Positions 1-64,000 of a DNA stretch of 64,000 nt are shown in pieces. The notes beneath the pieces are model-generated. The model had not been told where the DNA came from. It made no database searches and worked only from the letters and a program-made list of their open reading frames with translations. The position numbers and the translations under genes were made by a program. Each line of letters starts with the position of its first letter. Within the stretch, counting starts at the first letter, position 1. The DNA is from Hydrolagus colliei (Eukaryota), in the NCBI GenBank assembly GCA_035084275.1, contig CM068751.1, positions 8,122,001-8,186,000 of the forward strand, read 5' to 3'.

Positions 1-3000
1 AAAGCTCCTGTGTAGCAAGGTGGCATTATGCCTAATTATATGGCAGGAAAATTGCCTTGGTGAGGGATACAGGTACGTCCGGCTGTTCCTTCATGTTTTT
101 TTTCAGGTTTTCGTAGCCAAGTAACCGCCTTTGGGATCTGAATGGAAATTCTTGCAGTCGGTCTCCCATGGAGGTTCACAAATAGTTAAGTGAACCACAT
201 GCTGTTGGCACACCATGTAATAGTCCTGCTTTCCATACATAGGCTGCCAACAACATCCGCTAATAAGAATTTGTTTGTACTGAGTAGCCTACCACAGTCT
301 CAGTAAAATAACCCTCACCTGAATATAACCCTGGCAGCCAATGTTTCTAGCCTTCGCACTGTACCACCCATCAATTAGATTTGAAGTTGCAATGAGAATT
401 TTAATTTGCTGCTCGCCGAGAAAGAGTGCTTACAAGGAGAGCTGTGTGTTTAGAAAGGAGAAAGGACTTCCATTTTTCGAGCGCCGCATCACGTTAAACC
501 ATCTCAGGCGTTTTGAAATGTTCAATGAGATGACAAAACTGGAAGTTCCACTTTGCTTCAGATACGCAGTGGATTCGACAAAATAAAAAGGACTGAAATA
601 AAATCGTAGACAACCAGCATAAATTGTTATTGCAATTCATACCTCATGTTAACTTGCATAATCGAGTAAATCAGAGCTGGCCAACTTCCTAAATAAGGAC
701 AGTAACCTTGCTTTTATCTTGTATTTCATTGAAATTTTGTATTTGTCAGCTAACAGTCCTTAAGATATTTGAATGGCGTAGCAACTCTCAGTGCTTCCTC
801 TGTCGTGTTTGTATCAAACTGACAGCTGACAATCAAAGCTCAACTATCAAAGAAATAAATTAAGCATTTACAGATACTGAGGTGTATGTCACTGTAAAAG
901 AACTGGAGAGAGTGTTATCCAATTCATCAAGAGCTATTCTGCAAACAAGTTGCCAATAATGCTAAGTAAACTGCCATGGAGATTAAATGGTAGAGAGTCA
1001 ACTGTTGTTGACTGAAGGCTTCAAGAGATGGTGGCACTTCTCTCACACATTGCTCCATCAAACGTACACAAGGCCGTCACCCACACAACAAATACCACAT
1101 GGTGGAGTGATTGCTTATCAAGTGTCCCTTTTTCCATGTGATTGAAGCAACAGAGAGGGTGAAAATGTATATTTGGACGTTATTGTAATTCCTTGTTTGT
1201 TTTGCGCATTTTCGCACTCAGGCATATTGAAGCCAAATACAGTTTTCCCCACTGCCTTGCTGACTGAGATCAAATAACTTGGCAAGGACTTGGAATCAAA
1301 CCTGGAAGCTCCCTGTGTTATACAATCCTGAATCTCACCACATGGTGCCTTTGCATCCAGACACACAAGGAAAACTGACAAAAAGCTTTGTAAAATTCTG
1401 CACTTTAGCTAGATTCAGATGAAGAATATAAAACTGGGAAGTAGATTTGCTCCTTTTTGGGGGAGGAATAAAAGTGTTTGTTTGAAACACTTTTCAAACA
1501 AAGGACTTTGAAAAGGACTGTTGAGTGTTACAAGTGAGTTTTTTTTTTAATCACCGTTACTTTTCCAATTCACTCACAATGTGAGGTGAGGGAACATTAA
1601 AGTTACAGACTCTCAATGCTCATTGCTCTCCTAGACTGCAATCACAATCTTTGACACTGTTGAATATTAATAATCATTTCATTTGATCCAGCAACTTATC
1701 ACACCTTTGAGATTCCGAACGTGCTTCATGGGATATCCTGTGGAATGGAGTGACTGTGTATTTGGTAAACCAAAGCACGAGATCGCTATAGTTTGTGGGT
1801 GTTTCACTGGTTGATCGTAAATGCTCTCACACTATCAATGGTTGATTAACTAGAAAATGAAATGGTATGAAGCATATCTTGCTTCACTGAAACAGCCTTT
1901 CAAGGAAAGGGCACCTCATCAATAATGTCAACCACTCACTATCGTCATCATTGCTATGACATTTTCTTACAGCACTGAACCAAAACCGTTCTACGAGCCA
2001 ATTGTTCCTGCATGCACATTGAAAATAACCACCTTCAACCTTTCACATTATACCAGCACAACCAACAACAATAAGCAGGTAAAATATCAGCCCACTTATA
2101 CCTACAGCAAAAAAGGCACTTTGCTACAGAGACCGATCAACGGAGAAAATCGACATCATTTTACATCCGTCAAAGAACTTCTAGAAATTCATTTATTTTT
2201 AATACACATTTCACATCCTCACTGTACAGTCTGATTGTCACTTTTACAAACTGAAAATGCTGAAACATTGCATTTATTCAACCAGATTTGAGGCTTGACA
2301 GGATTGTACCATTCATCTATAAATTCAACTCACATAACACTGACAGCCATGGGAAAGCAAAAGCACCTACAATGTGTTTATTACAGCCAATAGCTAAAAT
2401 GGCCCTTTCAGTTCAATGAGTCAAAACGCATGCCCCCTCGTGCTCTTAAATACATGAATGGAAGAAACTAAGCTGCTTTGAGAACAGAGAGCTTCTGCCA
2501 ACTAGAGCAGCTTCTTAGTTTGCTTCAATCAAAGCCTGGATATGAGAAGTAAAATCTGACGTGGAAGCAAAATGTATTATACCAGAGTGATTTTCAGAAG
2601 TCACCGTTTTGTTTGTAGTACTCAGTTTGTCTAATTGCTACAATTCAAAATCCTTAATCCCTAAAATTCTGTACTTCGATAACCTTGTTTGTTGGTCAAG
2701 GATGCCTCAGTCAATAAATATTTTTTTGTGCTTTGATTAAATGCTGCAGTGGAATAAATGTTATAAGAATCAATTTCTGCCAAACATATTCTTAATAAAC
2801 AGCTATAAATAATATTCAGTAAATAAATGGTGAAGCAAAGTTCAATGTATCAAAAGGAGAACATTTTCTTTTCAAATTCTTAAAACTAATTTTTGTTATC
2901 AAAAACCCTTCTGGATGTTTTGAATAAACTACATTTCTACAGAAGATGGCAGCATAAGCAAATATTTAGTCAGAATTTGTTTTTTAAAAATCAACACAAT

Positions 3001-6000
3001 GAATTGTTATGATAATGCTACGTTAACTGAAATGTTCAAAATGCACTTTGATACTTGGATGTGGAAGGTCATATACAGTACTGTAGTTAGTTTTATCTGA
3101 TAGTGAGTAAAAGTGTGAAGCCATATCTCCGACAATAAGAAGGAAGTCTAGATACCAGATTTAATTGGCGTTCAAACTCAATTTCGCCTTTTGGGTAAAT
3201 TACACTAAATCTTGACATTGCAACCAGTCTGGGCACTTTGTTTACTCAACATCCCCATGAGTTAATTTCCACTAATAAGGTTAGCAACCCACACTGTCCC
3301 CCCAATATGAAAATGTTACAAATACTGTACTCTAATCAGAGCTAAATAAGCTGTGATTAGCTGCAGGCTTGGTAACCTGCAAATTTCCAACTGTTTATTC
3401 CCTAGCCAATTTCTAATGTAATCCATGCATTTATCAGTGGTCTTATCTCAGATTTGCTCACACTTCTCAGATCTAAACCTACATTTCTGGCCCAATTATT
3501 CTGCCGATAATGATCTGGAACAGCACCTTCAACAGTGCAGTTGTTGCTGGCAGAACCTAGTTATGGTATTGACTCTACATAGCTCTAAGCTGGTTCAAAG
3601 CAAAGCACTGTGAATGCAACCCTCGTGTGGTGCTCAGTGAACTCATGTAGAAAAACACTGGTGAGATTCTTAACAGTAGGTAAGATACCATTAAACATTT
3701 CTACAATTAACATTACTTCCAAACTCAGATCAAAATTTCACCCAGGGACCCCAAATTGACCCTATACCTGCAGTGTAAATGGCCTACGATGCAACCGCCC
3801 ATCAAGTACTGATTTGTAGCAAGAAATAAAATTCTAAACAAAATAGAAAGGCATTTGAATTTACAATGTAAATTTGCACGTCAATGGAATCGCCTTTAAC
3901 AAACTACTATATGTACACAAATACCATCTTCCAAACTCAGAAGCTGAATATCTAATCCAGCTGTATGCTTAAGGCAATAACCACACCTGCAACATATGTT
4001 GGTGACACCCTTAGGTTCCCTCTTTAGGCAGGCATATGATGTAATAATATGTCATTCAAAATAGGCTTAACAGCAGAGAACAAGAAACTGAATAAAGGTT
4101 ATTATTCAAATAGAAAATCTAATCACTAGACCTTTAGCACCAAGTACATCTGACCATGTTAATGTTTTTGAACTGCATCTTATTCCTTCATCATTTCTAT
4201 TACTACTGAAGTACTGACCCAGCCCAGTTTACCCTTGGGTAAGAGCTTCATTGATGTAAAATATTAATGAATTCTAACATTGCCTTAAAACCTCTCGTGC
4301 ATTAGTGATAAACAAATTAACATTCATAAGCAAATTAAAAACATCAAACAAATTTGAGCATTGAGTTACTTTGTGGATAGGGTTCATATCATCTACACGC
4401 ACAATCATATTTCAGTTTGCCTTTGTCAGGCAAGCTAGGCTACAGTATTACCAACAAGAAAATAAAATCAGTCATTGTTCGCCATTCCTCACTTCTGCAT
4501 ATCTACCCCACAGTATTCAAAACACTGAGAAAAAGGTTGACGCTCAAAACTGCCTGGAAATACATTCTCAGTTTCATGTTAAAGCAGTTCACAAGAATAT
4601 ACTGTCATTGATTAAATGTTTTGGTATCTAATCTGTCCCAGTATTATTATTTTAACAATCTTGAGCAAATGGAAATTAATCTGATGCAACAACTATGCCA
4701 ACAAAAATTACACTTGCATAGCGCCTTTCACGGCGGGAGGCACTGAAAGGCACCAAGATGTTCATACAAAATAAGCATTGAACAAACTTGATGCAAATTT
4801 AAATCATTGAAGGTGTAAATTGGGCCCAATTTTGATACACAAATTAGTGCTCGTGGAAATTGTGACCAACTGCATCAATATTTTGTGTTCATTTATTGCA
4901 TTGTAAAGTAGATACTGGATGTCTGTAGTTATTATTAAGGGGGATGAGATACATTTACTGGAATACAAATTCTCTGGAAACTCTTGACTAAATTATAGGT
5001 CAAAGGTTGAAAGTCATTTAGAGGTCACATTTTGGACAAAAGCCGAGAGCTGTACACAATGGATCTTTTGCAAAGCATCATGGCTGAACTTAGAAGTTTT
5101 AATTCACTGAGTGCTTTTAAAACATCATGGGTTAGAGTCATTCTATTTCAGATAATATGAAGCAAGGTCAAAGCAATGATCACTTCAGTGATAATGTCCA
5201 ATGTAGTTACAGTCTCAACTTGGCCTGCAATGAAAATCTGATCTGGACTCATTCACTTCCTTTTAATGTAATCACTCTTAGTATAATGCAAAGTTATAAA
5301 CCAACAAGAATGAATTATGTTCTTAGAAGTCTGGAAAATAATCTATCCCCAGCCATCTCACATTCTGCGTGCCTGAATCTAAGAGATACCACTAATTTTA
5401 TCGTCAAAACCATTAACACTTGCCTGCAAAACAACATCCTCAAATAACTGTGGTTGGATTTCTCTTTCATTTTAGAAGTGAAACATTTGGTTAAAAAAAC
5501 ACTTGAGTGGACAAAATCCAATTGGCTTTTGTTTGTGGCTCTCAACCTTGGAATAAAACTGGATAATATTACAGTGTTGCAGACTGCAAGGGTTACCACA
5601 AGAATTCAAAGATATTCATGCTATTGTTTTATGAACTGGGCAAAATCTTCTGCTTTGTCATCAAACATTATGGCAGGGTGGGATAGATTTCCATGTCTCT
5701 ATCAATTGCTCAGTCAGAAAAGACAATTATGTTTAAAAGTCATTGAAGATATCAAAGATAAGTGTTCCCTCTGAATGGTGCCAACATAAGTCACTTCTAA
5801 ATCCATTTCCATCCAGAAAAATAGAACACAATCATGTCAGAAAATCTCAAAACTGTTTTTAAATTTGATGTGAGGCGAAATGAATTTTGCAAAACTCGTC
5901 TGATCTCTAGCATCCAAAATACCAATCCTCCTGTCTTCCCATCACAGCATCAAATGGTTTCCAAAATGTCTCCAGTGGCTTGGTCTCCAGTATTATTTCT

Positions 6001-6149
6001 GGTAAGTCTTTACAGCTGTTGTCTACTCTCTATGTAAAGACTTTTCAATGTCTTTCCTGAAATTGGCCTTCACTAACTTGCGCACACTTGCCTTACTGCT
6101 TTATTGTACCTAAAATCACTGTACTGGGTTTACTTTCTCTCCTATTTAG

Positions 6150-6520
6150 CATAAATGCTCATTTCAGAGTCAGGAGGTGACAGATTTAAGCTCCGCTTTG
6201 GTACTTTCATAGTTTAGGTTGACACTGGAATGCAAAGTCAGCAGGCAGGGTGAATCTTAGTGTCAATCGTGCCTTTCATCAGATTAGATATTAAACCAAG
6301 GCCCTGATTGCCATTGCGGATGGACATTCACAATCCTATGGCACTATTCAAAAAGAGAAAGGATTTTTCCCTGTTGTCTGGTCATTCACTCATGGCTGCA
6401 CAACACTGGTCTGCTTGTTCCACAAACATTTTTCACCCTCCTCTCCCTCCCCTAACTATCACATTGATTGAACGGTTGGTAACTTCCTACTGTACCATTA
6501 CCAAGGAATGATGTCCTCAT
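6150..6520 (+). mobile_element. Old, diverged full-length DeuSINE (SacSINE1/AmnSINE1-like)
   Basis: Degenerate head TCAGAGTCAGGAGGT...AAGCTCC followed by the Deu-domain-like GATATTAAACCAAGGCCCTG...AATCCTATGGCACTATTCAAAAAGAG...CCTGTTGTCTGG. Confidence 0.6.
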
Positions 6521-7038
6521 CACTTGACATGTAAAAGTATAGCTTGGACCACAAAACTAACTCCTACCATTTCAGAGCTAAGTGTCTGGATTTGCCAATT
6601 TACTTCACCACTACACTGTCAATCTGAATTTTACCATTTAAAATGAATATGTTCAGAGAATATACGTTTTACCTCCAAAAGAAAATCTTTGTCACTCAAC
6701 AAAGGAAATGAAGCTAAAACCACTTCCTGTTTGCAACACCAGATTACATTTGCATTTAGATAGTGACTTTCACATGGGAAGAAAATGCCAAAGTGCTGAA
6801 AGTCAGTCAAACATGCAGGACATATGTAGTGGTTTCACTGTATACTTGATATAAAGCCTAATTTCAGAGAATAAACACAATCAGTGAAAAGCACTGAACA
6901 GTCAGGGATTAGGACTCAATACTGTATTGGGGATTATGATAATGGTTTGACAGATTAACTTTAACTTTACCATGTAATACTTTTTCCTTCTAATGCAACA
7001 TAACCACCAGCTAAATGGTCAAATACTTGCGAAACGGA

Positions 7039-7143
7039 CCACAAAATATACAGTCAATTCACTTTGCAGTATATTGTGTGAAGTGCTTTGAGACGTCTTG
7101 AAGAGGTGATCAGGCGCAATATCAAATGCAAGGGTTATTATTA
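7039..7143 (+). mobile_element. 5'-truncated young SINE (3' part)
   Basis: CCACAAAATATACAGTCAATTCAC...ATCAAATGCAAGGGTTATTATTA, shared with the other copies. Confidence 0.85.
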
Positions 7144-10100
7144 ATACTTCATCACATTGAGACAATTACAACAAATAATAGTCCTTGCATTTGAATTGCA
7201 CCTCTGGTTTCAGCAGGTCACCTGAGTGCCTCACAGAATTTGCTGTAAAGAGCGGTGACAAAGTATTTTGTAGGTGAATGAAGCATTAGGGAAATGGCGA
7301 TGAGATTGATTTAGGCATTTGGGGAACATCCATGCAGAACCTTTCCACCATGAGATTGAGTGGGCGGATGGGGTCCACTCTAGTGTACCTTTTCTTATTC
7401 AACATGCTCATATGATGTTGATTATGCATAATTGTAGCACAGCCAGGCAGTTAGGAGAAAAACTATATTGGCTCAGAACATATGATGGGAGATGGGAATG
7501 ACCTGACTGTAAAATGGAAATGAAAGGATACAAGACCACAAGAGATATGAAAGGATATGAAGGAAGATGCTACAGGCAATCCTTACCTAGGTCTGTCTCC
7601 ATCTGGAGACAGGCAGAATTAATTGAAATGAGTTGCATCCAGCAGTTGTCCTGGGATTTAATGTGATTTTCTTTATACCAACCCTACAGTTTTACCCATT
7701 GTTTTCCAAACCTAGCTTTTTCTCTTTTTAAAAAAAAACGGTATTTATGAGAACAGTATTATTTTGTAATTAATTTTACAGTCATCCTCGCCAGAAGGAT
7801 AGTCACTAGTTGGTCACTGAACATCCGACAAGTGTAGGCTCAGGCCCTTATTAGGCTGATAGGTTTTGGGTTGGGCTTCAGAAATATTCCTCTGAAATGC
7901 TTTATGTCTGAACCTAATTTGTAAATTGATAAAGTTACCAAAACTCACTAAATTAGTTATATTTTCAAGCAAACAAATTATATGAGTTGTGTTTATTTTA
8001 CAAGAGCCATTGCACTTTTATATCTAAAGCACTCCCAGACGCTACCCTGCATGGAGGGTGCTATATAAATGCAAGTTGTTGTTGTTTTACAGCTATTTCG
8101 CAAAATATGTGAGACATTTCAGAATTTGTGAAAATTGCAAAACCAAATAAAGAGACCAACAGAAGCTCAAACAGTAGAACTCAAAATACCTTGTACTTTA
8201 CCCCAATTTTTTTTGTGCTGGCAGCAATGTCTCTTGAACCTCACATTAACCCACCACTGTCATCAACTTCACAGCTTCACAGATGTGCTGAACTGACAAC
8301 AACAAAATTCTTCTAACCGGTTTATTACAAGCCGCAGACTCTGAACCACTTAAGTTACCGCCACTCCACCTCCTCACCCCCCAACCCCACCTTGTAAATG
8401 TTGACAGTCACAGTTTTGTACTAACTGCAGCTGGATCCATGCACAGGAATAATCATCTCCATAGCAGATCAGTTCATGTCATGTCCTATTTAGTATTCAA
8501 ATAGGCATTGGATTCAACAAGATTCATATGTAAATGTGATGTCTGAATTCCTATTAGCTCCGAAAATCGTTCTGTTTACTTAGATTGAATTTCAGAAGCA
8601 GTAAATTAAAGGAGGGGGAGTGGAATTCAACACTTTAGTCAACCACTTCTCCTCTCCAATAGTTGTCTTGCACTCTCCACAGACTCTTTTTCTATCTCTA
8701 GTTCAGCACCTGTGTGAATGGAGTAGTTAAAGGGTTTTTAAACAATGTGGGGGAGAGAACAAGTTACCAATGCGGGAAGGATGAAATGGATGGAGCCACT
8801 GTAGTTATTTTCGGAGCAAGGGCAGCATCTTGGGAAGAATATGCGAGGAAGAATTACATGCTGCACACTCCACATGGGCAAATTGTTGCAAAACTTAAAC
8901 AGAAATGACAGCCAAGCTCATGAAAGATAGAAAGGGGCGGATACAAAATGAAACCAATTCAACTGAAACAAGATGTAATCTCAAATTCACAACCGCCTTA
9001 AACTGTCGTGCAACTCAACTGCCATTTGAATTATAGCAAGCACTTGTTGGCATCTCATTTACCCCAGTGCAAATCCATATTGTGCCAAATATCCTGCATT
9101 TGAGAGCTGCATTGAGATTTAATTGGCATTCCAAAATGCACAATAAAAGGCTTTCGTGCACACAATCTATTCTGATGGCTCAGGATAATTTATAGGCTTG
9201 AACTCAAGTGATTTCTTTCACAGTGTTAGCTTTAATGCTAGTTAACAAGAGAATTGTACAGGTTAGTACTTATTCCACATTAACTATTCAAGAATCTTAA
9301 TTCTCCACAATATGCATAAGGAATTATGACTTGTCGTAAATATTGTGGTAAAGGGAATCATCACCACTACCAACAACTTAATGATTTTTAGTTTAGCAAC
9401 TTTATTTTGCTCTGGAGTGTGTGACGATTGCCCTGATTTCAGGGTTAGGTGGAGTAAAAAGTAAATACATAACAATGAAAGTTATTTTACTCAGAAAAAT
9501 GTGGGTTTTAGTCACATAACTGTTCAGAACTAAGAAACATAATAAGCACAAGCAGTTTACCATTTGTAGGTATACAACAATGACAATGTCAAGCGCTCCG
9601 AGATGCTAACCTGCGTGAAGGGCGCCATATAAATAAATGCAGGCTGTTGTAGTAAATTTAATGGGAGCATTAAGATGGATCATCAGCATTCGTGAGGGCT
9701 TTGAAATCAATTTCAATAACTGTTCTGAAAATTATCAGCAGAAACTGAAGGCGAGAACGTGTGTCTAGACAGCTAAACCCCTTGGACTTAATTATTTTGT
9801 CCTCACCAATAACATTAGCCATCTCTTTACAAACTTTCCATCGCGAGTCAATTTTATTTTCTGCTTTTACAATTTTGTGACTCACAACGTAAGAAGCTGG
9901 CAATGCAATTTTATGGGCCTCTTGTTGCTTTTAAGAAAAAGTGTTTGTTGACAAATCTGTTAATAATGTAGTGCTGCCCTTCTGGTTAGTAAAACAGTGA
10001 TGCCTTAGGTTACACTCCTTTTGTACTCCAGTACCTTGTAAACCCACAAGTCATTGTGGTAACTTGTCCCCATTCAGAGTAAACAAACAGGTAGTCCATC

Positions 10101-10829
10101 CATTTCCCAATGACTCTGGATTGGGTGCAGTGTTCATCACTAATTTGATGTCTCTGACTTCAACTCATTTTGTTGTCGCAGAACATTTGATATTGCAGTC
10201 TTCACTCTGCTAAGCCAGTTTGCAAACTCACAGACACAAAAACTCTACGACTCTGTCACCCCAGCTGGAAAACCCCAAGGGTAGTGTAGGGGAACCCGCT
10301 GGAAAACCAAAGTGACTCATAACGGTTAAGATTGTAAGAATTTGCATCCGATTTTTAATTCTTCTAGATTTATTACTTTTAAGCATTTGTTTGTGTAAGG
10401 CTCAAGTGGATCGAGTGCCATATAAAATGGTCATAAAATGGAGCAATACTGTCACTATTATTGTAATGGTGTATGAATACACTGATAGACTTCAATATAA
10501 TTTCCTAAATCAATTGCTATACAAACAATACGGATAAGTTTGCTAAATCCTACAAGTGAATAACTGAAGAAAATCTCTATCTTCTGCAATTACACTTACG
10601 CTGCTATATGATACACTTTTGCTGTAAAGATGAACCAATTCAACCATTGACCACAAAGGATACTAAGTTTGTATCTGGGTGCCTTCATCACTTATTGGTC
10701 ACCAGCGAGTGTCAGGTGTAGTTGCAGAGCAGACGAGTTGCATTCTACACATGTTTGCTGACAAGGCTAAAGGAAAATTCAATTGAAATGCCAACGATCC
10801 CCTGCTCTGGTCCCAACCTTGGGACGTTG

Positions 10830-10905
10830 TTGTATTCTGTGAAGCACTTTGAGACGTCGATAAGATGTGGAAAGCTTTATATAAATGTAAGGATTATTAT
10901 TATAT
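10830..10905 (+). mobile_element. SINE 3' fragment
   Basis: TATTCTGTGAAGCACTTTGAGACGTC...AAGGATTATTATT. Confidence 0.8.
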
Positions 10906-11134
10906 TCTAGTGTATCTATTGGTCTTAGTGTTCAGTTACTAGAGCAAATGCCCCTCATTTAGTGAGTGAATAATTGAGGAGTTTCCCATAGATATGACTG
11001 ATCTGGCATTTGGATACGATTTGGTTAATCACAGGCACGTTGGAAATCCCAGAAAATAAACGACAAATGATGCAGAGCCTCAGAGCACGCCATTTCATTC
11101 ACAACTTTCACATTTCTTCAACACAATTAAACGT

Positions 11135-11473
11135 TGGGAGTCCTGTAACTCAGTGCTTGGAACGCTCGCCCTCCCAAGCGAAAGACCCGGGGGGTGTGAG
11201 TCCCGGCAGGTCAGGGCAAAATCTTGGGAAAGTGCCCTCACTCCACACGCCTGATAATAACGCCTCACAAACAAACGCAATAATGAATTGCTCACCTTGA
11301 TCCACGGCTGTTTGTAGGGACGCCGCTGGGCGCAATTGGCTGCCGCGCTTCGCCCACAAAAATATACAGTCGATCCGCTTTGCAGTTGCACTCTGCGAAG
11401 CGCTTTGAGAATGTCTCGAAGCCCGTGAAAAGCGCTGCGTCAAACGCGAGGATTATTTATTATTAGTAGTATT
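11135..11473 (+). mobile_element. Full-length tRNA-derived DeuSINE-type SINE, strongly GC-shifted
   Basis: Colinear with the family consensus (tRNA-like head, GCGCAATTGGCTGCCGCG core, L2-type tail, (ATT)n). Confidence 0.9.
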
Positions 11474-11574
11474 AAATGAGTTTACGTTGCCAATGATCTG
11501 GCTAGGTCTCCACCTTGAAGCCAACATCCCCCCCCCGAGTAACATCTACACCGACTGTTCTGTGTGGCGGTTTT

Positions 11575-11658
11575 GTCGATTCTCTTTACCGTGCGTTCCG
11601 TGAGGCGCTCTGAGGCGATAAGGCGCTGTATCAAGTGCAGGGATTGCTAGTGTTATTA
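11575..11658 (+). mobile_element. SINE 3' fragment, strongly GC-shifted
   Basis: GTCGATTCTCTTTACCGTGCGTTCCGTGAGGCGCTCTGAGGCG..ATAAGGCGCTGTATCAAGTGCAGGGATTGC aligns to the consensus tail. Confidence 0.8.
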
Positions 11659-11833
11659 TGGCCATCAATACTGACATTCGACCAAGCGGGTGACTTGTCT
11701 CTTGCTCTTGAAGGCGTCTTGAAAGACAGTTTTGACAACAGCCAAACAAACTGTGGGAATTAACCATTTCTTTCTCGGCCCCCCCACCACTCCAAAAAAA
11801 ACCCACCAACACACACACATACACAACCCTCCA

Positions 11834-11864
<31 letters not shown>

Positions 11865-11876
11865 AAGTTTACTCAC

Positions 11877-11981
11877 CACAATCAAAGATGGACTGACAGC
11901 CACAGAGGCGTTGTGGCGGATTTCTGCAGCTGTCCCTGGTTTAAAGAGCCCTTTTGTGAAACGTCGACTGGATTCTCCCAT
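11877..11981 (-). CDS. DOCK10: First coding exon (35 codons, phase-0 donor) of a DOCK-D/Zizimin guanine nucleotide exchange factor, most similar to DOCK10 isoform 1
   Basis: Translates MGESSRRFTKGLFKPGTAAEIRHNASVAVSPSLIV, matching the N-terminal R(K/R)FT..L.(K/R)PG.AAE.R motif of DOCK9/10/11. MGE, RRFT, RH and VAVS favour DOCK10; KPGTAAE is DOCK9/11-like, so the family is secure and the paralogue less so. Strong Kozak context (CAACATGG) and canonical donor GTG|GTGAGT at 11876-11871. Confidence 0.8.
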
Positions 11982-12976
11982 GTTGAGATGGCTGGGATCA
12001 TTGACAGATTGAAACCACGCAAAGTGCGTGTGTGTATGTGTCTGTCTGTCTGTGTGTGTCCCACGCCTTGTTAATGACTGACTGACTGTGACTGACTGAC
12101 TAACTCACTCACTAAGTCTGATGGTTTGTTAAACCAGGAAGCGGAACTCAATGCTGCACAATGATAATTATAACAAATGCCATTTACTCTTTTCCCCAAT
12201 AAATCTTCAATCCACAATATTTTTTGTTTCCCCCTCCCCCCACACTCTCCTTATTCTTTTTTTCTTCTTGTTGTATTGTATGTATGTATATGTGTGTGTG
12301 TGTCTTGTGAGCAAACCTCTTGTCTGTTACAGGACTGTGAAAGTGAAATCCCATCAGATCACTCTAGACGTGATGTGCCTGAACTAATTATCTACCCACC
12401 TCCCTTTTTCTGCTTAGCTGTCGGTTAGCAGAAAAAAAATAGTTTGTAGAAAAGACCACATCTTAACCCTCCCTGACCTTTTCCTAATGATTTCATCTCT
12501 GGAATAACAAATAATTCTGGCTTTATTGCAATCAAGTGTGTGTGTGTGTAAAAAAAAACACCACTAATTATTCAGTTACGGTTTGGTTAGGTTACAAAAG
12601 CTAGATCAGCATTTTAGTTATATTTCCTACAAACATTTTCATTTCTGTCTCAACTTTTTGCAGCTCAGTTTCTCCCAATTGTTAGCACCACCTAGTGCTG
12701 GCAACTCACAAAATCGGAACTGTGTTTCCCTGCCTGTATTTGTAACTGACTACAGGGTTAGTTTATGGTTGATGGTCCCATTTATCAAACAAAAATAGTT
12801 ACAATTTGGCCACTCAATCCATTGCCACAGATTTAATTTCTTAATTAAAAAAAAAAAATGTTTACAGATATGCTTCTCTAAAATCTGCAAATTTCATCAG
12901 GTGAGATTCTTTTTCCGTCCAATGATCAACGGGATTGTCTCCCGGGCGCGGCTTTACTTAACTTGAGTATTTATAA

Positions 12977-13177
12977 TGATAATAATATTAATCTTTGCAT
13001 TTGATATAGCACCGGATCATGTTTCTAGACTAATCAAAGCGCTTCGCAGAATATACTGTATTGTAAAGTGAATTGACCGTATATTTTGTGGGCGAAATGT
13101 GACAGCCAATTGTGCACAGCATTGTCCCACAAACATTCGTGGATTGAGCGACCAATTTATTCTTTTAAGGGATTATC
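12977..13177 (-). mobile_element. 5'-truncated SINE
   Basis: Reverse complement of the family 3' two-thirds with an (AAT)n tail. Confidence 0.85.
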
Positions 13178-14514
13178 ACTTAATGGTTAAAAAAAAATGC
13201 ATAGTTGCTGTTTTGGAAAAGGTTGCTCGTCTGTTTTGTGGTTATTTGTTCCGTTCAGGTGACTGGTTACTTGAATCTGTGGGGAAAAGTTCGCTCTGTG
13301 TGGGGATAAATTAGTTTAAGAAGTGAAGCGTCTCAGAAAACATGAGAGACCGAAATTAGCAACTTTCTCTTTGTATATATTACTTTCAATCAAGCAGTGG
13401 CAGCCCAGATTTACATTGTAGACATACTGTACATATATATATAGTATATTGTATGTATGTGTATATATATATGTGTGTGTGTGTGTGTAAATGTGTGTAT
13501 ATAGCAATCCCTTCTCCAAAGTTATTAAGGTTGGAAGACTGAGAGATACAGAAGTTATCGGAATATACCATGGGCTACTGAGATTGACGGACAACAATGA
13601 GAAGTTGCCATATTGATGATAGTAGTAGTGACAGGCAGGGTGTTATAATCAGAAGTTAGGCCTCTGTTTCATGATCTCATAACGTGGGATCCAGCAGTAG
13701 GGAACGAACATTTTTTTTGCCTTTTGCTTTCAATGGTTGTTAATATAATAGATCAAATATGTATGAGGTATTAAGTAACCTCGCCCATGTCAACTTTTAT
13801 CTCCTCTCTAACTTTAATACAGTGGACCCAGGAGATGTGCTCTGCAGGCAAAGATGAACTCTCACAGGGACATGTATCACAATGTCAGAATCAGTAACGT
13901 GTAATGTTTATGTATTAGAAAGGCTCTTACGGCAGTTGTCGCAGGCTGGAATTGGAAGGACTGAAGCCCATCGCATGTCTCCTCTTGCTGCTGCAGTAAT
14001 GCCTTTGCAGTAATTCCAAATTATTATTTCTATTGTTTATTTGAGATTTTTTTTTAAAAAGCAAAACATTTTTATTTGTTCTGGTTGTATTTTAAGTTCT
14101 CTACATCTCTATGGAAAGGTTTCATGAGGTGGTACATTAACACACCAACAATTTAATTTGCTTGAAATGATTTTTCAGTTTTTACAGTAGATCACAAATG
14201 AGACAACTTTCAATATATAGTCTCCTACTTTATGATCTATTATCGTTGATACTGCTTATTGTATAATGTTATGAAGTGGGGAATTAAGATAACCTAGATT
14301 GCCTTTGGTTACCCATCTTTATGGCTTGTAGTAACATGGATTCTGGTGAAGACCAGTCAATTGATAAACTTGAAAACAATAGGCCCTAAATTGTCTATTT
14401 TTGTCCCTAGCTAATTCCTCTAATGTTGGCAATGTCCCTTGTGGCTATTATGTTCTTATGTTCTTAGGTTGCAGCCACCAAAATTGTATCAGTACCCCAG
14501 GTGCTGCTGCTGCA

Positions 14515-14695
14515 AATGAAACTTGTACAGTGCCTTTCAAGAGGACGTCCCTGGACAGTCACTGTTTCAGACCCGAGCTGGGGTTGGGATCGGGGAGGGG
14601 TGGACGGAAAGGAGGGGAGGCACGGTGACCAATAGGACCATCGAAGAAGTCAACAATTTCCATTTATATAGCCCTTTTCATACGTCTCGGAGGAC
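14515..14695 (-). mobile_element. L2-clade LINE 3' UTR fragment plus a second short tail
   Basis: GTTTCAGACCCGAGCTGGGG...GGTGACC is near-identical to the L2 3' UTR at 55870-55950. Confidence 0.75.
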
Positions 14696-17600
14696 ACAAA
14701 CTGATCAACTTTAGCATGACCTGAGGGGATCTGAACTCAACCAATTCGGTAAAACAGCCCAACATCCTATTTGTCTTGTTCTACCTTTCCTGCCATGCCA
14801 GATGATATTTATTAGAGTATTTTTTTGTTCAAGATTTTTTTTTCTGATGTTGTACCTCATCAGTTTTTCAATGATTGAGGTCAAGCTGATGGATTTTAGC
14901 TGATGGTTAAACACAATGTACACGATAAGGGAAATGGTTCATAATCTCAACCATCTGAGGATGCCAACATGTTTTAGTTTGTGTATCTAATCATTGATTA
15001 ACTATAGAGATAACCTTTTTGCCACAACAGAGGATGCTACTATTGCAGAATAAGCAGGTTCTGCAAATTGTCTTTATAATTAATTTGTATAGCAGATTAT
15101 TGTATGAATAGATTAATTCTGATTTGCACACAAAGTAAACACAGGCTCCCAGTTGAATTTATCTTCGGATATTTGTATTTTAATTAACCTTTTTTTTAAT
15201 TATAGAAAGACTTTTGTTTCAAATAAAAGGCAACTTAAAATATCACCCAAAATAATTGAAGAAGGAAATAGTCAATGAAATTTCACAATCCTAAATATTC
15301 ACTTTAGTGCTCTTAATAAGTAAATATCTTGCATGATGTCTAATCATGCGGTATGAGAATTACATCACATGAGAGATCTTTAATGGAAACAAAGACACTA
15401 ACAGCAAACATTGAATTTTTTCATCAGGGAACAGATATCACAGCAACTAAAACAGCCAAAACAAATGCTTGTCTGATCCGATAAGAGTCAGACATAACCC
15501 ATGGTAATGATGGACAGAGAGAAGTGAATAAATGCAATGAAAGGAATTCAGACTTCCTCTGAAGTCCATTACATATTGGCATTAATTATATTTCTAAACA
15601 CAGTTATTCAGCTGGCTTTCTCAGGCCTCACTTATATGCTGGCAATTACTGTCAAAAGAAAACCTCCACTTTTTTCAGGCAACAAATTGATTAGCTCAGA
15701 ATCTGCACTTACAAAGTCTGTGCATCAGGCACTTCATTTAATTTGTTTTAATATTACACCATCAGCTGAATATGAAGCAGTCATAATCGGATGGGCTACA
15801 TCTAGATTGGATTGTAATTGAGCAGAAATCCAAGATTCAATTGAACAATCGCTAAATTTGAAAGAAACATCATAACTATTGTCTGTAACACGGTACGTAA
15901 CTTGGGAAGCGTTTAATTTATAGTTACTTGGACTGTATGTTGTTAAACTAGCTTATATTTGCTGTAACCAACATACAAATGAGAGCAGTTATAAGCACAT
16001 TACTGCTTCTGTACGAGATTCCAGTTTGAATTCTGTAATGTGATGGTCAAAGAAGAAGGAACATGAGAGGCAACCCAACTATCAGCTTCCAGCCAGTGGC
16101 CATGGAAAGCTGTAATATTCATAACACATTACTGTCAGCATTTTATTTGCAAAAAAAATCATTTTTGCCCCACAGTCATGTGGGGATTATTCTCCAAAGT
16201 CATGCAATTTTTACTCTTATTTGTTCGCTTATTGAACAGAAATACAATTTGAGTGACACGCAGAGATGCAAATGCGTGACACATCAATTGCACCACAAAC
16301 TATAATTGCTGCACATTTATTTAAGCAGTTACAGATAATCACCTAAACTGTACAAGTGAATTGATGACAAGCTGTTCAAAGATATGACTGCAACTTGCCA
16401 CTCCTCTAACCCCTGTACAATGCAGATAGAATACATTTTGAGCATAATTTACTGTGTTTGTGAAGGAAATATTTTGTAAGGTTTTTTTGTTTCCTTTTCC
16501 TGTTCTGTTTGCTTTCAGAGCTGCCTTGTCTTGGTGTTATCCTTAAGGAGAAACTGAGAGTGTACACGCAGGGTAGAGGACAGACACACAACATTGACAA
16601 CAGCAACAACAAAATTACACTTGTATAATGCCTTTCACGTCAGAAGAACATTAAGTATTTTCCACCAAAGAATAGTTATGAAGCAGGCAATAATTTTTAT
16701 TAACTTCTGTTTTACCCAGAAGGCCAGGTATCTTTTGTCAAGCTGTTTGTGACAGAATAATTCTGCAGAAGTCGTAAGTTAAATAATATCTCTAAAGAGA
16801 TTTGAAAATACCAAATATGAACTGTGAAACTTTCCAGAATTACTGTATTATCAAATATAATTTGATAACACTATTTAGAGCATTCATTTATTAAGCTGCG
16901 ATACTGAACAGTTTGGGTGTCAATCTGTGTTCAGATTTCTCTGCAGCAGCAAATGTAATAATCCTCCAAATTAATTTAGTATTTGATCTGTACTGTCAAC
17001 GTTTTCTGAACGACTAGCTCCAATCGCTATGATGTGCAGTAAATTACAAAGGTCTCAAGGGATAGTATTCACATCTGTAAAATGTGAGTATAGATGAAAC
17101 CAGAGAGTCTAAAACTGATCATGGAATTCTTTGTTTTCTGCTACAGATACATCATAAACCATAACTATACTATCCAGAAGGATGTCTGGCCAACACAGGA
17201 TTAGACTCAAACTACTCTGTTTCACACAAGAATTAAGTGCAGTGGCTCAACAAATTGAATGCACTGCCTCACTGGAAGCCCTTTTTGTATTATTGATGTG
17301 TTCTTAAAAGAACATTTCTCATTGTAGCATTCACCTGTTGTTCACAATTCCACACTGACAGCGCACTGGAAAAGGAGAAAGTACATGTGCAGAGTTGCAA
17401 TTTGCAACAGTGGACCGAAGCTTGGTAAGTGGAAACATTGAACAATAATGTGTATTTTTGAAGCACCCTTCGCATAGGAGGGTGCTTCATATGTGCGCTT
17501 CACAAGCATGGCATCGGATGCTGAGTAAGGGAGCAGGGAGAGTCAGAGGGTAGGGATGGGGAAAGTAACAATAAGCATGGTCAAAGAGGTAGTTTTTTTC

Positions 17601-17808
17601 CTAACATCCTCGTCAAAATGGTTTGACTTGCTTATGAATTCCATCTCACACGTAAATTACCCCGAGAGATGTCATGTGAAACTGAGCTGTTCTTTAGAAT
17701 TCGTTTTTTAATAGTGGCAGAACCTCCAAAATACTGATGTGCTTGCAACACAACATCCTGCGCCCTGACTAGTATGAGTCAAAATGGCTTGTCTGATAGT
17801 TTCATATA

Positions 17809-19012
17809 CAGTAGAAGCTAGGGTCCGTTGATATGGAAATTTTCCGATTTAGATATATCGGTAGGCTCATATCGAAATATACCAAAATATCGATATTTTT
17901 GGGGGTTTCGTACTGCGCATGGAGGTAAATAAATATCTTTCTCTCTCTGTGTCTCTCACACTCACTCTCTCCATCTCTGTGTTTTTCTGTCTGTGTCTCT
18001 GTCCTCTCTCACATCCCCCCCATCTCTATTTGTATATTATCACATCCACCCCGTCTCTCCCCCCATCCCCCCCCCGCCACCGTCCCTCTCTCCTCCCCCC
18101 CCCCACCCGCCGCCGATCCTCTCTCTCCCCCCCCCCCACCCCTCCCCCTGCCATCTCTCTCCCCCCCCCCAGCCCTTGCATACCTGTATATTGTATTCGA
18201 GGACTATGAATACAATATGGCGGCTTTGCAGCTCGGTCTGTGCATTGTGTATAGAGATGAGCATTCTGGGTCTTGTAGTTCAGTGTGCACGCATTCAGAT
18301 TTTTTCCTTCGATATATCGACTTTTTCGATATATCGATATTTTTGAAATGCCTATATCGGTATATCGATATGAAATATATCGGGTTTTAGCGATATATCG
18401 ATATATCGCCGAACCCTAGTAGAAGCCCGTTTATCCGTGACTCGAGGAACCGGCACTTCCGTATAACCGGCACGCCAAAAAAAAGTCCCCATTCGATAAA
18501 CCAGAACTTATCCAGAACAATAGCAGTGGAGCATTTGTAAATGCATAAATAATAACACAATAACAGAATATTGTATTGGTACTTATTGTTAAAACTACTC
18601 TCTTGCGCTTCTCACCTTTGCTGGTAGATCCTGCGCTTGAAGCCATGATGCTGCGGTTTGCCGATAGTGGGGTCTAGGGCTATCGGCTTACCGCTAGTAA
18701 AGTCGCGAGACTTTAAAATCACGCTGCCGTTTTTTTTCACCCACTTGGCGTCCTCCATTTAAAAAAGAATCGCTGGACTGTAAACCTCAATCAGTAAAGG
18801 TAAGAAGCGCAAGAGAGTAGTTTTAACATTAAGTACCAACACAATATTCTGTTAATATCTGTTATTGCTTAATCTGGTGTGTATGGTGAGTGTTAAAAGA
18901 ACTTTAATTTTTTTGTTGTGGGTTTTCGGCCGCGGGCCGCCCGAATATCCAGCAGGCGCTTTAACCAGCATCGGCCAGGTCCCGCAGATGCCGGATAAAC
19001 GGGCTTTTACTG
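17809..19012. mobile_element. Non-autonomous Tc1/mariner pogo/Tigger-family element, interrupted by a hAT MITE
   Basis: TIRs CAGTA(G/A)AAGCCCGTTTATCCG...CGGATAAACGGGCTTTTACTG with TA TSDs (17807-08 and 19013-14). Internal minus-strand MASSAGSTSKGEKRKRVVLTI resembles the N-terminus of Tigger/Jerky-like transposases. Confidence 0.85.
17819..18418. mobile_element. Non-autonomous hAT-superfamily MITE (600 bp)
   Basis: Termini TAGGGTCCGTTGATAT / ATATCGCCGAACCCTA. Exact 8-bp TSD GTAGAAGC at 17811-17818 and 18419-18426. Subterminal (CGATATATCG)-type repeats and a C/T-rich centre. Confidence 0.9.
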
Positions 19013-19848
19013 TACTTTGTCTGTGTATTCTTTACACAAAAATTGTTGACTTTCGTGTTGAACAGTATTCTGCCTGTCAAGACAGACAGGTTTTGAGAAC
19101 TTCAGTAACAGGCATAGGGGCACAGAAACAGAGACACTTGTTTTCAAGCATATCTCCAGGCAAGAGACACTGCAAAGAGATACATGTCCTTTTCATCCTT
19201 TAACAGATAGAAAACTGCAGTTATGTGTTCATTCTTCGGCTTGCTAAAACCATCACATAGCCTCCAGCAATTTTCATCATTCATATGCCAACCATTTTGA
19301 CTTGGATAGATTTGAAAAAAAAGGTGCATCTCTGGAAGAGATTTGGTTTTAAAAATAAAACAAATCTTCTGTAATTCATAGTTGGAGTGTAGGTACAGTA
19401 CATGGTTAGAGAACAATTCTGTATTTGTAGGAGAAACATGTTGTGGATCAAATAAGAAATCTATCTGGATAGGTAAACACCGACTACAAGTTACAATTGA
19501 GATGCAGATGGTATTTTCACAACAACCCGCGAGTGTGTATTCATAAGACTGATTTTATTTTGGAAAACAATAGTAAAACATACTTTTGGGGTTAAATGTT
19601 AGGGGACACCACTGGTGAACACATAGGGCCAAGATTCATAGAAGTTAGTTTATTCATATCTTTTTATCCACCAAATCAGAAATACTCACTGGGACTGAGG
19701 TTAAAATACATTCTTCAAGCCAACAAATAGCAATTTATATTTAGGGCAAAGCTGACTTTACTTTGCTGTTTCTTCTTTTACTGACGCACATTCCTGTGCC
19801 ATTCTGTGCTCCTTATTGTGTGGCAAATGGACAATAAAGAACAAACTG

Positions 19849-20005
19849 TAAAATACTGCAGCTACTGGAACAACAGCAACAAAATGCCATGCCTTTCACA
19901 TTGCAAGGAAACAAAAACAGAAGTGGGAACACTCAACAGTCAGGCAGCATTTATGGAGAAAGGAAAGTGAGTCGACGTTTCGGGTCCACGACCCTTCGTC
20001 AGATT
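19849..20005 (-). mobile_element. Penelope-like-element-derived short repeat carrying a hammerhead motif (copy 1)
   Basis: AAAATACTGCAG...AAAAACAGAAG...TCAGGCAGCATTTATGGAGAAAGGAAAGTGAGTCGACGTTTC; homologous to 58504-58635. Confidence 0.7.
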
Positions 20006-20009
20006 TCAC
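19967..20009 (-). ncRNA. Minimal type I hammerhead ribozyme motif
   Basis: Minus strand CUGACGA-AGGGUC-GUG-GACCC-GAAAC-GUC: intact core boxes, 5-bp stem II, palindromic ACGU stem III, GUC triplet. Stem I is imperfect. Confidence 0.65.
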
Positions 20010-20803
20010 AAGAAAGAAAACCCCGTAGAAAAATTGGACCATTTTTCACTGTTGAAGCTCAACAGATAATGGAGATTTAATATACAGTTACTAGATCCTG
20101 AGGGATCTATCCTTGGTCGTCTCCTTTCCCTCATATTCATGCTTTCCTTTTGATGCCCATCAGCAGCAATGTGTAAGTAAATAACACTCAACTCTATCTT
20201 GCTGTCTGTGGTATTGACTCCAGGACTACAGTTGTTCTGACAAACACCTTGTCTGACATCAAGCCCTCAATAAACCTTAGATTTCTCTAAGTCAACATCG
20301 ACAGACGTGAGGCTATTCTGCAGCATTGCTCACAGATCCGCTCTCTGCATCTGCCTCCTCAAACTCAAGGAGCTTTGCATGACCCTCATCTCTCCTTAAG
20401 ACCATTTATCCAGGCTTTGGCCAAGTCTACTTTCTCTATCTCAGCAAATTTGCTTATTTACCTCCTCATACAGCCAATAACAACAACAAAATTAGCTTTG
20501 TGAAATGCATTTCATGTCAGGAGGACGTCCCAAGGTTACTGAACAGTCAGGGATAAGGACCTGAATGTGGGATAGGAGAAAAATCTTCCTAAACCCTTTG
20601 CTAATTAATTAAGGGTTTAGGAGGATTAATTAATTAATCCTTCTAAGGATTTGTTTATATAGGTGCTAATTGATGTGTAAGTTTTAATTAAATGAATACA
20701 ATCATCCTATTGGTCCTGAAATTTTGGCTGGAGAAAAAAGGCAGATCAGCAAATATCTCTTCTTCAGACTTGTGTCAACTATTACTCATTCTTCATAACA
20801 TGT

Positions 20804-21090
20804 GTGGAGTCCTGTAGTGGTTAGAGCATTCAAAGCGAGAGACCGTGGGTTCGATTCCAGACAGGTCGGGGCAAATCCTAAGTCAAGTTTCCTTACTCCA
20901 CACTCCTGATAATAATCCCCCCCCCCCAAATTGGTTATTTCAATCCACAAAACTGCTGTGTGCAATTAGCTGTTGCATTTCACCCACAAAATATACAGTC
21001 ACTTCACTTTGTGGTATATCCTGTGAAGCGCTTTGAGACACCTAGAAGATGTAAAATGAGCTATATCAAATGCATATATTAATATTATTA
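20804..21090 (+). mobile_element. Near full-length SINE
   Basis: GTGGAGTCCTGTAG head, GGTTCGATTCC B-box, core and tail. Confidence 0.9.
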
Positions 21091-22214
21091 TGTCTGTGCA
21101 ATAGGATTTCTAAACTGAACAGTGAAAGGGGATTGTGGAAACAGCACTGCTCTACCATGAAAAGAGAAACGTAGGGAAGAAACTGCTTCTGAAATGTATT
21201 ACCTGTTCATATCAGAATTGGTATTTTACTTACATCCCTCCTGCCTATCGGATGTCTTATTATATGGCATTAAACATTTCAGTGCTCTCGTTGCTAAAAC
21301 ACCAAAACACACTTGATAAACCTGTTACCAATAAACTTATAGCCGTTCAATAAGTTAAGATAAATAACAGCAGCGATGCTTTGTTAAATGATTGCTTGGT
21401 GTCATGAATTGGAAACGAGCCGCTAATCACCCTTGATTCATAATCAATCTACTCTTCATTGGTAATCAGGATCGAGCATTTGATCCTGAATTATTCTGAG
21501 CCAATCATTATTCACAATCTCAATGAAATCGCTTGGTTCCTGCTTCAGCAGGGAGCAGAAGCCTTCAGCTACAACAACAGATGGAATGTAACCATCAGAT
21601 CAGATCAGCAAAATGGAGTTTAAATCAATAATCCAAAAAAATCCTTTTTTTTTCTCATTTCTACTCTTCTCAAGTTTGCTCAATAGCCATTAATCGTGTG
21701 TTTTTTTACAAAAAGAAAAAAAGATCCTTCTGGAGATGATTCTTAAATAATCACTCATTATTCTACCGTATTTACTTATAATTAAATCATCATCATTTCA
21801 GCTGAGCATTCCCATCCCACTGGGGACTTGTCTGCCTCATCCATCAAAAGAAAAAAAAACACAAACAAATTAAGTCTTGCGAGAGCAGTGAAAGCAATAA
21901 TAAAAAATTACATTTCCTATAACACTGAATGACGAAAGTAGCTCAACACGATAGGGAGGCTAATGCTAACATCACAGCCTAACCAAAACCTCTTTACTTG
22001 GGGGAGGCAAAAAAGGTCACTTTGATTGCTTGTATTGCCTTTACCTTCTGTTTTTCAAATTGTCACAACAAAATCACATTAGCTGTTTCACACCAAATTT
22101 AGCCTGAGCTCACGGTCTATTGTTTTCTGGATTTATGCCCAGCTCCTTGGCTTCTGTATCTGTCACATATATCTCTCTTGCCACCTTCAAGACCCTTCCT
22201 CTTCGACCGTGCCT

Positions 22215-22513
22215 TAATAATAATAATAATATCCCTGAATTTGATATAGCGCTTTTCACATCTTCTAGACGTCTCAATGCGCTTCACAGAATACTGTGTA
22301 CTGCAAAGTGAATTCACTGTGTATTTGTGGGCAAAACGTGGCAGTCAATTGCGCACAGCAGTGTCCCACAAACCGTCATAAACTGAGTGACCAAATTATC
22401 GTTGTTTATTTTTTTGGAGGGGTTATTATTAGGTGTGTGGATTTCGCCCTGACCTGCCTGGATTCGAACACAGGTCTCACGCTTATAAGGCGAGTGCTCT
22501 AATCACTGAGCTA
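22215..22513 (-). mobile_element. Near full-length SINE inserted in an L2 3' UTR remnant (about 22130-22565)
   Basis: Consensus match. Flanks CTTCAAGACCCTTCCTCTTCGAC and CCCTCCCCGTCC continue one L2 3' UTR. Confidence 0.85.
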
Positions 22514-22629
22514 GGTACCTTTACTCACTCTCCGACACCTACCCTCCCCGTCCGCCCCCACCACTCTTGAGTCAATCACCAGCTCAGTTGCAGTTCCTGA
22601 CATCCAGCCCCTTGAGATGTCCTCCTTAC

Positions 22630-22768
22630 CTGAGGTAAAGTGGCCTTTACAAATGTAATCTGTTGTCTGAATGATGCACAGGTTCATGTCGCTGAAGTCA
22701 CTTCCGAATTCCTGAAACAGGTGATGAGATGGTCCCAACCACATTTCATCCGAATGGGATTGTAATTC
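22630..22768 (-). other. Candidate internal exon (139 nt) of an unidentified transcript
   Basis: Acceptor TTTTGTTTCTACAG| and donor CAG|GTAAGG. One open frame (ELQSHSDEMWLGPSHHLFQEF...) with no homology I recognise. Confidence 0.35.
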
Positions 22769-22860
22769 CTGTAGAAACAAAACGAATTCCATTGTTGTAA
22801 ATCCCTTCAAGATGTGAAAAATGAAGCCTTTTGAGTGAAGTCCTGAATTTAACAATCTAT

Positions 22861-23040
22861 AATAAATTGGTCATTTCAATCCATGACTGTTTGTGGGACA
22901 CTGCTGTTTGCGATTGGCTGCCACATTTCGCCCATAAATACACAGTCAATACACTTTACAGTATACTCTGTGAAGCGCTTTGAGATGTCTAGAAGACGTG
23001 AAATGCGCTGTATCAAATGCAAGGATTATTATTATTATTA
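22861..23040 (+). mobile_element. 5'-truncated SINE
   Basis: High-identity 3' half with (ATT)n tail. Confidence 0.9.
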
Positions 23041-23314
23041 ACAGATGTTTTAATCTAAGAGTATAAACCACTGGGATTTTGCAACATCAAACTAGAATAC
23101 CTGTGCGGGATAGCTTGCTGACTTACATTCTTGGCTTTTTTGTTTTAGTTCTGTAGTTTAATAATAATCTTCTTGATGTGTATTTGCATGGATAAAACAT
23201 GTTTTAAACACTTTAAATGTAATTATTATACATTATTGTTCAATTAAAGATGCACAACCTTACTTCCAAAGTTTTGGTAGGTAGGCAGGGGCAGAAGAAG
23301 AAAGTAATAAGAAT

Positions 23315-23607
23315 ATTAATAATCCTTGCATTTGATATAGCATTTTCCAGGTCTTCCAGACGTCTCAAAGCGCTTACAGAATATACCATAAAGTGTATAT
23401 AAGTGGGCAACAAGCGGCAGCCAGTTGCGCACAGCAGTGTCCCACAAACCATCGTGGATTGAAATGACCAATTTCTCATTGGTGTTTTTTGGAGGGATTA
23501 TTATTAGGCGTGTAGAGTAAGGAAACTCGGCTTGACCTGCCTGGATTCGAACACAGGTCTCATGCTTGTAAGGCGAGTGCTCTAACCACTGAGGTACAGG
23601 ACTCCAC
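23315..23607 (-). mobile_element. Full-length SINE
   Basis: Consensus match including the tRNA-like head. Confidence 0.9.
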
Positions 23608-25047
23608 TTGATTTGGGGGATCATCAGCCAGGATACAGGAGAAATTACTGTGATGTGGTGTGTTTCAGATATTTTGGTGTTACAGGCACTATAAAAGCAC
23701 TAGGTTCTTTAGTTCTGTTTTGGTATGCATGACTATGTACTATTTTCTGCACTACGAAAAATAAATACACACCTCAGCATTTCAATGTGTTTATTGGTTT
23801 AGCGCATTAGATATCCAAACTCTGCAGTACTTAACACATAAAACTTTCAAACTTGCACCTTACTGTGAGACGCCCTTTAATACCAGCATCACATTAACTT
23901 GTGACTGTTCACACATTCTCACTAACTGCTCCCAGACAGAGTCAAAAGTGGCAACCCTTTGAGGCAATTCCTCCAATGTAGAACCATTCCACCTGCCGAT
24001 TGAAACACTACTTTGCTTTGTGTTGCTTAGTAACTAACTGCTTACAGTTCAAGAAAATATTATGCAATTTTTGTGAGAGTTCCATTTTTATTTCCTCATT
24101 TTTATTTCCTTTCACTCAAACTGCAACTCTATGAGACCAGTCACACTCCGGTTACTCAAATTAGTGATCTGTTCATTGCACGTTTATATTGGAAATTCCA
24201 TTCATATTTTTAACTATTGACTGCTATCGTGAGAGGCACCTCCGTCCACTTATCCCCCAAGAATCTAGCTGAGATTAATGGTTTGGAAGTTCTCTCGCTC
24301 CCTCTATATGTTCGTCAACTAAGGGAATGTTCATTTTCTTAGAGATAGTTAACTGCACCAAACACACGCTAAAAGCGTTAAAAATCAAATCAGTATTAAT
24401 ACGTTTCCATGTCTATTTCTGTTCTTGTTTTAATAATAGTCCGAATGTGGAGGACTGAAGGTATCATTTGGGATACACTCAGTCACTTAGTTTGCACGTG
24501 CATTAATGTTCATTTTCTCCAATAATAATCTATGCTTTTTTTTACATTAATACCACAAGTCTCACAATATCTTAACACGTTCTCAATCCCCACTAATGTC
24601 ATCAACAGTCACCATTTTTGTAAAAAAAATCAAACGAAATAACAGAAATAAAATCAAAGTGATGTTTAAATTTCACCCAAATTATTTTTAGCTTTAATAG
24701 AGGGCAAGAGACACTTTTATAGAGATGGGATGTCTCACCCTCAGGGCAAATCAAAAGCACATCAATTAAACTCTCTATATAATCATGTACTTATATTTTT
24801 TGTGTACAATGTATTCATAACAAGGTGGATGTCGAGCTGTGCTGGAACACTTTAATCTTATGGTACAATAGTTGCCTGTCAGATGGCTGTTAAGGATCTT
24901 AAGTAAAACATCTCAGCGAGCTCCCACTGGGTATTCATCCATACAGCAAACGTGGTCTGAAAGCCCATAAGGAAAGATAGTGAGGCGAGCCATGCAGTGA
25001 AGAATGCCCTTCTGAAGCTGTGATTCGGGCATCGTGTCAGACTGATG

Positions 25048-25260
25048 ATAATAACAATAACAATAATAATAATAATAATAGTACTTGCATTTGATATAGG
25101 CCTTCTCATGCTTCGAGTCTTCTCAAAATACTTTACAGGATCTACTGTAAAATGTAGTGAATGTGAAATGCGTCAGCCAATTGTGAACAGCGCTGTCCCA
25201 CAAAAAGTTGTGGATTGAGTGACCAAAGTATTATTATTATTATGTGAAGGGATTCTTATC
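25048..25260 (-). mobile_element. Older SINE fragment with long (AAT)n tail
   Basis: Diverged match to the 3' two-thirds. Confidence 0.75.
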
Positions 25261-25369
25261 CGCGGAAAAGCAATTTGCCAATCAACAAACAAGCGTGTTC
25301 CTACTTATTGCTTAGATAAACAGAGGCATATAGGGACATAGGGAGTATATTAAATATACTGTAATTTAC

Positions 25370-25444
25370 CTGATCTGCAGGTGTTTGCTTCTGTCAAAGT
25401 ATGACAAAGCAAATGCTGTGTTTCTCAGTCCCTCGTGATCATAA
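25370..25444 (-). other. Candidate internal exon (75 nt)
   Basis: Acceptor GTTTTTCACTTTTCTTGCAG| and donor CAG|GTAAAT. Open frame YDHEGLRNTAFALSYFDRSKHLQI, unrecognised. Confidence 0.3.
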
Positions 25445-25492
25445 CTGCAAGAAAAGTGAAAAACATTCATAGTATATTCTGTACTACATATT

Positions 25493-25770
25493 TAATAATA
25501 ATAATGATAATCCTTGAATTTGATATAGCGCTTTTCACATCTTATCAATGTCTCAATGCGCTTCACAGAATACTGTATGGAGTACTGTACAGTGAATTGA
25601 CTGTATATTTGTGGGCAAACGCGGCAGCCAATTGTGCACAGCAGTGTCCCACAAACAGTCATGGGATTGAATTGACCAATTTTTTTTCCAGGGGTTATTA
25701 TTAGGCGTGTGGAGCAAGGAAACTTCTCCACGGTTTTGCCCCGTCTGGAATCGAACCCTGGTTTCTCGCA
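25493..25770 (-). mobile_element. SINE, slightly 5'-truncated
   Basis: Consensus match. Confidence 0.9.
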
Positions 25771-27416
25771 TATATATGTATATATTTTTACTTAATTGTG
25801 TTTGTGTAAACTAACCCACAGTATTCTGGTAAATATTTCAACATGTAATTCTGGTGAAGGTCCAGATAAGGAACTAAATCATTTTGAAACAGTGAAAGTT
25901 ATCCTTTTAGAATCACAGAATTATAGCAAAATTACGATGTGGAGGAAGCAGGCCATTTGGACCAACTCAACAGCAAGCTGCTCAAACTGGACCTGAAAGT
26001 TTGTAAGCAGTCAAATCAGATACATTATCAACCATATAAAGTGTGAACTTCCAGCATTACAGCTATTTTCTCCTAGAGAAAAATACAGTCAACTCCGTGA
26101 AGCGCTTTGGGACATCTTGCAGACGTGATAAGGCGCTATACCAACTGCGAGGATTATTATTATCAATCACGTTATTCTGTTTCCATATATACAGAAAGAG
26201 AAGACTGTTACACTACGCAGAGTGTTTCCATGAGCGACATTGAAGAGGTTCATTGATTGTAAGAACATACCACTGGTGCCACAAACAAACACCACATCAC
26301 TTGCTCCATATTTGTATGGCTCATTAGCAATGGTTAAGCATAATCTATTTGTCACGTAAGTGCCTTGGGACGTCCTCCCGACGTGAAAGGCGCTCTAAAA
26401 ATGCAATGTTGTTTGTTGTTGTCACACCACCACCACTGAACATGTGCTTATGATCCATTATAATCATGAAACTGCACAGGATACCGTTTTTAAAACAAAA
26501 ATCCGGTATAAAATACCTATTTGGTGCTTGAGAGGCAAACCTGAAATCATTTTCATATGCTATGTATCAGATGTCCTTGCAATAGTGGTCTGGATTATGT
26601 TAATTGGACACATGATCAGAAAGTCTTGCTCTCAATCCAGTGCCTGAATCAGTCACTTGTAGATTTTAATTTGCTCATTATTTGCATTCAAGACAGGTAA
26701 TGATGAATATTTAACAGCAAGCAGGAGAGGAAATGTTGCTGTGGGGGTGGTGGGATAGTAGGTCAAGACAGCTGATTTTCAGGCATATAAAATGTGTGTA
26801 GGTGAGCTACTTAGAAGCAAGGAACACTAAAAATAAATGCTCCCTTCATCTGTGAGGAATATTTCAGAGAAACTATAACTGCAGATGGCAACCCGAATAA
26901 ATTGTGTTTCACTACCACATATTTGTTCAGCCCTTGCTAAAATGTAAAACAAATATCGTTTTTATTTGATGTGTTATTTTCTACAATTCTAGTTTGATTT
27001 CAAACTGTAGGAGGGCCATTCACCCCCAAGCTATTTTGCTTCTTTTCCGCTCAAAGAAAAATAATGAAGAACATGAGTAATAAACAGATTAATGAGCATG
27101 GTTTTAATTCTACACTTGCAATGCTGGTAGTTTCACATCTATTTCCTAGTTCTGTGGAGGTGTTTGAGTGCAGAACAAGCCGAGGAAACACAGGTAGCTA
27201 ACAATAAATTAACTAGTTCTTCTGATCTGGTGTTGCACTCAGCTTTTTGTGTAAATATCAATCCATCAGCTCAACCGAACTTCGTACTCAGGAAGTTTAC
27301 ATCCAAGAAATATGTCCAAGGTGATCAGGGCTCATGCAGCAATCTTCAAATCTGTTGAGGAAAATATGTCAAAATGTTTATGGAAAGAATTTGAAATAGT
27401 TCTGTGATACCATATA

Positions 27417-27628
27417 CAGTAAAAGCCTGTTTATCTGGCACCTGATCAACTGTAACTTCCGTATAACTGGCATCACAAAAAAAAAGGACTGCATTCGATC
27501 AACTAGAATTTATCCGGAAAAATGCTTACATTTTTTTAAAAAAAATTTCGTTTTCGGCTGAATATCCGGCACCGCTTTAATCGGCATTGGCCAGGTCCCG
27601 AGGGTGCCAGATAAACGGGCTTTTACTG
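27417..27628. mobile_element. 212-bp Tigger/pogo MITE, same family as 17809-19012
   Basis: TA|CAGTAAAAGCCTGTTTATCTGGCAC...GTGCCAGATAAACGGGCTTTTACTG|TA, with shared subterminal sequence (CTTCCGTATAAC, GGCCAGGTCCCG). Confidence 0.9.
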
Positions 27629-28049
27629 TACAAAAATTTGGAAAAAGATCCATAAATCTCCACCCAATACACTTGGGTAGGTGGCCAACACAATGGCACA
27701 AAGGTGCTGGAAACACTGGGCGAAATTCTACAGGCTGGTAAAAATTCAGATCATACACTTATGTGCACATACAAGAGGGACATCCCATTATAAGTGAGCA
27801 CTGCAAAGGTGAGTAACTGCCAACCAGCAAAAAACTGCACCAACTACAAGAGCAAAGGACCATTGGAATGAAACCATTGTCAACCTGGGCAAATTGAACT
27901 CGTCACGCTGCTCCTTCTCAGCTGGGGAACGATGAGAGGCAGTGTCAGAGGTGGACATAAAACAAGGAATGAAAATAAGGAATCACCCTAAAAACTTCCC
28001 AATCACATATTAGGACAAGTTTGCGAGGTTGTGGGGAGAGACCCTGGGA

Positions 28050-28150
28050 GGGGGAATGACTTTGAATGGCTCTTTTTTACAAAGAGCTGGCACCAACACG
28101 ATGGGCCAAATGACCTCCTTTTGTGCTGTAAAATTCTATGATTCTATGAT
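28050..28150 (+). mobile_element. CR1 LINE 3' end
   Basis: GATGGGCCAAATGACCTCCTTTTGTGCTGTAAA followed by the CR1 (ATTCTATG)n terminus. Confidence 0.85.
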
Positions 28151-30023
28151 ATCAGATGGCAACGGGCAAAGCAGGTTTTTCTTCACAATGAATTACGCAT
28201 ACATCGCACTCCGCCAGTGTCAAGCGCTCTGGGATGCTACCCTGCACGAGATATGCTATATAAATTCACTTTGTTGTTGTATACAGCCCAATATTACTGC
28301 CTATGTTATGTTGAAAACTGCTCAGATATGAAAGTTTAATATCTAGCAGAAACTTTGCAATTTTTAACAAGAAAAAACAATCTGTTGATTGGTTCTAGAA
28401 TTTGGTAAATGTTGTTAAACATCTGTGCCTACCTGGAAAAAAATATTACCCTAAATTTAATGCTATTTCCTGCATTTGGGATTAAGGAAATGTTCCTATT
28501 TGCAAACACATTTTGAAACAAAACTTGAATTCCAACAGTGAATTTAAATCATAAGATCTTACAACAATTTTCCCTTCTGTACAAACTGATAAGAAGAACT
28601 CTAATTTGGAATGTGCAATTTATTCTCTTTGACTGGTAATGTAGCTTGTCGTGAAATAAAGTGAAATAAATTTGTACAGACATCTGTGACAATATTATAA
28701 ACTGTAATAGAAAGTGAAACATTAAAATTAGTGATGCAACATAGAAGAATTTGGTGATCCAGTCAAGATTTCCTAACGGTATTACTCCAGATCTGGTCAA
28801 CTAATGTGAACTGACTTGAAACTACAAGATTAATGTAGCAAACGCAATGGGTAACAACTAATTTGTATTAATGGTGTTTTTTGTGTGGGTTACAGATTAA
28901 AGCAAACTTAATCTAACTTCCATAAGTCACTGCAGCATTCAAGTTAAAAATGCACTTTGCAGATCGATTATTCAGAATATATCATTTTGTTTTCATGCAG
29001 CTACTTAAAAATAGATCAAAAGTGATCTTAACCAGATTTCTGTCAGAGACGTGATGGACTATATTCCCACCCCCTATTACAGTTGCTCATGTGGAATGAA
29101 TATCTCTATATTAATACCAAAAGGATTTCATTCAGCAAACGCACAGATGGCAAGCTAAGCTGAGGGGAACATTTTGAATGTGGTTGTTTGTTGGCCAACG
29201 ACCACACATGATTCTTTTATATTGCGTGGCTGTATATTAAAAGCCAAGGCCAAGTTGGAATCTGTATTGGAAGGGAATAGTTGGATACTGTCAGATCAGG
29301 TTTGTACCCATGGTAACATTATTACTGACCCTGCACATCATTGTTCTGCAGCTCAACAAAATAAGGTTCAATGATACCGCTGCTGCTGTTAGATCTATAA
29401 TTAACCATACTATTGGCATTCTGCACGTGCATTTTAGATGTTTGCATCAGACACAGCTTTTTTTAGGACACTTCTAGGGAAGTCTACAATTATAGAGGTT
29501 GTCTCTCTCTCTCTCTAAAACATTGGTGAAGTTGTCAAAGGGTTCGCACAAGAGAATAAACCCAGTGATGAATGCAGACTAAACTCTCCATAGAATGGAA
29601 ACTAAACTCAAGACATGCCAACCCCAAGTCTGAAATATCGTTGCTCCGCAGAAACAAAACCAAAGTCGCTTTTCTAACACAAAGGATTTTTCTGAAACGT
29701 ACAAATTTCGCAGCAAATGTAAAAATGATCTGAAGGCTTTGATATAGGATGTGATTTATTCCGGTTTGGATCCGGATATCAAAAATAATCTTTTGTTTAA
29801 AAAATAGCTAATATTTAGATTGTTCTGTAACATAGTATTATTATCTAAAGCACCATTTGCTGCAACTTAATTTATGAACAATTTGATTTATGAGGAAAGA
29901 TAATGTCGTTTAGGCTGATATATATTACAAAACCTATTTAGAGAGACGTTAACTATTTCAATAGGTACAATTTTCACTTTTTCATTACTCACATCACTGA
30001 GGTGATTTGAGCGTGTAAATAAT

Positions 30024-30210
30024 CAACAACAACAACTTCGATTTATATAGCGCCCTCCACGCCGGACAGCGTCTCAGAGTGCAAATCTAATCATTCTAAT
30101 AATAAACCAGGCATTTGATGTAGAGCCATATCACGTCTTTGAGACATCTCAAAGCGCTTCACAGGATATGCTGCAAAGTGAATTGACAGTGTATTTTGTG
30201 GGCAAAACAG
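30024..30210 (-). mobile_element. L2 tail plus SINE 3' fragment
   Basis: (CAA)n-CTTCGATTTATATAGCGCCC then (AAT)-GCATTTGATGTAG...GTGGGCAAAAC. Confidence 0.75.
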
Positions 30211-31305
30211 ATTGGGGGGAGGTGGTGGGAGGGGGTGTGGAAGAGATTAAAGGTGCATAAATGTGGGATGGTAGGGGCAGAGAGGGAGGCAACAAGGGGG
30301 CTAGAGATTGTTTGCCTTTCACTGACAAATCCTCCAATTCTATGTGTCCCTTTTTTTTATTTGAACTCAGCAAATCGCCATCTGAGCATGATGAAATGCT
30401 GAAAATATTCTGTCCAAATATGCATGAACAGATGCAGTTGCAGTGAATTCCGATTGATAATATAATTATTCTGCTTACATTAGATGAAACCAGCCTGGAC
30501 ACAAACAGCTGACTGTGTGTTTTGTGGGGGCGTGGGGGGGGGCTGTGAGAATATTGAACAGCACCAGCCACTTCCCCCTTTCTCTCACACACAGGGTCAG
30601 TTCCTAGCTTCGGAGCTTTATGAAAGTATTTGCAATTGTGTGAGTACGGTTTGAGAATCGCACACACTGTGGCAGCTTCTATCCAGCAAATTTAAAAGGG
30701 AATTTGACTGTGATTTTAGCAAAGAGGTCCAGTGGAGGGTAAGAGGGATAGAATAAAGTACCGAATAACCTTTTGATTTATTTTATTGCGGGAGCTGCCA
30801 AGTACAGCTTCAAATAAAATAAATGATCCTTTCTGGTTCTATAACCTCCTTTGGGATTGATGTTTTACGCTCTTAATGATTGGCAGCAGCAGCAGCAACT
30901 GATGTTTCAAATTGAGTTAATAAACCGAGAAATTAAACATATTTATGTATTTAAATTTTTTCCACCTAACACATCAGTTAAAGATGCTTCTACTTTTGCA
31001 ATGGTTTGATCCCAACTACTACTCGCCTGCAATTATTTTCTCTCACACCCATACAAAATTGTTCGAACTCAACTCCTTGACTGAGAAATTCTGCCTCCCT
31101 TAAACTTAAGTTAAGAGTGTGATAGGAAACTCATATTAAGGATATCTTATTCCAAACAAGTAATCGTGAGTCGTGGAAGCGTCATTAGTGGGAGAAACGG
31201 GAGCTTTTCATCTCAACAAATCGTGCTGCGTTTGGAGAGATCTCTCACCGTAAAAACTTTGCAAGTGCATCATTAGATCTTAATACGTCTGTTTGTTTAG
31301 GAACA

Positions 31306-31461
31306 ACTGTTTGTGGGACTCTGATGTGCGTATTTGGCTGACGTGTTTGGCCCACAAAACACACAGTCAATTCACTTGACAGTATATTCTGTGAAGCACT
31401 GTGAGTCGTCTAGAAGACACGATACAGCGCAATCTCAAAGGATTATTAACCTTATTATATT
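31306..31461 (+). mobile_element. SINE 3' half
   Basis: ACTGTTTGTGGGAC...GGATTATT. Confidence 0.8.
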
Positions 31462-32748
31462 AGATCCTGATCATTGGATTCTGTGTGGATTATCTATGTG
31501 TCACTAATGATAACCAATGGTGATAATGACCGCGCTTGTTGAGTTTTGTTTGTGGATTTCACACTTTCTGTTGAGTGACAATTCGAATAATTCAATAAAA
31601 ATGTTTCACAAAAAGAACCTCCCGATTAGTATTCGAAAATACTCATTAGAGCAAGTTGATGTTTCAGGCAATGTGACCTGGTGTAAATGACACAAATATC
31701 ACTCATGACTGAGGGAGGACTTCTGTCTCATGAATAACAATTCTGTTTGTAGCAGAATTTTTACCGTTTCCTACCAATAGGTGGAGATATAGCATTACAA
31801 AAAGCATCTTTCATTTATAAGCCATCCCGAACGCAAGCAACTAAACATGCTAAGTCCAATTAATTTCCTTCACAGTGGGCTCATATTAAATTTGTATTGC
31901 AGAAAACAGGCGAGAGTTACAAGTCTCCAACCACAGCCAAAATTGATCTGTGACCCTGCCACAGTCACACAATCTCCTCGCATTTGAGAGCTACTCACTC
32001 TCTTTCCTTGCTGCTTGCCTTGCTCCTCTCATGAACACTTTTCTCCTCGTTTAGACTGAACTCCCCACTCTCATTCTCAACCCTCTGCTCATCTTGCTAA
32101 TTATTCTTTCACCCCCACTGATCTCCGTTCCTATTTCCCCTCACATGCTCCCGGATCGGAGCACCTTTGTAATCATAGGATTACCTCTAGCAAAATACAT
32201 CAATAGTATTTTTAGTCAATATCGCCAAACTACCTCCCAGCCCCCCACCCAGTCCCACAACCCCAACCCCTGCCTAAGCAATCCCCGTGCTCTTTGTAAA
32301 GCACTTGGGGACATTCATCCAACATCAAAAGTATTATATCAGTGCAAATTGTTTTAAGCGGATACACGAGGGACATGCGGTATAAACAAAGCACACATTA
32401 TGAAAGTGGTTTATTCATGGTTTGTTTCGTATTATATATTTAAAGGTGCCACTTTGCAAATGGCAGCTTTGGACAGTCATGTAGGGAATTGTAACGGTGA
32501 CCAAACAAATATTTTGAGAAACAGGGCAATGCAATTCTGAAAAAAAAAAAGTCATAACACTAAGGTTTGATCTTTCAGGGTGGATTGGCTGGAACATTAG
32601 AATTTATCACAGCTCCTTGGGTTACAGAAGGAGAAAAACAGCCACTAAATGTATCTTGACGATTGCCTCATTTCACCCACAAGGTATTGTCAATTAACTT
32701 TTCAGTATAATCTGTTGAAGCGCTTTGAGACATCTAGAAGACATGATA

Positions 32749-33083
32749 ATAATAATAATCCTTGCATTTGTTACAGCACTTTATAGATCCTATCGACGTC
32801 TCAAAGTGCGTCACAGAATATACTGTAAAGTGAATTGACTGTATACTTTGTGAATGAAACGCGGCAGCCTATTGCGCACAGCAGTGTCCCACAAACAGTC
32901 GTGGATTGAAAATGACCAATTTTTATTATTGTGGGTTTTTTTGGACGGATTATTAATGGGTGTGTGGAGTTAGGAAACTTTATAAGGTTTTGCCCTGATC
33001 TGCCTGGATTCGAACACAGGTCTCACAAAACACACAGCACTTGTAAGGCGAGTGCTCTAACCACTGAACTACAGGAGCTCCAC
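32749..33083 (-). mobile_element. Full-length SINE nested inside an older plus-strand SINE (32662-32748 and 33084-33118)
   Basis: The host copy breaks at GAAGACATGATA and resumes at GATACGGCACAATATCAAATGC; GATA is duplicated. Confidence 0.85.
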
Positions 33084-33929
33084 GATACGGCACAATATCA
33101 AATGCAATGATTATTATTGCACTGAAATTCCTCTGTCGATATTTTTGTGCAGGCATTGGATGGACAGAGGATTGGTAGGTGGGGTGGATGCATTCCCCCA
33201 ACAATTGGATGGACTCCCAGTTCTTACTGTCTAAGGTTCTTCTCTTATAAAAGGAATGGTCACTATTCATTGAGTAACTGGCAATCACGGAGCTGAATTC
33301 TAACAGAAGTAAAAGTAAAACAACTTCAGCAGAGAAAACGAGAGAAGGAAATTGATCGTTTCCTTCCCTCGAAAAAGAAGCCAAACAAAAACATAACTCG
33401 ATCAAAATGCTTAAAGATGGATATAATTTGTAGTGTAACACAATTTTTTCATGCACAGTGAATCATGATAAAATAACTATTCATAATTCAAGTTGGATAA
33501 ATACTGAGGGATGAAAACTTATTTCCACAGAGACAGTGTAATTAATTGAATACTAAAAATACTCATTAACACGCTTCATTTTATATATGTTTTATATATA
33601 TGGTTCAACACCCGACACAAGTTGTAGGAATTGCCTGTCATAATTATACCCAGTTATTCACTCACAAAGTGTAGCAAACTGTGGGCATAAATATCACGTT
33701 CCATGGATGGCTGGTCAAATGCCTTTGTCACATTCTCCTGTTCAGTTCAGGTCATCCGTCACAGTGAACAATAAAATAGATGACACCCCTGACATTGCAT
33801 GGTGCAATAATGTTACGGCCATCAAATGCTCAGTCACGTCCGACTTCGATAATAAGTTTAGTTTTGAAACTGACGCATCTTCAAAAACAAAACTGCCACA
33901 AAATCAGCAGAGCTTGGCCGAGTGATTAT

Positions 33930-34042
33930 ATAATATAATCCTTGTATTTGATATAGCGCTTTTCATGTCTTCTAGACGTCTCAAAGGACTTCACAGCATA
34001 TTCTTTAAAGTGAATTTACTGTATATTTTTTGGTGGGCAAAA
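33930..34042 (-). mobile_element. SINE 3' fragment
   Basis: Consensus tail match. Confidence 0.85.
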
Positions 34043-35177
34043 TTAAGCTAAGCCGTGTAGGGTGTGACTTTAAACTGTACGCTACAAAAAGTATATTTGA
34101 TTAAAAGGGGAGTAAAGTTATAGGTGGAGACTCTTGAGGAGTAGAGTACTGTATAAGCTATGACACAGACTGTTTTGGGCGAGTGGCATGTTTCCCGTGC
34201 TGTAAGTTCTTTATAAATCTTTGTAAACCTTCTGAAACAAATGTGAGCCTTTACGTTTATGGGAGACCTGGGAAAATTATGTACACATGCAGTATGCACA
34301 TATAGCATGTGTGCCAAACAGGAAGCAGTATTGAGAGGCCGATTCTGTCTCACCTGCTCCAGCTCCAGAAGGCTGTAAATATAAGTAATGGTATAGTTTG
34401 GGTGATTTAAACAGCGACGGTACGCCTAACGGCTCCAATCCAGGTGTCAGTGAAAACCTCTTTAAAGACTACAGTAGATTCATAACTTAATAAAGTGAAA
34501 TATATATACACACTTCAAAACGCAATACAGTACATTAGCAATTACTGAACGTACACATTTTTGAAAGGATAACACTCATTTGGCACCACAACAGCAAACC
34601 AAACTGCACTTTGGTTATCCTGCCACACCAAAGTCGGATCCTGAATTCATTTACGCAAAAACATGTTTTATTGAAATCCCAGCATTTTTAAGCTGACTTA
34701 ATGCTGGGCTCTCAATAGAAATCCGATCACTCCAAAAGTCCTGTGCAACTTATTTTTATGCTGACATCTTTTAAGGTCAGACATTAAATCAATCATTTAA
34801 CACCCATTAAAAATACTTCACTTGAAGTCAGGCGATGTTTATATACTGCGGTTTAAATGAACTGATTTACACAGGTAAGTGAAAACACTACATTTACAAT
34901 GGTGCAAACAAATACTGCTCACAGTGTGATTTATATCATGAAAGTGGAAAATACAAAGTGTTAACAATTAACATGAATCACCCAAATATAGTCTTGAAGT
35001 GCTTGCTGTCCCCATGGAATATTCAAGTTAATTCAAAAACAGAAACGTAGCTTAATATTAGCTGAATATGGCAAGTGAGCCAGAAGAAATTACAGGAACC
35101 CTTGAATAATAAAATTATCAACCAACAAAAAAGGGATCAGTTGCTAATTTTGCAATCAATTAATTAATCGGTTTCAT

Positions 35178-35456
35178 TAATAATTATCTTTGCATTTGAT
35201 ATAGCGCTTTTCAGGCCATCTAGACGTCTCAAGGCGCTTCACAGAACATACCATATATTAGTGGGTAAAACGCGGCAATCAATTTCGCACAGCAGTGTCC
35301 CACATGGATTTAAATTTCTTACTTTTTTTTTGTGAGGGATTGTTATCAAACGTGTGGAGTAAGGATACTTGCCCAAGGTTTTGCCCTGCCGGGAATCGAA
35401 CCCAGGTCTTCCGTTTGCAAGTCGAGTGCTCTAATCTCTGAGCTACAGGAGTCCAC
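35178..35456 (-). mobile_element. Full-length SINE (older head variant)
   Basis: Head reads GTGGACTCCTGTAGCTCAG...TTGCAAACGGAAGACCTGGGTTCGATTCCCGGCAGGG on the minus strand. Confidence 0.9.
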
Positions 35457-36103
35457 AAATTCATAGATTTAAAATTCGTAATCCATTGGTTAATTACACA
35501 GTTAAAGGCATCTGTGATTTCCTCTGTGCAGATGTTCACATAAGGGTTGCATATTGCATCTCTTATTCATACATTTACACATGGTTTACATGTGGTGCAT
35601 GGAGAGCCCAAACAAAAATAAACCTCAAAGACTGTCCTCTCAGTGTATGCAAGGGCATGCATGGTTTATCAGTTACAAACAAACAGAAATAACTTATTGT
35701 AAAAGACACAAGTATAATGGCAGACACAGTATCATTACCCTTTCCATTGCCTCCATCCAAACTCCAACAAACAATCGGTAATTGTGGGAAACACACAATT
35801 TGAATTCTCATCTGCCTACATACATGCACAACAAAAGCAAAACCATCAGAACACAAGGTCTGTGTGTCAAAACAGTTTGTCTGTCAGTCCCTAGGGAGTG
35901 GCCAAAAGTATAGTAACTTGCCCTGCCGTGAAATACATGTACATTGGATCTTACACAGGCCCCACACAGTGCAAATAATAGGACGAATAAATGTAGGCTA
36001 ACCTTATCTTCCCTAGAACCATTCTTAGTATTTTCCACCTTGTGAAACAATTCCACAGCCTGCACTCGGATGTTAGCAGTACATGTTTTGGGCCAACAAT
36101 TTG

Positions 36104-36313
36104 AACAGCGGCAGCCAGTTGCGCACAGCAGTATCCCACAACCGGTCGTGGATTGAGTTACCAAATTATTGTTGTTGGGGGTTTTTTTATTGAGGGATTA
36201 TTATCAGGTTTGTGGAGTAAGGAAATTTGCCCAAGGTTTCGTCCTGTTGGGAATCGAATTCAGGTCTCTCGTTTACAAGGCTAGCGCTCTAACCACTATG
36301 CTACAGACCTCCC
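36104..36313 (-). mobile_element. SINE 5' two-thirds
   Basis: Head and core present, tail absent. Confidence 0.85.
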
Positions 36314-37472
36314 CAAGCAGTTGATTTGTATGTACTGATTCTATTCTCTGGGCCCAATGAATTATCATTTGCTTAAGCTCCAATGGTTTAGGAAACAACC
36401 AATAGCATTTTAAAAAAAAAAAACGCATTTAGATAAAGTTCCTCAGTGGAAACCAACTCAGTGTCTCCGGTTGTCATAATGATTTGGCTTTCAAGACATG
36501 TTTTGCGCCTAACTCCATGAACACAAAGAGAGCTGAAAACGTGAGAGGGTTGCACTTGCTGTCATATCAATCAGAAACGAACAGAAAAAAAATTAAAACG
36601 TGCTTTTAGTCTACGCAGAGAACAAAGTTATTTGGTCTGCAAACACACCTGTCATATTCCTTTTCATTTATGATCTCAATCCACTTGTGAGGATGCTAAA
36701 GAAAGACAGATTGAGTGAAGCTACGAGTTGTCAATTTGGATGCTGGGAAATGCCTAAACAAACCAGCTTATTGATGGGAGTTGAAGAGTCAACCGAGGCG
36801 TGCACACGTGACCTTAAAGTACAAACCGCTATTCATTCATCCCCTCTAACTCTTTCCAAACCTGCAACTGCCTCGAGAGAGAGAGAGAGAGAGAGGCGAC
36901 GTCTCAGGTATTAGCAGCTCAGGATTTACTGTATTTTATGGTAGCTTTCAGAGAACATTTCTCTCCCTTTACGTGCATATTTTTGGCTTTGCGGGTAACG
37001 TTGCTGAGTTGCTTCTGATGTTTCCGCTGAAGGAATGGGACTGTGTTTTGCTGATCATTTTCCCCCCCTTAAGTTTCCACGCCATCGTTGATTTTGTGGC
37101 TTCTCTTGAGTGACTGCTCACATTCGAATCCAGCTCCTTCTCTGGTAATCAGGAGTCTTTCCCTTTGTAATCTAAATCAAAAAAGCAACAATGCCTCATG
37201 GGCCCTCAGTATTGTGCATATTTATAGCATCCCAAACCTTATTTGCATATCATTAAGTGGGTATTTGCATCTGAAAGCTGATTGGCGTCTGTGAGCTTAT
37301 AGCCGACTGGATCAGGAAAAACACCAGACTTCTACACATGTGCAAACTACACACAACTTCAAGTCCACAACCACAGCTGCAAGACCTGCAAGAGGATAAT
37401 CAGCTCCAAATGTACTCTACAGTCGTTCATTCGTAAAACCAGACTAACATTACATGTGCCAAACTGATCTTG

Positions 37473-37790
37473 TAGTAATAATCCTTGCATTTGATATAGC
37501 GCTTTTCAAATCTTCTAGACGTCTCAAAGCGCTTCACAGAATATATACCATAAAGTGAATTGACTGTATATGTTTGTGGGCGAAACGCGGCAGCCAATTG
37601 CGCACAGCAGGTGCCCCACAAACAGTCGTGGGTTGAAATGATCAGTTTTATGTTTTTTTTGGATGGATTATTATGAGGTGTGAGGAGAAAGGAAACTTGC
37701 CCAAGGTTACACCCTGATCTGCCTGGATTCGAAACACAGGTGTCACGCTTGTAAGGCGAGTGCTCTAACCACTGAGCTACAGGACTCCAC
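37473..37790 (-). mobile_element. Full-length young SINE
   Basis: Very close to consensus, CpGs largely retained. Confidence 0.95.
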
Positions 37791-37852
37791 ATGTCACACT
37801 ATTGACAACACAGGAACAAGCTCAGTTCAATACAATTTACGTTTACAATAGT

Positions 37853-38202
37853 ATTAATAATAATATTAATCCTTTCCTTTGATACAGTGTCTTATCGTAT
37901 CATTGAAGCATCTCTCAGTGTTTCTCAGGTACATTCTAAAGTGGATTGACTGTGTACTTTGTGGGCATAAATACAGCGCCTTTCATGTCGGGAGGACGTC
38001 TCAAAGCGCTTAACAATGTTGAGTGAGCACTCGAGCTGGAGGTAATAGCTGAGAGGGAGAGGGGATGGGGGGGATCGATGAACAAAAGCACATGTTCAAA
38101 CAAAGCTCACTTTTATAATAAAAGCTTTGTTTCTCTGCGGCGATCCGAGATGTGTCGACAATGCAACAATACGGCGTTCTATCAAATGCAAGGATCATTA
38201 TT
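37853..38202. mobile_element. Cluster of SINE and L2 tail fragments in both orientations
   Basis: Minus SINE tail 37853-37968, minus L2 tail about 37972-38070, plus tail about 38120-38202. Confidence 0.65.
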
Positions 38203-41086
38203 GCACTTTTGTGAAGGATCACATCGAAAAGTTAAATTGTCTTTCTTTCCTGTTCAGTTCCTTGCCAGACCTGTTCCTAGCAGTTTATGATTCTATTTGA
38301 GATTTTCAGCGCTATTTGTTTCATCTAAGCTCACTTATTCTTGCATATTTTATTGGGTACTTGCACGTTGTGGTGTTTCAAAACAACATTTGTGTTATCT
38401 TTCTGTAAGCCTGACGATGTGAATGCTATACTTGAATGCCATTGCTATTGCCTCTATCTAAAAGTAGCAGAGGATGAAGTTTGTCCTGTTGATGCGAAGT
38501 GGACAACAGAATTAATTTGGTACGAACGCATCTACTTGATAGCTTCAGGATTTACTTGGACAAGCACTTACAAGGTTACAAACATTTAAAAAAAATTTAT
38601 ATAAATTATACAAAGAGTCAATCCTTTAGAGTCAATCCATCCAATACAAAACTACTATAAGTTATAATTAGGGCTGTAAGTGCCTTTTAAAGAGTCTAAT
38701 TCAATGGATATGTTTTAAGCTTCCTCCTTAGCTAGGGATCAACACATCTGTTTTTCAGCCGCCAGAGTTTAAACATCTGACAATAGTCAGAAAAGCAAAT
38801 AACCTCTGACTTGGAGGGTGGCAGAAAGACGTATCTGCAGTTACAATCACTTAAACAAAAGCAGCGTTTGAATGTTGCTTTGTCATTTTCATTACTTAAA
38901 TCAGTTCTTAAAATTCCTTCTGAATGCATGTATCTGCTTAACATGCATTTTGTTCACAGAACACATTATAGAAAATCAGCTAAAAATGGACATAGTCTAT
39001 GAGAAACATAGGTTTCACACATATTTTATTAAAACTTAAATATAGGTCTGTGCCAGTGAAAATTAATCTCATAATATTATATATTTAAATATGTTCCACA
39101 ATATAGCGATGTGGGGCAAGGCTCTGTCTCTTTCCATTACCATCTCTCTTCTTCTCTAGGGCAGCTACAGAATAATTTTTCCACATAGCTTACCACACCA
39201 TTCACATCAGTATACTCCCTCTGCACACACGTTATAAGGAGAGAAATTCCACCTGGATCTAGATTTACTCTATTTATGTAGCATATCAAAGCATCCAAGA
39301 ATTTGGCAAATTTCTGAATTCACTCTCAACTTTGAAGCCAGTGTTCTCCAGCCCTTAAAGCAACTCACAGAAAAATGCCATGTTTCAGAGTTTGCCTAAT
39401 TCCGAACACACTCTGAAATGCTACATAAATACAGTATATTTAGAAGCAGGTGAAATCTCTCCCAGATTCTGTTTCATTTTCCTTTCCTCCCTCAAACTTG
39501 CTCCCATAGGACTACACTATCATTTGCTGGCACTCTCTGACTTTCATTCACTTTTCATTCAGTGACTGACTCACTGCTTTCCTTAACTATCGTTCTATTG
39601 ATATCACTCCTCCATTTATCATAACTAATAAACTGCTAAGTTTAATTGTGTTCAGTATTATGGCAGCCAGTAATCCCTGTGGCAGATGCAATGTTGGACA
39701 GTTTGGCCATCGATCCTTTTAAGTCTCCTAAACATGGCATAGAAATACTTGTTTTATCATCATTAAAAATCAAGCAGCAAGCTGTAGTTGTATGTGTTAA
39801 ATGTAAATTTGAACTAAAAAAAAGATAATGCAGTAAAGTAGTAATAATTAGTCGATATTAATCAGTTGTTGAAACCCAACTATGATTATATTTTAAAACA
39901 GACTTGACGTCCATCTTAGTGGAATTTCACAAAATACTGAATAAATGTTTCTTCATGATATACTGTTCTGTAGTTCCCAATATCAACTAGTTGGATAGTA
40001 CATGAAGCAATTTAGAATCAAATAGGCTATTCATTTTTGTCTGTAGAACCCTATACTTTGCTATAGGATGATATAAAGAAAGTCAAAGGTGAATTTTGTT
40101 CAAGATCCATGACCCAAGGTCTTCAGAAATCTCCATATCAAAGCAACAAAATCTACAGAGACAAAAATACTAAACTGCATTAGTTTCACTGCAGGCTATT
40201 GCTTTTTTGATATTTCAAACACTGTTAACACTGCTAAACAGAAGAAAATCTTTCAAAGATTTTCAATCATTTGGTTAAATAGTTCAATGAGTATTAGCTG
40301 TCTTTTTTTTCTGCATCTATTTTAACCATAACTGAGGCATATATTTCCCTGAGGTTCACGTTTGCCTTTTACTTTTGGGCACCTTTATAGAAGCCTCAAA
40401 AATATGTTTGTTAAATCTACATTCATTTGACAGAATCGACACGTTTATTATTACAAAATGTTGCCATGTTTTCAAGCTGTGAATATACCCAGCACTGCAT
40501 ACAACCAGGTACAAACCACTTTCAAAATTTCTACCGACAACAGCTCGGACTATTAAAAATACACAGATGCACCACAGTATAGATCTCTCACGGTGTGGAT
40601 GGAAACAGATAATGCATATTGAATGACAGAGTCTTCAGATTACTAAATTAGGAAAACCTCAGTAAAAGGGCTGTGTGCCTGTAAATCAATGTGACGGATC
40701 ACTTTCACAGTAAGATGGATTGGATAAACATGCGCTGCATAACAGTGGTTAACTATTAAAAGTATTAGCATAAAGCTATCTCGTTTTTAAAAATTCCTCA
40801 GTGAGCAAACACTTTGATGCATGTAATTAACTCTTACCTTGCTGAATAAACAGAAATTACAGCTTTGTATTTTTGTAAAATGCCGGTGTGCTGACGTCTC
40901 GCCTGGAGTCAGTGTTTTTCCTTGTGTAGTGACCCAGAGGAGAGTCATACCAGATTCATGAGCACTTTCAGCTGTTGGCCTCCTTTTCGACAGTCAAAAT
41001 GCACCTCAAACATCCGCTTGCATCACAGGACGTGCTTGGTAAAGGTATTTTTCCTAATGAGAAAAACATTCTCCATAATAATACTG

Positions 41087-41297
41087 TAATAATAATAATA
41101 ATCCTTGCGTTTGATACAGCACTTTTCACGTCTTCTAGACATCTCAAAGCACTTCACAGAATACACTATAAAGTGAATTGACTGTATATTTGTGGGCGAA
41201 ATGCAGCAGCCAATTCCGCACAGCAGTGTCCCACAAATAGTCGTGGATTGAAATTACCAATTTTATTATTGCGTTTTTTTGGAGGGATTATTATTAT
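41087..41297 (-). mobile_element. 5'-truncated SINE
   Basis: Consensus match. Confidence 0.9.
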
Positions 41298-41933
41298 TAT
41301 AACTTCACTTGACCCCTATTAAGTGACATCCATTCATATCTTTCTACTTATGCATTGAAACCCTGACTCTCGTCCTGTGACAAAATGTGGAAATTGTACG
41401 GCATTGGATAAGGTCAGTAATAAATGACAGGATTTATTTTTTTTAATGAAAAATTGAACCGAATTACTTGAACCAAATTAAACTTGGATAGGTCAATTTT
41501 AGTGCATCTGCACTGTGGACCTGAGGTTCACTGATAGGCTACTACTGCTGGTCTCTACATATAGCACAGAGACACAGTAGACATCCTGAAATCCCAGTCA
41601 CATTCACAAGAGGTGCAGAACAGCAGTGGTTCTATAATAAAAGGTCTGATTTTATAGAGCCAAATCACAGACATACCAATGTCCGATTGAGCATCCTGTT
41701 AATAGGTGTTGGGGCTATTTATTCCAAATAGCTGAGGTTGCACTAACAATACAATGAAAGCTGTATTTTCGGGATCCTGCATAAATCAGACCTTTTTAAT
41801 ATGCAACATTTAGCCTCCTTGTATTTCATTTTCTCTCTTTATCCACTCCAATATCCTTGCTACTTGGAAACCCTTCAAGACCATTGAATTTTGCAACTAC
41901 TGGTGCTATGGAGCAATCTACACAATACCATGG

Positions 41934-42229
41934 CTTACAAGGCTTGAGACCTGTGTTCGAATCCAGGCAGGTCAGGGCAAAACCTTGGGCAAGTTTCCTT
42001 ACTCCGCACACCTAATAATAATCCCTCCAAAAATAAACACGATAATAAAATTGGTCATTTCAATCCATGACTGTTTGTGGGACGCTGCTGTGTGCAATTG
42101 GCTGCCGCGCTTTGCCCATAAACATACAGTTAATTCACTTTACAGTATATTCTGTGAAGCACTTTGAGACGTCTAGAAGACGTGAAAAGCGCGATATCAA
42201 ATGCAAGGATTATTATTATTTTTATTATT
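41934..42229 (+). mobile_element. SINE lacking the first ~35 nt
   Basis: Consensus match from the anticodon-like loop to the (ATT)n tail. Confidence 0.9.
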
Positions 42230-42951
42230 ACCAGAGTTACCTGACCCAAAAAAGAAATCATCATTAGGTAGGTACACTGCCAGCTACAGCCAGCTAGGAT
42301 TTCCACACACAATTGATAAGCTGTTTGGCTCAGAATCATATGAACCCCTCTTTGACAACCATTTCATTCATTGATCTATGGTAATTAACTTAACAGTGTC
42401 TATTGGAGACAAGGTTAAAATGATTGGTTCCCTGTCAATACAGCAAATGCTGCGGTAAAATGAGAAGTACTGTTATATTGAATTCATACCAGGCAGGGTA
42501 AAGGTATTCTTTTACAATGGGAGCGGGGGAAGTGAGTTTCTTCCCCCAGGATACATGCCAAAAACAACCACTTGCGTTTATAAAGCGCTTCATGAAGGAT
42601 AACGTCTCAGAGCATTTTACAATGATGGGGTTGGATGCTGAGAAAGGGGAGAAGTAACCATTGGCATAGCCAAAGTTGAAGGTTTTTAGGCTGGACTTAA
42701 AAACAGATAGTGAGGGGTGAGGCAGAGTGATATCCCCAGGTGAGGAGTTGCGGGGGGAGGTGCGGGGGTGGTGGAATGGGGAGAGGAGGGGGTGCGGTAG
42801 CAGGCCTGAGGTTGAGAAGCAGAGGAACTTGGTTTCTAATTAAATCATAAATTGTGATCATATCAATAGCAACCACTTGCATTTATATATAACGCTTTTC
42901 ATGCTGGTTCTATATACACTATAACTAAAATTAGCTCAGTGACAGATACAG

Positions 42952-43136
42952 ACAATGATAAAAATTGGTTACTTTCAATCCACGACTGTTTGTGGGACAA
43001 TGCTGTGCGCAATTGGCTGCTGCGTTTTGCCCACAAATATATAGTCAATTCACTTTACAGTGTATTCTGTGAAGCGCTTTGAGACGTCAAGAAGATGTGA
43101 AAAGCGCAATATCAAATGCAAGGATTATTATATTAT
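42952..43136 (+). mobile_element. SINE 3' half
   Basis: Consensus match. Confidence 0.9.
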
Positions 43137-44323
43137 AATTTTAGCAGCAATTGGGTAGTTAAACACACATACACACACACACACATACACACATACACCC
43201 ACACATGTTCAAACTGTCTTTCCTGACCTGTTATGTTGTGCAACAATCAGACAGAAGTGGACATTCTCTCCAGCAGAGTTTGTCCTGGTTGGAGCCTGGG
43301 GTAAAAGAGAAAGATGAAAGGAGAAGTTGAGATTTGGATTTGCCTGTGCAATGACAGCTGCATATTAATCTAAAGAATTTCTGACGAATCAAAAAGACTT
43401 TTTTTTTTGCACAAAATATACCCCTGGAGCTTTAATCGTATAGCAGGGGAATCAACTTGAAACTGTCTGATTTCTTTGAAACAGTGGCAAGTGGTAGATG
43501 CCTTTTGGTTTTTAAATACTGCTGGAGAAATTGTTCCATATTGTGTTAAATAAACCCAAACTCTTATAACAGCTTCAATCTCATTACGAAAATGTGATGA
43601 TCAGTCGAACATAAATGAGGAGAATTCCGGGATCAATTCACGTGAGTGATTATTAAAGTGCGCCGAATGAAAGCAATTAATTGCTACATATTAACTTCCA
43701 ACAAAAATAGAATTATTTGTTCCAATTAAAAGCATGTTGGTGTCAAGCTTGTTTTGGTTGAAACAATGAAATATTGATGCTCTGCAAGTGGTAACTGCTT
43801 TGTATCCAAGAGCAAGCAGATCAAATCACAGCAAAAAAACTCACACCTCAAATATGATGTTCAACACAAATGCACAGGAAGAGAGACATTCTCAACAGTG
43901 AGTGGAAAGGTAGAATTGTAGCTTCGAGTCTTTCGATGTTAAAGGCGACAATAAAGTTGTACCGTAAGATATTGCAACTTGTTTTGTACCATAAAGCAGC
44001 TATTAATAAATCAATGTACAGTATTTGATGTGGCTTCATAATAATGACCCTTACACTTGATACAGCACCTTCCCTATCTGGAGGTGTATCAGCGCCTGTG
44101 TATTTTGTACACAGCCAATGTACACACAGCTAATGTCCCACAGACAGCCATGAAGTGAATGACCAATTTTATCTGGAAGATGGTTGGCCAAAGCACCAGG
44201 AGAAATCCACTGCACACGTTCCAGTATGGTTGTAATCAATGTGCCAGCATGTTTTAAAGTAGAATAATGAGATGATTAAATCTGTAGGTACTTCAATCAT
44301 TAGCTAAATAATACGCCATCAGT

Positions 44324-44390
44324 GGGGAGGGGGAAGTGGGGGGTGGGGGGGGGGGGGGGAGGGTGGAGGGGGGGGGGGGTGGCGGGGGAG
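44324..44390 (+). repeat. Poly-G low-complexity tract (G-quadruplex potential)
   Basis: More than 8 G-runs in about 65 nt. Confidence 0.8.
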
Positions 44391-46230
44391 AAGAATTAAA
44401 ATGTATTAGTGTTTGGAAATATCAGCAATATGTTCTGGTGTTGCTTTCAATAGACATTTTTTTTAAAAGAAAGATGAAAGCAGACATTTGCAATATTAAT
44501 GCATGTTCTCTCAAATTGAATCCATAGTCTGGGCTGAGAGTCCAGGATTGTCTAGAGTTGAGAGCAGACCTGGATTGTTCAGAAGAGACGTAAATCCAAG
44601 ATGTCTACTGGTCCAGATTCATAACACCATGCAATTATTGTAAGCAAGTCTTGTCCTTTGATCAATGCTGCATCCTGTTGCCTGGATTCATATTTCATCA
44701 GTAGAGAAGGCATTTATTGCCCAATGCACTCTTGACAAAACAGACGGATATCAGTAATTGGAAAACAGTAAATAATGTAATAACACATTTACCAGTAAGA
44801 AAATGAAATAAGCTTGTATATGGAGACATCCATTCTCTTAAGACTGACAACAGCATTGGTATTCAATAATTATTGAATATTGTGTAATAGCATTCTCCAT
44901 TGAGATCTTGAAAGCCTTTCTTGAACACTGAAATTGAAAACAAATATTCAGCTGGATTCTGCCATAGCCTTGGGTGTGTATGCATTTTACCATACGTTAT
45001 GAACTAGAAAAAATGTGCATTTATGTTTGTGAAACTGAATGAAATTATAAATGGCAATCGCCAGCAACTCAATTTTAGGATGGAAGAGAATATGATTGGG
45101 GAGATTAACAGAAGACAGACAGGTTTGATGATGGACCAAACAGAGTACCTGATGGATGGAGGGGAAGAAAAAACACACACAGTTAATATTTCATTTCAAA
45201 TAAAGTCATTTCTATCAAAGGTGAAGTTTTTTTTTTTTTTAAATAGCAGGTGTAAAAGTGGGGAGTTTATTAGTGGGTCAACTTGAGATACTTCTAACTG
45301 AATAAGGGTACAATGCCAAGCAATGAAATAACATCTACCACCTCAACATTGTTGGCACAATCATACCACCATCAATGAAAGACAAGTTGAGAAATGAAAT
45401 GCCTTCAATTGTTTGTTGTGTTAGCAAGGAGTTACTCACAGCACGAGTTCGCTGTAAAACATCTGAATATACAATGAGCAATATCTACCATCAGGTTCTT
45501 TTATAAATCAAAAATAGTAATCAGCATCCTTTCTCCTCACATAACAGCCACTCACATAAGGAGACAGTCTGTACATAATGTAATTCGGTTAATTCTCAAT
45601 TAGGCCACGGCGACCTCTTTCATTTATTACTGCAAACAGACCAAATAAACCGAGGATTTACAATGAAATACTTATCTCAACAATTTTCTGACACACTTCC
45701 TCAAATTAGCCATTACAATCATGTTCGCAAATCTACCACAATAGGGTTACAGCAAAGATGGTTCAGATAAACATTCGCAGGCACGCACAGCCCACTCCTT
45801 GCTGCACAGCTAAATCGCTGTAAGCATGTAGGACCAACCACAGTCATCCGAGACGGTGTACGAAATTAATTGGCAAGAGTGCCAAGAAAAACATTCTAAT
45901 CAGTTGATTTCCTCTCATTAAAAGTTAATTAGTTTGACATAAGCTTCCTGCGTAGGAAAGTATTGGGCTACTTAGTGGTCATTAGGACAGATACAAATAT
46001 CACACAGGGTAAAGTCCATCAGAAATAAAAGATATAAACAGGGAATTATATGCTTTGCCAATAGAACAAAATGCTTTATTTCACATCCGCATTGCATCTG
46101 ATTGCAGAGAAGCCTTATGATCCTATCAAACGTAATTGTTTGAATCTTGTGTTTTATTGCGTGTACGTTCAACCTTTTATTTTTTATGATCTTGTTTCAT
46201 TGCCAGATTTTTAAATTTTATAACTCATCC

Positions 46231-46546
46231 TGGAGTCCTATAGTCCAGTGGTTAGAGCACTTGCCTCGCAAGTGAGAGACCTGGGTTCGATTACCAGCAG
46301 GGTGAAACCTTGGGCAAGTTTCCTTACTCTACATGCCTGAAAATAATTCTTCAAGAAGAAAAAACAAAGATAAATTGGTCACTTCAATCCATGACAGTTT
46401 GTGGATCACTGCTGTGTGCAATTGGCTACCACGTTTCTCCCACAAATATACAGCCAATTCATTTTACAGTATATTCTGTGAAGTGGCTTGAGAGACCTAA
46501 ATGACAAGAGAAGCACTATATCAAATGCAATGATTATTTATTATTA
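46231..46546 (+). mobile_element. Full-length SINE (CTCGCAA head variant)
   Basis: Consensus match. Confidence 0.9.
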
Positions 46547-47029
46547 CCTGTATTTTTAAATATTTGTCTGGGACTAGTTCACATATACACATTATTAAAA
46601 TAGTTCCAACATTCGAGATTATTGCACAACATAATTTACATTTTGGAGCACTTTCACGTCAGGGGGATGTCTCAAAGAGCTTATTTATTAGATCAGTGTG
46701 TGTGTGTGATATTTGTAACTTTGGAAGAGGGAGAGTGGAGCATTGTGAATATTAAAAGCTATAACCCGCACATGACTTGAAGAAATGAGGCAACTCACTC
46801 CCCACTTGTATTATCAATTGAAGTCTCTACTGTTATGTCTGGGAGCTTCCAGATCTCCAACAACTTCTTCCCCTGGAACCAAAGGGCTGATGGAACTGGT
46901 ACGTATCCCCAAGTGCTTTTTAATCAGCAATTGCAGTAGCTTGTGTCAGTCTTTGGTCGTCTTCCAGCATTGATGTCTGAGACAATACCACCAAACATAC
47001 AAGCTCCTGGGACAAATGTAGAAAGGATG

Positions 47030-47323
47030 ATAATAGTAATTATATTAATAACAATAATCCTTGACTTTGATATAGCATTCTTCACGTCTTCTAGACGTCT
47101 CAAAGTGCTTCACGGAATATACTGTAAAGTGCATTGACTGTATATTTGTGGGCAAAATACTGCAGCCAATTGCGCACAGCAGTGTGCAACAAACAGTCGT
47201 GGATTAAAATGACCAATTTTATTATCATGTTTTTTTCTTTAGGGATTATTATTAGGCGTGTGGAGTAAGGAAAGGTTTCGCCCTGACCTGCCTGGATTCG
47301 AACATGGGTCTCACGCTTGTAAG
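47030..47323 (-). mobile_element. SINE lacking its 5' end
   Basis: Consensus match. Confidence 0.9.
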
Positions 47324-48047
47324 CCGTGGTACACAAGTTGATTTCTTTCCAGTACAACAAGAACATGTTCTCCATAGAACTCCCCAAATAGTCCCAGTCA
47401 TTTCATAATTTAAAATAGCCTTCAGTTGCCATGTACAATGGCTGCACTCCTTCCATCCTTACCAGAACAATAATACCGTATATGGTTGATCCTAGCAGTT
47501 GTTGTAAAGTGAGTCAACTGGGCGAAATGATAGAGTAAGGTACAGAATTTCGAGCCTGTAATGTTTTCTAACCAACGTAATTTCTTTGTTTATACTTTCG
47601 CCCATCTGTCCCACTTTATTGAATTTCCCTTTCTAAATGAATCATGAAGTTTTAACTTGCACACTAATAACCGTGTTTATGGAAGGAAAATGTCAGTTTA
47701 TTTTTCTTAAATTAAGGGAGAGATTCTTGACCTTCATCCCAGAAAAGCTGTTAGATTAAGTGTTGTAACTTAAGGAATAGCTTAGCAGAAAGCAAAAAAA
47801 AACATTAATTAATATAGGGTGTAAGACAAATAAGAAACAGACACAAAAGTGCACTGCCCAGGAAATGTAAGCGCCCAAAGTGGAATTTAATACAATGATA
47901 GGAAATGGTTATGGAGGAATAGAAAATCTGACTTAATGTGAGCTTTGCTGTTCACAAAACTGTCAGTAGGTTAGAGTTAGGAGTTACTGTGCTTTAAAAT
48001 GAAGCCTGTTACCTAAGCTGTATAGGTTGGTTCAGCTGACAAACATA

Positions 48048-48363
48048 TGGGGTTCTATAGCTCAGTGGTTAGAGCACTCACCTCGCAAGCGAGTGACCTG
48101 CTTTGATTCCAGGCAGGGTGAAACCTTGGACAAGCTTTCTTCCTCCACATGCCTGACAATAATCCCTCAAGAAATAAAACAATTATAAATTGGTCATATC
48201 AATCTACGACTGTTTATGGGACACTGCTGTGCGGAATTGGCTGTCGCATTTCACTCACAAATATACAGTCAATTTACTTTACAGTATATTCTGTGAAGCG
48301 CTTTGAGATGTCTAGCAGACATGAAAAGCACTGTATCAAATGCAAGGGTTATTATTATTATTA
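48048..48363 (+). mobile_element. Full-length SINE (CTCGCAA head variant)
   Basis: Consensus match; followed by a probable minus-strand CR1-type tail (TAAGAACATAA...). Confidence 0.9.
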
Positions 48364-50838
48364 AGAACATAAAAATCGCTATACAAAAGAAGACAAAGAT
48401 CCATCCAGTTCACCTTCCACCATCTGGGCAGTGACATGAATTCCAATAGCTAATATTTGTTTCAATAAAGTGGAGAATTTTATTCCTGATTTTAATCTGG
48501 GAAACGGAACACAATATGGTAAATTCCAATTATTCAAGTAAGACGAGGATATGCACTTTAAATGAGTGACAAATGGGCTGAAAGCGAATAAAGGCTTCGC
48601 ATAATTCAGATATTCAGCCAATTACAATTATTTTTCAGAGTAAAAGCCGAAAGATGTGACATCAAGGATTAATGCAAGGATTAATATTAATAATGTTCAC
48701 AAAGTTTGTCCACAAGAAGGATAGCCAAGTCTACTACCAACAATACTTTTTATCTCCCCTCAACACAAAGCTATCTCAAGCTTTGACCTTATCTTGAGCG
48801 AAAACATACTCGAATAGACAACAACCAAAACATTTGCTCAACAACTACAGATGGTCAGATAACCTTACTTAATATCATTCAATATTAATTTCTAACTGAT
48901 TAATTTGACTATTGGAAGTTTTTGTAAACTACTTTTTTTTTTTAAAAAGTTGTTTTTCTCCTCCAAGCAAGCCCTCTGTTACCGTTACTTGCCCTTGCTA
49001 CATCTGTGGCAAAAACAGCAAGAGGCTTGATGCCAGATGACTGATGTGGTGCCAGTAATAAGTCCTATTAGTTTATGCAATCCCTCTGCCTCTTGGCACT
49101 CATTGTAGCCCAGACTGAAAACTCAGCAGAATAGGAATCAAACCTACATTTGGGCCTCACTCAGTGGTTCTAGATGTAACTGCTCTAAGGCTCAAAACTA
49201 CCCAGAACATGTTTTGATAACAACAAAATTATAGCACGTTTCACGTCAGGAGGACATCCCAAGGCGCTGTTGGGTCACTAACTTATTTCTGTGAGTTGAA
49301 TCAGTTCGACAATTACCCTTTTGATTTTTTAAAGGATTGTCTTGTAAAAAATAGCTGACAAAATAGATAGGCCACAAGTTGACTTCAGGTACATTCAACG
49401 TGGAGTTACAAGATCACAAACCAGTCAGGTTTGAAGATCATCTGAATTGACCATCTTCGTCTGATGGCTGGCGCCTTGGGACGTCCTCCCGACATGAAAA
49501 GGCGCTCTAGAAATGTAATTTTGTTGTTGTTTGTTGTTCTGCCCATCTGATTCCGACCTTGCAGAATACCACAACCACAACATCAAGTTTTTTTTAAAAA
49601 AAATGAGTCTATCAATATTAATTTAAATAAAAGTTTTTAAGCTTATTCCCGAAATACAGTTTACTTTCATTCACGTTTTAGCAGAGCTGTTGATAATTTC
49701 AAACCTAATTTCTCAACACTGGCTTTGGAGGTATTTGTTGTACTTTCCAAGCAAAACAAATCATTGATATGGTTTATTTTACACATCAAACAGAGCGTGT
49801 ATATCTTTTAACGAAGTCACAGCAAGATGTTATGCATTACATTTTTTCCACTAACGTAAAGCACACAATCAGGCCAGCCAGTATTTTGTACTGTACTGGA
49901 TAGCAATAAGCACAATTTGAATGAAATAACAACAAAATAACATTTGTATAACGTCTTTCATAAACAATATGCACAATGAGTTTAAAAGTTACTGGCGAAT
50001 CGCAAAGATATAAAGATACAAAAGTGAAAGTCTTTTGGCCAGATTCTGATGAGTACCTACTAATTATAGTGAAAAAAAACTAACTATTTAACAACTATTG
50101 TTAAGATAATTATTGAACCATTATTCCAAAACAAAACTGAATCGAACTACAAAAAAGTTACTGATAATTTCTTGCCTTTCTCTTTTCCAAAAATCTAATT
50201 TGGGATTACTTCTTTGAACACAAATATTAACAGGCATTGTCCAGTTTACTCGGTTGCTAGCACCTCATAAATAAATAAATTTTAAATGTGGCCCTGTACT
50301 AGGGATGGGATTATGAGGTCAATACACTGGATTCCTTAATGAGCCTTGGATTTGGGGACCCCTTCCAATAACTGTATGTGTGTCTAGCCAATGTTCGCCT
50401 CTGTTCTGATAGAACAACAACAAAATTACATTTATATAGCGCCTTTCACGTCAGGAGGGTGTCCCAAGCCGCTGAACAACCAGTAAGTGTATTCTGCTTG
50501 TCACAAATTATTGCATCACTGTACAGCAATAGTACGATACAATATACTTTTGGAGTAGTGTTCCTGGGAGCCAGCGAGATGTATTTCCTGGTCGCTGAAG
50601 GAGTTGGCATTTATAATGTAGAGTCATTATTAAGGAATGCCATTTGTAGTCATAAGAATTTAGACAATTGATTCAATCATAATGTCCTTTTAAGAATGGA
50701 TTGATCATATATTGCTTTAAAACCTCAAGATTATCGCTGTTATGTAGTGATATTATTTAACTCCGGTATATTCGGGGTGGTTTTAAATTGTTTTGAATCC
50801 ACAAATAATATAATTTGGTCATGGCATTTGATATCTAA

Positions 50839-51150
50839 AGCTCAGTGGTTTAGAGCACTCACCTTGTAAGTGCGAGACCTGGGTTTGATTCCCTGCAGTG
50901 TGAAACCTTGGGCAAGTTTCCTTACTCCACAGGTCTAATAATAATCCCTCAAGAAAAAAATACAATAAACTGGTCGCTTCAATCCATGTCAGTTAGTGGG
51001 ACACTGCTGTGTGCAATTGGCTGCCACGTTTCGCTCCCCAAACATACAGTCAATCCACTTTCCAGTATATTCTGTGAAGTGTCTTGAGATGCCTGGAAGA
51101 TGTGACAAGACGCTATATCACATGCAAGGATTATGATGCTTATTATTATT
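50839..51150 (+). mobile_element. Near full-length SINE
   Basis: Consensus match. Confidence 0.9.
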
Positions 51151-51811
51151 GCATCGGAAAGGAGGGAGGGGGCGAGGCAGGGAGGGGGGAGCGGGGAGGG
51201 GGGAGTATCTCCCTTCACTCTGTGTGAATTTGCGCATTCATTTAGATTGGGGTTTGCAGATTCACAAAAAAGGAATTGAATCCCGAAATAGTCGCATGTC
51301 TCAGAGACCGAAAGGAAAAACGGTTGCGCTCTCGAAATTAAGTAGCCAGCAGTCCTGCGCAATCTCCATGCGGTAATCTCCAGTTATTCCTTCAGCTGGG
51401 TCACTCTGTTTTCTGTTCATTAGCAGTAATACTACCTAGGCAGAAAATCAGTAGTCCATAAACTAAAAGCTTCTTTGGACACCAAATTACCTTCGCTAAT
51501 AGTGTAAAATCAATTAACGCCTCTTGGGACATCATTATTGTCACATTATGGCACCTGATCTCTAGAAGGAGCAATAAGTGATTTGTGAAAATTCAAATGA
51601 TATGCCTTAGAAAAGAAAAATAAACAATGAAGGTGGCAGAGGTTTGTCCTCACGAATCGCGAGAAATTCACAGTGCTTTAAAATACCCCTGAGCATCCTG
51701 ATTAATTTCAGTTTGCCAGATGTTGTGATGTGCTCACTTACATTGCGTCTGATCATACCAGTCTGCTTTATGCCAGCTTCCTATCAAAACATTACCTGCA
51801 TACGTTACCCC

Positions 51812-51842
<31 letters not shown>

Positions 51843-54800
51843 TCGACACATCAGGGTGCTTTTAATTACTACAATGCTGTCTGACATGATCTGATGTCAT
51901 TGTACAAGGATACATTCTTTGTTAGGAATGATCTTAGCTTCAGACTCCTTAGTGTATTTGCAACCATGGCAACAGACCAGTAAGCTAAAGCCAATGAAAT
52001 AACAAGAAAGTCTCATTGCAATTGTATTTCATAAGGACACAAGTCCCCACGGGATGAAGAAGCCCACTGTTAGGCCAGCTATTAAAATCTTCCACAAACA
52101 GCACTTAGCACAATCATGGGCCCTTTGCATAGTCATGTTGTAAACGCTGTCATGAACCACACAGGACAAACGGCTAAAGAGGAATGCAGGATTTTTTTTT
52201 GAAAAAAAACGATAATTAGTATATTGGATTCTTGTGCAATCCTACATCTAGCTGAGCACGAGCAAGGACCGATTGCAGATGGATTGAGGGGAACTCAGGG
52301 ACTCGTAACTCTCTCATTTAAATGTAGTAGCTAAATAACTGTCTTGTATTCGATAGGTGTTATTCATGCCTCTCCTCCCGTGCAATAGACAGGCAGGTAG
52401 GCAGTGTAGAATTATTGAAAATCAAGAGCGTTGCTGTCGTGAACAGAAAAACAAAACAAATACTGTATTGGATTCACTCATTAGGCATAAAAATGCTAAT
52501 TAAGTCATTATAATGGGTAAAAATCAAGCCACAAATTCATAAATGCATACATATCAATGCAAAGTAATCCATACTGAGGAGATAAACATGACCCGTCTGT
52601 GTTCAGCTGCAAACTAAATTCTGCATTAAATTGGAAGCCACACAATGGAAATGCGAACCCTGAAACCTAGCAAAAAGAAGAACAAAACAGGTTGTGTGCC
52701 CTCTGATCTTAACACTCACCAGCTGGTGGGGCTGCAGTGCTATATTATACAAGGATTACACACGGAGTCTTTATTGTTTCCATCAGCAGATTTTTTTGAA
52801 AGAACTTTCAAGGGACAGCAAAAGCTGGCGAGTCAGAGGACTCAGTTGATGGTAAACAAATACACCTTGCGCAGAAAATGTATTGTGTTTTTATGAATGC
52901 AAAAGTATTTCAAACATACACTAAGGGATTCAGGCCTTTCATTGAGCTTGGTGTGATTAAAACAATGTACCCAACCCATGAATGACATGGATTGTTAGGT
53001 AACCTGCCCCTCACCTGTGCCCTCACTGCAGATAAATGTTGATTTGCTGGATTTGATATTGTGATTAAACATAATCAGTTAAAACAAAACCCAAATTACA
53101 TTCCATCTCCCCTTTCAGTGTGGAGTGGTTAAATGTATCAATTTCCTTCTTAAATCTAACGGATTTTATAATGAAAAGAAATCCAGCTCCTCCACAATTT
53201 ACATTGTGCTTTCTAACCTGAAGGTACATTTAATATTATTCAACCACTAACTGCAATCGAGGGTTACAACAAGATGACACAAGCAAGAGTTGCAGAATTG
53301 ACTGATGCCCCATTTATACTGCTGGAAGCAATGTGATATCATTTCCAATTTGAGATCGATGCAAGCGGACAGACAAAATTAATACTGTTCCGCTAGCACC
53401 AAACAATATGAGATTGTCTCAGAGGTTCCCATGTAGCCTCGGATGTGTGTAACAAAGGTAAGTCCGGTCTGTGAATCTACACATGCACAGAAAGTTTGTA
53501 ACACTATTTAAAATGCACCCCGTGACTGCGTTTTGGAATGTAGGATTTACAACTGTACTTTTACTTTCCATATGTATCAACTATTTTTAGCCATGAGTGA
53601 TTTGGTCTGTGGTGATGGTGATTGGTGATTGAGTTTGTCTGCATTTTCTTTGTAGCAGTACAAACTACTGTACTTTCCACCCCCCCCCCCCCCCCCCCAC
53701 TCCACCCCCCCATCTCTCTGAAGTTACCTTCAGAAGTGGTGGTGGAGTTTAGAGGAGAGCCTATGCATTCTGTAAAACAAAATCACCCCAGAAGGTTTGT
53801 GATCGTCAAGGTATTTTCTCCTGCAGACTTCATTGCAGAAAATACAATCAGTACTGGCTGCTGTTGTTCATTGCCCTGCGAGGACATTGTACCAATGTTT
53901 GTGGGTGGATAAATGGCAAATTAGCATGTTTCACTAAAACTAGAGCATTTCACCCTAAAAGGATATCTTCCGTTAAATTGAATCAGGACATTGCAATTGT
54001 TTGACTCAATATTCTCCAACCAAGTTTGCCACAAGTGGATCCCAAATCAACTGAGTATTCCTTTATAAGTATACTTTCCAAATCAAGCATTATTAAAAGG
54101 ATCTTTATGTAATATTCAATTTAAGCTCATGATTAAATCGTGCTTCTCAAAATATTGACTGCACAGATTTCTATAACCTCTTCACTGGGATTGCTTGCAC
54201 TTTTCTAACCCCTTAACCATTTTAATTAATTGACTTTTCTTTTTACATTTTCCACTTGTCAAGTCTCCTTGTGCTGGAAGCAGATTTACGCTGTTGATTC
54301 AAGGACCTTGGTTCAATAATGTGTTAATCCAGGGATCAACACTTTAAACCTAAGAGATTATCTATCAGAACCACTTCCAGGTTCATTGCTTACATATTTT
54401 ACAGACTCATTCCGACAATGAGATTTCATTAACTGCAAATGCCCAATGCCACAATTTTAAAAGAAAGTCTTGCTTAATGAAAATGCAACTTAATCCATCT
54501 GAATACCATTGTATTATGAATGCAACCAAATTAAAGCAACATCTTGGTTACAGTTTAGTTTGTCATCAGAATACTATCACGTCTAAAATATTATATTGCC
54601 TGGTTTCAATATTCACAGTGATAGTTTTCAGCATGAGTCAAATACCCAACTGACCCCCGCAAAAATGATCTACGATTAGGAATATTTCCTCATATTTGTT
54701 TTCCACTGTTGATAAGATCAAATGCCAGTAAACTTCATGTGAGCAGATGACATTACACTGTAAGGCAGTGCTGCACAATATTCACAAAGAAACTGAAAGG

Positions 54801-55384
54801 CGCCAACAAAGGAGGCTAGTGCTGGATGAAGCATTGACAAAAGGGACTAAGAAAGAAGTTAGTGTGGACACTCACTGGCCGAATGCATCTCATGCCTACA
54901 TTGCCAGAGTTTCTGGGTGTTCATTTCCTTTCATTCGAAGTAAAGATTCTCATTGAAGCTGTTTTTATTGTGTCCAGGAAATGCTAAACTAAATTTGTGC
55001 CAGGAACTATGTGTGCCAGGATAACACGGAAATATTTGAACCTTAAGGGTTTTTTCAAACCAACATCAACTGCAAGTCATTCTTTGTACAAAAGTCATTC
55101 ATTAGTGACTGATGAACTGTAGTCTTCCACAAGTGAAAATTGCCACAACTATTTTTCATTTTTAAAAGAAACTTTCTGTTTCTAAAGGTTATAATGTAGG
55201 TAATGTAAAATGAATGATTGTTTTCTTTATCTGTACCGATTTAATGCTGAAGTGAACTTCAAGGCTATATTTTTAGTTTAAGAAAACAAAACAAAATGAA
55301 GCACTAAATAAATGTTTTTAATAAAAGAAAGGGCAAATAAATAAAATGACACAAACCAAACCTTATGTAAGATATGCATCACGC

Positions 55385-55695
55385 TCCTCCTCCAATGGTT
55401 CAGTGTTTAAATGCCCTGTGTGAGATCAGAACAAATCCATAAAATACAATAAGGCCTCAAATTCAATCCCAGTCTGTGCAGAGGTAGCTTTATCTCCTCC
55501 AGGACAGCAGTAGAGCAATGTAGTTGCCTGCAATTCCTCACACTTGAGAGTGGATAGATGAGCCAGGATTGCTTCTGATCTCCGGGTCGCTAATCCGCAT
55601 GAAGGGCACTATGTAAATGCAAGTTGTTGTTGATCTCTATCCAGTGGCTTCTTCTGGAGACCACACCAAGTGTGAAGTTCAGCAAAACAGGATCA
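55385..55695 (+). mobile_element. Ancient SINE-like repeat of a different family, interrupted by an L2 tail (about 55595-55632)
   Basis: A-box-like TGGTTCAGTG and B-box-like AATTCAATCCC followed by GTCTGTGCAGAGGTAGC...; a related core (CTGTGTTGAATTACCTGATCTCAG) occurs at about 57966-58030. Confidence 0.45.
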
Positions 55696-55786
55696 AACTT
55701 TTCTCTGATTACTCCTCAACATGTTGGTGTAGAAATAGACCTATTAAACCCATCAAATCTACATCAATGTTTTTTTCTTTACTTGA

Positions 55787-56193
55787 ACAACAACAACAAT
55801 AACAACAAAATGACACTTGTATAGCGCCTTTCAACATGAGGAGGACGTCCCAAGGCATTGGACAATCATTGTTTCAGACCCGAGCTGGGGTCGGGGACGG
55901 GGAGGGTGGAGGGAAAGTGGGGGATTTGGGGTGACCGATGGGACCGTCGAAGGGGAGGGTCTTGAGGTGGAGGGACTTCAAGGAGGCCAAGGAGGGAGAT
56001 AGGCGGTGGGTCAGGTGATGTGGAACAGGCTGGAGTCTGCTGAGCGGAGTGGGCGGGCAGGTTGGTAGGGGAAGTCGCAGATGTAGAGTGGGGTGAGGCC
56101 ATGGAGGACTTTGAATGTGAGGGCCAGGATCTTGAATTAGATCCTCTGGGTGACGGGGAGCCAATGGAGTCGGGCCAGGATGGGGGTCGTGGA
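55787..56193 (-). mobile_element. L2-clade LINE 3' end with a degenerate RT C-terminus
   Basis: Minus frame TTPILARLHWLPVTQRI*FKILALTFKVLHGLTPLY matches the L2 ORF2 motif HITPxLxxLHWLPxxxRIxFK; then 3' UTR, stem-loop and (TTG)n tail. Confidence 0.9.
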
Positions 56194-57234
56194 GCTTGAA
56201 ATATTCCAGGTTCTTTTGATTGTTACCTGTGACCTTCATTTCACCCTATTCAAGTACCCAACCAATTCTCTTTTAACAGTGGTTAATTTGCCAGCTGACC
56301 TTGACAATCCAGGCTAAAACACCCACACATTAACCATTTGGATAATATATTGGAGCACAATGTATTCCTGCCAAGGAGCTACACCTTAATTCAGGGGTGG
56401 ATGGAAGATCATCAGAAAGCAAAAATGGGTAAAAATCCCCCTGACGTGAAAGGCGCTATACAAATGTAAGTGGTTGTGATTTGTTAATGTATCATCAGTT
56501 AGATCATCAGCATAGAGTAAGTTAACAAATGCAGAATAAATGAAGGTTATTCAAATATTTTTCACACACCGTATGTTGAAAGTAATCTATCAAATATGTA
56601 ATCTGAATGGGTAATTCTAAATCTTTTACCAAAATAGTTCTACAAATACTTTAACTATCAGATACCTTGAATTTGGGAAGTCAATGATTATCTCAGTTGC
56701 CCACCAAGAGTTAGTGTTGTTTATTACCTCAATCTCTTCTGACATCAAGTAAGAACTGAAAATCAAATGATGCACTATAAAAATTACCTAGTTTGTGAGC
56801 ATAGGAGGTATTAACACAAGTACTCTACCTCATAATGGACTATGGACTAATTTCCCTTATGGCAAGAGTTAGCTGCTTCTTTGCCAGTAAATCTACTGAT
56901 TGACAGCCAAAACACTAATGCAATATGTTTCGCTTTTGCTACATGTATAATTGTAAATCAGTATATGGTAAATTTAGCCATCCAATCAAATCCAAATTCA
57001 AACCACGTAAGTCAATCAGTTTAACAATCCGGAACTGAGCAACAAGACCTCTGGAAGCAAGTCGTGTGCCATTTCCATTGGCAAGGGTTCTGACAACTGG
57101 CAGGTAAAGCAAATCATGAAAACTAAGCTTCAGAGTAAGAAAGGTAGCCCTTCCCTGCTGGTGGATTCCTGGGCATAAAAAGACATATTTTTATCCAAAC
57201 GTACATTGTAATGAAAATGAGAGTGTGACAGGGC

Positions 57235-57358
57235 AGCACATTTTACATGCGTAATTGGCTGCCGTGTTTTCGCCCACAAATTGCAGTCAATTCACTTCAC
57301 GGTACATCCTGTGAGGAGCGTTGATAAGGCGTTATATCGAATGCATGAGTTATTATTA
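57235..57358 (+). mobile_element. Older SINE 3' fragment
   Basis: TAATTGGCTGCCGTGTTTTCGCCCACAAA...GATAAGGCGTTATATC. Confidence 0.75.
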
Positions 57359-57423
57359 CAACATGGAAAAATACTCACCTGGAGATCATAATTGAAATAC
57401 GCATTGGTAATACAATACTATTA

Positions 57424-57726
57424 TCCTGTAGCTCAGTGGTTAGAGCACTCGCCTTACAAGCATGAGACTTGTGTTCGAATCCAGACAGGTCAGGGCGAAA
57501 CCTTGGGCAAGTTTCCTTACTTCACACGCCTAATAATAATCCCTCAAAAAAAAAAAAAATTGGTCATTTCAGTCCATGACTGTTTGTGGGACACTGCTGT
57601 GCACCACTGCCATGTTTCACCCACAAATATACAGGCAATTCACTTTACAGTATATTCTGTGAAACGCTTTAAGACGTCTAAAAGATGTGAAAAGTGCTAT
57701 ATCAAATGCAAGGATTATTATTATTA
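57424..57726 (+). mobile_element. Near full-length young SINE
   Basis: Consensus match. Confidence 0.92.
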
Positions 57727-58503
57727 TCAAATCATCATTGGAAAACTGTTTAAGCTTTGAAGGTTTCAAAAAAATTAAAATCACAAAAATATTCACAGGA
57801 TTTGTCCTGATATGACAATGCGCTGCTTTGAACTCACCCCACCCCTTAATTCTCATTCCTAGTGCGGCACAGTAGACATACGTGATTGCATATCTCATAA
57901 TTGCTCAAGTAAAAGTACCACATTGAACCTATACGATCCATAATATACCAGCTTCAAACCATAAACTGTGTTGAATTACCTGATCTCAGATGGAATGTGG
58001 GTGGCACAGTAAGCCTCAGCTTTCCTGAACAGCATATTAAATGGAGGCAGCATATGTGATATTTTAGCTCTGTTTTCCTGAAGCTCCATGCACAGATCTG
58101 TAACACCACATAAAATGTATCATGTTCAAACGTCTTGTGATGTAATTTCCTCTATTTTATTAAGTGCAACTTCTAGGGAATGGGATACCATGGTGGAATA
58201 CAATTCATAAACTACCTCTCTTTTTCTTCTTTCTCACTTGGTGGCCAATAAACAGTGAGAGGTACGGTACCTGGTTCTTAGAAATCTCGAGAAAAATGTG
58301 TCATCAAAATTCATGCTACAGTAGGCAATGGACCAAAGACTCAAGAGATTTGAACCACCTATGCAAAATGTCCTGCACAGTGAACATAACAAAAGGTCTA
58401 ACGTCACAAAATAGTGGAACAACAGAAGATGGCTGGATGCTATTAATGAAGTGGTGGAGAGTTTTTGCAACAACAACAACAACAACAACAACGTTTCATT
58501 TCA

Positions 58504-58635
58504 GGGAAAATACTGAGATGTTGGAAATTTGAACTAAAAACAGAAGTCACTGGGAACATTCAGTAGATCAGGCAGCATCTATGGAGAGAGGAAAGTGAGT
58601 TAATGTTTCAGGTTGATGACCTTTCATCAGAACTG
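58504..58635 (-). mobile_element. Penelope-like-element-derived short repeat with hammerhead motif (copy 2)
   Basis: Minus strand AGUU-CUGAUGA-AAGGU-CAUCA-ACCU-GAAAC-AUU-AACU at 58598-58634; homologous to 19849-20005. Confidence 0.7.
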
Positions 58636-59579
58636 AGTTTTTTATTATTATTATTATCATTATTACTATCATTATTATTACTCCTATTAAGTGGAAGTTG
58701 AAAAACTAACTTGAATATTTCATGAAAATTGAACGTATTCTTTGACTGGGCAATGAAATAGAAGCGTTGAAAGAATCTTTTGGCAGTTTGGGTGGGTGAA
58801 GTAAGGAGGTTTACCTCTGTCTGAATTTATTACTGTGCATGAGTTTACCCGAACTGGCTAAAAAAAAAATCAAATAATCAGTTTATCCCTATTCAGACAA
58901 TCAGCATGGACACGTAACATTACAGTAAATGCATTTCATATCCTGTTGTGCATAAAAATGCCAACAGAGCATCATTAACAAAATGAATGTTGAAACATAT
59001 TGTGAGTTTATTAGGCAAGTAAATGACATGTGCATTGTCAGAAAATCTATATCTGAATGATCAGCCATTCATTCAGCATGAAGATCGCAAGTGTGCAAGG
59101 TGCTGAATTTACATTTAAATGGAAAGTGGGATGATTTCGATTCTGGCATTATGTATCCAAATATTTGATTAATCGTTTGAGAAATTAATAGATTAATTAT
59201 CAAAGCAATCGGTTGGCAAAGTTTCATTGAAAAGTATTGAAGACATAACTAACTGTGATGTACAATGGAGTATATTAACAATAATGCAAGCCCAATAACT
59301 CTCTCAATTAGGTTTTCTTTTCATATATCAGCCATGGGGATCTATTTTCTATCGGCAGCTAAAATCCATATAAGGAGGAAGGACTCGGAACACTTTTATG
59401 CAAGCTTCGAATGGATCTTTGCAAGAAGCGAAATGAAATAGAACATTAACACAATTCATTTTTAACACCACCACTGAAACCTCCTAGCAATACAGGAGCA
59501 ATACAGTAAGCCATTCATACCTGTTCCAACATTCAATAATAATTTTAAAATCCTTGCATTTGATGTAATGCTTCATATA

Positions 59580-59687
59580 CCCCACATATAGACAGTCAAT
59601 TCACTTTATAGTATATTCAGTGAAGCGCTTTGAGACCTCTAGAAGATGTGAAAAGTGTATATCAAATGCAAGGATTAGTATTATTAC
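59580..59687 (+). mobile_element. SINE 3' fragment
   Basis: Consensus tail match; an inverted tail fragment lies at about 59534-59575. Confidence 0.8.
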
Positions 59688-59689
59688 TG

Positions 59690-60372
59690 TATATCATTGA
59701 ACTGTCTCAATGTGGTTCACAACACTTTACTGTAAAATACAGGATATTGAATGGATATTTGTAGGCAAAACTGGCAGCCAATTTGTACACAGCAATGTTT
59801 CACAAACAGTCAGGAAGTGAATGACCATCAGGACACTGGGAAAAAATTCCCTTCTCTTTTTGAACAGTACCATGGGATATTTAACGTCTACCTGAACAGG
59901 CAGATAGAGTTTTGGTTTAGCACCTCATCTGAATGTCAGCACCTCCTCTTAGCAGAACTCCACCAGCACCAAGACAAGAATAATAATAATAATAATAATC
60001 CTTGAATTTGATAACGCGCTTTTCACGTCTTCCAGACATCTCAAAACGCTTTACAGAATAAACTGTAAAGTGAATTGCCTGTATATTTGTGGGCGAAACA
60101 TGGCAGCCAATTGCTCACAGCAGTGTCCCACAAACAGTTGTGGATTAAAATGACCAATTTTATTATTGTGGTTTTTTGGAGGGATTATTATTAGGTGTGT
60201 GGACTAAGGAAACTTGCCCAAGGTTTCTCACTGACCTGCCTGGATTCGAACACAGGTCTCATGCTTGTAAATTAAGTGCTCTAACTACTGAGTTACAGGG
60301 CTCCACAAAGTCCTGATGTGAGACTTGAACTCACAATTTTCTATCTCAGAGATAAGAGTGCAACCAACTGCA
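59690..60372 (-). mobile_element. Old full-length DeuSINE (SacSINE1-like) split by a young SINE
   Basis: Deu-domain-like TGAACAGTACCATGGGATATTTAACGTCTACCTGAACAGGCAGA (59861-59905) and head GACTTGAACTCACAATTTTCTATCTCAGAG (60322-60351). Confidence 0.65.
59978..60306 (-). mobile_element. Full-length young SINE
   Basis: Consensus match. Confidence 0.92.
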
Positions 60373-61344
60373 CCAGGTTGATAGTTTGTCACCAGGATGT
60401 CAGTCATGGATAAAGAAACAACATTGTCGGCAATGACCAATTCAACCGTTCTTCACGCTGCTAAAAGTTACATAGAAATGGGCAGAAAATAGTTTTTAAA
60501 AAAAGGAACACGATTTCAAAAAAGTGCCAACATAGTACAACATGATTATACAAATTGAACAAAAAAAGGGTATCCTTTATTAAAGTTACATCTCATCTTA
60601 AAAAATACATGTTTTTCACTAGTTTAACTTTGCCACCATCACAAATACAGTAACTACTGATTAGGTTCAGAGTTTAGTCCAGGGAAAGAGTCGGGTGGAA
60701 ATGAAAAGGCTGAAAATAGTTAACTGTGGGAAAAAAATAAAATAAATAAAAAGTGAATGTAAGAAATCACGAGCATTAAAAAGGTTATTTAAAATCCATC
60801 TGATTTCCATAATGCTGGTACTTATTATTTGGATTAAGCGAAACTCAGCAATTCAGGGCACACAGGATACTTTCATGGAACAGGAAATCGCTATCTGGCA
60901 ATAGATGTTTAAGGAGTTTTCAAGCCAAATACAACATAACCTTTGAAAAGCAACAGCTCAAACCAGCATTAAAAGACAATCACGGAAAAATTAAACTGTT
61001 AATTTTACGTCACCATTGTGCACGGAGGTCTGGTATCTAGTTGGGCAGTTTGTCTGTCATAACATCCAATGTTCTTCTTGGAATTCATTCAATGAGTGTC
61101 CCAAAAACTTCCATTGAAGAAAAAAAAAGGTTAACCTTGTATATATGCTTACTTTAAAAAATATTAACATGGCTCAATTTTCAAGCCAGTTCATATGTAT
61201 ACACACTTGCATCGAAATAGACAAACCCACATACAAATACCACATATTTGCACAACTTTGCTTAATGGACATTAAATTCACGCAAAATAAAATGATTCAT
61301 GTTGTTTTCCTCTCTTCCGAACTCAGTGACTCATGCTGGTATAG

Positions 61345-61659
61345 GTGGAGCTCCTGTAGCGCAGTGGTTAGAACACTCACCTTACAAGCGTGAGACCTGT
61401 GTTCGAATTCAGGCAGGTCAGGGCGAAACCTTGGGCAAGTTTCCTTACTCCACATGCCTAATAATAATCCCTCCAAAAGAAAGCAATAATAAAATTGGTC
61501 ATTTCAACAACTGTTTGTGGGGACACCGCTGTGCGCAAATGGCTGCCGTGTTTCTCCCACAAATATAGTCAATTCACTTTATAGTATATTCTGTGAAGCA
61601 CTTTAAGGCATCCGGAAGACGCTATATCAAAGGCAAGGATTATTATTATATTATTATTA
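61345..61659 (+). mobile_element. Full-length SINE
   Basis: Consensus match. Confidence 0.92.
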
Positions 61660-63059
61660 TGATATGGTTCCACAGGCACTGGCATCCATCCGCTAGCTCA
61701 CTGTGTTTCATATTTGAGCCAAGACAGCGAATATCACCAGACTATTTACTATTTACATTTTTTATATTTTAAAGCAAGAACATGCAAATGCAGGCTTGGC
61801 ATTGAATTGGCCTGAACATTGCTCCAAATCGCAACCAAATTTATAAATATCTGATTCAATGACAATAGGTGGTTTTGAACTGCTGCACATGCCAGCAAAC
61901 AGAGCAAGCTTTTCTTAAAGTTTAATAGCAGAGCTTAAAAAGTTCCCAACTTATCATGTGGTACTTTCATTGTTTGGTCAAAATCAAGAGACAATTGGAC
62001 AATCGGCTGCACAGAAATGTTGAGAATGTAGCAGAATTCAAACACTAAGTTATGGATGTACTTTGTCCAAGTGCAGAGCAGTGTGGAGCTAGCACTATAA
62101 CTGTGCCCTCTAAACTCCTGTCAAATCCATACCTGCTGTATGACAGAGCATCAGATGCATCTGCATTGCAATGTAGAACCTATTTATTGTGTGTATGGTT
62201 CGAAGGTGCTAATATTATTCAATATTAAATGGGTTTAGTTTGAAAGAGACTATATAATTTTATTTAAAATGTCATTGAATATAGTTTAGTTTAATGCCAT
62301 GCATTAAATATGAATTATATTTTAATAAATTTAAATATCAAAATTATAGTTACTTACTCTCGATATATTAGCATAAATTGCTTTGAACGATTATTCATAC
62401 CATACAGTATTGCTTTTACAAAGTCACTTTTGTCATAAGTGGTATTGACTCATTTGAATTCCAGATAATCTTATTTTTCCTTTATGGAAACATAAAGTGC
62501 AGACAGCATTAAATGTGGGGGAAAAAAAGTTAGACTCACATCATATTCATATTGCTGCTGGTAACTGGAAGCAAATTTATTATGAAGAGCCAAAGTTGGA
62601 GTGTGGGAAAATTAATTTACTAGTTATCATGTTATAGGGTGTGGTTCAAATGGATAAGATGCCCTGGGGATTGCTCCTATAATTCATTGCTGTAAAACTT
62701 TTGATCAGGGTCGTGACTGGAGTACAACTCCTCCAGTTTTAACATGAGTTGGCTGAGCGCCTTGCTGTTTTGCACAATTGAAGTTAGACGGAAGCATTCG
62801 AAGACCCAGCTTCCAACGGTAACTGGATCCAGGATTTAGCGCCTTGAGGTGTCCTCCTGACATGAGAGGGGCTCGACAAATATGCTGTGTCGCCGTTGAT
62901 GTTGTTTGATGCTGCAGCCCATCAGTTTCTTCTTTAGAACATGTCTTACTTCCAGGAAGTTAGGTCGCTGCTAACACTGCTTTCTATCATCGCTCAACAT
63001 TTACACGATGTAACAGAGACATTACGAATGCCACTTTCTGCTCACCACTGATATCACTT

Positions 63060-63411
63060 TAATAATAATAATCCTTCTGTTTGATATGGAGCCTTATCAC
63101 GTTCTCTTATCATGTGAAAAGCGCTATATCAAATGCAAGGATTATTATTATTATTATTAGACATCTCAAAGCACTTCACAGAATATAACTGTAAAGTGAA
63201 TTGACTGCATATTTGTGAGTGAAATACGGCAGCCAATTGCGCACAGCAGTGTCCCACAAACAGTCGTGGATCAATTTGTTACTGTTCTTTTCTTGAGGGA
63301 TTATTATCCCTAGAGTAAGGAAACTTGCCTAAGGTTTCGCCCCACTGAGAATCAAATCCAGGTCTCTTGCCTGAAAGGCAAGTGCTCTAACAATTGAGCT
63401 ACAGGTCTCCA
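63060..63411 (-). mobile_element. SINE with an oppositely oriented tail fragment (63112-63158) inserted near its 3' end
   Basis: AATAATAATCCTTCTGTTTGATATGG...GCGCTATATCAAATGCAAGGATTATTATT, after which the host resumes at AGACATCTCAAAGC. Confidence 0.85.
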
Positions 63412-64000
63412 TACTTAGTTTCCGAAGTGATATCCGTGGTGATCTATCAATTCTGAATTAGGACATTTTTTGCATTTCGCTTATACCACAACCTCAGGAA
63501 TAGGATCCAGTCAACCATGTGGTTGACTTGTATATTATTCAGTTTAACGAAACTTCTTTTTTTAGTTTATATTCTTATCTATAAAACTTGCTAAACCTGT
63601 GAACAGTCCAGATATCCGTATAAATGAATGAGAACATGAAGTTCACTTCTGCCAGCTGTGTTTGAATCTTTACAACACCAATTTGCCATTCTGCACATTT
63701 GTTAAAGTAGTTCAAAGTTTCATTGTATGTTTTTGAAGCATTGAGATTTCATAGGCTTCTTTAAGGAAGGCTTTCATGTGCTGAAGTGCGCAGACTATTA
63801 GCAACCATTTTATGGTCACTATATAGCGTAGTTAATCAACCTGCAATACAGCTTCAATTCAGGCATGTACAAAGATCACAAAATCCATGCTCTCGCTTCT
63901 AAAATGACACTGGTGAAGCTGCAATGTAATACATTTCAACTCAACCTCCAATTTGTAACAGTGGAATATGTGACTGTTTTGCGGTCTGATATTAAATTAA

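Follow-up and report, generated by a model that had tools for sequence, protein, structure and literature searches.

Why should two short interspersed elements (SINEs) beside the first exon of a gene in the chimaera Hydrolagus colliei carry G or C at so many positions where their relatives carry A or T? The stretch of DNA that we analysed, referred to below as the window, comprises 64,000 nucleotides of contig CM068751.1 and is AT-rich (approximately 38% GC, CpG o/e 0.44). The original prediction held that the two copies, here termed S1 and S2, record a narrow and long-lived recombination hotspot at which GC-biased gene conversion (gBGC) replaced A/T by G/C, and that they sit just inside intron 1 of a DOCK gene.

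The gene assignment starts from a minus-strand exon of 105 nt (11981-11877), which encodes 35 residues and is followed by a splice donor. An HMMER search with the exon peptide returned 8 matches among 1.84 billion proteins, and a Pfam check of 5 of these 8 revealed a DOCK domain (DOCK_C-D_N) in P0005 only, which is 76% identical to the exon over residues 1-34. When P0005 was used as a tblastn query it landed on the exon with 69% identity over 39 amino acids (E 3e-13), the N-terminus of killifish DOCK10 landed there as well, and DOCK9 N-termini were less alike (the series running 69%, 57%, 51%). We call the gene DOCK10-like because of the DOCK_C-D_N domain in P0005, the shark DOCK10 proteins that are the nearest longer relatives of P0005, and the tblastn identities; judged by this homology, the exon is part of a DOCK10-like gene. 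A direct homologue search with the exon, the PDB and the ESM Atlas gave no matches, in contrast to the HMMER library search, and no further DOCK exons were found in the 64-kb window. The shark DOCK10 records P0009 and P0010 carry an N-terminus unlike that of P0005, and the gene therefore has alternative first exons, although no first exon of the P0009/P0010 type was found in the window. Measured from the first coding exon, S1 and S2 lie 217-740 bp into intron 1, which bears out the predicted setting (Table 1).

Table 1. Features of the locus, in window coordinates; ratios are A/T-to-G/C : G/C-to-A/T changes.
Feature	Position	Strand	Properties
CpG-island-like segment, 760 bp	11031..11790		GC 0.499, 44 CpG, o/e 0.94
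S1, full-length dead tRNA-headed SINE, B box degenerate	11137..11474	+	rewritten to G/C, strongest in 3' quarter
S2, 3'-tail fragment, older tail type, internal deletion	11576..11659	+	rewritten to G/C, 17:0
Control SINE tail, normal, bounds zone on intronic side	10832..10906	+	3:2, 4 CpG losses, GC* 0.39
Control SINE 3' part, normal, about 1 kb upstream of ATG, bounds zone on promoter side	12973..13176	-	7:5, 6 CpG losses, GC* 0.43
First coding exon, DOCK10-like gene, 35 codons	11877..11981	-	splice donor 11876; GC3 14/34

An HMM built from 13 sibling copies produced 74 nhmmer hits in the window, from which we kept 42 non-overlapping copies (E<1e-4), namely 23 long siblings, 17 short fragments, S1 and S2. 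The head of this SINE is tRNA-derived, with A and B boxes, and ARAGORN calls a tRNA-Ala and a tRNA-Val inside two sibling copies; the calls, at 46234-46305 and 57421-57494, are SINE heads and not tRNA genes. For S1 (11131-11474, plus strand) the reference was a leave-one-out consensus of the 23 siblings, each covering at least 150 model columns, with the A-rich tract and every CpG or ambiguous column dropped before counting. S1 stands apart from its siblings in composition (GC 0.552 and 25 CpGs, compared with GC 0.376-0.459 and 3-11 CpGs in the 23 siblings and 14 CpGs in the consensus) and in divergence (0.178 versus 0.112), and in a tree of 17 copies that is otherwise star-like it forms the lone long branch. 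Elsewhere in the window, the SINE 3' end at 63054-63260 includes part of another SINE tail in inverted orientation, and a third repeat family, represented at 9575-9670, has only 4 copies.

Outside CpG columns, A/T-to-G/C (W>S) changes occupied 31 of 142 sites in S1 (0.218), compared with 151 of 2759 in the pooled siblings (0.055; p=3e-11). The opposite, S>W, changes stood at 6/100 versus 166/1884 (8.8%; p=0.21), and GC-conservative changes ran at the same rate in both, 4/242 (0.0165) versus 79/4643 (0.0170), a comparison of low power in which one of the four S1 changes realigns as A>G. The W>S:S>W bias of S1 differed from that of the siblings in a Fisher test (p=2e-5) and in a conditional binomial test (p=6e-6, or 1.4e-4 after a 24-fold correction), persisted when any change present in two or more of the other 41 copies was left out (20:4 versus 71:95, p=3e-4), and corresponds to a GC* of 0.78, compared with 0.38 in the siblings. 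Along the element the ratio rose from 11:5 in the 5' half (S>W at 5/52 sites) to 20:1 in the 3' half (1/48), the latter reproducing, with CpG columns set aside, the approximately 20 against 1 first counted by eye; by quarters it was 5:3, 6:2, 7:1 and 13:0, the last at 11374-11454. These counts confirm that the one-way A/T-to-G/C excess in S1 is real.

The W>S changes comprised 12 A>G, 13 T>C, 3 A>C and 3 T>G, with no difference between strands (p=0.84), and each of the four classes was raised 2.6-5.4-fold in S1, transitions more (4.6-5.4-fold) than transversions (2.6-fold; p=0.20 for the difference). At sites outside TpG and CpA, S1 had changed in 20 of 104 cases, compared with 108 of 2039 (5.3%) in the siblings (p=5e-7). 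Ancestral CpGs were kept in S1 at 11 of 14 positions versus 130 of 281 in the siblings (p=0.026), and two siblings at a distance from the gene retain theirs about as well (11/14 and 10/13); the retention may be read as modest support for germline hypomethylation.

Several simpler causes were considered and rejected. The balance of 12 A>G and 13 T>C on one strand argues, as the original prediction did, against ADAR editing, and likewise against transcription-coupled asymmetry. Mere retention of ancestral CpGs does not account for S1 either, a point also made in advance, because the bias remains with CpG columns removed and only 9 of the 31 W>S changes are CpG-restoring transitions. Greater age alone was rejected because a no-bias model with free age reached lnL -20.1, compared with -6.0 for a model with gBGC. 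A structured RNA was dropped, there being no Rfam match in 9000-20000. For assembly or sequencing error, we aligned contigs of 4 runs to 9400-11790 at 84% likeness: contigs of the best-matching sample showed 0 differences over 10878-11346 and 11366-11790, three pieces from a second individual differed by 2, 3 and 1 letters, and the GC-rich form is present in this individual and in relatives alike, which excludes such an error.

The evidence from S2 is of a different weight. Against the main consensus S2 gave 13:0, and against its own tail type 17:0 (11 changes fall in the body, the other 6 within or next to the ATT tail), close to the predicted 16 to 0. The own-type reference consisted of 13 copies or fragments chosen by eye because their tails look alike, with the copy at 63054 excluded for its internal inverted piece, and in sum these gave 123:67 (758 W sites, 377 S sites), which amounts to equal per-site rates. 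Compared with them S2 was biased at p=0.002 with a W>S rate approximately twice theirs, and under the private-change filter it retained 5:0 (p=0.16, with the 17 short fragments as reference). The one-way count thus stood, but as weaker evidence than had been supposed, and we treat S2 as supportive, not decisive. Its tail type is common genome-wide, as seen in the loose ends of contigs. Tail-only fragments elsewhere are also W>S-heavy when the main consensus is the reference (9:0 at 26084, 10:2 at 57248 and 16:6 at 1662), and private W>S rates in short old fragments reach 5/35 at 38131-38205, which equals the private rate of S1, 7/59 at 1662-1765 and 4/42 at 26084-26167; these last three are probably remnants of an older family for which that consensus is the wrong reference. 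S1 and S2 have 4 derived sites in common, compared with 4.1 expected by chance, so the two copies changed independently, and neither a shared GC-rich ancestor nor conversion of one by the other is supported. For S1 and S2 together, the A/T-to-G/C rate is two to four times that of the siblings.

Both copies lie in the only segment longer than 500 bp among 6 CpG-island-like segments in the window, and they hold 32 of its 44 CpGs; the island is largely the product of the G/C changes themselves, so that the SINEs did, as predicted, help to build it. Its GC peak lies 300-700 bp inside the intron, off the presumed promoter, the bias is strongest 420-500 bp beyond the exon 1 donor, and 12100-12900 is CpG-poor. 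On either side stands a SINE copy with balanced changes and normal CpG loss (Table 1), of which the nearer had already been cited as a normal sibling, and together these confine the biased zone to 10906-12973, approximately 2 kb. The hotspot width of about 0.5 kb put forward originally therefore holds as a lower bound, but the nearest normal copies limit the zone no more tightly than that interval. A second CpG-rich block, at 17820-19011, has an o/e above 1 and is probably no promoter; its part at 18418-19011 is bounded by terminal inverted repeats of 20 bp (95%) and encloses an inverted pair of 75 bp (18551-18623 / 18792-18866), 17820-18410 consists of self-complementary arrays, and the block likely represents two adjacent non-autonomous DNA transposons.

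A W>S rate raised approximately 4-fold, an unchanged GC-conservative rate, strand symmetry and changes not confined to TpG/CpA together form the signature of gBGC, in agreement with the original prediction. We consider it probable that gBGC produced the bias in S1 and S2 if a hotspot directed by PRDM9 is counted in, and we incline, by a small measure, towards gBGC at a promoter-proximal hotspot in particular. The strength of the bias, expressed as Delta-B by the formula of PMC11161765, is 1.8 for the whole of S1 and 2.9 for its 3' half. Under the promoter-proximal reading, meiotic breaks would recur in the open, hypomethylated start of the DOCK10-like gene, presumably formed without PRDM9 targeting; mismatch repair in heteroduplex DNA would favour G/C; neutral SINE sequence would fix W>S changes at approximately four times the mutation rate; and new CpGs would persist since germline DNA there would be hypomethylated. 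Several observations weigh against this reading: S>W changes in S1 are not significantly lowered (p=0.21), as steady strong gBGC would make them; two distant siblings keep CpGs about as well; the GC peak sits off the presumed promoter, beside an exon of low GC3; S2 loses significance under the strictest filter; and the core diverges between species no faster than the flanks at a significant level (p=0.10). The bias is, moreover, read at one locus, from substitutions. The loss of PRDM9 to which the original prediction pointed is not required, since most mammals that have PRDM9 also have hotspots independent of it, according to the relevant part of PMC11161765; the locus therefore says nothing direct about PRDM9.

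Comparison with a related species (run X8) bears on when the changes arose. Its flanking sequence showed 40 differences in 1417 bases (2.8%), and its orthologous pieces showed 5 differences over 10978-11302 (2 of them outside the SINE) and 7 over 11342-11498, stretches that hold 13 and 15 of the S1 W>S changes, respectively. With so few differences across the 28 covered changes, at least 18 of the 28 predate the species split. Core divergence in X8 and X6 combined was 14/308 (4.5%) versus 53/1939 (2.8%) in the flanks, the comparison at p=0.10 mentioned above. How long the bias acted is a separate matter, as the gBGC likelihood is flat over duration, ranging from 2% of the time at B of approximately 224 to 100% at B of approximately 2 within 1.1 lnL units, and activity fractions f=0.02-0.2 with B of approximately 224-21 fit equally or slightly better than f=1. 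The predicted long life of the hotspot is accordingly not established, and would follow only if very large B is deemed implausible. Were B to have stayed at or below about 20, the model would have the hotspot active for at least about a fifth of the life of the copies, which may amount to tens of millions of years on the CmiSINE clock of PMC5499810, a clock that varies several-fold with calibration.

The flat likelihood is what keeps a first alternative in play, in which a single brief and very hot hotspot, or a handful of them, perhaps directed by PRDM9, landed here by chance. Brief, intense activity fits the counts as well as steady activity does, and the near-normal S>W count in the 5' half of S1 and a narrow peak lying off the exon would suit it. 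It would, however, need a B of tens to hundreds, compared with the approximately 2-3 modelled for human TSS hotspots in the passages of PMC13712754 that treat them, and it would make coincidence of a site beside the only first exon found in the window; the holocephalan PRDM9 described in the relevant part of PMC5519329, furthermore, looks partial. We regard such a transient hotspot as unlikely, though of the alternatives it fares best.

A local mutation bias, in which open chromatin or promoter-proximal damage and repair yields more A/T-to-G/C mutations with no fixation bias, appears improbable to us. Hypermutation at the TSS exists in humans, as the pertinent section of PMC13712754 reports; the second individual carries 3 differences in 109 bases of the S1 3' part (11345-11453) versus 4 in 1420 of the flank (p=0.01 for a segment chosen post hoc; zone-wide, 6/928, p=0.21); and the stronger rise of transitions than of transversions noted above points the same way. 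Yet neither the GC-conservative nor the S>W rate is raised and the strands are symmetric, so that a symmetric mutator acting on W>S only would be needed. Just as improbable is selection for a GC- and CpG-rich intronic regulatory element, an enhancer or alternative promoter, made from the SINEs. That the copies lie in the first intron of a gene with more than one N-terminus (P0005 versus P0009/P0010) and that S1 has more CpGs than the consensus would accord with it, but S1 is more diverged than its siblings, its changes are scattered, reach the ATT tail and in 22 of 31 cases are not CpG-restoring transitions, and divergence to the related species is not below that of the flank (4.5% versus 2.8%).

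The existence elsewhere of a GC-rich SINE subfamily with the same variants had been named in advance as an observation that would count against a hotspot, and the contig alignments show no large one genome-wide. Summed paralogue depth was 1,569,480 at the normal tail bin 10840-10919 and 7,559 (0.5%) at the homologous bin of S1; the paralogues that cease to align continue in A/T form as loose ends in all 4 runs, and at 11234 the letter is T in 99% of the depth. This excludes any large GC-rich subfamily but not one under approximately 0.5% of the family, approximately 390 single-copy equivalents of depth still aligning over the S1 tail bin at 84%. That S1, and S2 with it, came from or was converted by a rare source subfamily of this kind, its changes predating insertion, is the least probable reading: 11 of the 31 W>S letters do recur in two or more of the other 41 copies and S2 does have another tail type, but the A/T form of the paralogues, the chance-level sharing between S1 and S2, the isolated branch of S1 in a star-like tree and the broken B box, by which S1 itself is no source, all tell against it.

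The use of repeats as a readout of gBGC is an established approach, as with Alu. The closest parallel to the gBGC reading is in dog CpG islands after the loss of PRDM9, where the results excerpted from Berglund et al. (PMC4350167) give a gBGC-driven W>S of 0.26 versus 0.06. S1 and the dog islands share an approximately 4-fold W>S excess, CpG retention and islands made in part by gBGC; the dog study, in those results, is genome-wide, with an LD map and a known PRDM9 loss, whereas ours concerns one locus in a cartilaginous fish, polarised by a repeat consensus, and in the dog most of the new islands emerged away from genes, whereas the S1/S2 island adjoins a first exon. The PRDM9-independent 'default' hotspots in hypomethylated promoter-like regions, as characterised in the corresponding part of Joseph et al. 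2024 (PMC11161765), are likewise promoter-proximal with high GC*, and there as here substitutions serve as a proxy for past recombination. Ancestral TSS-associated gBGC in humans was modelled, in the relevant section of Qiu et al. 2026 (PMC13712754), at B 2.6 with its centre approximately 200 nt downstream and sigma 350. Like S1, that model has GC gain downstream of the gene start at B of approximately 2-3, but the human peak falls approximately 200 nt after the TSS, whereas here the strongest bias is placed relative to the exon 1 donor.

The SINE family itself resembles the CmiSINEs SINE2-1_CM and SINE2B-1_CM of Callorhinchus milii, for which the descriptive part of Luchetti et al. 2017 (PMC5499810) reports the same kind of tRNA head with its A and B boxes, a pair of closely related subfamilies, a 3' part common to another tail type and approximately 10^5 copies; mean divergence is 11.2% in the window and 12.6% in the CmiSINEs, families here likened by description and not by sequence. 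In elephant shark, PRDM9 is described, in the portion of PMC5519329 devoted to it, as KRAB-SET without SSXRD, with zinc fingers that are not fast-evolving and with expression undetected. In open-licence PMC and bioRxiv we found no gBGC or recombination hotspot study and no recombination map in cartilaginous fish, only PRDM9 domain surveys.

The mechanism is already known, and the value of the locus lies in lineage and method. We advance only tentatively, as a possibility that we would not yet back, that chimaeras run stable PRDM9-independent hotspots at gene starts, over tens of millions of years, turning an AT-rich SINE into a CpG island. One locus cannot settle whether a partial PRDM9 still directs recombination. 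If the proposal is true, approximately 300,000 near-star-like SINE copies would constitute a dated, base-resolution fossil map of recombination, against which the inactivity of the partial (SSXRD-less) PRDM9 of cartilaginous fish could be tested. And if promoter-proximal copies prove to be biased genome-wide, the role of PRDM9 in the deepest branch of jawed vertebrates would become testable from assemblies alone.
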